A stretch of DNA of 63,983 nucleotides, filler included, from Dimargaris cristalligena (Eukaryota): NCBI GenBank assembly GCA_003614675.1. It is 4 parts of 4 records of this genome, joined end to end, with 100 filler letters (N's around TTAATTAATTAA, not from the genome) between each part and the next. Parts side by side here need not be neighbours in the genome. Positions count along the whole stretch, not along the records: positions 16,852 to 33,598 come from ML002835.1; 3 more parts are not named here. One strand, given 5' to 3'. A program made the translations under genes and the position numbers. This document shows, in pieces, positions 1 to 63,983 of the stretch. The notes under the pieces are model-generated. The model had not been told where the DNA came from. It searched no databases and saw only the letters and a list, made by a program, of their open reading frames with translations. Position 1 is the first letter of the stretch, and each line of letters begins with the position of its first letter.

Positions 1-971
1 TCACATTGTTATCCTTTTATCCCGTCGATTTCGAAATCATTAGTACTATAGAACACCTGCCACTATTAGCCTGACTCCTCGACTCACGCCCCATTTACCC
101 TCCTGTATCACTGCTTCCCTTTACACTTCTTTAGAAAATTGTCAAAGAGGCCTCCGTTAAATCCGCCTAAATGCACAACACCGTCGAATAGCCATTGATG
201 GCCCATCACTCGGTGGACTACACTGATTTTACCGACATGGCCATTCTCTGGCCCGACTCTCACTGTCGGCTCTCTAGACTTTCTACCCGATTTTATATTT
301 AAACCTCCCATTAAAGAAGAGACGCTGGTCTCAATTTCCAATGGCGTGATCCCTTAGGACCTAAATAGATACCACTTGAGTTGGGAATAACCAACCGCAA
401 TGTTCATTAGAGCTCTGCCCTTCGTGTGTACTAGTTAAGTCTCCCGAATTAATCCAAGACGGACTTGGGGGTAGAAAAACATGGTTTTATGTGTTACGAA
501 AGGGGAGGGGGGTGAAGGCCATATAGCCGTGATATCATAGACTGATTAAAATAATTATGAATGTAATGGTAAAAGGATGATGGATTATATGGAAAGTGGG
601 TGGTGTGGCTGTAAAATTACGAACGAGAACCCCGTTTATAAAGGGTTATAGTCACAAAGGGGGGAGGGAGGTAATATATGATGGCAAACAAATGGGTAGT
701 AAATACCACACAACTGGTGTTTACAGGAAATATGACTATATAAAATAGGATACGGTAATAATAATAAAAAACAGAGCCAAGGGTAAACGCTGACGATATA
801 TGTATGGGATATAGAATCCAATCAAGCTAAAAGTAAAAAATTAGACGGGTTCCAAATTGAACCAGATACAAGGTCATTAATAAAATAACGGTATAGAGAA
901 GGCGAAAATGCACCAAGGACTAGAGAAGGGGCGGCGGCTGCTTTGGTCGAATGGGAGTGGACGGTGGTGGC

Positions 972-1754
<783 letters not shown>

Positions 1755-3283
1755 CTAGACTGTAGATGGTAGAGATTGTATGTAGATAGTGGTTGGTGAA
1801 CTGGAGTTTGGTTTGGGTCAGATGGAATACTAAGGGAAGGCAAATACAGCGTACTGAAGAGGAAAGTCTCGGAGTGTGACCGTTGGTATGGAAGAGGAGC
1901 GGAGTTGGGTGCTTGTCCTTTACAGAGAGGTTATATTAGTTAACAAGAGACCGAATGTAATGCGGGGACGGGAAAGTAAAGCGGGGCTCTTCCCGTCTTC
2001 AGAAAAGGTATTAATCATTGAATAGACCCTCCACACCCATCAGAATGCACTATTATATATAATATATGTATACCAGGCGACCCTCACTTGACCTCGCAGC
2101 TGCGGGATGGTTCCGATAGGGAGAAGGGCGGTACATAACATTTGATGCCCAAGCATTTACATTTCTTTTAAAACAGCCATTACGGTCAAACCTGTTGTTT
2201 TCAGCTTGTATTTTCGGATTCAAGTGATACTTGTAATGAAGCGGGCCAGAACATGGCTGCACTAGTATTAAGGCTCACTGAACCCATCCACTCCGATAGG
2301 GAATACCAATGCCAAAATTGGAAATAGCAATGTACTTTATAGAGCTCTAATCGTTTTCAGAGTCGAGCCAACGATAGTCTTTAGATTTAACAGCGCCCTG
2401 CCGTAGTGCCGAGTATACGCCCTTTCATGCCGAATCTGAAAGATTCGCTATATCAACTTTAATATTGCTAGGTATAGTTTGTCTTCTACCAAGACCACCT
2501 CGATGGTTCGATAATCGTCTAACTGGCACCTACTTCGAGGTATACATAAGTCGTTAGCATCCCGCATTTTCTATAAAGTAATACAAATATACCTCTAGAT
2601 TATATACCGGATCTTCCAATCATGAGGTAGTCATGCATGGAGAGGCTCCTCCTGGTAGACAGAGACACCAGACTGATCACGTTGCTTACCAACCGATGTC
2701 CCAGTACTACAGAGGATAGAGTTACGCGGTTTATGTGGATCATCGAGATGAAGAAAAAGGGAGTCGTGTATCGCGTGGGCTTGAGATATGCATACAATTC
2801 CCTCTCCTACATGGCTTGTCGCCAATTGAACTATACCGCCTGGCTGAGTAGAGCCCTAATAAACCATTGCGAATTATCGGGTAGGCACTTTAAATGCAAT
2901 ACACATGCAATTAGGCCCAGCTATGGAAAGTTAGACATGGTATGTATATATAAAAATAGGCTAGAGTCTCATTTTTAACCGGTTGTATTTGCCTTATCCA
3001 GCATATCGATTGTTATACGACCTAGTCGAGTCTCTCCCATATTAATATGTTGTGTCCATTGGCATGCGATGCCTGGTTTTGTCGGCGACCGATATCAATC
3101 CTAGCCCATAATCAATTGATCAACCCTATATTTTTAACACCCGTTTATCCTACCAATTGTACAACTAACACTTAATTCATTGGTTGGTGTTTTACCAACC
3201 AATTCAATTATTATCGCGTTTAAACCTACTATCCTGTTGTATCCATTTTCTAAAGCAATTCGTGTTCCTATAGTACCTGTATT

Positions 3284-3345
3284 GGCATATCAAGGGTGCT
3301 GAAATCCTACGAAGGGCATATCAAAGGTGCTGAAATCTTACGAAG
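3284..3345. repeat. 31-bp direct tandem repeat, 2 copies
   Basis: GGCATATCAAGGGTGCTGAAATCCTACGAAG (3284-3314) and GGCATATCAAAGGTGCTGAAATCTTACGAAG (3315-3345), 2 mismatches. Confidence 0.85.
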
Positions 3346-5443
3346 GAAACATAGCCGCCATCTACTCATTGAATTTTATATTTCGATACTACCATTGTCA
3401 GAACAATCAATATTATTTTCGCTGGTATTTTCAGAGAACTTAAACATGTGTAATTCCTTGCTCCTCATGTCTCTATTTATCATCTACCATGTATTCCAGC
3501 GCCCCCGAATTCAGCCAAAGTGTGCCCCTAATAAATCCTGTATATGTTAACCGAAAGCCCTCTTTTGCGGTGCCAAAACGTCCAGAGAAGAAAGTCAACA
3601 CCGTTTCCCAGATTCCTAAGCCTGGTACGTCAAGGGTGGAGCTGCCAGTACTAAAAATCTACATAAGATAATAGAGGGATAATTCCAAAAACACCCTTAT
3701 AGTATCCCCAAATTAAACACTTTTACATCAACGAGGAAAGAATGATATGTATCCCAATGGCTCACCCATACAATCAGGACCAATAAATCGTCGATTCCCT
3801 GGACTCGACGAGGGCTGGCTGTTCGCCTCCCTGGCGGTGGAAGGCATCCTACCGTCCACAGAGAGGCAGTTCGAATAACAGTCATCCGTCTTTTCAACAA
3901 AGCTACAATCCCTTATATATCTACACATATAAAGATACTAAAAAAAATTATAAGGTCACCAAATCCTAGGAAGTAGTGCACAAATCCTAATAAAAGGCTA
4001 GTTTAGTTATTTACTCGTAATACGGATGTGTCTCTCCTGCTCAGGCTTACAACCCCGGCATCCATTGCCCTCTCATATCTTACCAATATATAGATACTAG
4101 AGAGCCTATTGAATATACCAGCGTATTGGAAAACTTGATACAGAACCACACATAGGCCCCCGTTGCAAGGTTTGCGTTGGCCAGATAAGCAAGTAAGTGA
4201 CGGATGGCGGCGCAGAAGGGGGTGAGGATGGAAGTGGGAGGGGGATATTGCCAACGACGGTAAAATGCCCTTACAGTGGGCGGCTAGTGGGAGGTCGACA
4301 TACAGCCGGGTACTCTTATCAATCGATATAAGTTTATATATACTCTTCGTCTTTGTAAAGAAATAATTAAAATGGTGGATTTTACGCCCCTGCAGGCTGA
4401 TTATAGGCAATGGCAATGGTTAAAGAGTTGTTGGCACCGTATTGGCTGCCTTTTGATCCGGGATTTCCTCAAAGAAGGAATAAGCGAATGGGAAGGAGGG
4501 CGCTAGAGAGGAGATTGGTGGTCCGAAGAACTGGGAACTGACCAGGGTATATATTATAGGAGGAAAGAGGGGGGACTCGACAATCGATTCTGCGACTCGC
4601 CTGTACCCGGGGACTATGAATACAGCTAACCAAGCGGACGGGCACGGGTCAATAATGGGAGGGCTAGCCGAATAGTACGTGGGTGTATGAGCCAAGTCCA
4701 GCGAACATCCCCTTTTCGCTGCTAGGGCCCGAGTTGGCTATAGGGGCCGCCACTATTGTACCACCAACCTGCAGTCTATTGACCTTCTTGCTTCAGCCCG
4801 GAACAGAGGCGAGTTTACCCTATATCTATTATGCAGCTTATGAACGCTTATACCTTTTCCCGTCCACGCCAATAGTATCCCTTACGACTATCACATCCCT
4901 TTCCCTAACGTACGTTGAAAGTGAACCAGCCATCGGTCAATCGGACCCGAGCAGCAAGTTGGCCAGGGAATAGGTTTGTGCTGCACGGCAGGGGACTTTG
5001 ACGGTTTGGGGTGTTGCATCCACAGCCAGAGCAGGGGCCGACCTTGGCCGGTGTAGAAATCCAGTATGCCTGGATACCCCCAACGCTTCTGAGGCCGTTA
5101 CATCAGAAGTACCTGTGGATGACCCAAATGGGATATATGCATCCCAGTAGGTCCGGCGACAATATATGCGGGCACTACCACGCTCTTATCTGAGGATGGC
5201 CATCAGCCATATAAACAGTGCATCGGCCGCACTTCCTGGATCCCCAGTTTACTAGCGTCCATAACGCTTCTACTACTTCAGACTCCATATTCCTTTAATA
5301 AAACACGCTCTTTCTAATCGCTATTTAACAGGAGCATTGGGTGGCTTTCGATGGACGTGAAGCCTGGGTTACGCCTCAGCACATAGCCTAACATACCACC
5401 CCCAAACGATGGCATACGGTTGGCAAGGAAGAGCGGCGGATAG

Positions 5444-6081
5444 AGTCGATGGCATATCAGTTGGATCACCACGGCGTGCAATGACGCAACGTTTGCCGGC
5501 AAAGCCATCTATGCTTCTTTACACTGGCCTAATGCCAAGGAAATTAGTTCAAATATTGTCGATTTCCAACCTATGCCTCTCCTGTTTGCCCTAATGGCCC
5601 GCCGTGGCAAGGTTTTGGGGTTGAAGGCCCTATGATTGCTCAATGGGCGAAAGAGATGGTTAATCCGTTTAACAATAGTTTCAGTAGTTTCGTCGCCCTC
5701 ATGGTCCTGGAATTGGAAATTGCGGATTTGTATAAGTGGGCATTCGACATATTTAAATTATCCAATGACATCCCGTACCATTGTGCCAATATGTTCGGCT
5801 ATACCAGGGCCTTGCGCGTAATCGAAGAAAGTGGAGAGGCATATAATCCAGCCTACCGCACCTCCTGGAAGACATGTCTCGAAAAGAACGGGCTTTCGGG
5901 CGCCGTGGTCGTAAGAAGACTCGGAGATGACGAGCAGTCGCTGGTGGCCATTAGCGTACGTAAGTTGACTTTCCTAGATCAGGTCGAGGATGGTGAAGGC
6001 GCCATATTGTCGCCAGAATATGTCGAGAGCCCATTAGCCAATCCGAGCACACAGAAGAATGTCGCAGACCAAAAAAAATAA
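5444..6081 (+). pseudogene. Possible decayed lineage-specific protein gene (orphan ORF 5632-6081 plus a frameshifted upstream segment)
   Basis: The 149-aa ORF has a protein-like helical composition. An open stretch in another frame (5444-5632, ...DFQPMPLLFALMARRGKVLGLKAL*) ends in an ATGA overlap with it. No family recognised. Confidence 0.3.
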
Positions 6082-7381
6082 TAATCTCGGACATTATAAT
6101 TATTTTTATCTAATAAACACTTGAGCGACCTTGGGGTCAAATCTGATGGGGGGGAGTTTGTATAAAAATACTAAGGTTGGTATTATCAGAGCTATTCCTC
6201 TCGCTGCCCACAAACTCTATATACTTACCTAAATTGACAATTCTTCGAGATATCAATTTTACTGTTCGTTGATCTTCTGTAACTCAATAAACTCAATTAC
6301 GGTCATTTCACCTTTGTACATTTCTATCAAGTTGCTTCAAGAAGATCTTGAGTTTTCCCCTTAGTTTATAGCACTGATATATCGTGTAATCAAATAACTT
6401 TTACTGTTTTATTGGATGGTACAATTAGCCAAAATAGCTTATCCGATCTAATTACCTCAACGGCCCCTGTGGTCTTGTTTATAAAGATATATTATACTAT
6501 ATCTGTGGTAAATACTGCCTCATCCCCAAAGTGCAACTGCTGTGTCAAGAGCCAGTGGTTCGGTAGAGGTAGTAGTTATGTCATATGTCTCAATATCCAA
6601 TAATCACAACAAGGGACTCAGCTCCACCGCCGGATCACTGTGTTGTTGCAGGTAAGGCATCACGCTAACATGTGCACTAACACAGGCAGTTGGAAAACTC
6701 AGATAGCCATGGTAACATGGTTATTCTTGTAGAGATGGCTGTACCCTGGCTTTAGACTTAGGGATTCGATCCCATATACATGAGATACGTGGCTTAGAAT
6801 GGAGAAGAACCGACGACGCAAGCATAGCCTCTACTTATCGATGATGCTATTGACTTGATTTGCATTAACATAGAATTGAGGTTTATTGACCAGGAAGAGC
6901 CTAAATGTCCTCAATATACGACCAGGCAGCCTGATCCTACAATCACAACCCCCACGGGCCGTACAATTGCATACCCAGGGTGGGCGAATGGTACCCAAAG
7001 GCTAATGTACAACCAAAAGCACAAAGTAGGATTTATACCATATACGGGATATATAGGTGCTGGTTCCAAAGCAAGTGGTATCAAATATGCCCGCCTAGGG
7101 ATTACTTGAAGGAAAAAGGAACGAAAAGAAAACGAAAAGGACATCATGGAATCAGCAAAAATACAAGGGAAAGTACGATTGGGGCGGGCAGGTGCGGTAT
7201 CGTTGCAGTGAAAGCGTAGAAAGGGTTACAGGTCAGGAGGTATACTCAAGAGGAAGGGGTGCAATAGAAGCTAGTCGAGGCGGGTGGATAGGTGTGATCC
7301 TCCTCCCCACTCAGGGGAGTCGGTGAGTAGAAAGGATAATGATGGTGTACGGGCAATCAACCCGACGTTCAGTATGGAAAA

Positions 7382-8874
7382 TCAGAAAATCACACACCCG
7401 GAGCGGGTCTCCGCCGGGGGGCTTGAAACCTTCTCGATGGTGAGGAGCATCTGGTCAAATATTTTATCTGTGTATGGCAATGGGGTGAATCGGGAGGAAT
7501 ACGAACACATGAGTGCATATGGTAGCAGAATAAAAACAGGCGTGGGCTAAAAGTTAGTACCAATTGCGCCTGAATCCAAAGTGACCCCCTACTTCATTAT
7601 TAGATAGGATAGGGAGGGAGGGGTATTACCAGCCAGACGCAATAATACAATAATAGTAAATGAATAAGAAACTGACCTATATTCTCGTTGGTCTTGGCTG
7701 AGCACTCAATGGCCTCACAGTTCCAGCTCTTGGCGAGCTCGATGGCCTCTTCAGCGGACACCTCGCTATAAACGATGACGCGAGGAAAAGTAGAATAGAA
7801 GATGGGTTAGAGGAATGGATGACATAGACAACAGAGCAAGATTAGTTAGACAGCGTCACTAAGTGATGTGGTGGAAATAACCGCTGGGCCAGATTCCATG
7901 CAGTAGGATAGCCGGCCCAGCAGATAAGCGATGGGAAACCGGATATGCAAGGCCGCACCCGGAAGCATTTCCCACCCGAGGCGGGCAGGAGAGGAAAGGG
8001 GGAGGGGTGAATAGTCCCGCGTGTCATCAGCCGACCTTGCCGGTTGGCCTATAGTGTGTTTGGTGAAGAATAGAGGTGTAGCACTGAAGGGGGGGAGGGT
8101 AATATGCCGTTCATTCAACCGCCTCACGCTCCCCCTGTTACACTGCATCCATCCCCGCTCCGCACACCAGCATCGGTGGTCTTGTGGGTAGATTAGATTA
8201 CTATGCCAGACTATAGTCGAACTTACCGTTGGCTGTGGAGGTCAGTCTTGTTGCCTACCAGCACTAATGGAACCCAGTTGGTGCCGAAAAACGACAGGAT
8301 TTTGTCCCGGACGATTTTGGTCATTTCGAAGCTGGTTCGGGAGTCCACGGAGTAGGCCAGGATATAGCCTTGGACGCCCACCGCATACTTGGGGCTGAGA
8401 ATGGTGAATTCGTCCTGCGATTGAGATAGCATGCATTGGAGTAGCGCGGGAATGGTGGAAAGTGGGAGGGTATGCCGTGGGGAATTAATAAGTCAGGGCG
8501 GACGGATACTAATACTGCTAATACTACTACTACTACTACTAATAATAATAATTATAATAATAGCCGTGAAAGCCACTCAAGTCCAGCGACCCGTTCAAAA
8601 GAGAACGCACGAGAAAGCCCTTTGGTGTATGCACGGACGGGTGACTTGGTAGGCTACAAGGTGAGAGGGGAGTTAGGCTTACCTGGCCGGCAGTATCGAA
8701 TATTTCGCATTCGAACTCGATGCCCTTGTACTTGATGATCTTGCGGAAGGTGTTTTCGATGGTGGGGTAGTAGCTGTCGCAGAAGAAGTTTTCGACAAAC
8801 TGGACAATGAGAGTGGACTTGCCGACACTCCGGCTACCCATGACAACAATCTTGCGGACCTTCTGGGACGACAT
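7382..8874 (-). CDS. RHEB: Rheb GTPase (TORC1 activator), 4 exons, 184 aa
   Basis: Exons 8874-8683, 8414-8227, 7765-7677 and 7467-7382 with GT-AG introns join in frame (555 nt). G1 box MGSRSVGKS with the Rheb-specific Arg, effector YYPTIENTF, DTAGQDEF, GNKTDL, ECSAK and CaaX CVIF. Confidence 0.95.
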
Positions 8875-10026
8875 GGCGGACAATGCAGTGGTAGAAAGAA
8901 GGGGAGAGGGAGGGAGGGAGGAAGGTGGCTGTGGGTTGAATGAAAGGAGGGGTGAGTAATAACGATAGTATAGAAGGAATACAGACGAACAGAGAATGGA
9001 AAGGGTAAGGTCAAATGGAGTGAGTGGTTAGACCAAGTGCAAGTAGTAGGGTGGAAAAGAGTGGATAAGAGAAAAGAGGAGCCTGGGGACTTACTTGATA
9101 TATGGCCAGCGTTTCCCCCTACCAACACAGCTAACTGACAGCGGCTGTTTGTATGCAGTTTGTCACATGGTTAATGGAGACTTTGGAGAGGCCCGCATTT
9201 GACCAAAAGCCAACTATATTGCCACTACTGATTAATTTGGTACACTAATATCGGCGGGGTTAGTGGGGAGTGATCTCAGCAACGGAGCGGGCTAGTGAGC
9301 GAAATGGCAATATCAAGGCGACACACGTAAACAGCTGATAAGAACATGTCTTTTGGTGAAACATTAAACTAAAGATGGCCGCAAAGGGCTGTGAATAATA
9401 GGATAAGAGGAAAGGAGAGTTCTATAACAACCCGGAAAGGCCGGCATTATCGATCAGTCTGCCGAAGTGGTAGCGCTGGCTGGGGAGGCTCTGGTGACAA
9501 CGAAGGGGGAGAGGGAACGTTCGGTGAAGGCGGGTTGCTCTAGCGCGTGGTAACGACGTACCCATTATACATGTAAAACGAAGTCCGGCTGGCCCGTTTG
9601 CTTGTGCTAATCCTCGATGCGATATACTGTAAAGCCATAATAAGCCCTGAGCAACAGGTATACTGCTAAGTCTGTACCTCGCAAAGTATGGGTGGAGCAT
9701 ACAAACAGATATACGTGCATATACATGGACGCGACTGACGTAACCACAGTGAGTGCTACCCCGAATTCAAAGCGACGCTAACTTCCAACAGGGGAATGCA
9801 ATGGGCTTGGCGTGTCCATTATATACCACCAAGCTCGAATGCGTTACTGAAGCAATCTGCCGTACACCTCTGCCTTTCTTTCCTCCATTCAAGCCGTTCT
9901 CCGCATTGTTGGAGAATACCCGCCCTCATATCGACTCTACCGTCCGCCCCTTTTTATTATATATATATTTGCATTCTTCAGCTCCATCCCCCTCCCCAGT
10001 CCAATTTGTTGAAACCTCCATTAGAC

Positions 10027-11598
10027 ATGTCCGCCGCCCTACGCAAACCAGCCGCCACCTCGGTCCCCGGTAACTTAACCGATGCCCAAGCCACCCGGAT
10101 ATCCAAATGCCTAAGTTTCCTGCTCCGCCACGGCGCGGAAAAGGAAGGTCTCTCGCTGCGGTCGGACGGGTACATTGCCGTGGACCAGTTACTTCGGCAC
10201 CCTAAACTCCGGCAAGTCCCATTGGCGACGTTGCAATACGTGGTGGACCGCGACGCCAAACAGCGCTATACGCTGCGGGAAGAGACCTCGAGTTCGCCAC
10301 CGGGGTGGTATATCCGGGCCAACCAGGGGCATAGTTTAAAGGCAAGTTCATTAACCCTCCATGAACATACACGGGGTTGTGGGCCCCATCCATTCGCTAG
10401 GCTTCCGTCACTTGTACGTATATACCACATCCTCTCTCACCGTTCTTACGGTACTCTTTCCAGGTCTAAATTAGGGAGAATCAGAGCGGATTTATCACCA
10501 TCGCGTGACCAAGTCAGTTAGTTGAGCGCCATTCTTTTTCAACTCACTTGGGCCATTTTCGATTGATTAACCTCTCCACACCCGATCACTCTCAACCTTC
10601 CTTTTTTATTACCGCGTGGTGTGTCTCTATTATTCATACACCGCCCATCCTCATTATTTCTTTTCACACATGTGCCATGTAAACTTACCTTTTTATCAAA
10701 TTAACCGGCGCGTAGGTGGCTGACCTCGAGCTGGCCCTTATCCGGACTCCCACCGAAATCCCGGTGGTTGTTCATGGTAGCCAGGAGACCAACTGGCCCA
10801 GCATCGGTAAGTATGCCCCGGATTTATTTATCAACGCCATCTATCCATTCATTCACTCATTCATTCAATTATCCCCAATCTAGCCCTTCATACGCTTATG
10901 CACATTTCCTCGGTGTGTCTCCGCGACCAACTGGTATTTTTTATATGAACAGAATATCTAAGCTTCATTTTATTTCACTTCACTTATATTGCCGTGTATC
11001 CCCCCCCCCCTCCACGAATAGCCCAGCAGGGGTTGAAGCGGATGAGCCGCAACCATATTCATTTCGCACCCAACCTGCCCGGAGCTAATGAAGTGATCAG
11101 CGGTATGCGGAAGAAGTGCGATTTGCGCATTTATATTGATGTCCCCAAGGCCATGCAAGGTAAAATATTCTATTTGGCATATCCATCTCCCTCCACTATT
11201 AGTGGCAGTGGACCCAGTGTGCGGATTGTCGGCTCCCTTTATTTTATTTGCTGGATTAGCAACCCGGAAGAAGGAGCCAACAATCCCTCCCCACGCCCCC
11301 ATATTTACACTACCCAACCACGGGTAATGAATACACTTCCAGTGTCACGCTACGCTGCCAAATGGCTTGGCCTGCTTTCAAGGACTCTGCCTTCTCATCT
11401 CTGCTTGGCTATTATGATCCTATTTAATTAACCGGATACCTGGGGCTATTCTCGCTAGATGGCATCCGCTTCTACCGGTCCAAAAACAACGTGATTTTAT
11501 CGGAGGGAATCGATGGAATCATTGCCCCGAAATACTTTGCTCGGATAGACCACCTCACTACCAGACAGGCGAGTCCAGGGCATCGTCAGCAGCTTTAA
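10027..11598 (+). CDS. TPT1: tRNA 2'-phosphotransferase Tpt1/KptA, 4 exons, about 227 aa
   Basis: Exons 10027-10341, 10716-10806, 11022-11159 and 11459-11598 (684 nt). Motifs ISKCLSFLLRHGA, DAKQRY, IRANQGHS, VVHGS, GLKRMSRNHIHF, ISGMR and FYRSKNNVILSEG. Intron 1 probably uses a GC donor. Confidence 0.93.
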
Positions 11599-12563
11599 TG
11601 ACTATGGTATGTATATGCCCTTCCGTTGAGGGGTGCGGTAGTTTCATTCAGCACGGGAATGGATGATGTTTCAGACCTTCCTCGTCCTTATTTTGGACCA
11701 TTAAAGGCTTGGTATACCCTTTCCCTTTTCATACACACACCCATCCGTGTGATCCGCCGATAGAGTGATCCCAATCACCGGGCCTTCGTCTATTAATAAT
11801 GTGAATGTTGGATGGGTTTATTGATTTCCGAGTATAGAGATAGTGCTGTCACTGCAATCCAAACAAGGGTGGTATATAGTGGAATTAAGCCCAACTAATG
11901 TATGAGAGGACTGGTCAGATGGCCAGAGTTTCTCGGAGGTATTAGGAAGTATGATGAATGAGCTAGAAAGTGGGAGCTGAGGTGAAGCAGGTGGGTTGGG
12001 TCGCACAGAAATAGCATTCTCCCTTCCCCTTCTTCCCATCGGTGCAAAATCACAATGAAGACGAGAAGGGGGGAATGGCTAATATGTGCGGAGAAGGAAG
12101 GACCAAGAGAGGGGAAATCCGCCGGGTGGAGGTATCCAATAGAAAAGGAGATAAAGTAGTAGTATATTCGTTGGGGTAGACGAGAATATTCAGGGCAGAG
12201 GGCCTACTATTCCTTCCATTCCACACCACATCTTTCTGTAACAAAGCCTGGGGCCCTGGAATACTACTCCCTCTGTCCTTCCGCCTCTTCCATTATTCAA
12301 ACTGCAAGGTCGCCACACATTTTGAGTGTATGAGAGAGAGAGAGAGAGAGAGAGATCCCGTGCCCGTAATCCTACCGACGGTTCACCACCCTACCTCTCC
12401 CCTTCGCTCGTCTATAACTACACGGCCACCGGCCCTCTGACCACTTCGTACTTCTTCCTCCCAATTGCCTCGTTAGTTTACTACTGCATCTATACCTACG
12501 CTCCCGTTACTACCCAATTTATTTATTATAACTATCTCCCCTCCCCTACCCGCACTCTTCAAT

Positions 12564-13260
12564 ATGTCTGAGGTAAGTTCTGCAAACCCTTGGCCAGACG
12601 TTGTCCCCACGACCCTGTTCTGCGGGAAAACTGCCCCTCCTCCTTTCCCATGCTTATTGAAGGGAGAGAGGAAGGGATGCTATACGGCGGCATTTCCCCC
12701 GCCTCCGCCCCTTGTCCACTGCCCCATTTAACTCAACTTAACCTAACCGCCTCCCATTCCCTCCCATCTGCACATGCCTCTATAGACCCACACCTTCAAA
12801 GTCAAGATGGCCTGCTCCGGCTGCTCCGGTGCCGTCACCAAGGCCCTCGGCCGCGTCAAGGGTAAGTTACCCATACACACTCTCTATACTTCTTATTGAC
12901 CTTCCCATTCAGCACCGGTTAACTTCTGGGTTGGCTGTATGGTACAGACTGCCGCAGTCATGGGTGGGTTCACACCTGCCGCTCTAGTTTAAATATATAT
13001 ATATATATAGGCTTATTATTGATGCTAATGCTTGAATCCTACCTTCCATTGGGTATATGCCTACCATCCATCACCACTCCTTACTTAATGGGACCCATTC
13101 CTGCTGTGCCGTAGGTGTCGAGAAGGTCGATATCGACATGGACAACCAGAAGGTCATTGTCACTGGCACTGCCCCCCATGATACCATCCTCGAGGCCATC
13201 CGCGCCACTGGCAAGGAGGCCCACCCCGACCTGGAGAAGGAGGCCGTCTCCTCTGCTTAA
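12564..13260 (+). CDS. ATX1: Atx1/ATOX1 copper chaperone (HMA domain), 3 exons, 76 aa
   Basis: Exons 12564-12572 (MSE), 12786-12861 (THTFKVKMACSGCSGAVTKALGRVK) and 13115-13260 (GVEKVDIDMDNQKVIVTG...ATGKEA). MxCxxC metal motif and canonical GTAAGT donors. Confidence 0.93.
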
Positions 13261-14325
13261 GCATCCCCTCCCCACTATTTTGCCTGTGGTTTTCTCACTT
13301 TAAGTTATGGACTGTTTCTCCCCATCTATTCGAGAGAAAATAGGCCGACCTTGAATTGTCTAGATTATAGGGGATTAATACAGGGTTACTGTTGCTGCCT
13401 TTGACATGGATTGGCTTCTGTATATTCATTCCATTGAGTTATCCTGTTTCATTTGCAACTCCCGAGCGGCTTTTTTACCGGTTCCCATACTTTGGCAGGT
13501 GATTGTGGCTTTGCGTTTGCGTTTGTGTAGCTGGTGGTTATATGATGGAGTCCACGGCTATGTCATGTATAACCAACCCTGAAACGGCAATGCATCGAGC
13601 TGATATTGGGGAGAGGGGGTCATGGTGATAACTCAGCCCTCCTCCCACGCCCACTCCACCCAACTCAACCCAACTTCGTTAATAAACCCTATTTTATACA
13701 TGCTTTGGAAACCCAGGCGTCAATTTAGGCTGGCGAGCCACATAGGTGGGAATGGTGGTATATCCTCCCTCTCCCATTGGGCATCGTAAAATGGATCTGA
13801 CAGTGGGATTTTAAGTCATCGGTCATGAGGATAAATGTACCCACGGGCAACCAATAGGTGAATTCCCTTTTGCCTTGCCTCTTGGGCTGTGGGCCACGGG
13901 GTTTTTTTTACCTGTCCCCTACCACAACCACATTCTCCAGCCCAATTTTTTTCACTGCGATGTTTTGTGTAAGGAAGGAGGGGTGTATAGTAAGAATAGC
14001 TAGCTTAACAAAATAGACAGTTAGCCATGTGTGTGAAAGAATGAGCGAGACTGGTAAAGCAAGGGTTTATTGTATGTGCGGCTGAAGGAATCCCAAAGGC
14101 ACTTTTAGCAGGTTCTTTGCTAGTAAAGTATTATTGACCTCCTCTCATCCCCAGTGTCCTCTCCTTAATCCCTTCCTTTCGAAGGGCTATGTGCTTTTTT
14201 TTTTTCACCTCTTGTTGCTCATTAAGTCTACACATTCTATTATCTATCTAGCTTGCCGGGTTATTGCTTATTGACCTTCCTCCTCCTCCCTACTCTCCCT
14301 ATACTCTCACTCTCTCCACCCGACC

Positions 14326-15006
14326 ATGATGAACGACATCGATAGCAACAGCGAAGGCGAATACGCCCGGTACTGGGCCGAGTGGTTCCTATTCCTCAAG
14401 GGCAATGAGTATTTCGTGGAAATCGACGAAGAGTTCATCGGGGATCGGTTTAATTTGACGGGCCTCTGCCAAGACGTGGAGCACTATTCCCTGGCCCTCC
14501 AACTCATTTCCGACAATCTGGAGGAGGCCAAACTGAACCAGGAGATGCGGGATGCCGTGGAACGGTCCGCCCGCCATTTGTACGGGCTCATCCACGCCCG
14601 GTACGTCTTAACCGCCCCGGGCATGCAAAAAGTCCTCGAGAAGTACAAGAGCGCCGGGTTTGGCCGGTGTCCCCGCGTACTCTGCCATAACCAGGCGTTG
14701 TTACCGGTGGGGCTAACCGATGTGGCCGGGTTACAGTCCGTGAAATTGTACTGCCCGCATTGTGAAGATATTTATAACCCCAAATCCCCCCGGCACTCTA
14801 ACGTCGATGGCGCTTATTTCGGTACCGGGTTGCCGCATATGATCATGCAGGCGTACTCCACGTTGGTCCCGCAGAAATCCGCCGCCCGGTATGAACCGAA
14901 AATCTTCGGGTTTAAGATTCACGAAACCGCCGAACTGCACCGTTGGCAGGATGCCATGCGGGAAGAGAAACGGAAACGGATCGAGGAAGGGACTCCCCCG
15001 TCATAA
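14326..15006 (+). CDS. CKB: Casein kinase II regulatory (beta) subunit, intronless
   Basis: GNEYFVEIDEEFIGDRFNLTGL, LYGLIHARYVLT, zinc ribbon FGRCPRVLC...VKLYCPHCEDIY, DGAYFGT and YEPKIFGFKIH. Confidence 0.97.
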   Translation: MMNDIDSNSEGEYARYWAEWFLFLKGNEYFVEIDEEFIGDRFNLTGLCQDVEHYSLALQLISDNLEEAKLNQEMRDAVERSARHLYGLIHARYVLTAPGMQKVLEKYKSAGFGRCPRVLCHNQALLPVGLTDVAGLQSVKLYCPHCEDIYNPKSPRHSNVDGAYFGTGLPHMIMQAYSTLVPQKSAARYEPKIFGFKIHETAELHRWQDAMREEKRKRIEEGTPPS

Positions 15007-15062
15007 TCGAGAAACGGCAATGGCGGCGACACCCGCCGGATGGCATAGAAATGACAAATTGG

Positions 15063-15093
<31 letters not shown>

Positions 15094-15351
15094 TTACATC
15101 GCCCTCGACTATTCTGCTACCTTACCCGACACTTCCCTCCTTTTCCCCTGGCTATATAGCTACTATGGCAGTAGCAGCATATCGCCACTTATATTACTAT
15201 ACCAACCCCGCTCCTTTAGATACTCTACTTGCCACCAGTCCCTTCTTCACCTGGGGGGTCCTCTGGCGTACACTCTAGTTTCTTACAAGAATGTGAAATC
15301 TATTACCATACCCTCCGCTCTTCTTTTTTCTCCCCCACATACACATCTATT

Positions 15352-15388
<37 letters not shown>

Positions 15389-16751
15389 GCCCACTGGATT
15401 CGAATCATTACCTAATATTTTAAAAGCCATTAAAGATACTACTATTAGCCGTAGGTACACACTACGCAAGATTCTATCGCGGAATAGCTGGGGGTTATCT
15501 ACATTTTTATTATTATTGGTAACCAGGCGCACTATGAATACAAAGGAGAGCAGGAGAGGGACATATACCCTTCTCCCCCACTTGGTGTCACAAATTGCCT
15601 AAATATGCAAGAATTGTATCGATACTAATTAACAACTGGTTCGACGGTGCTCCTGGGCTCGAAACTAGAGTAGGCGTAGCCATTTGCCGCATCAAACCAG
15701 CCACAATTGAAAATGGGATGTGAAACCGATGGAATCGAACCTGTGTCCATCCGGGCTGGTTTTATCGCCCTAATATATAATAACTATCTTCTATTATACT
15801 ACGGTAGTTTAGCGACAGCCCTTTCTTTCCCCTTCCTTCTATATTCAGCGACATAGGGGCTCGGGAAACACAAGCCATACTCGGGCTAGCCAACTCCCCC
15901 CATTTTGGAGTCCATAGGTAATGGAAACCGGGTAAATTTGTTAGAATTCCCAGCCCCTTTGTTTCGTATTCTCTCCACACACCCCCCGATGCATATTTTA
16001 TACCCACGTTCGGTAGAAAGGGGACGGTAATATTGACCAAAACCATTATGCTCCCCTTCCGCTACCAACGTAATACCTCTTCTCTATACTATTCGCCTGT
16101 ACTATTTCGTGACATTTTGGTGTTTCAGGTTAAAATAATAATAATAATAATAATAATAATAAAGCCCCTGGGACACATAATACATACGAGCATGGCCCAG
16201 CTACTCCCAAAGTGAATCCGGTCTTGTCAAACAAGAACTTGAGACTAAGGTGAAAAGATTCCTCTTTCCCCGCCGCTCCTTGCCAGACCCACTAAGGCGG
16301 GGTGCATTTGGTTCTTACGTGGTACCCACACCACTCTTTAGTCGCATTATTGCATGATGAAACTATTATATGTTTGATTAATCAATTACCTACGCTGCGA
16401 ACATCCCCCAGATAAAACCTCCTCCCCAGGTCGTCGTAGTGAACCTATATATTCTAAAGGGGGAGAATAACTGGACTGTGTGGCTTAGTTGAATAAGCCC
16501 AGAGAGGAAGAGGGGGGAGGTGGTCATGTGCCCCCCACCGTCTCCTCTCAGGTTTTGCCTGTTTTAGGAAAATCGCGAATGTGCCTGGAAAGGGGGAGGG
16601 AGAAAGTCCCAGTCACATAAAACCGCCTCCATCGAGAAATTGAAAATGGATTGGGGGGTTCACCAGAGCCATGCTTATTATCAACTATAGCGCTCTTGTT
16701 ACGTTTGGTCGTGGTGGACTAGTATTTAGGGGAGCCGAGTAGGACGTAGGG

Positions 16752-16851
16752 NNNNNNNNNNNNNNNNNNNNNNNNNNNNNNNNNNNNNNNNNNNNTTAAT
16801 TAATTAANNNNNNNNNNNNNNNNNNNNNNNNNNNNNNNNNNNNNNNNNNNN
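16752..16851. other. Artificial contig linker (44 N + TTAATTAATTAA + 44 N)
   Basis: Exactly 100 nt; the core has stop codons in all six frames; identical to the other two linkers. Confidence 0.97.
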
Positions 16852-17305
16852 GTAAAATTCAAACCAGCTGTATAAGGTTTTACAATATACGTGTATGGGC
16901 GAATATATGTGAGAATATCTTTTAACCAGTGATATTGGCCGCATCCAATGGATTTTTCATTATACAGCCTGAATGAACTTCTCCCATATGATTCCACCGA
17001 CGTCTTAAGCATACTCATACGAGTAAATAATGGTGGGGCAGCGTGGAAGCTAAGCTTTCGAAAGAGGCCGCGATACTATGTGTTATTAGTAAGTTGTTAT
17101 ATTTATTATTAAAAAATTGGTAACTTGAACCAGCAAAATACCAACTTCAGTCTGGTGTTGATTAAGCTTCGCCACTCTTGGCCCACGGGGCATTATCAAT
17201 GAAGCAACTACATAAACCCATTGACCCCTGATGTAAATTAAAAGGCTAGGTATAAAATAAAATAAATATGGAAATGCGGATTATTGACGGACCCGGTCGT
17301 TCCGT

Positions 17306-18031
17306 TCACAAAAGCCCTATAGCCGAAATTCCACTCAACCCCGCGACTAGTCCCAGCATGTACTGGGCAAGGGATAGGTGCGAGGATCCGATGGGGGCGT
17401 CACTGCTTGTCGAGGCCTGGTTAGGCTGCATCGGTTGTTTAATATTAGCGCAAGTGACGGGTTTTCCGGCGGAGTTCATGACGAACACGGAATGGTCCAC
17501 GACACTATTCGGCTGACCGACCAACGAAATTTGGTTATCGTACCACGAAGCGTGGAACCCCCGCTCGTAAGCGTAAAACCCGCCGTGTTTACCGGACAAA
17601 TCCCCCGCGGCACAAGCGTCGGGGTCGTCCTCGTATTGGTTGCAGGTATAGGCGGAGGACTTGAGTTTCACCTGGGTGGGGTTAAAGAAATTGCTCGGGT
17701 GTTTACATTCATAGTTTTTGGCGGGTTTCTCGCGGATGCTGAGGGTGTACATCTCGTCGTGGTCGAGACCCTGGTCGATTTGAATGTCAATACGGACAAG
17801 CGGGGGTCCACCAAGGGCGGGGTTGCTCTGGGGGGCGTGCGTGGAAAACTTAATAAAGCCGGAGACCCCCGTCCGACTCGGAAAGTAGGCGTAGACTTCG
17901 TCAAGAACAAAGGGATTGGGTGGGGGCTCGAAGGTCTCCTGGGCCGCGGCGGGGGGAATGGATAAGCTGCCCACCAGAGCTACAATCCCCAGGCATGCAA
18001 TGGCCCGGACGAAGAAGGCCGTCGTCATCAT
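17306..18031 (-). CDS. Secreted, probably GPI-anchored Cu-only SOD (Sod5-like) fold protein lacking metal ligands (pseudo-SOD)
   Basis: N-terminal signal peptide, VSGFIKF, REKP..C....FNP, GDLSGKHG, D.QISL, TCANI, a Ser-rich linker and a hydrophobic C-terminus. The His ligand positions read S, R, F and M. Confidence 0.88.
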   Translation of the reverse strand: MMTTAFFVRAIACLGIVALVGSLSIPPAAAQETFEPPPNPFVLDEVYAYFPSRTGVSGFIKFSTHAPQSNPALGGPPLVRIDIQIDQGLDHDEMYTLSIREKPAKNYECKHPSNFFNPTQVKLKSSAYTCNQYEDDPDACAAGDLSGKHGGFYAYERGFHASWYDNQISLVGQPNSVVDHSVFVMNSAGKPVTCANIKQPMQPNQASTSSDAPIGSSHLSLAQYMLGLVAGLSGISAIGLL

Positions 18032-21000
18032 GGACTGTTTATTGTATTTCGGGGTGGGGGATAGATAAGAATCGGTCCACTGCCAAGATATGGGATATAG
18101 GGGATAATTTAATTATAATATCTCGAGAAATAGAATAATGAAAAGTGAACGACTAATGTAAACAATAAATAAATAAATAAAATGTAAAAATTATTAATAT
18201 CGTATGAAGGGCTAAGGAGGAGAGGGGAAGGGGGGCCCGTGTACTTAAATAGGGTACCCGATACGACGTCCAGAGAACCCTCGTACGGGGAGTCCATAGA
18301 TGACATTATGCCTCTGTCCGTTTATGCAAAACAACCCGATTAGATGCACCAATGCTCCCTCTGGTGGTATCTTCAGCGGCTCACCCAGAACCACTACAGA
18401 CTATTAGAGAGACAGAGGGGGGACCAAAACCCCTCTTCAATACGATCGTAATACTGGTGGTACCCCAATATTACCTGTTTGACACACAAGGACTTGGCGG
18501 AACCCGTCCTCCTCTTCCCAAAAACAAGCGAGGGAGTGGCCCTTATTGGAACCTACAGTACTTATGGTTTAGGCCACCATCTTATTCAACTGGTGATGAT
18601 ACCGCCACCCATCCTTAACACTAGTTTGGCTTGGAAAACTCCGGTAGTTTATGTCTGGGAAATCAGGTGAAGGATGAAGGTAGGACAAAACCTATCGAGC
18701 TGAATTGCGATGTCCAAACGGATACCACCCCACTAATCTGAGGTCACTAGCGAGTAGGCACACTCTTGGCTACTCTATATATCTAAAGTAGACCAGTAGG
18801 AGTTTTTTAAGAGGGACCGTCGTCCATCAACGAGGTAACGTAAGTTCCGACGGTGTATTGCTACACCCTAACGAGCTGAACAGTCAGTGGTATTGGTGAG
18901 GTCATCAGTGTCACCAAAAACTATTATGTCTAAAGGGCAACTGTCAGAATTGGCTAATGACCAATTGCCAAACTAGACAAATGGTGAATTTATGATGAGG
19001 AGGGGGGAGGGTATTTTTCAACAAATGTGCCGTATTTTTACAATTTTAATCAACAATCCATTATTTAAATTTTAAGCTAAATGACTATATTTCTACTAAG
19101 GAGCCCTAATATACTACCATCGCATTGTCCAGTTGCATTTTTAAATAGTAGAAGCGACTAGGATGACAATAATTATGACTGCTAAGTTTATGATTTAATA
19201 TATAATATTATTTGTTTAATACCAAAATGATATATAAGTGAAGGGTTCCAGGTATAAGTTGCAAGTCATCAATACCATGGCTACGCTTAATAAAATCAGA
19301 GTAATAGGACATTTTAGATTACCCTGTTGCTTAATGCAAAGCTCTGTGATATGGAATTACAGTGAAAGTGCTACTGTAGTAAATACCCGCAGATCATAAT
19401 CCAAATCAAGTGGCTGAAAAATATTTCATCAGAACTGCCTCTATGGTTTAGCCATCGCTTATTATGGTTAAGTAGTCTACTAAAATACACCCCTATCCCA
19501 ATAAACCCAACAGTCGCTAAAGACCATAGAGAATAAGAGGAAGAGATGAGCAGTAGATTTTATAATTGACATCAACATAAGAGGCGACTACCACCGGCGT
19601 TGGTAGGCCCAAATGGTACCTTAGGGTAATAGGGTAAACGTCAATATAATGTAGCATAAAGGCGATATAGTATAACAGAGCGGCTTTTAAACCCAGCCCA
19701 GCGTCTGTTTTCTGATAACTGACTCTTAAAGTATTGACAGCCAACAATAGCAGAGAATAGCTTTGACTCACCATGGAGAACACTGAATGGCACTGTACTT
19801 AAATTGCCAATACTGCCAAGACTGTCTCGATGGTCTGTATATAGTTCCATAAAGAGCGACTGTTTAGTCTGCAATATATAATGGATATGGCGGTACTATT
19901 CGCAAAGCGAATGACTAGTGTTTGATATATTGAGAGCTATTTAACGTCGCTGGATAGGGAGGGATGGACAATTGCTCACTATAGATCCTCTGCAGATATA
20001 CCATCCAATTTATCCCGATATCACTTACTATTTGAGGATCTGTAATGATGGGCAGGCCGGGAAATGTCTTCAGTAGTGACGAAATACCACAATGATGGGA
20101 GCAACTGAGCTGAAAAAATAAGAGGTGTCTAAAATTAAGCTGAATGGCAGCTATATGGTGCCATATAATTCCAAACAAGCACTCCGATACAGTCTGTATG
20201 ACAATACGACCTATCAACCCGACTACTACTGATTTAAAGACAGACGTTACGAAGTGTTCAGAATAGGTACTGAGGAAACCTTACACTAGCCAACGGCATA
20301 CTATACTCCTCGGGCAGTGTTGCAGTATATGAGGATAGTTAGGTAGTATACCCACTTTTGACACTACACAGCTAAACCGGGGTGGTATATAAATACTGGA
20401 GTATATCAGCTACAGTGATCTTTATGGGTGTTTACAAATAAAAATAGATAGAAACGTTGCTAAATGGATGGTACCAGGGATAAATCGCAATCTCAGGTGG
20501 GATTTAAAAGTCGAATGCCTATGCTGAACAAAGTGCGAAGAAAAGTGAACTACAATGGGGAGTTGCAAAGTAAAGTATGGGCGGCATTATAAAGGGCGAT
20601 TGGCCCGAGAAACCAAAACGAGCCCGCCGGGCGATACCCTTTAACTATAAGGTATCCATGGATACAAAATGGCGACAGTTATGCAAGTGATAGTCGAGTG
20701 GTAACGTTTTAAATATATTGGATTAAACAAAATATAGTGATGTTTATAAGTCCTGTTGTATTAATCAGTATTCGACAACTAGTCAGCACGGAGACACTCG
20801 GTTGCCGGTATTTCGCCTGCCAAACATCCAACGCCCTTTCAATTATATCAGTGAACACTGGCTTTATACACCAATTCATCAGATAGGGTGGATGTCTTCC
20901 CTGGTGGTCTCCACTAAAAACCACTGATATCGGATGAGGCATCCCTCTAAACTGGGATCGGTCCTGGGCGTATAGATTTATCCGGAAAAGTAACCGTCGG

Positions 21001-24000
21001 CGTTTTGCAGCACCGCCACCAATCGGATTGGGTTCACCACGAATTAGGATGATCCACCCAGCTATTTCCAGCACAGTCAAGCCGACTAATCGCAGTCGGT
21101 ACGCTTTCCCATTGCATCGTATCGGGAAGGCATTGGGAATCCGAACACCGTCATGAAAGGGATAGTTACATTTGCCACTAGAAGCGTTAAATGCAGACTG
21201 ATCGTAGGGGGAGGGTTGAGTCAGCGGAGGTACATCTTCAGGGGGGTAGAAAGTTACCCACGCCATCGCCTGACTGAAGTTGGGTTTGACGTAATTTTTA
21301 CCGACCCATGTTCAAAGGGCCCACCACTACGCCCTGTGTAAAAGAACCCCCAGACGAAGTGGAGCTGCCATTCTATTATAGTTTTGGTTATCGTCAAATG
21401 GGAATCCAGCCACGCCGAGCTTTACCAAGTGGGCAAATCCTATAGTGCGTTTAACCATAGTCAATGATTGGTTGGCAATGGCCTCCTTGAGCCAAAGGTG
21501 TAAAGAAACCGAACGTAATACATGACAGCAGCTTGATTAATGAAAGTAGAAAATAATGACGAAATGGATTGAAGCGACCATACCCTGTAAACCAGCTAAA
21601 CGAGCGGGAGTGTAAAGGATACCATATATGGCTGGGGTGTTTTAGGGACTAATAGATATCTTATGTAGCAATACAATAAAAGAGAATCAGAGAACGACGA
21701 TGATAAATGAATCAAGAGTACAGGCAATGGACTACTCATGGACCGCCTATTACATCCATAACCACACTTCAACGAGTCCTTGGATGTTCGCCACATCCCA
21801 TTGCCTATTGTTGGTCTAATTTACCTACATTGTTTATATTTATTTATCCTTGGATGCATCTCGGAGTCCTTCTGGCCTTCAAGGGTGCGTTATTCGCTAG
21901 TCTGGCACAGATCACCCACTATCCTGATGAGTAGGGACTACGTGGCTGGACCAGGGCCAAGTATATGGCAAGTGCAATGCAGTGGATAAAAGTAATACAC
22001 ACGCCTACACTAGGGATCGGTCTCACACTTCGGGTTCCAACACCTGGCCCACACATCGTACAGGGGCGTTTCCATTCGTATGGGTAAACTAACCAGTGGG
22101 TTTCTAGCAACAACAAAAAAAAAACCCCTCTCCGGGCAAAAGCCATTGGACAAGAAGGCAAAAAATATATATATAAATATAAATAAATACCAGGGAGTCC
22201 AGGGGAGACGATATGATTTAGGCCAACTAAAAGACCAACCCTCGCCACACAGCTCGTACTGTCAATTGGTGAATTGTATGGGAAACGACTGAATCAACGC
22301 TTGCTTCTAGACGACCCGTGGAAATACTACGGTCAGTGTAAATATACACCTGGCCATGGTTAATCGCCAATAAAAAAAAAGACCAACGGTGTCGGAGTCG
22401 AAAAAAGGGATGCGCGGGTAAGGTACACCGCACAGCAGAGCGGCCAGGGTATAAACCCTTGGAACACGATATAGGTGGAGGGTACACCCAAGGCAAGCAA
22501 GTCGCAGTAAAAGCACATAAATGACAGGTCAATATATAAACCACCCAACTGCATGAATAAGTGGGCTTCCAGTAAGAAATATACACACCCACCAATACAC
22601 CACTTACAGTACCGCTGAACAAGAGAGAGTGGCGGGTCAGCTTCGTATTTCGGTAACCACCAATGGCTGACCACCTCAATGACTGTTGTTGGAACAAGTG
22701 GGAAGGGATGCCAAAGAATAAAAATAGTGGTGATAATGTAACCGACAATGTGAATAAACGACCTCCCTGCCACTTTATTGTGATTTTCAAAACATGCTGA
22801 GCTATGTGAGTAATAAGTAGGTAAAGTCAAAGGGGTTGACCAAAAATTACTATATCAGTATATTCAACAAAGGTCCAAGCTGCCAACTTTAACATGTGCG
22901 GTCTAGGAATACCCATCAAAACTTTGAATGTGGCAAGTTCAGGTACTCGCCGACAACCCACCGTCCCATAGTTCTGGGTTGGGTGTGTGTCACATGCTTT
23001 GCAACCGACTCCCATTGAATAGGCGGGCTTTCGGACGCTGTAAGACGGTTTAATGTATTACGAGAGGCATACAGAAGTGAAAGTCGAAAGTTGAAACCCA
23101 ATTGCCCCCTCCCCTCCCCCGATGATAATATTCAGTATAGGTGTGAGACCCACTAAACAGAATCCTTCACCACGGTAGAGTGGGGTTAATTTACGTCGAT
23201 GACCCACGTTACACTATCTCAACACCCACCCACACATACATACACATACACACATATTGACAGATTGGGTACACTAGGTGTGAAGCGAAGATCGGCACCC
23301 CTAAAAACAAATACCTAGACATGGCTGAGCCGTTTGGCCCCACCATTCTCACAGAGACCATGGATAAATGGCTAAATCGGTGGGTGGAAATGGAGCTATG
23401 GTGATATACTTTGGACGTACCTTATGTTGTTCCTTGTGGTCCACGAAGGGTAGGAATCCCCGCCAAACAGTTTATAGGTCCCCGTATGCATAGACTATTG
23501 ATTAAAATTAACGATGGTGGCATACCGACCCACTTCTGTACCCGATACAATTACCCTCAAAGTACAACTTAGCTTAGATATGTTCCTGGGCCCAAACAGA
23601 CCGGGTGCACATCAGCCAGAATCCCAATATCCCCAAATAAGATTTACGCCATTGTAATGACGTTGGGAATGGGGAGGTACTGGGATGATTTCCTGTGCTC
23701 CGTGGTAAACAATTGCCGACCCCAACTTCCAATTCAGCATAATTGAACATTATAGGGATCAACCCTTGTTGGAAGCCAGAAATCATAATGAAATGGAAGC
23801 TGCCTTAAAGCCTCAGGGGGTAAAGTTCCCGAACTGACCATCGCTGGTATGTGTGTGGGGGGGGGAGGGGTGGAGGATATATGTATATATGGGTATTTGT
23901 GTGTGGTGGTTGAATAGCTGTGGATGTAGTTGCAAAAATAGCCATTGCTCTGTTCGCCCTGAATAATAGGCAATGTTAGGAAAATCACTCGGTGATTTAG

Positions 24001-26814
24001 GCCCAAAGGTCACTCTAGATTTCAATTAGGGTGCTCTTCCCCAATACTTGCTGAATGAAGTGTAGTAGGTGTGTTTGGAATAAGCCAATGCTGCTTAATC
24101 GATACTGGATCAATGGAAGGTGGGAAAATAACCCCACACACATTACATTATCCATGGCGTAGCTTCTGAGCAAATTTGCTCGCCCCTTCACCACTCGGTG
24201 GAACTGGGATTACTAGATTAGGTAAGTGCAAGTACCCTATAAGGCATCCGGATTTTCTGGCATTGGGTGGGTGGGGGTATTGGGTGAGAAATGGCATTGT
24301 GACTGGAGCTGTCGACCATAAAATAAGAATGTGCGTGAGTAATCCCTGGGGCCCATGGAACCTGCCTGACCCTTTTATCCACCCCCAACGGTGATGTGAG
24401 CGGATGTCTTTCCTAATAAAGGCTACATTCGGGACTATCCCCGTAGCTGGGTAGTAGAACTGAGGTTGGGTAGTAAAAATGCGATAGCGACTTGAGTAGC
24501 AAACACACATTGGAGCGCCGGAATGGGTGGACCGGAGTGGTTGGGGGAGATGAGAGCGATCGTTTATCTAATTCTGTGGTAATTTCGCATCTTTGGATGG
24601 GCTTTTCGGAGCCGGTCATAGGTCATGGGGTTCGGCTAAATTCGTTTGGTCCAAGTATCACAAGCTATGAATTGACAGGGTCAGTATTCCAAACAAATCA
24701 AGTGAAACCGCTATACCAGGTATCGGTAAAGGGGAGGGGAGGGGGCCGAGTTAGTGAGGTTCAATGGTCGATTTACTCCCATACATGACACACCTATGGT
24801 TTGATGAATCCATGCTGTTTTATGTGATGAATTATAATTCCCCCTCGGTACTTTGCTCAGCTAATTTAGATGAAACGGTCAATCGGCCAACTCCCCTATA
24901 TATCATTTCGCTTAGTGCTGCGGCCTGCGCTGGCCCAGGAGCTGCAACCAAGACTCCCCACTAATGAATAACTCTGCCCCTCCACTCCACTCTCTACCCC
25001 TTCCCCCTGCCCCCGCTCCACCTTCTCCACACCCGGCCCCACCACCGACTCACTAGCCCGATGTAACCTCCCGGCCCTCGTGGGCCACCATTGGATTATT
25101 TCACCCCTACCACCACCAGGTACTATCTTCCCTCACTCAACCATCAAATTACTAGTAGCGGTGGAGTTGAAGTTGGGCGGGATAGGGTCAGAGGGGGGGG
25201 GGCACCGAGACATTGATCACCAAAAAAGCGTAGCTATGTATGGGTTACTCTATTCCCCCTCTCAATCAAGAAGTGGACGCGACTTGGTGCACATCACGGG
25301 TAAAAAATCAGTGACGGAAGGCCCGGTGGGTCTGACTACGGCCGATAATTAATGAGTCCCCCTGTTTAAATAGCATACCCCTTTTTATTATTGTCCGCCT
25401 TTCCTATCCATAGGCTCCACCACTCTTTCAATATTGCTTCAAGCATGTTCGAGGAATGGCTTCCCTTTTTATGGCAATATACACACATCAAGAAGGTACT
25501 ATCCATACCACGCGATAGCCAGAGGGACTCCATCCCCTCAGTGAAGAAATAAATGAATGTGGGTGGCGTTGAGTGTAAAGGGGTAGTGTAGGGGAAAGAG
25601 CCGAGTTGGGGGTGATTGTACAATTTAGAAGACGAAGATACCGGTTGAAATATACATAAAACAACCGAATGGCAGTTATGGCGAAGGTAGTTTGAAGCAA
25701 AGTGCAGGTCTGAACAGCCGATCAAATCACTATGGAGTAGCCCTTCGAATGGGGGGACATGAACCCCACCCAGCCCAAACACTCTACAATCGGTCGATAA
25801 TATATACCTTGGCAACCACCTATTCCCAGTTCATCTGTCTCCGCATCTGGCCCACAACGGTACTGCCACTTGAACTGCTACGTACCACAATGGTTGAGGT
25901 GGTTTTGACTGGCCGGGATAGCCAAAAAGGCCAATTGTGGACCAAGGGCTCTTTAGTGGCCCATGGGGAGATTAATAGGTCAATGTCATGAGCTGAGTAC
26001 TACCCGAGCTACCCCCAACTAGTAGTGAATGTAACGGTAACGCAGCTAGCCCGTCCGGTTGGTTCCCCTCACCTTCCCAGTCGAGTCTCTATGTAATCAC
26101 CTATGGGCAGACCCATACAATGGTCACTCGTACCTACGGGTACACTACGGGTATTCCCTCCCGCCACCCATCTTGATAGAATTATACAACCAGATTTACA
26201 CTTAACGATAAATTGGTAATAGTAAAGGGTCAAATGTGATTTTGATAGGTCACCAAGAAAAAATAGAAGAAAACGTAAACATTAGGTTAGGGACGGAGGA
26301 GGAGAAGGATTGTCTTCACCCTGAGCAGCATGGACTGGATTAGCAGGTCACCGGGGCGGAATTGAAGAAGAGTGATATATATGTACGGGGTTCATAATTT
26401 AGACATCGACTTTATCAATATGCGGAAGGATAGTCAGCCTTACATACCTCTGGTCTATGATGACCCAATCGCATACCTTGCTGTCATTTGACCCTATTAT
26501 ATTCGTGTATACCTAGGCCATTAATAGATGGACAGGTAGGACCAAAAAATAATAATCGTTTCATCCTATTGTCTTCCTTGGTGTAGATTGTGAGCGAGAC
26601 GGTTGACTGCCATGTGAGAATAGGAGCAAAAGATGGGGGGAATGAATTATTAGTATAGGTGATTTGCGCCTGCTCCTTCTCCCCCCCCTTCAATTTAAAG
26701 CCCCTCCCAAAATCATAATAATAATGTAATAATAAACAGTGGATGGTTGGGCCGTTTCGTCTCACTCAGAAAGGGACTGAGGGAGAAGATAGCCCCCCCG
26801 CCTGCCATTGCATT

Positions 26815-26875
26815 GACCAATCACAGGCCTCGGTTACAACTAAACGTAAACAAACTCCCTTGGCGGCTTGTTTAC
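26815..26875. promoter_or_regulatory. CCAAT + forkhead-site module A
   Basis: GACCAATCA (CCAAT at 26817), TAAACGTAAACAAA at 26841-26854 and TGTTTAC at 26869-26875. Confidence 0.45.
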
Positions 26876-29250
26876 ATTTTACCCCGCTAACTAACCTTAG
26901 TGTTTAAATCCGATAGGCGAGGGCATTACCGTATATTTATTTTATCGGAACAGTGTGGATCAAAATAGCCAACTGTCCGACGTTTCTAGGTTGACAAAGC
27001 TAGTCACGGCGGTCTGACCTAGGTTTCAGTTATAAGGGGCACTAGGACCTGCGGATTAAGCCCGACTAGTATGCCTATAAAAATACTTTTGAGTTTATGG
27101 TCCAAGGAACCCTGTGTTCCATCCACGCACGCTTGGTACAGAAACCATCCGAGAGAGGCGATGGAACAGATCAATGGACTGTTTCTCGCCGCTATTGTTT
27201 CTCGGTTGGGTCACCATTATGGTGACGTATGGGTGGGTTAACCTCCCATCGTCCCGGGATCCCGCCTATATTCCCTTGGTCTATTCGGAGACCCTGTTTT
27301 ACCCGGCCAAACATGGGCTATTTTGGCACTGTTGGGGGCAATACGCAGTCTATGGAATAGGGTTACCTCCCTCCTCTCTTTCTCTCCCCTCCCCCCCATG
27401 CGCTGACCAGGGTTAACGAAGCGACTTGGCTGAAAAAGGCCATATCCCTGAACCCGCCGTCCCATGGCAGGATTGTGCTGACCTGAAACTTCACCCCCCA
27501 CTCACGGACCATTGCGAGCAGCTGTGGCGCACTTCAGCCGGCACTCGTGATTGGAATATTCTCAGTGGACCGATGCTGGGCATCTGGGTAAATAAACTGC
27601 ACCGCGGGTAGATGGTTCCAGAGCCGATAAATGATGCTCTAATTCCCAAATGATAGGCCAAGGGATGCCAGTCGAATTAAAATATTAAGAAAAATGGGAT
27701 GGGCCGTCAAGGAGAGAAAGCGAGAGGGATAGAGTGAGATTGAGAGGGTTTTTCGACAGCGCTGAGAAGAAACAAGTGTAAGAAAACGGGAAGAAAGGAA
27801 GGGGCTTCATTACACAAACTGTGACTCTCCCATACACACGCCACTGTGTTCTATTGCGCTGGCGGGTGCGGCTGTGATTAAGCGGGCTGTGTGGGCTGTG
27901 TGGGCTGGGAGGGTGAAGAGTCGTCACTCATCCCAGTGGATTGTGGTCAATTGGCACCAGGGTGTTGGTTTTTTCCATTGCTTTTGAGCCTATTTTTTAC
28001 TTCTTTTTCTTTCTCATTTTATCGGGCACACTGGTCCTATGTTACGACGACGGGGTGAATGACCCCTAAGGTCGGCTTCGATGTTTGGCCATTTTTCTGG
28101 CTACTTCTATTGCCCTGGGCCGTTTTTACGTATATATAGAAAAACTATACCTATGAATCCTATAATTACCCAATCCCTCGATGGGTCTTTCTCCCCCTTT
28201 TAGACCCCCTTGCCACATTCCACCCCCCCTTTGGTTCACCCGCCCACTGCCCTTGGGAACTATGTATTCTATCCCTCCGGTATAGTTAAACCTTAACAGC
28301 GACTAGCGTCTCTACCCTTTCCCATAGCTCAGGGTGCTACTACCACTGTGCCACCGTCGATTGCGCTCCCATTTTTGGGGAGAAGACTAGTCGATCGAAT
28401 TATCCCTTCCCTTGCCCTTCGGTGAAGCACTGGGGCTGTCAAATACCCTACCGCTCCACATGTCTTTGACCAGGGCTAGCCGTCACTCAATTCTGACCCC
28501 ATCATTGTACACCGAGACTAGACCATGTCGGCCCTGGAAGTGGCTTACCCTGGGTCGTCAGAATCCCACCGGACCTACTGCGCCACTTCTGCCTGGTCCG
28601 CTGCAAGCCGGGAATAAAAAGGAGATTGGGGGACTGGAGCTCAATGATAAACAACAAAAAAGAAGGCTGCACACGGTGCCATCAGCGGCATGACGGAGGC
28701 AATAAAACGTACGATAAATGAGCATGCCAATCGGAGGACCAATAGGTTCGACTAGTGCGCGCGTGTATGGGAGATATGGGTATATTGGGGTGTGGGTGTA
28801 TGGGTGCGTGCCAATGCCAATTGTAATGTAAATATAAATGTAGGCGCGTAGGGAGTCATTGTTAAGCCTGAGGTATCATGTAAAGGCAGTGGGGTAGACC
28901 GGGCTGGTGTTGTTCACTGGGACAATGCCGAATGGGGAAACGGGGGGCAGGGAGGAAACATTGGAACAGTGGTGCCCAATTTCAGGTTAAACCGAGGGGA
29001 AAGGAGGTGGTGGGGGAAGAGAGGACGAGTGAGAGGGGAGGGCAAGGAATAGAGAAAGTGCGGTAGTGGTAAGTCCAGGATTAACCTCGAATTGCCGGTA
29101 GCTAAAGGGGTACGAACACTCCATTTGGTCACGCTCCGAGTCGTAGAAGTGGTCCATAAAAAAGGGACTACTACGAAGAGCTGGGAGACGACTAGGCCAA
29201 TCCCAAATCCCTCAGCACTTTTCCAATTCTGACCCTCAGCTCCTAAATAA

Positions 29251-29516
29251 GTAAACGTAAACAAAGCGTGGAGCAACAAGTAAACCTGCGCTTCAGCGAT
29301 TGGTTGGGGACAAGGGCGGGTATTGCTGGGGGGGAGGTGATGGGTAGGGTAGAGACAGCGACAGGAAGGGGGGGAGAGGAGTGCTTCTCTAATGCCGGCT
29401 TAAAGTAAACAGGCATTATTTACTTGCAGCATCCGTGGACCAATCAGAGGCGCGCCCGGCAGGCTAATGTAAACAATACCGTGGGGGGATTGTTGTCACT
29501 TTCACTATGCGTTTAC
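29251..29516. promoter_or_regulatory. CCAAT + forkhead-site module B
   Basis: GTAAACA at 29257, 29405 and 29469; TATTTAC at 29417; ATTGG at 29299; GACCAATCA at 29438; GGCGCGCC at 29449. Confidence 0.5.
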
Positions 29517-32500
29517 AAAAACCATCAATGAGAGTGGGGTTGTACTGATAAGCTAGTATTATTCTCCCATCCACACATAATTTATTATATATATTTATAA
29601 ATACATATACATCATATTCAGCCAGGTCCACACCAACGCTTTCCATCTTGGGCAGAGCTTTGAAAGGGGTCAGTGTGAGGTGGGGAAGGAGTAGTTGTTA
29701 TAGCAGCAGTCTTGTTCACCCATTGTTATTTTTGTTAAATAGAATTAACCCAAAGGCCAATATTTTTTTTTAATTGGACAACCGGGCAATCTTACCGGGA
29801 CGAAGCTGGAAAGGAAGTGCAAAAGAATCATTAGTCCATGGTACTTGGCCGTAAATGGGCTACGCGCGTCTCTCGAGCGAGATGCTTGCACCTCATCTTC
29901 TCCCCCCTTCATGATTATTTACTTTTGGTTGTTTTGGCGTCCAGTATCTTATCGGGAGCGCCTCTTTCCATACATGTTTTCCCCCTTAACGTCAACACTC
30001 CTCCCCCCCATGGCCTGCTTGCCGACAGGTAGGAGACACATACATGGTTGTGTATAATAGCCTACCATCACATTAGTTGAATTGGTAGCGGAGAAGGGGG
30101 GCGGATCCAGTTGCTTCATTGGATTACTCCAGAACACAGACAGCCCAAGAATGTGTGTGGCTTTTTGCCCATGGTGGCAGCTTCGGAAGCCCACCTATTC
30201 CCCTGCCAGCCACTCAGCATCGAGCAACGCTGGCTGCTCTCTCCGTCAGTAGTGCCTGCCCTCCCCCCCCATGTACACACACATACACCCTCACTCTCGG
30301 GGGGTGCTGTGCGGAATACCTTAAAAAAATTATAATTCAACCTGCTCAGTCTGTGTTACACCACTAGCCGAGTAGCGTGCGGGTACCCTCTCTTTTCTCT
30401 GACTGGCCCGGCTCCTCTCCCTCACCAAAACCTTTATAAAACCCTGCTCGCCCGGCCTCGACGTCCAACCAAGATTTCCTTATCATAGGCTGCTGACTGA
30501 CTCTCCCATGCGCGTGGACATTGTCTTTTACTTTGTCGCTCTGTTATGTGTGTTTCTCGTACCCACCCGCGGTCGAACTGTATCTCTCTCCTTCCCTCTC
30601 TATCTTTCCTTGGTCCGTACCGTATCTGTTTTGCGTGTAACCCTTTGTTGTCGTTTGTTTCTTCTTCCTATCTCTCGAGACCCGTTGCCTCGATTGGATC
30701 ACACATTCGTCTAGCCCTTCGTTCATGTACCTCCCCCCTTATCTTTAGCTAGCATCTCGTTTATATAATACCACCCCACTATCTTCGCTCGAGTAAATCA
30801 ACCGTCCATCCCTGACTTCTGTTCATCCTGTAGTTTGCGACCTGTTCTTCTCCAGTAGCCTCTCGCAAGTAGTTTACGAGTATATGTTAGAAATAGCTGC
30901 TCCAGTCGAGTCCTCATCATAAAAAAGGTAATCGTCACCGAAATATTGGCAATCGGGGCTGTTTAGATTTTCTTAGGGATATTCGGTTAACGCGTGTAAA
31001 GGGATATCAGAGTCAGCTCTAATTTTGCCTTTGTTCCGGCTTCTTGGGGAGCCAACTTGGTGGCGGTTGATTTATCCGGGTATGATGACTCTTCGTTGGC
31101 TTTTGTTGCGAAGTCTAATTGGCCGCCACGCCGAAATAAAAATACCCGACTGGTGGTGATTTTTTCGGTGCTCTATCAGTGGTATTTCGATCCCTATACT
31201 CTTTTTCTTTCGTTCCCCTTCCTCGCCTGCTATTCTCCCCCCCTCCTCGTTGACCACAGCGCCCCTGGTTACCAAATTGAGTATGCTTGGCTCCCCCATA
31301 TGGCCCCCTTTTTCAGGCTGTTTTTCGGCATTTATCTCCCTCATCCCCACCGTCGGGACTTGCCGTCTCTCCACCATTGTTACCATCCTTAGCTTCTCGC
31401 CCTCCCTAGTATTCACACTCTGACCTGCTCCCTGTCCTCCGTACTACATTTCACCTATTGACACTTCCCCCGCCCCTCTTTAGCAGACCCTCCTCCTCCT
31501 CCCAGTGGTTGATACGTTGCCTACCACAGGCCCACATTAGACCACAGCCCCAGTGCAACACCAGCCCCGTCTCCTTAGTTCTGACAGCCTATCGCTACGC
31601 ACGGCCACAGTCGCCCACTTATATATTATCCCCTCTGACAACCCCCCTCTCCTGGAATCGCTCCCCATTTGGCCCTTTTACCCTTGTGTGCCCCTCTCTC
31701 TTGACTCCTCCCACATATCCCTTTTATCCGTGGTCCGATTTTTGTGGGTCCTCTCGCTTTACACTCCACTACTTTGGCTGGATCGCACCTATTACTTGAG
31801 CAGATTGATTCCTGTAGCCTATCCTCTACTGTCGAACCGACCACACAACCACCCCACCTTCCCCAAACGTTTCATATTCTCCAACTGTACTGGTTACTTG
31901 GAGGTCCACTAAACCCCATTTATTTTAGCCACCTTTTACTGACCACTTTATACCCTAGCCTCGGCCCTGCACCGTTCTTGTTCCAAGAATCGCGACTCGT
32001 TAATCCGCTCTTCGCCTCCTTGTTCGCAAACTCGGTAATCGTAACTAGCCGGTGCCGTTAGATTATCTTCACCGACCCCAGTCATCAGCCATTATTCATT
32101 GTCGCTTCTTGATTAGCGTGTGTTCCCTCGCCGCCGATTACAGCCGCGACCTGATTGTTTATTTTGACCAGCGTAACCGACACCTTTCATTGGCTCGTCC
32201 GCTTCACCGATTGCGTGTTTACTTTTACCAGCGAGAATATTACTAGTGCGTATCCTGCTGCTGCTGCTGTACGCCCGCGCACTTTCCCTTGCTTCCTCCT
32301 CTTCTCGTCCAGCCTAAGCCTGCTTAGCCCGTCTGGCCCTTACTCCATCTCCGAATCTCCCGTTCTCTCACTATCTCACTCGATTGCGGTGCCTGTGTGA
32401 AGCTCTCCTTGCTCTCTCCTCCCCTCACTCCTTGTCGCCCTCTCTCTCCCCTTTTCACTTGCTCCCTGTCCGATTCCTGTAGATGCGCTCCCATTGGTCA

Positions 32501-33598
32501 CTTGGGTTCTAACCAGCCTGTCTATCCATCGCCCTTCCTATTATATTATTATTACCCCACGCTTGAAACCGCCTGTCGCTATTTATCACTTCACGCCTTG
32601 TAGCCGTATCGTTGCGCTTTGTTTATCATTCTCCAGCCCACTAATCCCCTCTCCCTCCCCTGCTCACTGCGCTGTGACTTCTCTCCTAAGACCTCGCTCT
32701 GGTTTTATATTTCGCTTGTTTTCCGTATTGGTGTGCCTAATCGCTCAGAGCTCCCCCTCTCTCTTCTGCGTGCGCCCCTGACTATTGACCGCCATTGCGC
32801 AGTTGTGATCAGTTCAAATATTGACGTCGCCCAGCCCCGCCTGCCCGTCCGTCCGTTTGCCCTGCGGATACTGTTTATATTGTGGTTCATTTATATATAG
32901 ACCAACAGCCGCCCCCACTCATCGCTCTCTTTTCCGTCTTACCCGTTACTTGCGTCCAACGTCGGTCCTCATCAAGTTTTGGGTCATATTGATCTAGCAT
33001 TACAGTTCCAATCCTCTGTTATTACTTCTATTCTAATTGTCTAATATCCGCTCTCACCCCCCTAATTTTCCTCCCCGGTCGACTTACAACTTGGATTCAT
33101 TGGCCAATTCCGTCTCTGGATCAGTCCGCCCGCCTTACATATTCCATAACGCCACAGGCTTAGTTTACATACCCTTAAAAGATCATATCCGCTCCATCGT
33201 AGTAGTGACTTTCACCTACTAGTGTGTTTTCCCAGTAACTGACGATTCTTTCCTCTAGGGATTTTCCATTTACGACTAACCAGCTGCGCCAATCCCCTCA
33301 CTATACCGCACACACACACACACACCCTCCCCCATACCTCTTTCCTTTCCTATTCGGCCCACTACCCTGCCTCAGTACCCTGGACACTACGTCGCTCCTT
33401 CCCACTGCCTAACCATCGACCCAGTGCTTGTCCATCTCTTTTCCTCTCTCGCTCACCGCTTCCGCCAAACAGTTGTTCTCTCATTTGCCAATCGTTTTTT
33501 TGTGGAGGGCCTAGTTACTAGTTGGTTTATATCAAGTATATAGAGCGGCTTACCTATTTCCAGTCCTTTTTGACGATCATTGTTTTGATTTTGTCCTC

Positions 33599-33698
33599 NN
33601 NNNNNNNNNNNNNNNNNNNNNNNNNNNNNNNNNNNNNNNNNNTTAATTAATTAANNNNNNNNNNNNNNNNNNNNNNNNNNNNNNNNNNNNNNNNNNNN
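33599..33698. other. Artificial contig linker
   Basis: 44 N + TTAATTAATTAA + 44 N. Confidence 0.97.
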
Positions 33699-33832
33699 GT
33701 CTGGTGGGGTGAGGTCACGGTACGGGTGCGACGCTTCCGGTCCCGCGGACTGGGGTCCTCCTTGAGGATATGGGCCAGCGAGAGAGCCTCCGAGCGGGAC
33801 GCGGCTGGCGGGTCCAGGGAGGTTCTGTTCAT
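33699..33832 (-). CDS. 5' fragment of a probable homeodomain transcription factor (truncated by contig end)
   Basis: MNRTSLDPPAASRSEALSLAHILKEDPSPRDRKRRTRTVTSPHQ. RKRRTRT.TSP.Q fits a homeodomain N-terminal arm and the start of helix 1. The ATG follows a CT-rich leader. Confidence 0.7.
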
Positions 33833-34249
33833 GGAAGGGCGGTACCTGTGGGGAATGGGAAAAGAAGAGAATGGGGAATGGAGGACGGGCTGGGTGGGTG
33901 GGGTGCGCGAGAGAGAAAGAGAAAGAGAGAGAGAAAGAGAAGATAAGAGGAAAGACGAGACGAGGTTGAAAGAGGGAAATAAAAGGAGAGAAGAGCAGTA
34001 TGTGCAACTCGCCCACCCAACCTTAAATTAATTAAGGACTGTGTTTGTAACGAAGGGAAGGGCAGAAAGGAGAGGTTAAGAAGGAGAAGAGAGAAGGAAG
34101 GAAGGAGTGGAATACACGAGAAGTAATTATTAGAAAGAGACTATATGTGGAGGAGACGAGAAGTGCTCAGCCAAAAGCGGAAAGAAGTCAGGGAGACGAA
34201 GGATGGGCTGGGCAATAAATAGGAGAAATACCAGTATTAGTAGTATTAG

Positions 34250-34351
34250 TATGAAAGAATAGGTAATAGTATATGAAAGAATAGGTAATAGTATATGAAA
34301 GAATAGGTAATAGTATATGAAAGAATAGGTAATAGTATATGAAAGAATAGG
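34250..34351. repeat. 22-bp minisatellite, about 4.6 copies
   Basis: Unit ATGAAAGAATAGGTAATAGTAT recurs at 34251, 34273, 34295, 34317 and (partial) 34339. Confidence 0.92.
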
Positions 34352-35040
34352 CGGGTGGCGGAGTCTCTCCCTCTCATTTCGCATGGGGGGATTCATTAAC
34401 GGGGAGTACCACTACTATTATATTATAAATATTATTACTATTACCATTACCATTACTATTAGTGTTATTAGTATTATTAGTATTATTAGTATTATTAGTA
34501 TTATTATTAATTAGCCTGGTATTTGTGCGATGCCATCGGGAATGGCTTGGGAATATCCAGCAGAGAGGGGACATGATGGCTTAGCGGGTGCCAGAGTGCG
34601 ATCGTACCACTCGTCGCCGCACGGGGTGGAACTGTCGCCGGAAATGGTGATATGAACGTGCGAACCTTGCTGCTCGTTACTTTACCTCGCATTGCTTTAC
34701 TACAACATAGTATACTATGCCAACCCTAACCTTTCATTATCAAGCTATATATTATGTACTTCACTTCATTTCCTTGCGTATCCTCTCTTTTCTTTTAATT
34801 AACCCTACCACATCGATATCCTGAGGCATAGACTCTTGGCCAGATACCCTGGCGAAGGTTACACTGGCCTTTTGGGTAAATTAAAATTTAATTATCACCC
34901 GTTCTGATGGTTGCCGTTTTAGGACGATCATGCGAAGAAATGCCATAACAGGCACAACCAACCACCAATCACAGTGGGAGTTTCCCTATTGTATATATAA
35001 CCTTCTAAATGACTTGAATCCTCTCTTATGCGCATTGTCT

Positions 35041-35140
35041 ATATAACAATACTCTATTCCTATTCCAATAATATAACAGTACTCTATTCCTATTCCAATA
35101 ATATAACAGTACTCTATTCCTATTCCAATAATTTAACAAT
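35041..35140. repeat. 30-bp minisatellite, about 3.3 copies
   Basis: Unit ATATAACAGTACTCTATTCCTATTCCAATA at 35041 (one mismatch), 35071 and 35101, plus a partial copy. Confidence 0.92.
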
Positions 35141-37130
35141 AGATCCACTTCCAAGGCACCTCTATGCTGGGTATGTATTATTCCTCCTGGTATCATATTT
35201 ATATTTATATTAACATTTATATACCGGCCCCTCCTCTCTATTTACCCCCGGCGAATCCGTCTTTTAACCAACCAACCAGCCAACCACACACACATCTCAT
35301 CTCACTCCGCTCCAATCCAATCCAATCCATCCATACATACATACATCCCGATGGCGGCCTGCTTCATTTTTCCATTGCCACGCCCCTCTCCACTACCCCC
35401 CTTTCCTATGATTTCGTCGACTTCATTACGTTACGGCCGACTACTCCAAATAATAAGTAATTAGTATCATCGCCACCAGTTCCCACCCAAGCCTTTAATC
35501 ATTATCATTCCTGCTTTTTTACGCAGGCCGTGCCTCTATATCTATCCATTACCCGCATCTACATCCCAATCTATATAGTATCTACCCCTCTGAAACAAAG
35601 CAGACCCCCTTCCCGTTGCTGCCGGGTCTTTTCCCCGCAGTCCATGGGAGGAGGTGGCTGGCTGGAGACGTACATTTTCCTATCCCTGTGTGTCACGCTT
35701 CGCTGGCCTTGTTCGTGGGTCCATTGTTCTTGTTTGAGCCCCCTTTTATACTACTACTATTACTACCCCTGTCCTGTCTTTAACCACCCCCCTTCCTGTT
35801 TGACGTGGCGCCCGCCGACCTGGGAGATATTACATCATCTCTATCCTATATAACATCCATCATCGCTTGCAATACTGGTCCTTCCACCGTCCCGTATGTT
35901 AAGCCCGCCTTGGCTTAATGGTCCTCCGCGATTCCTGTAGCGAGTGCAAGAAATAATCAAATTAAAAACTGTGGAAGATTCCCTCCTCTATTATATAGCC
36001 ATCACTGTTATCTAAACAATACCATAATAACCATAATAATAAAAATAACAACAACAAAACAATATTCCCTCTAACCCAGAAACAGTCAACTGGCGCCGAC
36101 CTATGCGTATCCCCCCGGCCCGCTACGATCCGGCCCGTCAATGGCCACATCCCGCCACTGGAACTCGTTGAGTTGATTGAGGGCCACGGTGTCTCCCAGG
36201 TCAAGCACTACACGGTATCACCATCACCAAAATACATCGTATAGTCACAGAATGATGGTCCAAATATTAAATAGAACCCAATGAATTAATTAAATAAATC
36301 ACTCGCGTGATGGCATCGCTATACCCTCTAAAATAAATAAAATACACCCGCTATCCCACGCCCAAAAAGAATAAAGCACTGTGAAAATAAGAGAATCCGA
36401 CCCAGGTGCCTGTTCATTAAAAACCTACCTTCGTCAGGAAGGGTTTCCTGTCGCCACTCGTCGTCAATGACGGCAACCAGGGCACTATTGCGCATCCACA
36501 GATAGCTGTACTGTCCGTCCTAATGTTCCTCACAGGTAGACCAGTAAATCATTCACCATCAAGGAAGTAGAGCAAAGCGGCAAAGTTAGGTTAGGCTAGG
36601 CTAGGCTAGGCTAGGGCAAGTTAGAGTAGACCAGCCTAATCCGGTGATGCATCAAAGAGCCGGCCAAGTAGTAGTAGTAATAGTAGTAGGGGGCAGTCTC
36701 ATAGGACTATAAGACGAAACACACCAAGCCCACTCGAAGGTGCCAACTTCGCCCGAACTGCTTACCATGCCTTGGGTGTCAATATATATATATAAACAGA
36801 GTCGGAGTCAGAGTCAGAGTCAGAAGCGGTAAAGGTGGTCAAGCAGTCGAATCTCGCGTGAACATGAAACTTAAAAGACTGAAAGATCATTGGGATGAAA
36901 CATCCCGGTAAGCGGCTAAAGGGCGTGCATATGCGTGTCGGTCTATGTAGGCGTGAGCCTACAAGTGGTAATGAACTCGGTGGTGGGTCCTTCGATTCCT
37001 GCCCAGTTTTACCAACCCACTACTTTGATTCACTTGTACGTTTGATTTCGATCGGGTTTACTTCACGCGACCGTACAGCACTAGGCATACATAAAGGCAC
37101 ATCCATAACCATACCCAGAAATATACCCCC

Positions 37131-37853
37131 ATGGGTAAAGCCAAGCGCCCTGCTCGCTCCCGCGACCTCCAAAGTACCCCCGAAGCCCCGCCGCCATGGC
37201 CCCCCATTCAACTCCAACCCTACCTGACCCTTCAGGAAGTCATTCCCGACCACGTATTCACCATCCCCCGCTTCTTCACCGCCGTTGACTGTCGTCGCTG
37301 GATCGAGCTGGCCGAACAGCCCGCCCGCTTCCCCCCCGAGCCCCGAACCGTTGTGCCCCGCCCCGGGCATGCCTACCGCAATAATTCCCGGGTGGCCTGG
37401 CACGACGCCGAATTCGCCCGCCGCCTCTGGGACGAATCCGGTCTGGCCGAGCTCCTGGCCCCCTGGTGGGTACTGGGCGCCCAGCTGGCTAATAGTGGCC
37501 CCCCTCCCAAACGCCCTGGTGTCCGGCGTCCCGTCGGACTGAACGACAACATTCGGCTCTACCGCTACCGCCCCGGTCAGCGGTTCGGTGCCCACTACGA
37601 CGAAGCCGTGCGCGATAGCCAAGGGCGCCACAGCGAATTCACCCTCCTCATTTACTTAAACGAGGTCGGCCCCGCCGCGGGGGGTGAAACCGTCTTTTAT
37701 CCCTCCGACTCGAGCTCTACCGGTCTAGCCGTTGCTCCCCAGCGGGGTCTCGCCCTGCTACACCGCCACGGCGCCCACTGCCTTCGCCACGAAGGACGCG
37801 AGGTCCGGACAGGCACCAAATACGTGCTACGATCCGACGTTATGTTTGCCTAA
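37131..37853 (+). CDS. 2-oxoglutarate/Fe(II)-dependent dioxygenase (prolyl 4-hydroxylase-like)
   Basis: GLNDNIRLYRYRPGQRFGAHYD (HxD), TLLIYLN, GGETVF, LRHEG (distal His) and KYVLRSDVMF. Confidence 0.92.
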   Translation: MGKAKRPARSRDLQSTPEAPPPWPPIQLQPYLTLQEVIPDHVFTIPRFFTAVDCRRWIELAEQPARFPPEPRTVVPRPGHAYRNNSRVAWHDAEFARRLWDESGLAELLAPWWVLGAQLANSGPPPKRPGVRRPVGLNDNIRLYRYRPGQRFGAHYDEAVRDSQGRHSEFTLLIYLNEVGPAAGGETVFYPSDSSSTGLAVAPQRGLALLHRHGAHCLRHEGREVRTGTKYVLRSDVMFA

Positions 37854-38027
37854 TTTCTGTCCGCCTTGTTAGTATTATTATGATCATTTTTTTTCATAAA
37901 AAGATTCATCAATGGTCTACACTTTATTTATACTACATCCATCACCGGGGACGCGCTCCTGCTCAATCAAACCCCCCGCCCCTCCCACGAAGAATCTTTA
38001 TATATCAACATATAAATATCTAGAGTA

Positions 38028-40712
38028 TCACGCCGTGCGGGTCTTCGACTTGGATTCGATAAATTTAATAATGGCTTCCTGGGTATCGGCGAGAAGATCC
38101 TGCAGTAGGGGCTTGGGCTTGTTAAACGCAAAACGCTGGCCTTGTCCTAGGTTAATCGGGGGTTGCTTGAGAAGAGGGTGGCTCGGGTGAAGTCCAATGT
38201 ACGAGTGTTTGTAGTACCAGGCCTCTTTAGAGGCCGCAACAGTGTGAACGTGGACCTGGTCATTCACCTGCGATCCCTCAATGTCCAAGGTACCCGGAAC
38301 TCCCATATACGCTCGGACCCGGGTCTCAACGGGACGGGCTGATATCAGCTGGGTGATAGCTGCACATCCGGTGCGCCCTACCCCCAAAAAGAGGATCGGC
38401 TTTCCTAATACACCCAGTAAATTGTCCCAGAGGTTAAGCAGGACAGATCGGAAAGTGGCCAAGGTCCCGGCTGGGTCCCGGCAGGATCGTTTGTAAGGCA
38501 CCGTTACATCAATCACCCCGAGTCCCAGGGCCGAGAAGTGTATGTCGCATTGGGTAATGGTATCCACCGGCAGGTGTTGGGCCGGGTCAATGATTTGGTC
38601 TCCTGAGGTGAGCAAGGCCCGCAAGTTGGCGGTATCGTGGACCAGTATCACTAGGCACGGTTTGCCTCGGAAATCGGCCGACATGAAGATCGGGTCCGGG
38701 ATCACCGTGCTTAATAGCGAGCTCGGCAGTTCGGTAAAACGGTGTGTGTCCATCAACAACCTCGTCCGAAAGGCCCGGTAGAAACTGTTTAGGTTAGCAA
38801 GGACCGGGCCCTTGGGAACCACTTCCGCATTTCTGAAACATTTCCAATAAGGGCCGTGGGCCTCCTGGACAGCCTGAATGGTGTTTAGACAGGCCGGGGA
38901 GGGTTTGAGCGAGGATAGCAAGGGTAATGAGGGACCGGGGCCCTTGGGTGGCGGATTTGGGAGAATACCTGAGGGACAGAGTGGTTGGCGCATGTTGATG
39001 TTGATATATATATATATATATTATTATTAAAAAAAAACAGGATTGTATCATTAGTGTATTTGCGTCTAAGAGGGCTCTGGGTTCATGTATCAATTCATTT
39101 ATTTTCCCATTTAGATGCATTCAAGATCATTAAGCTGCATACTCCAAAACAAATGGCCCTCTGACTTACCTGTGGGGTTGCTGGGAGGCAGGTGGTTCCA
39201 GCTATCCATATTGTCACCTAGCAGGACTTGCACACAGGCCAACGCCGACTGGGCCGTGGCCTCGAGATTGTAGCCGCCCTAATAAATGGTAGTAGTAGTG
39301 GTTAGTTAGGTGGGTAAAAGTAGAGGGGGGTTAGGGGGTTTACTGGAATTAGCCCAACACTGGAAATTGGATTGAAGCCGGTTTGGCATCAGTCTAAATT
39401 AACAACTGTTACATAATAGAGTATCCGGTGCAGCGCGTTATACCTCCAGTGATAAAACCAGGCGGCCCCCGGCGAGTGTTTTAAGGAGGGCGGTCATGTG
39501 GGCGTACCCCTGGGGCGTGACCAGGCATTCGCCAATATCGTCCCCCTTGGCTGCATCGAAGCCGCAGGCCACAATCACCAGGTCCGGTGCAAACTCGCGG
39601 GCCATGGGCATCAGTAAAGTGTTGAAGGCGTGTAAGTAGTCGGCATCACCCATTTGGGGACAGGGCCAGGCGACATTAACCGTACTAAATGGAGGGAATG
39701 CAGCCGGATATATAGTCCACACACACGGTGGGGTGGAAGTCAGAGCCGGGTTAATAAGTAGGCGGTGGATTCGGAGGTAGGAACCGATAGGACATGCGCA
39801 TAAAGGAAAGTGACGAATGGTGGAAAAATACACCATAAGGACCTACCGACCGGCTCCGGGCCCGTCGCCTACTACATGGCAGGCCGCGATGGGGGAACTG
39901 GGGTAGAACTCGGCGTTCTCGTAGCGGTGCAGAGAAAAATACAGCACGTTGGGGTCTTTAATGAAGGCCTCCTGGATGCCGTTGCCGTGGTGGACATCCC
40001 AGTCGACAATGAGGACTTTTTTGATCCCATAGTGCTCCTGGACCCAGCGGGTGGCGATGGCCACATTATTGTACAAACAGAAGCCCATGGGTTCGTTGAT
40101 TTCGGCGTGGTGGCCCGGCGGTCGGATAATGGCGAATCCATTCCGGATGTGACCGGTCACCACGGCCTGGCACAGCTGGATGAGGCCGCCACACGAGAGC
40201 CGGGCGCAGTAGGCGGATTCCGGACAGAGATAGACGGAGTCGAATTGCTGAGCCAATCGGTCAAGCTGAGGGGCGGACAAAACTGGGCCAAGGGTAGGAG
40301 AGAAGGGCGAGATTGATCATTGTGATATATATATATAAATTCGATGCTATAAATTAATTTACAAAGATCCGCCCAGGGCGGAGGAGGGTAGTAGGCTTAG
40401 TTGGCACTCGGGTAAAATCAACAAGTATCGCTTACACTGGGTCTGTGTGAGGGTGGCATGGTGGCTCGGGTCGTGGATAAGCAAAACGTCCTCCGTGGCG
40501 GCTTCCTTGACGGCAATGCGCACGCACCGGTTGAAGCAGCCGGCGTCCACAAGGGCCTCATAGATCTTCCAAATGCGGCGGGGGTCTTCGGGGTGGCGGT
40601 CTTTGGGATCCAGGGGCGCGTGGAATTTCATGCGCACATCGTATACGATGCCCGTCGAACCGGTGGTGGGGGGCCCCGCGGAGTCGCCCTCGAGGGCCAT
40701 GTCAGTGTCCAT
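38028..40712 (-). CDS. HDA1: Class II histone deacetylase Hda1/Clr3 with C-terminal Arb2-like region, 5 exons, about 667 aa
   Basis: Exons 40712-40436, 40282-39847, 39684-39444, 39278-39170 and 38968-38028 join in frame (2004 nt). Motifs [43 protein letters not shown] and LEGGY. Confidence 0.93.
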
Positions 40713-42778
40713 GGGGTGGGAATGGAGCCAGACGGGAATGTAGGTGAAGGAATTTATTTAGAAAGTGAATCAAGTAGAGGAGCTCTCCTCGTGAAGTTAG
40801 ACGAAAAGCAAGCGGGACCTCATACTTGTGGTGTTGGCTGTGCAGATTGAACTGTTGGTAAGGCGGGTTGTTGCCGGTGGCCTGGCCTCCATTGGCCAGG
40901 AGGGGTCTGTGTGCTGGTAAACCCCGTCGAAGGCAGTCGGTTGGGTGTGAGGGTTTGTTTGGTGGCTGGGCCGAATAGTCCGAAATTTCTTGCTGAAGGT
41001 CATTTTTGGCTATTATTTTGATTATTGTTATCATTATGGCTATTATTGTTAGGCGGGCCTTAATAATTGAGTAGTACCCACAGCAATGTCACCGAATTAG
41101 ATTATATAGCCGGGTTATGCTGCCCTCAGGGTGGGCGGAGCTCGTTTCCGACTTGGCCTCCCATAGTTTAGATAGGGCGACCTTTTCTGTAATGGATGCT
41201 CATCCATCCTGTGACCCGGTGTACCATTTTTTGGATTGGGCCACCGCCATGACATCAAGTCCACCAACGACCATCGGACTCCGCTGGCTGGCTAGGCGCA
41301 GTCTCTTTTTCCTACAGAGGAGAAAAGATTCGAGGAGATTCAACCCACTCAACAACACCAGGCGTAGATTAGGGCGGATTAATAAGAAAATCGCCACCGC
41401 CATTGAATGAGGGGAGTAAGAAACCGCTGTGAGAGAGGAGATCCCCCTATAGTGGAAAGAGAGAGAGAGAGAGAGAAGGGATCTCCTCTTTAACCAATGG
41501 GTTTCGAGGGGATTCACAGAACAGTCCCTCCGCCATTCTCATTAATCCATACAGGCACTGGATGCAGCTAACTAGTCAGTCCGCCCACTGTTGCCTAGAG
41601 TGTGTTTCATCACTGCTGAGTGTGGCCAGCGAGGGGAGATAGAGGAGGAGGGGGGGTTACGATCACCTAAACCGAGCCTTTAGGGTTGGCCTTGAGGGGC
41701 AGTGCCTAAAGATGTTGTTGTGGTTATGATTTTTAGAGAACAAGGATATTCTGACGCTGAACGGTGTGAAATCGCCTATTCGGAGGATAATGTGTGATTC
41801 CCGAAGTAGTATATTGGATTTCCGGCTTTTAACAATAGGCAATCTCACAGTATGAGGGATGTTCGCTAGCTAGCCCGACTGGAAAAGCTATTATTATCAT
41901 TATTATCATGGTGGTCATTGGAAGTACTCGGAACGGTCAATTAAATCGCGCATATCGAAGTCCAGGCATGCAGGGAGATTGGTCCACTGGAGGAAGGACG
42001 GGAGGTCGGTCATTTTTCGTGTCCGAATAATGGCAATGGCGAAGGAGGAGAGGGATTGTCTTCGTCTTCACTATATGGGGGGTGAAGGACCGGCCAATCC
42101 TCAGCAATGTGACGGAATAGCCTCAAGCTGGGCCAATCTGCTGGGGTTTATTAAACAATAGTTCATTCACCGTCGCCAATCCCTTCATATATCCCTCAGC
42201 CTATGGGGGTTAGTTGCCCACACCTCCCTTTTGCTTAGGCGGGTTGGTCCTCGTTCGTTCGTTGCTGACATTAATAGGCTGGCTGTCGACTCGCCGGGTC
42301 CTTCAATCGAGGGAAGAGGCAAATATGATATAATCTACGGTGGACATTTGGTCCCCCCAGGACAGAAAACAGACCGGACAATGCAGCCAGGAGGGGACAA
42401 TCAGTCAGCACCAGGAACCCCCCAATGGAGGGAGGGTGGATTATAGTGCATGTGTGTCTATATATGTGTGTGTGTGTGTGGGGTGGGTGGTACAGGTAAA
42501 TTCCTGGTGTAGCCGAGCCAAGGTAATGGGGTCGGCGACTAAGGAAAACAGGGGAGGTGCAATATTAAGGAGAGGAGGCTCCTATTTCCCCCAAATGACT
42601 CAACCCCTTGCGGTTGGCTGGCCTGAAGGATCTTCGCTCGACAGGTCTGTTTTGGGCGAGAATGCAATTAGATTGACCACTAAGCCTTCAGTCGCTCCAC
42701 TCTCCCCATCTATCCCAATGGCCGCGGTTGATCTGGTGCTGCTGTCCCATTCACCCACCCGCCATTCTACCCCCCGTT

Positions 42779-42786
42779 TATAAATA
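42779..42786 (+). promoter_or_regulatory. TATA box of the GPI protein gene
   Basis: TATAAATA 151 bp upstream of the ATG at 42930, followed by a CT-rich leader. Confidence 0.6.
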
Positions 42787-42929
42787 CCGCTTCCGGCCGC
42801 GCGTCCCCGTCTTTTCTTCGTTGTCTAGCCTCCCCCCGTTTTGTTACGATCTCATTTCACCATTTAGTACCTCCTCGCGAGCCGCCCCGCTTGTTGCCTT
42901 TCCTTAATCTCACTACACATCTCATCAAT

Positions 42930-43412
42930 ATGAAGTTCGCTCTCGTCCTCGCTGCCCTGGCCACCGCTGCCTTCGCCCAGAACTCCACCGAACCCGCCAC
43001 CACCACCGCCGAGGTCGTCGTCCCCACCTACGTGCCCACCGCTGAGGAGAAGTGCATCGAGGACAACAACTGCGGTACCGATATGGACTGCCTGGCTGCC
43101 TGCTACAAGGTCCCCAACCCCACCGCCGAAAACCTCAACAAGACCAACGAATGTTTCGCCAAGTGCCCCGAAACCGGTGACATCAACGTCATCTCCCAGT
43201 GCCGCGATTCCTGCATCAACCAGTACTACATGCCCACTTCCCAGGTCAAGATCCCCGCCACCTCTGCCGGTTCCAAGGCTACTGGTACCGCTTCCGATGC
43301 CAAGCCCAGCGGTTCCTCCGACAGCTCCGACAGTGATAGCGGTGCCGCCTCCCTGGTTGCCACTTTCGCCCTTGCCGTCCCCGCCGTCGCTGCCCTGTCC
43401 CAGCTTCTCTAA
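42930..43412 (+). CDS. Small secreted 8-Cys, Ser/Thr-rich, GPI-anchored cell-surface protein (160 aa)
   Basis: Signal MKFALVLAALATAAFA, an 8-Cys domain with VPNP, a Ser/Thr stalk, omega-like SGA and a hydrophobic tail. Strong C-ending codon bias. Confidence 0.9.
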   Translation: MKFALVLAALATAAFAQNSTEPATTTAEVVVPTYVPTAEEKCIEDNNCGTDMDCLAACYKVPNPTAENLNKTNECFAKCPETGDINVISQCRDSCINQYYMPTSQVKIPATSAGSKATGTASDAKPSGSSDSSDSDSGAASLVATFALAVPAVAALSQLL

Positions 43413-43552
43413 TTTGTCTTTTTTCTCCCTTTTTCGTAGTAGTTCTGTATGCTAGACATCTATTTCCTAATAATGGGCAATTGGCATTCCGGCTTAATTT
43501 TTTATTAACGTCTTATTCCTATTAAATAAAGTCGGCTAATTCGTCTTTACCC

Positions 43553-44910
43553 CTAGCGTGTTGGAAAGCGCGACGAGTAGTGGTGTCCATAGGTGGTTTC
43601 CTCTTCAAGCGACTCATCCGCCGACACTTGGATAATGCATTTGCCCAGATTCTTGCCGGCCATGACCCCTGAGAGGGCCTGGGGACCGTTCTCGATACCG
43701 CACACTAGGTCAATATTGAAGCTGACCTTCTTTCGGTCGATGAGCTGGAGCATATCGCGAACAAATTCGCCGTAGAACGCCTGGTAGATATTCTTGACAT
43801 TGAACCCTAAAATCGTGGAATTCGTCGCCGATATCAGGGTCAGTTTTTTGACCCCCTGGCTGGATTGCCGACAGATGGCATTGTCGGACATGAGGCCGCC
43901 CATAATAATCCGCCCTCCGCGGTTGAGTTTGGTCAGGACATTATCTATACCAGCCCCGCTCACACAGTCAAAATAGATATCTACCCCATCGGGGAAGTAT
44001 TGGGAGAGGGCCTCGGACCGGTCGGACATGGCGTAGTAGTTGAAGACCCGAGTGACATACCGATTCTTCTTCAAGAGGTTCACCTTGGTTGTACTACCCA
44101 CCACCGCCACCACTTTGAGGCCCATGATGCCTGCGAGTTGTACCACCATTTGACCTATTTATAGTGAGGGATGGGGGCCACGGTCCCCCCATTGCAAAAA
44201 TTCGGGGGTTTTAAATATGAACAAAAAAAAATGGGGTTATTAGTTTAAATGTTAGGGGGTTAGATGAAAGATGGGGAAGGTCACACCCAAGCCACCACCG
44301 TCGTTGATTCGTTCGCAGTCCTTCCAATAAGGTGGTCCGGCTCGCACTTACCGACACCGCTTGTGGCTGCCGAGACGAGAACGGTTTCGCCGGGTTTGGC
44401 CAGGGCCAGTTTGGTTAGGCCGTACCATGCGGAGAAGGAGTGCATACTGAGCACCCCCATAAACCATTGAGCGGGCAGGGACGCCAGCTGGTCCCGTAAA
44501 GGTATAAGCGCCGGCCCTCCATTCACTACCCCGTAGGACGCCCAGGGAAACTCCCAGCCCATGACGCGCTCGCCCGACTCATACTGCGGGTGCTGCGAGG
44601 CCAGCACTATTCCCAAGCCGAATCCGCGGACCACCTGGTTGAGTGGCAGTAGCCCTGCGTTGAACTTGGTCTCCCACTGGCCGTCCATCCGAAAGTACAT
44701 GTTGGTATCCACCGAGAGGTACACGGGTTGGACCAAGACCTGGCCTGCGTTCAGGCTAGAATCCGGCGGTATTGCCACTTTATGGTCCACCCGGAATAGA
44801 CAGGGTTGGAGGGCTTCCCCGTTCATGTAGGCTACGAGGATCACCTGGGCCGGTGGGGTGAGTAGCGTAGGCGCTGGATACAGAGAACTGTTGCGCATCG
44901 CGGGTGCCAT
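43553..44910 (-). CDS. Zn-independent NADP-dependent MDR oxidoreductase (prostaglandin/2-alkenal reductase family), 2 exons, about 386 aa
   Basis: Exons 44910-44352 and 44154-43553. Motifs YLSVDTNM, AWYGL, KPGETVLVSAATSGVGQMVVQLA, GVDIYFDCV, GIENGPQAL and GKNLGK. Confidence 0.9.
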
Positions 44911-45346
44911 TTTGATGTGGAATAATTAAGGCTTGTAATGCCCCACCCTGGTACTGGTCGTGAGGGTGTTATCTATAGGGGGCTAATGGGCAATTTGATT
45001 ACAATAGATAAAGTGGCGGCTTGGCAACTGATAATTTTTACACGGAGAAGATAAAAATGGGTTCGCAATGCTGGTAGCTCAAGTTTGGTGCCCATATGTT
45101 GTTACCAGGCACCCCTCCTTAATCACAGCCCCTTTGCTTTTTGTTCAACGGGTCTTTCCCACCTGAAACCTACGCTACCCCGCTAACTCTTCCTGTAGCC
45201 TGGTTTTGATCAATGGGTGTGGGACTCATATACCAGTGGTCCACCGTTTCAGCCTACAGCACGGGTTTTCGGTCAGTATCAATCAATTATTGGTAGCGCT
45301 TTATTAGTGAAACCGCCGGGTACTAAACCAGCCGGGTGGGTTATTA

Positions 45347-46297
45347 TTACATGGTTCGGCGGAGAGAATGCTTGGCATCGTCCTCCCGGTTTTGATAGAT
45401 AATGCGTCCGATCCGCCAGACCACCGCTTCATTGATCTTAGCAAACCGCGTAATATTGGCCTTCCACTCCAGCCAAAAGAACCGCTCCGGCTGCTCGTTG
45501 GGCTGGGCCGCCTGTAGCTTGGGTAAGGCGGCCTGCTTAACCTCCCAGGTTTTCATGAATCGCAGCGACGGGGTGAGCTGGTCGATGCGTAGGGTTGTTT
45601 GGCGGGTTTTGCCCAAGAGCGTGAGGGTCTCCAGGGTTAGGGTGGTGGCGGGGCGGAGCTCAATCGGGAAGTCGGCCAAGTCGCGCTCCATTTTTTGGTG
45701 GTACTGGTCCATTTCCTCTTGACTCATGGTGGCCGCCATTTTACTATTCTTGCCGAAAATCGACCCCAACACCGAACTCCCCGGGGGACTCGAGGCCGCA
45801 GTTCGCTGGGCTTCGGGAGCGATGACCAGGGGGCTCATGAAGGTGAGCTCGGGCAGCCGATGGCTGGCCTGGGTACCCTCCGGGGTTGGGAAGTGGACAA
45901 AGATGCGGGAAATGTAGGGCCGGAGGACGAAGCCCAGCAGAACGGTAATGCCTAGGCTGGAGATGGCGGTGAATCCGACGGTAAAGATTAGCAGACCAAA
46001 CGAGGGCATGCTCGGGGTGCCCCAGAGAGCGGCCACCATGGGGATAGAGGCCATGGCGGCCCCGGCGCTCGAGACGGAGAATACCTTGAGAATCCGCACC
46101 GCCCGACAGCTGGGGCCTTCAAAGACTAGAATGGGGGCCGGGGGATCCGACACAGGCTTCTGGCTTAGAAATCGCCGGGGATTCAGTGGCGCGGCGATAC
46201 TAAGGCGAGTAGTGGAGGAGGAGTGTCGGAGCGCTTGCCGCCACGGGGCCAGGGGCCCGGACCTGAGCAGGGACAAGCGAATTAGGGGATACGGCAT
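45347..46297 (-). CDS. Mitochondrial inner-membrane TMEM70/TMEM186/TMEM223-family protein
   Basis: Arg/Ser/Leu-rich presequence, LVFEGP..RAVRILKVFSVSS, two hydrophobic helices, RPYISRI and TLTLLGKTRQTTL. An alternative start at 46363 is possible. Confidence 0.7.
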   Translation of the reverse strand: MPYPLIRLSLLRSGPLAPWRQALRHSSSTTRLSIAAPLNPRRFLSQKPVSDPPAPILVFEGPSCRAVRILKVFSVSSAGAAMASIPMVAALWGTPSMPSFGLLIFTVGFTAISSLGITVLLGFVLRPYISRIFVHFPTPEGTQASHRLPELTFMSPLVIAPEAQRTAASSPPGSSVLGSIFGKNSKMAATMSQEEMDQYHQKMERDLADFPIELRPATTLTLETLTLLGKTRQTTLRIDQLTPSLRFMKTWEVKQAALPKLQAAQPNEQPERFFWLEWKANITRFAKINEAVVWRIGRIIYQNREDDAKHSLRRTM

Positions 46298-46930
46298 AGT
46301 TGAGGTAAGGGAAATATGGGGCAAGGCAAGGGAGAGGGGTCCGCGTTCGGGCAGGCCTCGCAAGCATTAATTAAGGAGCGGTTCAAATGATGATATACGG
46401 TGTAGTGTTTATCTTCCGGTGGTGGTTTTTGGGAATTGTTAAATGAATTAATTGTATATGTGAATAAATAATAAATGGGGCATATGGTTTTATGGGGCCT
46501 CGGGCGATCACGTGATCTAAAATCTAGGTGGTGGAGAAGACGCCTTTCCAATTAGGCGGGAGGAGGAATACCTTACCTACTAAAGCTTAGGCGGAATATT
46601 TTAGGTTCCTTTTTTTTTCTTAGTAGATTTATTGCCCAGCAACATCGTGTGCCTCAGCCGCCTCGACGATATATTGTTACTTGGTGACTTTTTTTGCGGG
46701 TTTCGTTCGAATCGTTTCTACTTGAGTCGCTCGTTAGTATTGCAGCTTGCCCGTTTTTCTCGATACTTTCTTACCCGACAGCTTCTCTCTGTCAGCATAG
46801 CGTATCCCATATACTCTTATACAATTCACCCTTGGATATCGGGTTAAGCTCAGAATCGCCTTTTTTCTCAATCACCCCATAGCCTGTTTCTTCTTCTGCA
46901 AACGCACCGTCTTCTGCCGGCCCGAATACC

Positions 46931-49900
46931 ATGCCCAAAACCTATTTACGCTACGAAGCCGCGGGTGCCTTCGGGGTAGTGGCCAGTGCCCGGGGTAACG
47001 CCGTTTTTGACCAGACCGGCAAGCTGATTATTTCGCCCGCTCTGGAAAAAGTGAATGTATGGAACGCCAAAAAGGGTACCTTGGAACACCAATGGGAGGA
47101 CCCCGTCAACAAAGCCGAGGTAACGGCCCTCTGTCGCAGTCCGAATGGTACCCAGTACGCCGTGGGCTACGCCGACGGGGCCATCCGGATATACGACCTC
47201 CGCTCGGGTGCCCTCGTAGTCACCTTTAACGGTCACCGCTCGGCCGTGAGCTCGCTCTGCTTCGACCGCAGCGGCGCCACTCTGGTATCGGGCGCCCGCG
47301 ATACCCACATTATTCTCTGGAATGTGTTGTCCGAAACGGGTATCTGTCGCATGATGGGTCACAAGGACGAAGTGACCGTGGTGCAGTTTCTCTACTCCAC
47401 GGTGGGTGCCGCCAAAGGTCAGGCCACGCACCTCATCAGTGCCTCCAAAGACACCCTGGTGAAGCTGTGGGACTTGGATACCCAGCACTGTGTGCACACC
47501 CTCGTCCACCACCGAAGCGAAGTCTGGGCCATGGCCATCAATCCCGCCCAAACCCTTCTCGTTACGGGGTCCTCCGATAAAAATCTGCGCGTGTGGAAAT
47601 TGCACTGCGATCGCCTCGACCGGGTCATGGATGTGGCCGATCAGGCCCTTTCCGCCACCGTCGACCCTGTCGCCGCGGGCTTCGAGCACCCCGTCTTTGA
47701 ATTCTACGGGGAGCTCGCCCGTCAGAGCACCGATCGGGTAGTTCAGCTACAATTTGACCCCCTGGGCTTTTACCTGGCCTGTTTGCCCAACCACCGCCAA
47801 ATCGAGATCTTCCGATTATACAACCACGCCGATATTCGCAAAAAGCAGACCCGTCGGTTGAAGCATAAACGCGCCAAGGCCAAGAAGACCGGGGACACTG
47901 CCGAACCCGTTCCCGACCCGACCGATGACACTATCCCCCTGGACGACGAGATCCGAAGCTACCAGGTTCTGCACTCCACCACCAAAATCCTGTCCTTTGA
48001 CTTCCCCGTCGTGCCCACCAGTGGTGCCGTAGGCCGATCCCACCACCAATCCTTCGAGGAAAGCCCCGCCGAGGCCGTGGAGTCCCTGTCGCCGCCCAAT
48101 CAAATCTCGGATATCCAAATGGCCGTACAGACTAACGACAACCGACTGCAAGTATATCAAATCACCAACCCGGATAAGGTCAAGGTGGACACCGAGGGAA
48201 TGGCGCCTTCGGTTCAGCACAGCATCGAGCTGGCCGGTCACCGCCGCGAGGTCCTGGCCGTGGCGCTCAGTTCCAACGATGAACTACTGGCTTCGGCCGC
48301 CCAGGACTCCCTGAAAATCTGGAACACCAGTACCCGCACCTGTATCCGGACAATGGAATGTGGTGCCGCCCTGTGCTGCGAATTTCTACCGGGTAATAAG
48401 CACGTGGTGGTTGGTACTCGCTCCGGTGAGCTGCAGCTATTCGACATCTCGAGTAGTACTCTCCTGGAGTCCATCCCGGCTCACTCTAAAGAGATCCGGA
48501 CCCTGGCCGTACAGCCCGACCGCCGAGGTCTGGCTACCGGATCGGCTGACCATGTTGTCAAGTTTTGGGAATTCGAATTGGCCCAGACCACGCTGGACGA
48601 CGACGAAGGTACCAGCACTGGTTTGGTACCCAATGAACAGGTTACCCTGGCCCATGTCCGGACTCTAGAAATGGACCAAAGCGTACTTTCGCTCCGGTTC
48701 AGCGCTGACATGAAATTCCTGGCCGTTGCTCTCCTGGATTCCACCATCAAGATGTTCTTCGCCGATAGCCTTAAATACCACTTGAGTTTGTACGGGCACA
48801 AACTGCCGGTAACGGCCATGGATATTTCCGACGACGGCACACTCCTGATCAGTGGGTCGTCTGATAAGAACATCAAGATCTGGGGCACAGATTTTGGTGA
48901 CTGCCATAAATCCATTTTCGCCCACCAAGACACGGTGACGGCACTCCGCTTTGTACCCCACACGCACTACTTCTTCAGCGCCGGTAAGGACCGGGTGGTC
49001 AAGTACTGGGACGCTGACAAGTTCAACCAGATCATGAAACTCGAGGGCCACCACAGTGAAGTATGGGCGCTTAGCGTGAGTCGTTATGGTAACTGGGTTG
49101 TGGCATCCGGCCGAGACCGTTCCATTCGAATGTGGGAGCGTACCGAAGAGCCCCTCTTCTTGGAAGAGGAGCGGGAACGGGAAATGGATGAGCTGTACGA
49201 AGCCAATCTGGTCCAGGATATGGAGCGTGCTCAAGTTAGCACCGACTTGGAGAACTCCGCCGAAGGGAAGGCCCAGGCCGCCGAGACCGGACGGGCTACT
49301 CGCCAAACCATGGAGTCCCTGAAAGCGGGCGAGCGTATTATTGAAGCGCTCGAACTGGTCGAAGGGGAAAGGATTGCCATGGAAACCTATGAGATGGTAG
49401 GTACCGAGTTGGCCGTTAATCATTTTGTTATTGTTTCTTTTATGTAGACAACCATTATTATAATACGGGCCTTGATTGCTAGATACTACCCATGCCCCCC
49501 TCCCCCTTGGCCGATGGTCGGCGGGGCAAAGTATCAATCGGCTCGTTTGACTCATGCTTAGCCCCATGTTGCTTCCATTTATAACGTGGGTGGGCATCAG
49601 TCCATTCGATTGATTTATTGATCTATTACTAATCCATTTTTATGATGCCGGTGCTGTATATTAACACGTTCCCTCTATAGATGAAAGACAAGGGTGCTTT
49701 GGCTATTCCAATGCCCGCCAAAAACCCCATTCTCCTGGCTTTGGGCGACATTTCGCCGGAACGTTATTTGCTGTCCACTTTAGAAAAGATCAGATCAAGC
49801 GAATTGGAAGATGCTCTGTTGATTCTACCATTCTCCAGCGTCACGGCCCTATTTCCCTATTTCGACTACTGGATCCTAAAGGGGTGGAACACTAACCTAG

Positions 49901-50175
49901 TGTGCCGCATGTTGTTTTTCTTGCTCCAGGTGCACCACCAGCAAATTACAGCGTCTCGGACCCTGGCTAGTCGTCTGGCCGCGGTTCGGCAGCACCTGCG
50001 CACTCATCTGGAGCGACAGCGCGACGCCATGGGCTTCAATATTGCCGGGCTTAAATTCCTCCAGGAACAACACATTTCCAATATGACTGCCTCATACTTT
50101 GACGAAGCAGGTATCGATTCCACTCTCAACTACGGCATGAAAAAGCGCAAGTTCATCACAGTGGCCAAGCAATAG
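46931..50175 (+). CDS. DIP2: Dip2/Utp12 (WDR3) SSU processome WD40 protein, 2 exons, about 986 aa
   Basis: MPKTYLRYE start, multiple WD40 repeats, SLYGHKLPV, DFGDCHKSIFAH, ESLKAGERIIEAL and a C-terminal Utp12 domain (ELEDALLILPF). Exons 46931-49396 and 49681-50175. Confidence 0.96.
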
Positions 50176-50416
50176 GTGCCTCTAGTAGATACCCCCTCCC
50201 ACAGCCCTTACTTTTACCCACATGCGTATACTCTTATTAATAGTTTGCTTTGAATTTACTTGGGGATAATTTAAAGAACCCCGCCGCTGATGGGCCCTTC
50301 AAATGGCTGGGCCAAACCGGTATTTTCCACTCTAGCCCGCAGGGCCATACTATACCAATCCCCAAGTAGTTGGCAGAGTTGCAATAGATGGCTGCTGATT
50401 GAGTGCTTAATGTTTA

Positions 50417-50516
50417 NNNNNNNNNNNNNNNNNNNNNNNNNNNNNNNNNNNNNNNNNNNNTTAATTAATTAANNNNNNNNNNNNNNNNNNNNNNNNNNNN
50501 NNNNNNNNNNNNNNNN
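50417..50516. other. Artificial contig linker
   Basis: 44 N + TTAATTAATTAA + 44 N. Confidence 0.97.
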
Positions 50517-52385
50517 GGGCCATTTGCCGCCGAAGTTCTCGGTCAAAATGGCGATCATGCGCTCCACGGAACCCAGAATGGCCCGGTGAATAATCACGGG
50601 GCGCTGGAAGGCCCCCGAGGTCGCAGCACTGTCCTCCGCATCCCCCGCGGCGGCGGCACCCGCCTCGGCGGACCGGTATTCCAGATTGAAACGGTCGGGC
50701 AGTTGGAAGTCCAGTTGGATGGTAGCGCACTGGTACTTGCGGTTCAGCGCGTCGGCAATGGTGATGTCGATCTTGGGACCGTAAAAGGCACCATCGCCGG
50801 GGTTGAGTTCCCAGCTATGGCTGAAGGAATTCAGAGCCTCCTCCAGCTGCTTTTCGGCACCGTTCCACACATCGATGGAGCCGAGGTAGTTCTCGGGGCG
50901 GGTTGAGAGTTCCAGGAAGAACTTGAAGCCAAAGATACCGTAGGCGTGCTGGAGGAACTTCAGGCAGTTTTGGATTTCGTCGCGGACCTGGTCCTGACGG
51001 CAGAAGATATGGGCATCGTCCTGCTGGAAACGGCGCACACGGGTCAGGCCGGACAAGGCGCCGCTGGCTTCGTTACGGTGCAGGACACCAAAATCGGCGA
51101 AGCGGAGGGGAAGTTCACGGTAGGACCGCTCGCGATGGGCGAACAGCAAGCAATGCCCGGGGCAGTTCATGGGTTTGAGGGCGAATTCCTCCTTCTCCAC
51201 GTTCAGGGTGAACATATCGTCCTTGTAGTTGGCCCAGTGACCGGAGATCTGCCACAGCTTGGAGTTGAACATATTGGGGCTCATGACTTCGTTGAAGCCC
51301 CGGCGTTGGTACTCTTCCTTCATGAAATCCACCAGAGTGTTGTAGATGCGGGTACCGTGGGGGAGGAAAAAGCACGAGCCAGGGGAGAGTTCGTGGAAGA
51401 AGAACAGCTCCTGATCCTTACCGATGCGACGGTGATCGCGCTTGGCGGCTTCGGCCAGGAAGTGCTTGTACTCGGTCATTTGCTTGTTATCGGGGAACGA
51501 GATACCGTAGATGCGTTGCAGGGAATCGTTGTTGGCATCACCCAAGAAGTACGAGGCCGAGTTCTTGAGCACGGCGAAGGACTTGACCCGGCCGGTGTGG
51601 GGCACATGGGGGCCACGGCACAGATCGATCAGAGTACCGCACCGGTAGACGGTGGTGCTGGTGCCGTCGGGAATCTTGGAGTTGATGAGGTGGACCTTGT
51701 ATTTGTTGCTCTGGAACATCTCGAGCAAGTCGGCCTTGGTCATGTTAAGCCGCTCAAAGGGCTGCTTCTCCTTGATCACGCGTTTGCCCAGGGTTTCCAG
51801 GGAGTCGTAGTCGGCCTGGCTAACGGCCCGGTCGTCGGTCATGGCCATTTCGTAGTAGAAGCCCTCGTCCAACGGGGGACCGATGCACAGGTGGCAGCCG
51901 TAGTGCTGCTCACTGGCCTCACCCAGAATATGAGCGGATGAGTGCCAGAAGACCATCTTACCCTCCTTGTGTTCAAAGTCGAGCAGCTCCAGGGAGCAGG
52001 ACTTCTCCAAGGGGCGGACCAGGTCAAATAGCTCCCCGTCGACCTTGGCGATGACGATGCGTTCGGCGAGGGACTTGCTGATGGCCTTGGCGATGTCGAT
52101 GGGACTGGTTTCCCAGCTGGTACCGAGACGCTCGGAGCCGTCTGGAAGGGTCACCTTAATGGGCTCCCGGGGCTGGCTAGCGACAAACTGGTCGTACTCG
52201 GCCTTGAGGCGGTCGAACATTTGGTTGCGGTGATCCATGTAGGCGGGACGGGGGGTGACCTCCAGGGGGAAGCCGCTGGCGCTGGCTTGACCGGCCTTGG
52301 CCTTCTTCTTGTTGTTGGCCTTGGCGGGCTTAGCGCCGGCCTGGATCTCCAGGTTCTCGAGCTGTTGAGCGACGGCGTCGGCCAT
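50517..52385 (-). CDS. THS1: Cytoplasmic threonyl-tRNA synthetase (3' end truncated by contig end)
   Basis: TGS domain, [48 protein letters not shown] and [10 protein letters not shown]. The anticodon-binding domain is lost at the linker. Confidence 0.97.
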
Positions 52386-54326
52386 ATTAGAGGGAAGTGG
52401 CTAAAGGGATTATAAGAGAACGGGAAAAGAGATGATAGATGCAGATCGTTGGGTCAAGAAGCCTAGAAAAAGAAATATATAAAAAAGAAGCCAAGGAAGA
52501 GAGCTGGACCAAACAGGCAGAGGAGTAAGTAAACTGAGGGAGGTGAGCGACAGCAGTGAACTAGATAATATATGCGACGGAGTGATTTCCACTAGTAAAA
52601 AATCGATTGCGGGGAAAGAGCCGTGGATATGGGAGGATATTCTGGTGAAACTTGGTGCTATTTTTTGATTATAATCACCCATGTCTCGGCTCGCAGTCCC
52701 CTTTCCCCACACTGCGGAGTTGAGAGTTGAGTCATCATGGCTGCCTGTACTATACTATAGGGATGTAGGTGGAAATACAAGGAGATATATAAGTCACCCT
52801 GATACTTTAACTCAACAGGATCTCGTAATGACCAAGTGCCAATGGCCTTAAAAGGTCTAGTTAGTTAGTCACTTAGAGTGCCAATATCTGGGGTGGTGCC
52901 TCGGCTACATCATTAAGGGCGCAAACACCCCCCGAGCCGCATTATCTTTTGCTCAGGGGCACTGAGACAACATGTGGATAGTGTCCAGGAAGAGGCGGGT
53001 CGGGTTGTCCAGGATCACATCCCCTCCTTGGGCCTTGGTATATTCTTTGGTGGTTCAGTGAAGGTGTGGATGTGGCTCTAGACGCTCCAGTTGGAGGCAT
53101 GTTTAATACCCCGTTCTCCCCACGTGGGTTACTCTGAATTAACGTCGCTGCATATCAGTACAGACTGTCTGAGGCTTAATCTGATTATGTTACGAAAAGT
53201 CCGCTGGATAAGAGAAGGTTCTACTGGTTTCAAATAGATTCTTTGGGCTTATTTGCCATTTATTGGTAGGCTGTATTAACTTTATACCGATATGCTGAGT
53301 TTCACTCAGGTGGGAGACCATCCATCAGAAAGTCCCCCCCGCCCGGGTTCGCTTGGGAAATAGACATATACTGTCTCTTCCTAATAAAGCGCCCATCCAT
53401 CATCACTGTTCCAAGCTGATTGGTGGACCGTCGTAGCCTGGGAAGGAAGAGGAAACCACCATGCCCAATATAATAGTAATACTCAAGCCAAAAGAACCAC
53501 CCGGAAATCCCGTTGGGTTTCGAACGTGCGATCGATTATCGGATGGACCATTCGTTAGTGTGCAGTGGGAACGGGCGGACGTGAAGTGTTCGAAACTCTC
53601 CCCCCGCCCCATTACTCACCCCACACCAGCCACACCATAACCTAGCTAACTCGTCCCTTTGCCAGGAAGTGTAGTGAAATGAGTAGAGTTCCCCTAGTCA
53701 AACTGATATACTAAGGCTTGGTGGTCGTGTAACCCAATTTCCGGCCTGTTGTTCAGTCGTCCATTTCAAAGATGCGCCCCCTATTTGGGACCAACAGCAC
53801 AATAATACCAGGCTGTGTGCCCTTTAGGAAACCCCGCGGGCCCTGTAGAACTCCACACACACTACTCAAAGCCTCCTGCCTCTTTAAAAATAACCACAAT
53901 CCCCAGACGGGGAAATAGTGGCCCCCCTACTTTTAGCCTATACTCTCTCTCCATCCTTCTTACCTTGTCTAGTCTAGTTGCCGTTTTTCTCATTAAAGCT
54001 CCTCCCCACCAGGCTTTTCTCGACCAGTGCTATCCTTGAATCCCTCTCACTTTGCTTGTCTATTACTGTTTCCTCGATTTACTTGCCATTCGCGAGGCGC
54101 ATACTCCAGATTCCCATATTATATATATATATATACAATCGAGTCCATTGAATTATATTCTCCTTATCCCAATCGCCTGGTCTTATTGGTGTCTCCACAT
54201 TGTATGCCACCGCTTATTTGACCGTATTCCTCCTCCCCTCCAGTCACCTTCCTATACGCCGCCACTCCTCAACTGCTGCGTCACCACCCCTCTCCCCCGC
54301 GTATCCCAGTTCCTGATTTCCGTTAA

Positions 54327-57300
54327 ATGAGCCTAGACGAGGCTGGCCGGCCCCGGTCCCTCGGCGCCCGGTACTTCTACCACCATGGGCGGTTTTTTGC
54401 CACCTACCAGGCTTCCATGCTGGTCCTGACCGTCTCCTGCATCGCCGTTCTTATTCTGCCTCCGTTGGCCCGCCTGGTCTCCACCGCGTGGCAGCGTCGC
54501 GAAATCCCGTATACATTCACCCCCATTAGCTCCTATATGCGCGACACCAACTTCTTTGCCAAAGTCGGCCAGGACCCTATGCTGGTTTGGCAGACCATTA
54601 AAATGCGCCCGCAGTTCGATACTATGACTATTACCCCCGCCTTTGGCAGCCCCTCCTCGGCGCTACTTTCGGGGGCGACCAACCACTGGTGGGGTACTTC
54701 CCCCGACCCCCCTGCCTATGTCCTCACGAAGCCCGCTCTCCGCTATGCCCTGCAATTCCAGCAAGAGCTGCTGACCACCTCCGTCAGCCTCGAAGAGGTG
54801 CGCCAATTCCTGTCCCACCACCCTAGCTCCACACGCACTCCCCTAGATCCCTGGTCCGACTCGTCCGAGCCTCCCGCAACCACCCGCTACCAATTGTCCG
54901 ATATCTGCTTTCGGCTCGACGGGCAGCGGGATTGTTTGCTTATATCCCCTTTAGTCTATTGGAAGCATCAGGCCCAGCTGCTTGAGGCCGACCCTGACGT
55001 GGAAGCCACGGTGGTTCGGCAAGCCGACTCGCCCATTCACGTGATGGACATCGCCGTGAGCCCCGAGATGCTCTGGGAAAATCTGCGACTTTTCAATACC
55101 ACCATTCTTTCCCCCGCGCCAGGGGCGGATGGCCACGGCCCCGCCTTATCTGATCCCGTCGACCTCACTCGGGCCACGGCCGACGGGTTTCACCTCTCGG
55201 TCATTGCTGTCGAGTCCTGGCAGGGTCCTGTGACTACCCAGTCGGTACTGCAGGCCCTGATTCACAAGACCGTGCTCCAGTTTAATGCCCAACCCTCGTG
55301 TGTCGATGGGGCTAGCCCCTGCCTCCCTCACCCCCGACTGGCCATCAAACCCGAAATTGGCGACCGCACGTTCCGCGCCCATTTCCAAACTGACTATAGC
55401 AAATTTGCGCTCGAGCACTATTTCCTGGCCATCGGCTGCCTAAGTCTATTTGCCTATATTTACTACACGTTCTATCGTTTAGACCTGGTGAAATCAAAAT
55501 TCTGGCTGGGGTTTGCGACCACCCTCATGTTGATTTGCTCTATGTTTCTGGCTCTTTCCATTTGCACCACCGTCAGTCGTCCCCATCCCTTCCTGCCCTG
55601 GGAAATATTACCATTTTTTGTAATTATCCTAGGGGTTGAAAATGTACATGCCATTACCCAGAGCGTGGTTCAAGTGCCCTTCGATTTGCCGGTACGAGAA
55701 CGCATTGGGCAAGGTAAGCCTTTCGCAGCCAATACCTTTATGCGTCCTGCTGTTTGCTATTGGACTATAATATATACTCGCGTATATTATAAAATCGGTT
55801 CTTTATACTAACCACCCCTCCCCCGTATCACAATTGGCATCCCTATGCCTTATTATTCAGGTCTTGCTCGCGTCGGGCCCACCATGCTGTTTCGTCTCCT
55901 CGTCGAACTTATTGCTTTAACGATTGGAGTGGTTCTGAGTGTCGATATTGTCAAGGAATTCTGCGTGTTCCTGATGCTGTCGATCATTGTTGATCACGTC
56001 TTTCAGCTGACTTTTTTTATTACAGTCTTATCCATCGATATTCGCCGATTGGAGGTACGTCAGGGGTCTAGTTTTGGCCAATAATGCAAATTTATTACCA
56101 TGGTTTGGACTGGGTCAGCTGGGGGGATGACTCACCACCCCCACCCCTCACCTTTCTTTACTCCATCGCTTGGTTGGACCTGCTAGTTGGGCATCATTCA
56201 CTTTATATCCAAATGTGATACTAACTCTTGTGTCTTTCCCTCCTCTTATTTTTCCTATAATGCTCTAGATTTCCGATCTTTACCGGAAGCGTACCAATCG
56301 ACCCGATCATGGAGGTCAGCCCGACAGTGCGACCGACCCCAATTTCGGACACCACCCAGCCTATACCAGGGATGCCGAGTCGTCGAGTGCTTCCACCACT
56401 ATCATTAAAGCACCCGCTGTGCTTTTCCGGCATCTCCACCGGTTTTGGATGCGACAGCGAGCCTACAGTATATTCCTATTAGTCGGATTTGTAGGACTGT
56501 TGTACTATCTATACGACCACACCGCCAACGCCGTCAACATCATTTTCCCGGCTCAGGAAAACGTGTTTATCTCCAATATCCTGCTGCAGGACTCCGCCGA
56601 AACCCTCTCACAAGTTATGAAGGGATTTCACTCCATCGAAAAATCGCGTGGTCTCATGGCCTATTATCATCTTGGCGCTACACAAATGTCCGAGTTTATC
56701 CAGCAAATCGAACCCCAACTCACTTCCCCTGTCATTTGGGGGTTTCAATCATGGTGGGCCCGGGTACAGCTAGGCTGGAGTTCCTTCGGGCAGGCCCTGA
56801 GTCCGTATTCCAGTTCGTTGGCTACCGGAGCGGGTGGGCTATCTAGTCAATTATCTGCTGGGTTCTATTTCCGTTGGATAGCCATTGGACTGGGATTGGC
56901 TTCCTTCTTTCTTCTAGTTTGGTTCATTCTCTTCGGTAATCCTCGCCGGGTACCACTGCCCGCCCCAATCCGCCGCATCATGACTCCCCAGGCTCTATCT
57001 CATATGAATCCTTGGGCGGTGACTAGCTGGGACGCTCGGATAGGGCCCCAAGACGTGGTGGATATTGATACTCAACTTCCCACTAACATCAGTGATCTCC
57101 GGCCCGTAGGATCCGATCACGTTTGGGCCACCAGTCAGACCGGCGAGGCCACCCTACTAAACCTAGGCCAACTAAAAGCCCACTTGAACCGTTTACCTAT
57201 ACTCAGCCGGTGGCGAAGTCCGACTGATTCCGAAAACTGGGCTCGTCCGCCATCAATATGGAATTGTCCCTCTGATATCCGAACTGTAGTAGTAGGGCCC

Positions 57301-60060
57301 TCGGGACCAGGTCGGCCTTTATTCGCTCGCGATTGCTTTAACTCCTGGGCGGCCATGGCCGACGGCCGAGGTGGGCCGGTATCTGTTTGGCAAACTATTA
57401 AAAGTGCTGACGGTGTCGTTGGTCTCAACCCATCCATTTTTGACCCAACAGCCTCACCAACACTCTCTTCATCCCGACTCACTGCTTTGGCACTATTGTA
57501 CAATACTCCATTCGATGGCCAGTGGGTCATTGGGACCGAGCCGTTTGGGGCCACCAAATGGACTCAGTTGGCTCAGCCGTATTTAGCGGTCGCTTACGAG
57601 GGTGCGACTATTGCCCTCTTTCCCGTTTCAGGACTGGGGGAGACGGGGCCTATCCAATGCCAACCCTGGGTCACCTGGACCTTGGAAATATCCGAGCCTA
57701 TTGTGGAGATTCACGCAGTTAACAACCATATTGTATGCCGTGGTCTGAGCGGCACCCTTCATGTCTATTTTATCCCCCAACGAGTCGCCGGCGATTCCTG
57801 GTCAATAGCTAATGTACAGGTATCTAACGAAGTCTCCCCGGAGCCGCCAGAGGACAATAGTTCCCCCAAACCACCTATGCCACCAACTTCCGATTCGCCT
57901 ATACTTGTTTACTCGATTCCCGCCGAGGAGTCCCCTGTAGTAACCATCACCTCCTCGGCTAGCTGTCCATACTATTTGTTTACTGGTTCTCGCTCCGGTG
58001 CAGTTTTGATACGGGATATTCAAAGCGGCCAGACCTTGGTTACACTTAGTGAAGGATCCTCGCCTTATTCGACCCAAATGTCTGATGTACTGCCCCCCAC
58101 CTCGTTTAGTTGGCCCCCTTTATCCGTTGACGTGCCGAGTTCCACCACCGAGCCTCACCGGGGCACCTTTAACGTTCCCCTCCCTGCCACCGCCCTTGAC
58201 ACCCACCACCAACCACTTACTACACTGGGGTCTAACCGACATACTGACTGCATTCGGACCATTATGGTATACCCTGAGCGCAATGCTCTGAAGAAAATCA
58301 CCCGCCTCTTCGTCGTTACCACGAGTGACGACGAAGCGGTCCAAGTCTGGCAACTCACGCTCTCGGACTATAGTTTCGAGCCACTGGTATCGCAGCCGAG
58401 CTGGCTCGTAGCGGGTGTTGAATCATCTTATCCGTGTCCCACTTTATCGCCTCCCCCTAGCCCGACGTTCTTGGCGTGGAGCAGTCGTCACCACCATTCC
58501 CGGAGTGCCGAGTTGAGCCCCCATCTTGTCCGCTCGCCGGTGCTCAGCCCCCACACTAGTGCGCCCCCTTCTCCTACACACCCGGGTCTGCTGCCCTTAT
58601 TCCCTATCGCCCCCATGGTGGAGGGTATTAATGGGATTGGGCCCATGGTCACCAGTCCCCCTCGCAATTCCCGCCGCAAAAGCTACCACCGTGATCGTAC
58701 CGATCAACACCAGCACTCGCATCATTTATCGTTAGCGAATCTTCCTGAGGAACCATGCGGGGCAACAGTGGACCGGGCACAATCCCATACACCAGTGCCT
58801 TCGGTGATGCATTTGCTCACAGTTAGCCAGCCGGGCTGCACCACCGCTTGCCTTTTCCAGTCCTTCCTTATGGGAGTTCGTAGGCCATCCCTCGGTGAGG
58901 ATAGCTCGGAAATGGTCGAGGTCCCTGGCAGTCAACCCGATGATAATTCGTTCGCTAATTCAGCCAGGCCACCCGTGCCGGACTCTGGCTCGGATGGTTG
59001 GGAGGGTCCAGCGGCCTGGTCATTTTGGATTCTCAACCTGGCTGATTTACGCACTTCCGACGACGACCCCCGGAAGCGTCAATTGGACCAATCCTTTGCC
59101 ATTAAGTCTATTCCCTTGTCTCCTAAATCGCATGTGACGTCGGGTCTAGGTGATTTACTCTCTGTTACAACCCCCTGGTTTGGCTATCCTTCGAGTCGAT
59201 CGGTGGGCTATAGCAGTAGTAGTAGTAGTGCACAAAGGTTCGTGGCGGATGGTGGCCGGCATTTTCACTCGCCACTTGGCCACCATGGTGCTACGAGTGC
59301 ACAGCACCGGGAAATCCATCAACACCCCAGCGGAAGCACGCATAGTCGGGTCAGTGTTGGTCTAGCAAGTACACATACACGTAAACGCCGCCCAACCCTT
59401 GGCAGCACGTCCCAGGCCACTGGCGACAATGCCGGTTTGCATTTGCTAACCTCCACTGGGACATCGGCCCAGGAAACCCCGGGATACGACTGGCCATCAC
59501 CACCACGTTGTAGCGATGATGCAAAGGGCAGTAAGGGGTCAAATGCAGTGAGCCAGCGACGATCCTTGCGGCGAGGTACTCATGGGATCAGTGGTACCGG
59601 AACTTGGGTAGAAATGCAGCCTTTGCCCATCAGTCCACGGCGGTCCAAGAGTTTGGAAATGGAACCGGCTGGCCTCGCAGAACTCGACCACATTGCCATG
59701 GCCTGCCCTCGCCAGGATCTTGGCCGGCGGCTTTCATCACCCAAATTGACCTCTTTTAATACTGAAGTAACGCCTGGCCGAGGAACCTCGAACGGTAAAG
59801 GATCATCGTCGGAGTCGACCCGCTATTCCCCACCGTACCAGGCGGTATCGGAGACAGCCAGTGAATTATCACAACCATCATCCGCTCACGTCTATTTAGA
59901 TCCTTTGCTTCCCTTCAGCACCGTGCGGCATTTATCCCTTATTCCTCTGGAGCCCCAGAACACAGCATCCACCGCCACTGGTTCTAATGGTCAAAATCGA
60001 TCCGTTACTGTATTGATCGCTTTCGGAAACACCATCAAATCGGTTCCATTAATCATTTAA
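54327..60060 (+). CDS. SCAP: SREBP cleavage-activating protein (SCAP/Scp1): sterol-sensing domain plus a divergent WD40 C-terminus, 3 exons, about 1790 aa
   Basis: Exons 54327-55713, 55861-56054 and 56269-60060 join in frame. CLLISP, AYIYY (YIYF equivalent), LVKSKFWLG, EILPFFVIILGVENV, ERIGQGL, EFCVF...VD and spliced SIDIRRLEISDL (DIRRMELADL equivalent). WD-like segments LFTGSRSGAVLIRD and TSDDEAVQVW. Confidence 0.9.
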
Positions 60061-61814
60061 TTGGCATGAGATGGACATCCCTGTTTACTAAACAACCTCT
60101 TATTCTGTAAATGATGGTTTAGCATTCTGAGTGCTTATATACAGCCTAGCTGGGGGTGCTGGATTACAGATTATAGTATGCACCCTTATTAGCCTTGGAC
60201 TCTGGGAGTTACCGAAATTAATAACGATTATTAAACTGTGATACCCCCCCCTTATATATTAAAAATCAAATGTTTGTATGTTTAATGCGTTGAAGAATTG
60301 AACTGTTAGACAATAGACCACTTACAACCGAGGTCACGTTCAAAATCCTCTTATTCGCCTGGCATCCTCTAGGACTGCTATCGATTATTCAGTCATCCCT
60401 CGGCAAAACTAAGTGACGAGGGTTTCCTGATCTTTTTATGGCTTCTCTTATTATTAATATGGAAGAAATTTATCCAGGCTATATAATCAAAAATACGTCG
60501 GATGAGACAAATACTACTGACTATAATCGCATCTCAAACATATTATCCTATACACATGCCACTTGAAACCTTTTATTATTGGGCCAAATTCCATTCATAT
60601 CTATTAGTTCTATAAACTTTTAATATTACTTGGCTTTAATATTGCCGATTCTGCCATTTTGAAGAGATACTGTTTTGGGACAGGCGTCAGGGAGTCGAAC
60701 AATCCCAATACTGGTAGGCCCTCTTGACTATATTTCCCCCATATCATTCACCTAGATTATGGGCCACTTTGGTCCTAGGGCAAACCCCCATAGCGGTCCA
60801 CACCACAACTTTCCATATCATAATTCTACGCTATGACCGGGTCGAGTTGACTCCAAACTTCATTATGATTAAGGTAACCATGGTATGATATCACTTGTTA
60901 GATGTACGGAAATTATCAAGGGCCTGTATTGCCTCTAAGGGACTGAACCCATTTGTATCCGTACACCCATGGTCATATGGTAGCCTCGAAGAGATCTGTT
61001 CGACCATATTTATTCGGTGGGGCCCGACCACCACCCCAACAATTGCATTGGTCGCCCCTAGTGAAAGTGGAGCGAAGGGGGGTGGAAATAATAATCAAGA
61101 CTTTGACAACGGGGTATTACGGGTGTGGTCCAACCGCCCCAGTCTCTATTTGCACTATTTCACCTGGATCCATAGAGGAGTGTACGCTCAATCTCCGATT
61201 GTTGACAATACGATAATCAAGAAAACGGGCCTATTGAGTTGGGTTGGTCATTATATTTTCCGCGGCTATTGCCGCAACTAGTTTACCTAATAGGCCAGGA
61301 ATGCCACGTGTGTAAATCCAAATCTCCAACACCAGTGCCACTTTGCAATATTTGACCCCCTATATATATATATATATTGGAAATACAATAACAGCCCCTA
61401 CCCTAGTTTTCCCAAAGGGCCGAGGTGGCCACTTATAATTACAATGCCCCATGGTCTCCAACGCCCCTCTAAAGTTTGTCAAATCATAGACCCAGCCACT
61501 TATGGAAAGATATGGGCACTTGTGAATGATCAATGGTCTACTCTTTTATTGTATGGTATGGAAGCATTCCTTTACTGTTCTATTTTTTTAAATATCGATA
61601 GAATGATTGGGGGGAGGAACCATTCGAGTAGTCTAATCTATTTGGCAGTAGGACTCTTCGTTAACGATGACCGGCTAAAAGAAATTGGACATTGACTACA
61701 TGGGTATAGACATTACTAATATCAAGGTTACTAGGGTCCGGAAAAAGGTAAATGCACAAGTCTACCATGGAGTCTTCAATGTATATCATAAACCTCCCCC
61801 TACATTAGCTCCAC

Positions 61815-61822
61815 TATAAATA
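61815..61822 (+). promoter_or_regulatory. TATA box of the small secreted peptide gene
   Basis: TATAAATA 167 bp upstream of the ATG at 61982. Confidence 0.55.
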
Positions 61823-61981
61823 CCGGCCACTTTAGCACCCTAATTAAACCACCATCCTCAGCTCTTTCACTTCCATCGCCGTATTTTACACCTTGCCCCA
61901 CCGCAGCCAAACCAACTGATTTGTCGATTTCAATACCAACTCCACCCCCAACCTCCACCCACCTCGTTTTACCGATTCAAA

Positions 61982-62230
61982 ATGCGTTTCACCTCTTTCA
62001 CCATCACCGTTTGCGTTTTGGGTCTCATGGCTTTGTCGTTTGCCAATGCCAGTCTTCCCGGCCATGATTCCGATGCCGATTTCCCCGGCCATGACCGTAA
62101 TGCCGATAACCGCTCCTCTGGTAAAAACAACATGTCCCCTCACTCGCGTGCCTCGGGTGAGAATAATTCTGACTCGGACCACAATGAGGGCCCCCATTCC
62201 GGTGGCCCCAATGGTCCTGATCGCCATTAG
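61982..62230 (+). CDS. Small secreted His/Asp/Asn/Gly-rich repeat peptide (82 aa)
   Basis: Signal peptide MRFTSFTITVCVLGLMALSFANA, AAAATG start context, upstream TATA box, biased codons and internal repeats PGHDxxAD x2 and RxSGxNN x2. Confidence 0.8.
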   Translation: MRFTSFTITVCVLGLMALSFANASLPGHDSDADFPGHDRNADNRSSGKNNMSPHSRASGENNSDSDHNEGPHSGGPNGPDRH

Positions 62231-63983
62231 TCCTATCCCGGATTATAGTCTTCTGACCAACTTTCGGCCTCATGTCGTGCCTTAGGTTGTCCGGAGCTTT
62301 TAAAATGTAAATTGTCTGATAGGTTTTACTGACACTTGCCCAAAACCTTCCTATTTTCAAATAGAATATGTATACTATGCTTGATTTATTTGGCCAATTC
62401 AATAAAATTGTACCTAAAACTATTTCCACGACGTGGTAGTGCATACCGAAAAGATATTATACTTATAAATTTGGAAACCTTACCATTGTTGAAAATATCC
62501 TGGTATGTCTCAGAATCCCCTCGATTATTACCGGGCTTTGTACAGTGGAAGATAAAATTATCTACAGCTATGCCGTTTCTAACAATCCGAATATATGAGC
62601 AATATTCACGCGAGTGTAGTTATGCACCAATAATCTGTATCCTTCAATTCCGACGGGAGGTTGTTTAATCGTGTCTAATGCGTGGCAATTATCTTAATCA
62701 ATCAGGTAAAGGGCACTTATTTGACCATAAGCAAATTATATTTTCCATTTCCATGGGGATGCATACTTGAAATGGGTCGGCGAATAGACGACTCTGTTCA
62801 AATCAATTTGCTTCGAAAATAAAAAAGCCATTTTTAGCCATGTTGGATTTAGATGGAGTAGTATGGTAGTTCACTTTAGTCCGGTCCTATTTTATTGTTG
62901 TAAGTCACTACCACAGTAGTGGGAATATGCGGAGGTACATTCGTGGGGTTATGTAGGCGAGTAGCGTACTCTAAAGTAACAGACTGGACCTCCCAACCAC
63001 GGGTGTAGATGAGATTTCATTACCGGCGGAAGGCCATACCAATAGTGATAATGTAAGCTAAAGGCCTATGAATTACTGCTTGACCTAAAATATGTAGATT
63101 AATGCCCAATTTAAATTGATATATACACTGAGTTTATAGGAAACTACCGACAATTAAATGTTAATATACCACTACGGGGCTCTAGTCCCGAGCTGTTGGG
63201 CTTGGGGATGTAGGAGGAGGATGTCGCTTCTTCTTCAATGTGATCCAAAGTCATCGAGGCTGGCACCTTACTCACAGAAGAGAGGATTTCCACAAATCTG
63301 GACGAGACGACTCTAGTGGTGAATACAACCACTGACACAGGTTGATATGGATGAGCGGACGAGTACCACGAAATTGAAGGTAACGTTATGGTAGCTTTCC
63401 ACTCCTAAGACGCTAAAAGTCCACAAATGTAGGATTCTGGTGGGTATATCACCGGGTGTACTCTTAATCAATACTTGCTCTGTGGATACGGTGTGCAGTG
63501 AAGGTGGTGAAACAATAAATATTGACAAGGCACACTTGCTAATAATAGTATACATGTATGAGGTAGAGTTTCAATCGGGCTGAATATCAAAACACCTGGT
63601 AGACCCATCAAAACCCTATACAACTGGGCCGAATTTTACTCTCCCCTGTATTGGAGAGGCGAAAATTTGAGCCATACGCACCGCTTCCTGTCCCACCTTT
63701 TTCTGAGACATGGCTCTTTAAGCCTCATCTCGATATTCCTATTATCACTTTATATACATTTCGTTTCAAGCGGGCAGTCCCATGGCTAATAGTAAATTAG
63801 GAGTTATTAGAAGATCAAATATGTACATTATGTTGGATTTGCCGAGAAAGTTTCCACTCAAAGAAATTGATGAAACGGCTTCCCTTCGGAGGTCAAGTGC
63901 ACAACTTGTTGGTCTATAGTTGCACTGGGGTAAATATAGCACATGTATAACACCTTTAACTATTTGTGAGCTTTGAAAAATAA

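Follow-up and report, generated by a model that had tools for sequence, protein, structure and literature searches.

The gene at 17306..18031 of Dimargaris cristalligena encodes a protein, here called P0001, that keeps the fold of extracellular fungal Cu-only superoxide dismutases (SODs) of the Candida albicans Sod5 type and has lost their copper site. Its orthologs in two other Dimargaris species have lost the same site, and the divergence among these copies is comparable to that of functional paralogs. The explanation that we favor, and hold with moderate confidence, is that P0001 is an exported, surface-tethered, Cu-less and non-enzymatic paralog that has been kept for a binding or recognition role, or for a structural one.

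The gene and the predicted layout of its product

The window, that is, the whole stretch of DNA that was analyzed (63,983 nucleotides, filler included), consists of contigs joined end to end, so the real neighbors of the P0001 gene are limited to its own 16,747-bp block, 16852..33598. On this block the gene lies 454 bp from the contig end. A preliminary description of the locus had read an intact open reading frame (ORF) here, and we find the same: the frame runs from ATG to TGA on the minus strand and encodes 241 amino acids within a stop-to-stop run of 268 codons (Table 1). When the local 3.5 kb was shuffled 300 times, the longest stop-free run averaged 114 codons and never exceeded 202. The CK2-beta gene found in the window has a GC3 of 0.73, and the P0001 gene is close to it at 0.69.

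Pfam matches are absent from all 67 other stop-to-stop ORFs of at least 70 amino acids on the block, and no tandem, direct or inverted repeats of at least 40 nt were found around the gene. Similarly, tblastn of 13 family proteins against the window matched the P0001 locus only, with no paralog beside the gene. The neighborhood offers no functional clue.

Table 1. Features of the P0001 gene and its product, with positions counted along the whole window
Feature	Position	Strand	Basis
Complete CDS, including the stop codon, of the 241-amino-acid SOD-fold protein P0001	17306..18031	-	ORF translation
Residues 1-31: leader with hydrophobic core at about 4-26 and an Ala-Ala-Ala/Gln site; putative signal peptide	17939..18031	-	Hydropathy; cleavage site by inspection
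Residues 41-200: predicted Greek-key beta-barrel of the Cu-only SOD (Sod5) type	17432..17911	-	AF2, Foldseek, VIA-align, hhalign
S98-I99-R100, replacing the His-x-His Cu ligands	17732..17740	-	Three alignments
C109, canonical SOD disulfide partner of C194	17705..17707	-	Column kept in 35/36; probable pairing, from the family
F115, replacing the third (bridging-type) Cu-ligand His	17687..17689	-	Three alignments
C130...C140, second conserved Cys pair; putative second disulfide	17612..17644	-	Present in 35/36 aligned
A141-A142-G143-D144: Glu110 equivalent changed to Ala, Asp113 equivalent kept	17600..17611	-	Three alignments
M185, replacing the fourth Cu-ligand His	17477..17479	-	Three alignments
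P191, replacing the catalytic Arg before C-A-N-I, six residues after M185	17459..17461	-	Three alignments
C194 (in CANI), canonical SOD disulfide partner of C109	17450..17452	-	Alignment
Residues 206-241: Ser/Thr-rich spacer and terminal hydrophobic tail (219-241); putative GPI-attachment signal	17309..17416	-	Hydropathy

Hydropathy analysis finds two hydrophobic stretches in P0001, one N-terminal (residues 4 to 26) and one reaching the very C terminus (219 to 241). Together with inspection of the sequence, they suggest a signal peptide and a GPI signal, and thus the layout of a secreted, GPI-anchored protein. Hydrophobic leaders also open the relatives of P0001 in the 36-sequence alignment described below, and the C-terminal ends of the paralogs P0156, P0091, P0139 and P0154 resemble its hydrophobic tail. 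Unlike P0001, the D. xerosporica ortholog P0157 continues for about 85 residues beyond the hydrophobic stretch; with this extension, the protein would be membrane-spanning of type I in that species, unless the gene model is faulty.

P0001 contains five Cys residues (13, 109, 130, 140, and 194) and no N-x-S/T site. C109 and C194 stand in the conserved columns of the intramolecular disulfide of fungal Cu-only SODs and would form the same bond. The segment with C130 and C140 corresponds to a gap in the alignment with C. albicans Sod5, which lacks this pair.

Fold and copper site

An AF2 model of P0001 has a mean pLDDT of 78.7, with means of 77 to 97 for blocks of ten over residues 41 to 200 and values of at least 90 in 12 of these 16 blocks; the model was built on 36 aligned sequences, mostly canonical SODs, from which the fold is partly inherited. 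In Foldseek, the model is closest to C. albicans Sod5, which fills the five best PDB matches with E-values of 6.8e-10 to 1.9e-8 and TMt values of 0.76 to 0.79. VIA-align likewise superimposes it on Sod5 (Z 19.4 to 20.5, rmsd 2.0 to 2.9, 139 to 147 aligned) and ranks the silkworm EA4 protein (Z 17.2) and Cu/Zn SODs (Z about 16) below. Sequence comparison points the same way. A phmmer search of PDB sequences with P0001 returned C. albicans Sod5 chains only, over residues 54 to 198 (E 1.7e-4 to 3.6e-3), and hhalign matched a profile of the three orthologs to a profile of 12 canonical relatives with a probability of 99.8% (E 2.9e-29). The Sod5-type Cu-only SOD fold is thus supported for modeled P0001, by methods that agree with one another. 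The preliminary description had proposed this fold, with the disulfide cysteines and the core kept, from the scaffold motifs EKP..C, FNP, GDLSGKHG, D..ISL and CANI; all of these are found in the translation, the second as FFNP and the fourth as DNQISL, C109 and C194 fall in conserved columns, and Sod5 is the top structural match.

The model shows the eight-stranded Greek-key beta-barrel of Cu/Zn SOD that is also expected of a Cu-only SOD. From position 185 to position 191 there are six residues, as in Sod5 and in the consensus, indicating a short loop VII. That P0001 lacks a Zn site and has the short loop VII of Cu-only SODs is read from this loop length and from Sod5 outranking the Cu/Zn SODs. 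A Pfam scan of P0001 gave no match to any family at E <= 1. The gathering cutoff of PF00080 (Sod_Cu), 28.9 bits, is reached neither by P0001 (no match) nor by its orthologs P0157 (20.2) and P0003 (19.2), and 34 of the 36 sequences of the alignment match PF00080 at E <= 0.01. As leads only, the ESM Atlas offers "superoxide dismutase" clusters of Ascomycota (0.91 to 0.94) and an oomycete cluster (0.81 to 0.86).

Residues were mapped by three alignments that agree: phmmer against the PDB Sod5 chains, MAFFT of 36 single-domain relatives, and hhalign. In all three, the four Cu-ligand His residues of Sod5 correspond to S98, R100, F115 and M185 of P0001. The His-x-His ligands aligned to S98 and R100 are H75 and H77 of Sod5, and the Arg that precedes C-A-N-I, where P0001 has P191, is the catalytic, substrate-guiding Arg of Cu-only SODs. 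The E110/D113 signature of these enzymes is incomplete in P0001, with A141 for the Glu; the Asp113 equivalent, D144, is present in 36/36 aligned sequences. Both the intact four-His site and the Arg that characterize Cu-only SODs are missing from P0001, and are held by 25/36 and 22/36 relatives, respectively. The replacements of the four ligands, the Arg and the Glu had been predicted in the preliminary description and are borne out at every position. Its broader wording, that every catalytic residue is gone, is right for the four His, the Arg and Glu110 and goes too far for D144.

Could the metal be held by other residues? None of the seven His residues of P0001 is conserved in P0003 or P0157, nor is any of theirs conserved in P0001, a result that, on the ground of conservation, speaks against the relocated-His Cu site named as a possible refutation in the preliminary description. 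Further, the former ligand positions differ between P0001 and its orthologs at 4/4 sites (S/E, R/Y or D, F/I, and M/R), and thus appear to behave as released positions rather than as a metal site. Because the four His, the Arg and Glu110 are all replaced and no other His is conserved, canonical Cu binding and Sod5-style dismutation are predicted to be impossible for P0001. The protein may carry no metal at all.

A single Arg at one of the four former ligand positions occurs in 6/10 sequences with two His or fewer (P0157 and P0154 included, P0050 excluded). It is found at position 100 in P0001 and at position 185 in its orthologs.

Orthologs, paralogs and divergence

A HMMER scan of 1.84 billion representatives produced 169 matches at E <= 1e-3, 150 of them listed. 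Among the matches listed, the closest to P0001 is P0003, a partial protein of D. verticillata (E 8.4e-27). A word-index protein search with P0001 alone returned only a 134-amino-acid fragment, P0002, identical to residues 75 to 208, and a profile of P0001 and P0003 added the ortholog P0157 of D. xerosporica. Identity to P0001 is 62/140 for P0003 and 78/178 for P0157 (43 to 45%). Since P0003 and P0157 are themselves identical at 124/143 positions, the argument from conservation amounts to effectively one comparison. In both, all four His and the Arg are gone; the ligand positions hold E, Y or D, I, and R, and A141 and P191 are shared with P0001. The Cu-less P0001-type gene thus appears to be kept in at least three Dimargaris species, and the presence of the same dead version in two related species suggests that it is probably a repurposed non-enzyme. 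Database entries name the orthologs hypothetical proteins.

D. cristalligena also encodes a canonical Cu-only SOD, P0123 (173 amino acids, annotated "Superoxide dismutase"), in which the four His, the Glu, the Asp and the Arg are all present. The third paralog of the species, P0156, combines four His with a Val in place of the Arg. With both present in the same species, the dismutase job is covered elsewhere than by P0001.

The 36-sequence alignment comprises P0001 and 35 of the 39 listed single-stretch matches, leaving out P0002 (the fragment of P0001), P0104, P0118 and P0134. For the tree, also of 36 rows, P0078 (a partial P0156), P0147 and P0148 (truncated) were dropped and P0157, P0156 and P0154 were added; the tree for trait mapping was built without the six trait columns. 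The three Cu-less Dimargaris orthologs form one clade (support 99/96), and their sister is the four-His protein P0098 of Dispira simplex, with support that is not strong (94/82). A second Dimargaritales group unites P0156, P0154/P0086, P0091 and P0139 (100/99).

The stem branch of the Cu-less clade is long, at 0.95 to 1.15 in two trees. Within the clade, the path from D. cristalligena to D. verticillata measures 1.75 in the tree without the trait columns and 1.83 in the other tree, as against 1.53 and 1.38 for the canonical enzymes P0123/P0099 and 1.27 and 1.29 for the second paralog group. Over the same species split, the Cu-less copy has therefore diverged 1.1 to 1.4 times as far as its functional paralogs. 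P0001 and P0157 are identical at 29/46 positions in predicted strands and at 35/93 elsewhere, and the least conserved stretch, residues 100 to 114 (1/15), lies beside the former Cu site.

CK2-beta, a slowly evolving protein, provides a scale for these values. The window carries its gene on a contig block other than that of P0001, and the product matches the CK2-beta of D. cristalligena at 100% identity and the CK2-beta of D. verticillata at 69%. If the blocks all stem from one assembly, the window cannot be told apart from D. cristalligena, in keeping with the Dimargaris affinity of P0001. As even this protein is just 69% identical across the same split, a neutral sequence would by now be unrecognizable and its frame broken. 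The divergence and the conservation of the strands are compatible with purifying selection on the scaffold, as judged from these protein comparisons. The earlier suggestion that the fold is selected rather than decaying finds backing in the loss shared at 43 to 45% identity, in the paralog-like divergence and in the bias toward the strands.

Decay of the copper site extends beyond this clade. Besides the 25 four-His sequences of the alignment, ten carry a residue other than His at one or more ligand positions, and the remaining one, P0050, is cut short at these positions. Degenerate sites are found in Dimargaris, Tieghemiomyces, Dispira, Dipsacomyces and Puccinia, and the tree requires at least six changes between intact and degenerate sites, in a sample that is biased, having been picked by similarity to a degenerate query.

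Candidate role and known systems

In the mechanism that we propose, the P0001 gene would be a paralog of the extracellular Cu-only SODs of fungi that has lost catalysis, and purifying selection would maintain it in Dimargaris, a lineage of mycoparasites that form haustoria. The N-terminal signal peptide would export the protein, which would fold as a Sod5-type beta-barrel locked by C109-C194 and probably also by C130-C140, and the C-terminal GPI-type signal would tether it to the cell surface. Selection may act on the scaffold and on surface residues particular to this clade. The protein would most likely serve as a non-enzymatic binding, recognition or structural module on the parasite surface, comparable to dominin and the Cu-less CSRPs discussed below; it is by analogy with such proteins that a binding role, and a partner for it, are suggested. 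The adhesin, receptor, decoy or host-recognition function put forward in the preliminary description would be a candidate of this kind. Dimargaritales are described as parasites of other fungi that act via appressoria and haustoria (PMC9866270).

The partner might instead be one of the active paralogs, since one exists in the same species: P0001 could bind P0123 or P0156 at the surface and stabilize, position or regulate it. It would then act in trans, in the way proposed for Cu-less CSRP repeats within CSRPs or for CCS domain II on SOD1, and a chaperone-like role for these repeats and for CCS domain II is indeed put forward in a review of the family (PMC13017621). There is no sign of such contact here (a predicted complex of the P0001 domain with P0123 scored 0.00 against a mark of 0.34, which is no verdict either way), and no paralog lies beside the gene, the tblastn search with 13 family proteins having found one locus in the window. 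Sod5-type enzymes, moreover, are monomers, and we regard an arrangement of this kind as quite unlikely. We give a similarly low probability to P0001 being a relic, intact by chance or weakly constrained, poorly or never expressed, and without an independent function in D. cristalligena. The closeness of the gene to its contig end, the 67 other ORFs of the block that lack a Pfam match and the long stem of the clade (0.95 to 1.15) would fit a relic. In all three species, however, the aligned region is in frame although the amino-acid sequences have diverged by more than 50%, the copy has diverged only 1.1 to 1.4 times as far as functional paralogs, the scaffold is conserved above the loops, and the GC3 resembles that of a housekeeping gene.

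The loss of Cu ligands is not universally taken as a loss of activity. Later papers describe the rust protein PsSOD1, whose site is reportedly Cu-less, as an extracellular "potential Zn-only SOD" conferring tolerance to superoxide. P0001 might similarly remain an enzyme or a metal binder through non-canonical residues, as an otherwise metallated dismutase or a Cu buffer, and its seven His and the invariant D144 could be enlisted for this purpose. We consider this very improbable, given that 0/7 of these His are kept in the orthologs and that the former ligand positions vary at 4/4 sites, unlike a metal site. Zn, for its part, is not redox-active.

A more far-reaching proposal builds on the non-enzymatic surface protein that we favor. 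Haustorial biotrophs (Dimargaritales and rusts) would repeatedly have turned Sod5-type SODs into binding modules that carry no metal and sit at the surface or are secreted; the Dimargaris clade would be a fixed, ancient case at the parasite-host interface, serving host recognition, adhesion or as a decoy, and a migrating Arg (R100 in P0001, R185 in its orthologs) would occupy the pocket left by the Cu, facing the invariant Asp. In this full form the proposal is unlikely to hold. If repeated conversion were true, the pseudo-SOD scaffold would be a new class of fungal interface protein and not an antioxidant. Fungal extracellular Cu-only SODs are regarded as virulence factors with an antioxidant function, and genome surveys enter each Sod5-like gene as one of them; a P. 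striiformis secretome paper, for example, gives 13 secreted SOD5-like proteins as candidates for ROS scavenging (PMC5732408). The P0001 locus suggests that some Sod5-like genes are conserved non-enzymes. It presents the fungal side of a question posed for animals, namely the role of Cu-less SOD-fold extracellular proteins, in a small, single-domain and disulfide-stabilized protein that should lend itself readily to expression and assay.

Sod5 and the other fungal Cu-only SODs (PDB 4n3t, 5kbl, 5cu9) are the best match to P0001 in both sequence and structure. Sod5 and P0001 agree in the beta-barrel, in the short loop VII, in the canonical disulfide (probable in P0001), in the Asp113 equivalent and in the GDL(S/A)GKHG and CANI motifs, and hydropathy suggests for P0001 a secreted, GPI-type architecture as well. 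P0001 differs in the replaced four His, Arg and Glu110, in failing the Sod_Cu Pfam model and in the additional Cys pair C130/C140. An intact Cu site defines the fungal Cu-only SODs in the review by Peterson and Culotta (2026; PMC13017621). By the family's own definition, then, P0001 would be classed on its sequence as a Cu-only SOD homolog and not as a Cu-only SOD enzyme. P0123, from the same organism, belongs to the same fold family (99.8% between the groups in hhalign); unlike P0001, it keeps the four His, Glu, Asp and Arg, lacks a C-terminal tail and stands elsewhere in the tree. The second Dimargaritales group, P0093 of Dipsacomyces, and P0047 and P0049 of Puccinia resemble P0001: each is a single domain of the Sod5 type behind a leader, many end in a hydrophobic tail, and their Cu sites have decayed partly or wholly. 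They form separate clades, however, and mostly retain one or two His, P0156 retaining all four and lacking the Arg alone.

Other assignments were rejected. A Cu/Zn SOD proper is ruled out by the higher structural rank of Sod5 and by the short loop VII, and a CSRP by the single domain in 241 amino acids and the lack of a second SOD-like locus in the window. A CCS copper chaperone is ruled out as well, there being no Pfam domain and no fusion to the Atx1-like domain and C-terminal Cu-binding motif of CCS, and the termini consisting of a leader and a hydrophobic tail.

Among proteins of known Cu-less type, the animal CSRPs (Bombyx, tardigrade, and N-terminal repeats) are described in the review as keeping the fold and disulfide with the Cu site absent, as in P0001, and as expressed proteins that are extracellular or GPI-anchored (PMC13017621). 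CSRPs are animal proteins of at least 100 kDa with 4 to 12 tandem repeats connected through short linkers, whereas P0001 has one domain and is fungal. Oyster dominin is presented in the same source as a secreted protein with the SOD fold, a Cu site that is not intact and no SOD activity, reported to take part in bacterial recognition (PMC13017621). Dominin belongs to the Cu/Zn SOD branch and to an animal, and is likened to P0001 by description, not by sequence. CCS domain II also has the SOD fold, has lost the catalytic site and docks on SOD1 (PMC13017621), and the SOD homologs of leporipoxviruses are portrayed as inert decoys for CCS, or pseudo-SOD decoys (PMC7605207). Both act by binding other proteins. 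These are intracellular and of the Cu/Zn-SOD type, and are either fused to Cu-binding domains (CCS) or viral; P0001, unlike them, has no fused domain and, judging from hydropathy, a secretory architecture.

With its fold kept, its metal ligands lost and its gene conserved, P0001 has the features of a Cu-less SOD-fold pseudoenzyme, which is a functional class and not a sequence family. Where the review treats Cu-less SOD-fold proteins, its examples come from animals and CCS only: the N-terminal CSRP repeats, the Bombyx and tardigrade CSRPs, and dominin (PMC13017621). In the literature searched, to which this statement is limited, we found no description of a stand-alone Cu-less fungal protein of the Sod5 type and no relevant paper on superoxide dismutase in Dimargaris; the word "superoxide" occurs 0 times in the Kickxellomycotina genome paper. 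The preliminary description had spoken of a possibly undescribed pseudo-SOD family. This stands, within that literature, for a stand-alone fungal homolog and does not stand for the kind of protein, as Cu-less SOD-like proteins are already established in dominin, the CSRPs, CCS domain II and the poxvirus decoys, and P0001 is a fungal, single-domain variant of them.

Layout of the window and surroundings of the SOD-like gene

The window is not continuous but consists of four blocks, separated by spacers at 16752-16851, 33599-33698, and 50417-50516. Each of the three spacers has a 12-base all-frame stop motif at its centre, flanked by 44 N on either side. Genes on blocks other than that of the SOD-like gene, for example the one for casein kinase II beta, are not its physical neighbours.

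Features located in the window, with positions, strands, and remarks
Feature	Position	Strand	Remark
Ras-family GTPase exon (PF00071)	8542-9027	-	Block 1, Pfam
Tpt1/KptA RNA 2'-phosphotransferase (PF01885), first ORF	9739-10518	+	Block 1, Pfam
Tpt1/KptA RNA 2'-phosphotransferase (PF01885), second ORF	10949-11428	+	Block 1, Pfam
Casein kinase II beta (PF01214)	14326-15003	+	Block 1, Pfam
Block with SOD-like gene	16852-33598		16,747 bp; gene 454 bp from left end
Second Cys pair, C130..C140	17612-17644	-	Segment missing from C. albicans Sod5

None of the 67 other stop-to-stop ORFs of at least 70 aa on the block of the SOD-like gene matched Pfam (E <= 0.01), and a search of 18100-33598 revealed neither tandem repeats nor direct or inverted repeats of at least 40 nt. 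The GC content of this region is 0.41-0.51, whereas that of most of blocks 3 and 4 is 0.50-0.56. The apparently empty region could hold orphan genes or short exons, or it could be gene-poor.

Related database entries

The only entry identical to the SOD-like gene in the protein collection searched is P0002, a 134-aa internal fragment covering residues 75-208 and therefore lacking both leader and tail; the full-length reading, P0001, was not found there. Among the matches listed in a HMMER scan, the best scores after the ortholog belong to long proteins (P0004-P0046 and others) of ~500-4200 aa with 3-11 matched stretches each, which are CSRP-type multi-repeat Sod5-like proteins. The model of the Dimargaris xerosporica ortholog, P0157, does not end inside the hydrophobic stretch but runs ~85 residues beyond it; unless this is a gene-model error, the protein of this species has a transmembrane anchor followed by a cytoplasmic tail.

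Ligand positions and cysteines among the relatives

Dimargaritales also encode a second group of paralogs, comprising P0156 (D. cristalligena), P0154 and P0086 (D. verticillata and D. xerosporica), P0091 (Tieghemiomyces), and P0139 (Dispira parvispora). Hydrophobic tails are present in this group, and the catalytic Arg is gone from all five members. P0156 has four ligand His and the others have one or none; it looks as if the Cu site is decaying stepwise inside one orthologous group. Between zero and three of the four ligand His are found in P0047 (Puccinia striiformis), P0049 and P0096 (both P. graminis f. sp. tritici), and P0093 (Dipsacomyces). The first three are proteins of rust fungi and the last that of a kickxellalean saprobe; all are Sod5-like secreted proteins, and one of them might be PsSOD1, which has been published as 'Zn-only'.

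Among the ten sequences that have at most two ligand His, six carry Arg at exactly one of the four former ligand positions: position 100 in P0001 and P0139, position 115 in P0093, and position 185 in P0047 and in P0003 and P0157, the D. verticillata and D. xerosporica orthologs of P0001. The position differs between orthologs. This Arg may serve as a cation surrogate opposite the invariant Asp (D144 in P0001).

Of the 36 single-domain proteins aligned, a sample (P0001 included) picked by similarity to P0001, 35 have the C130/C140 pair; on this basis a second disulfide, C130-C140, appears to be general except in Candida.
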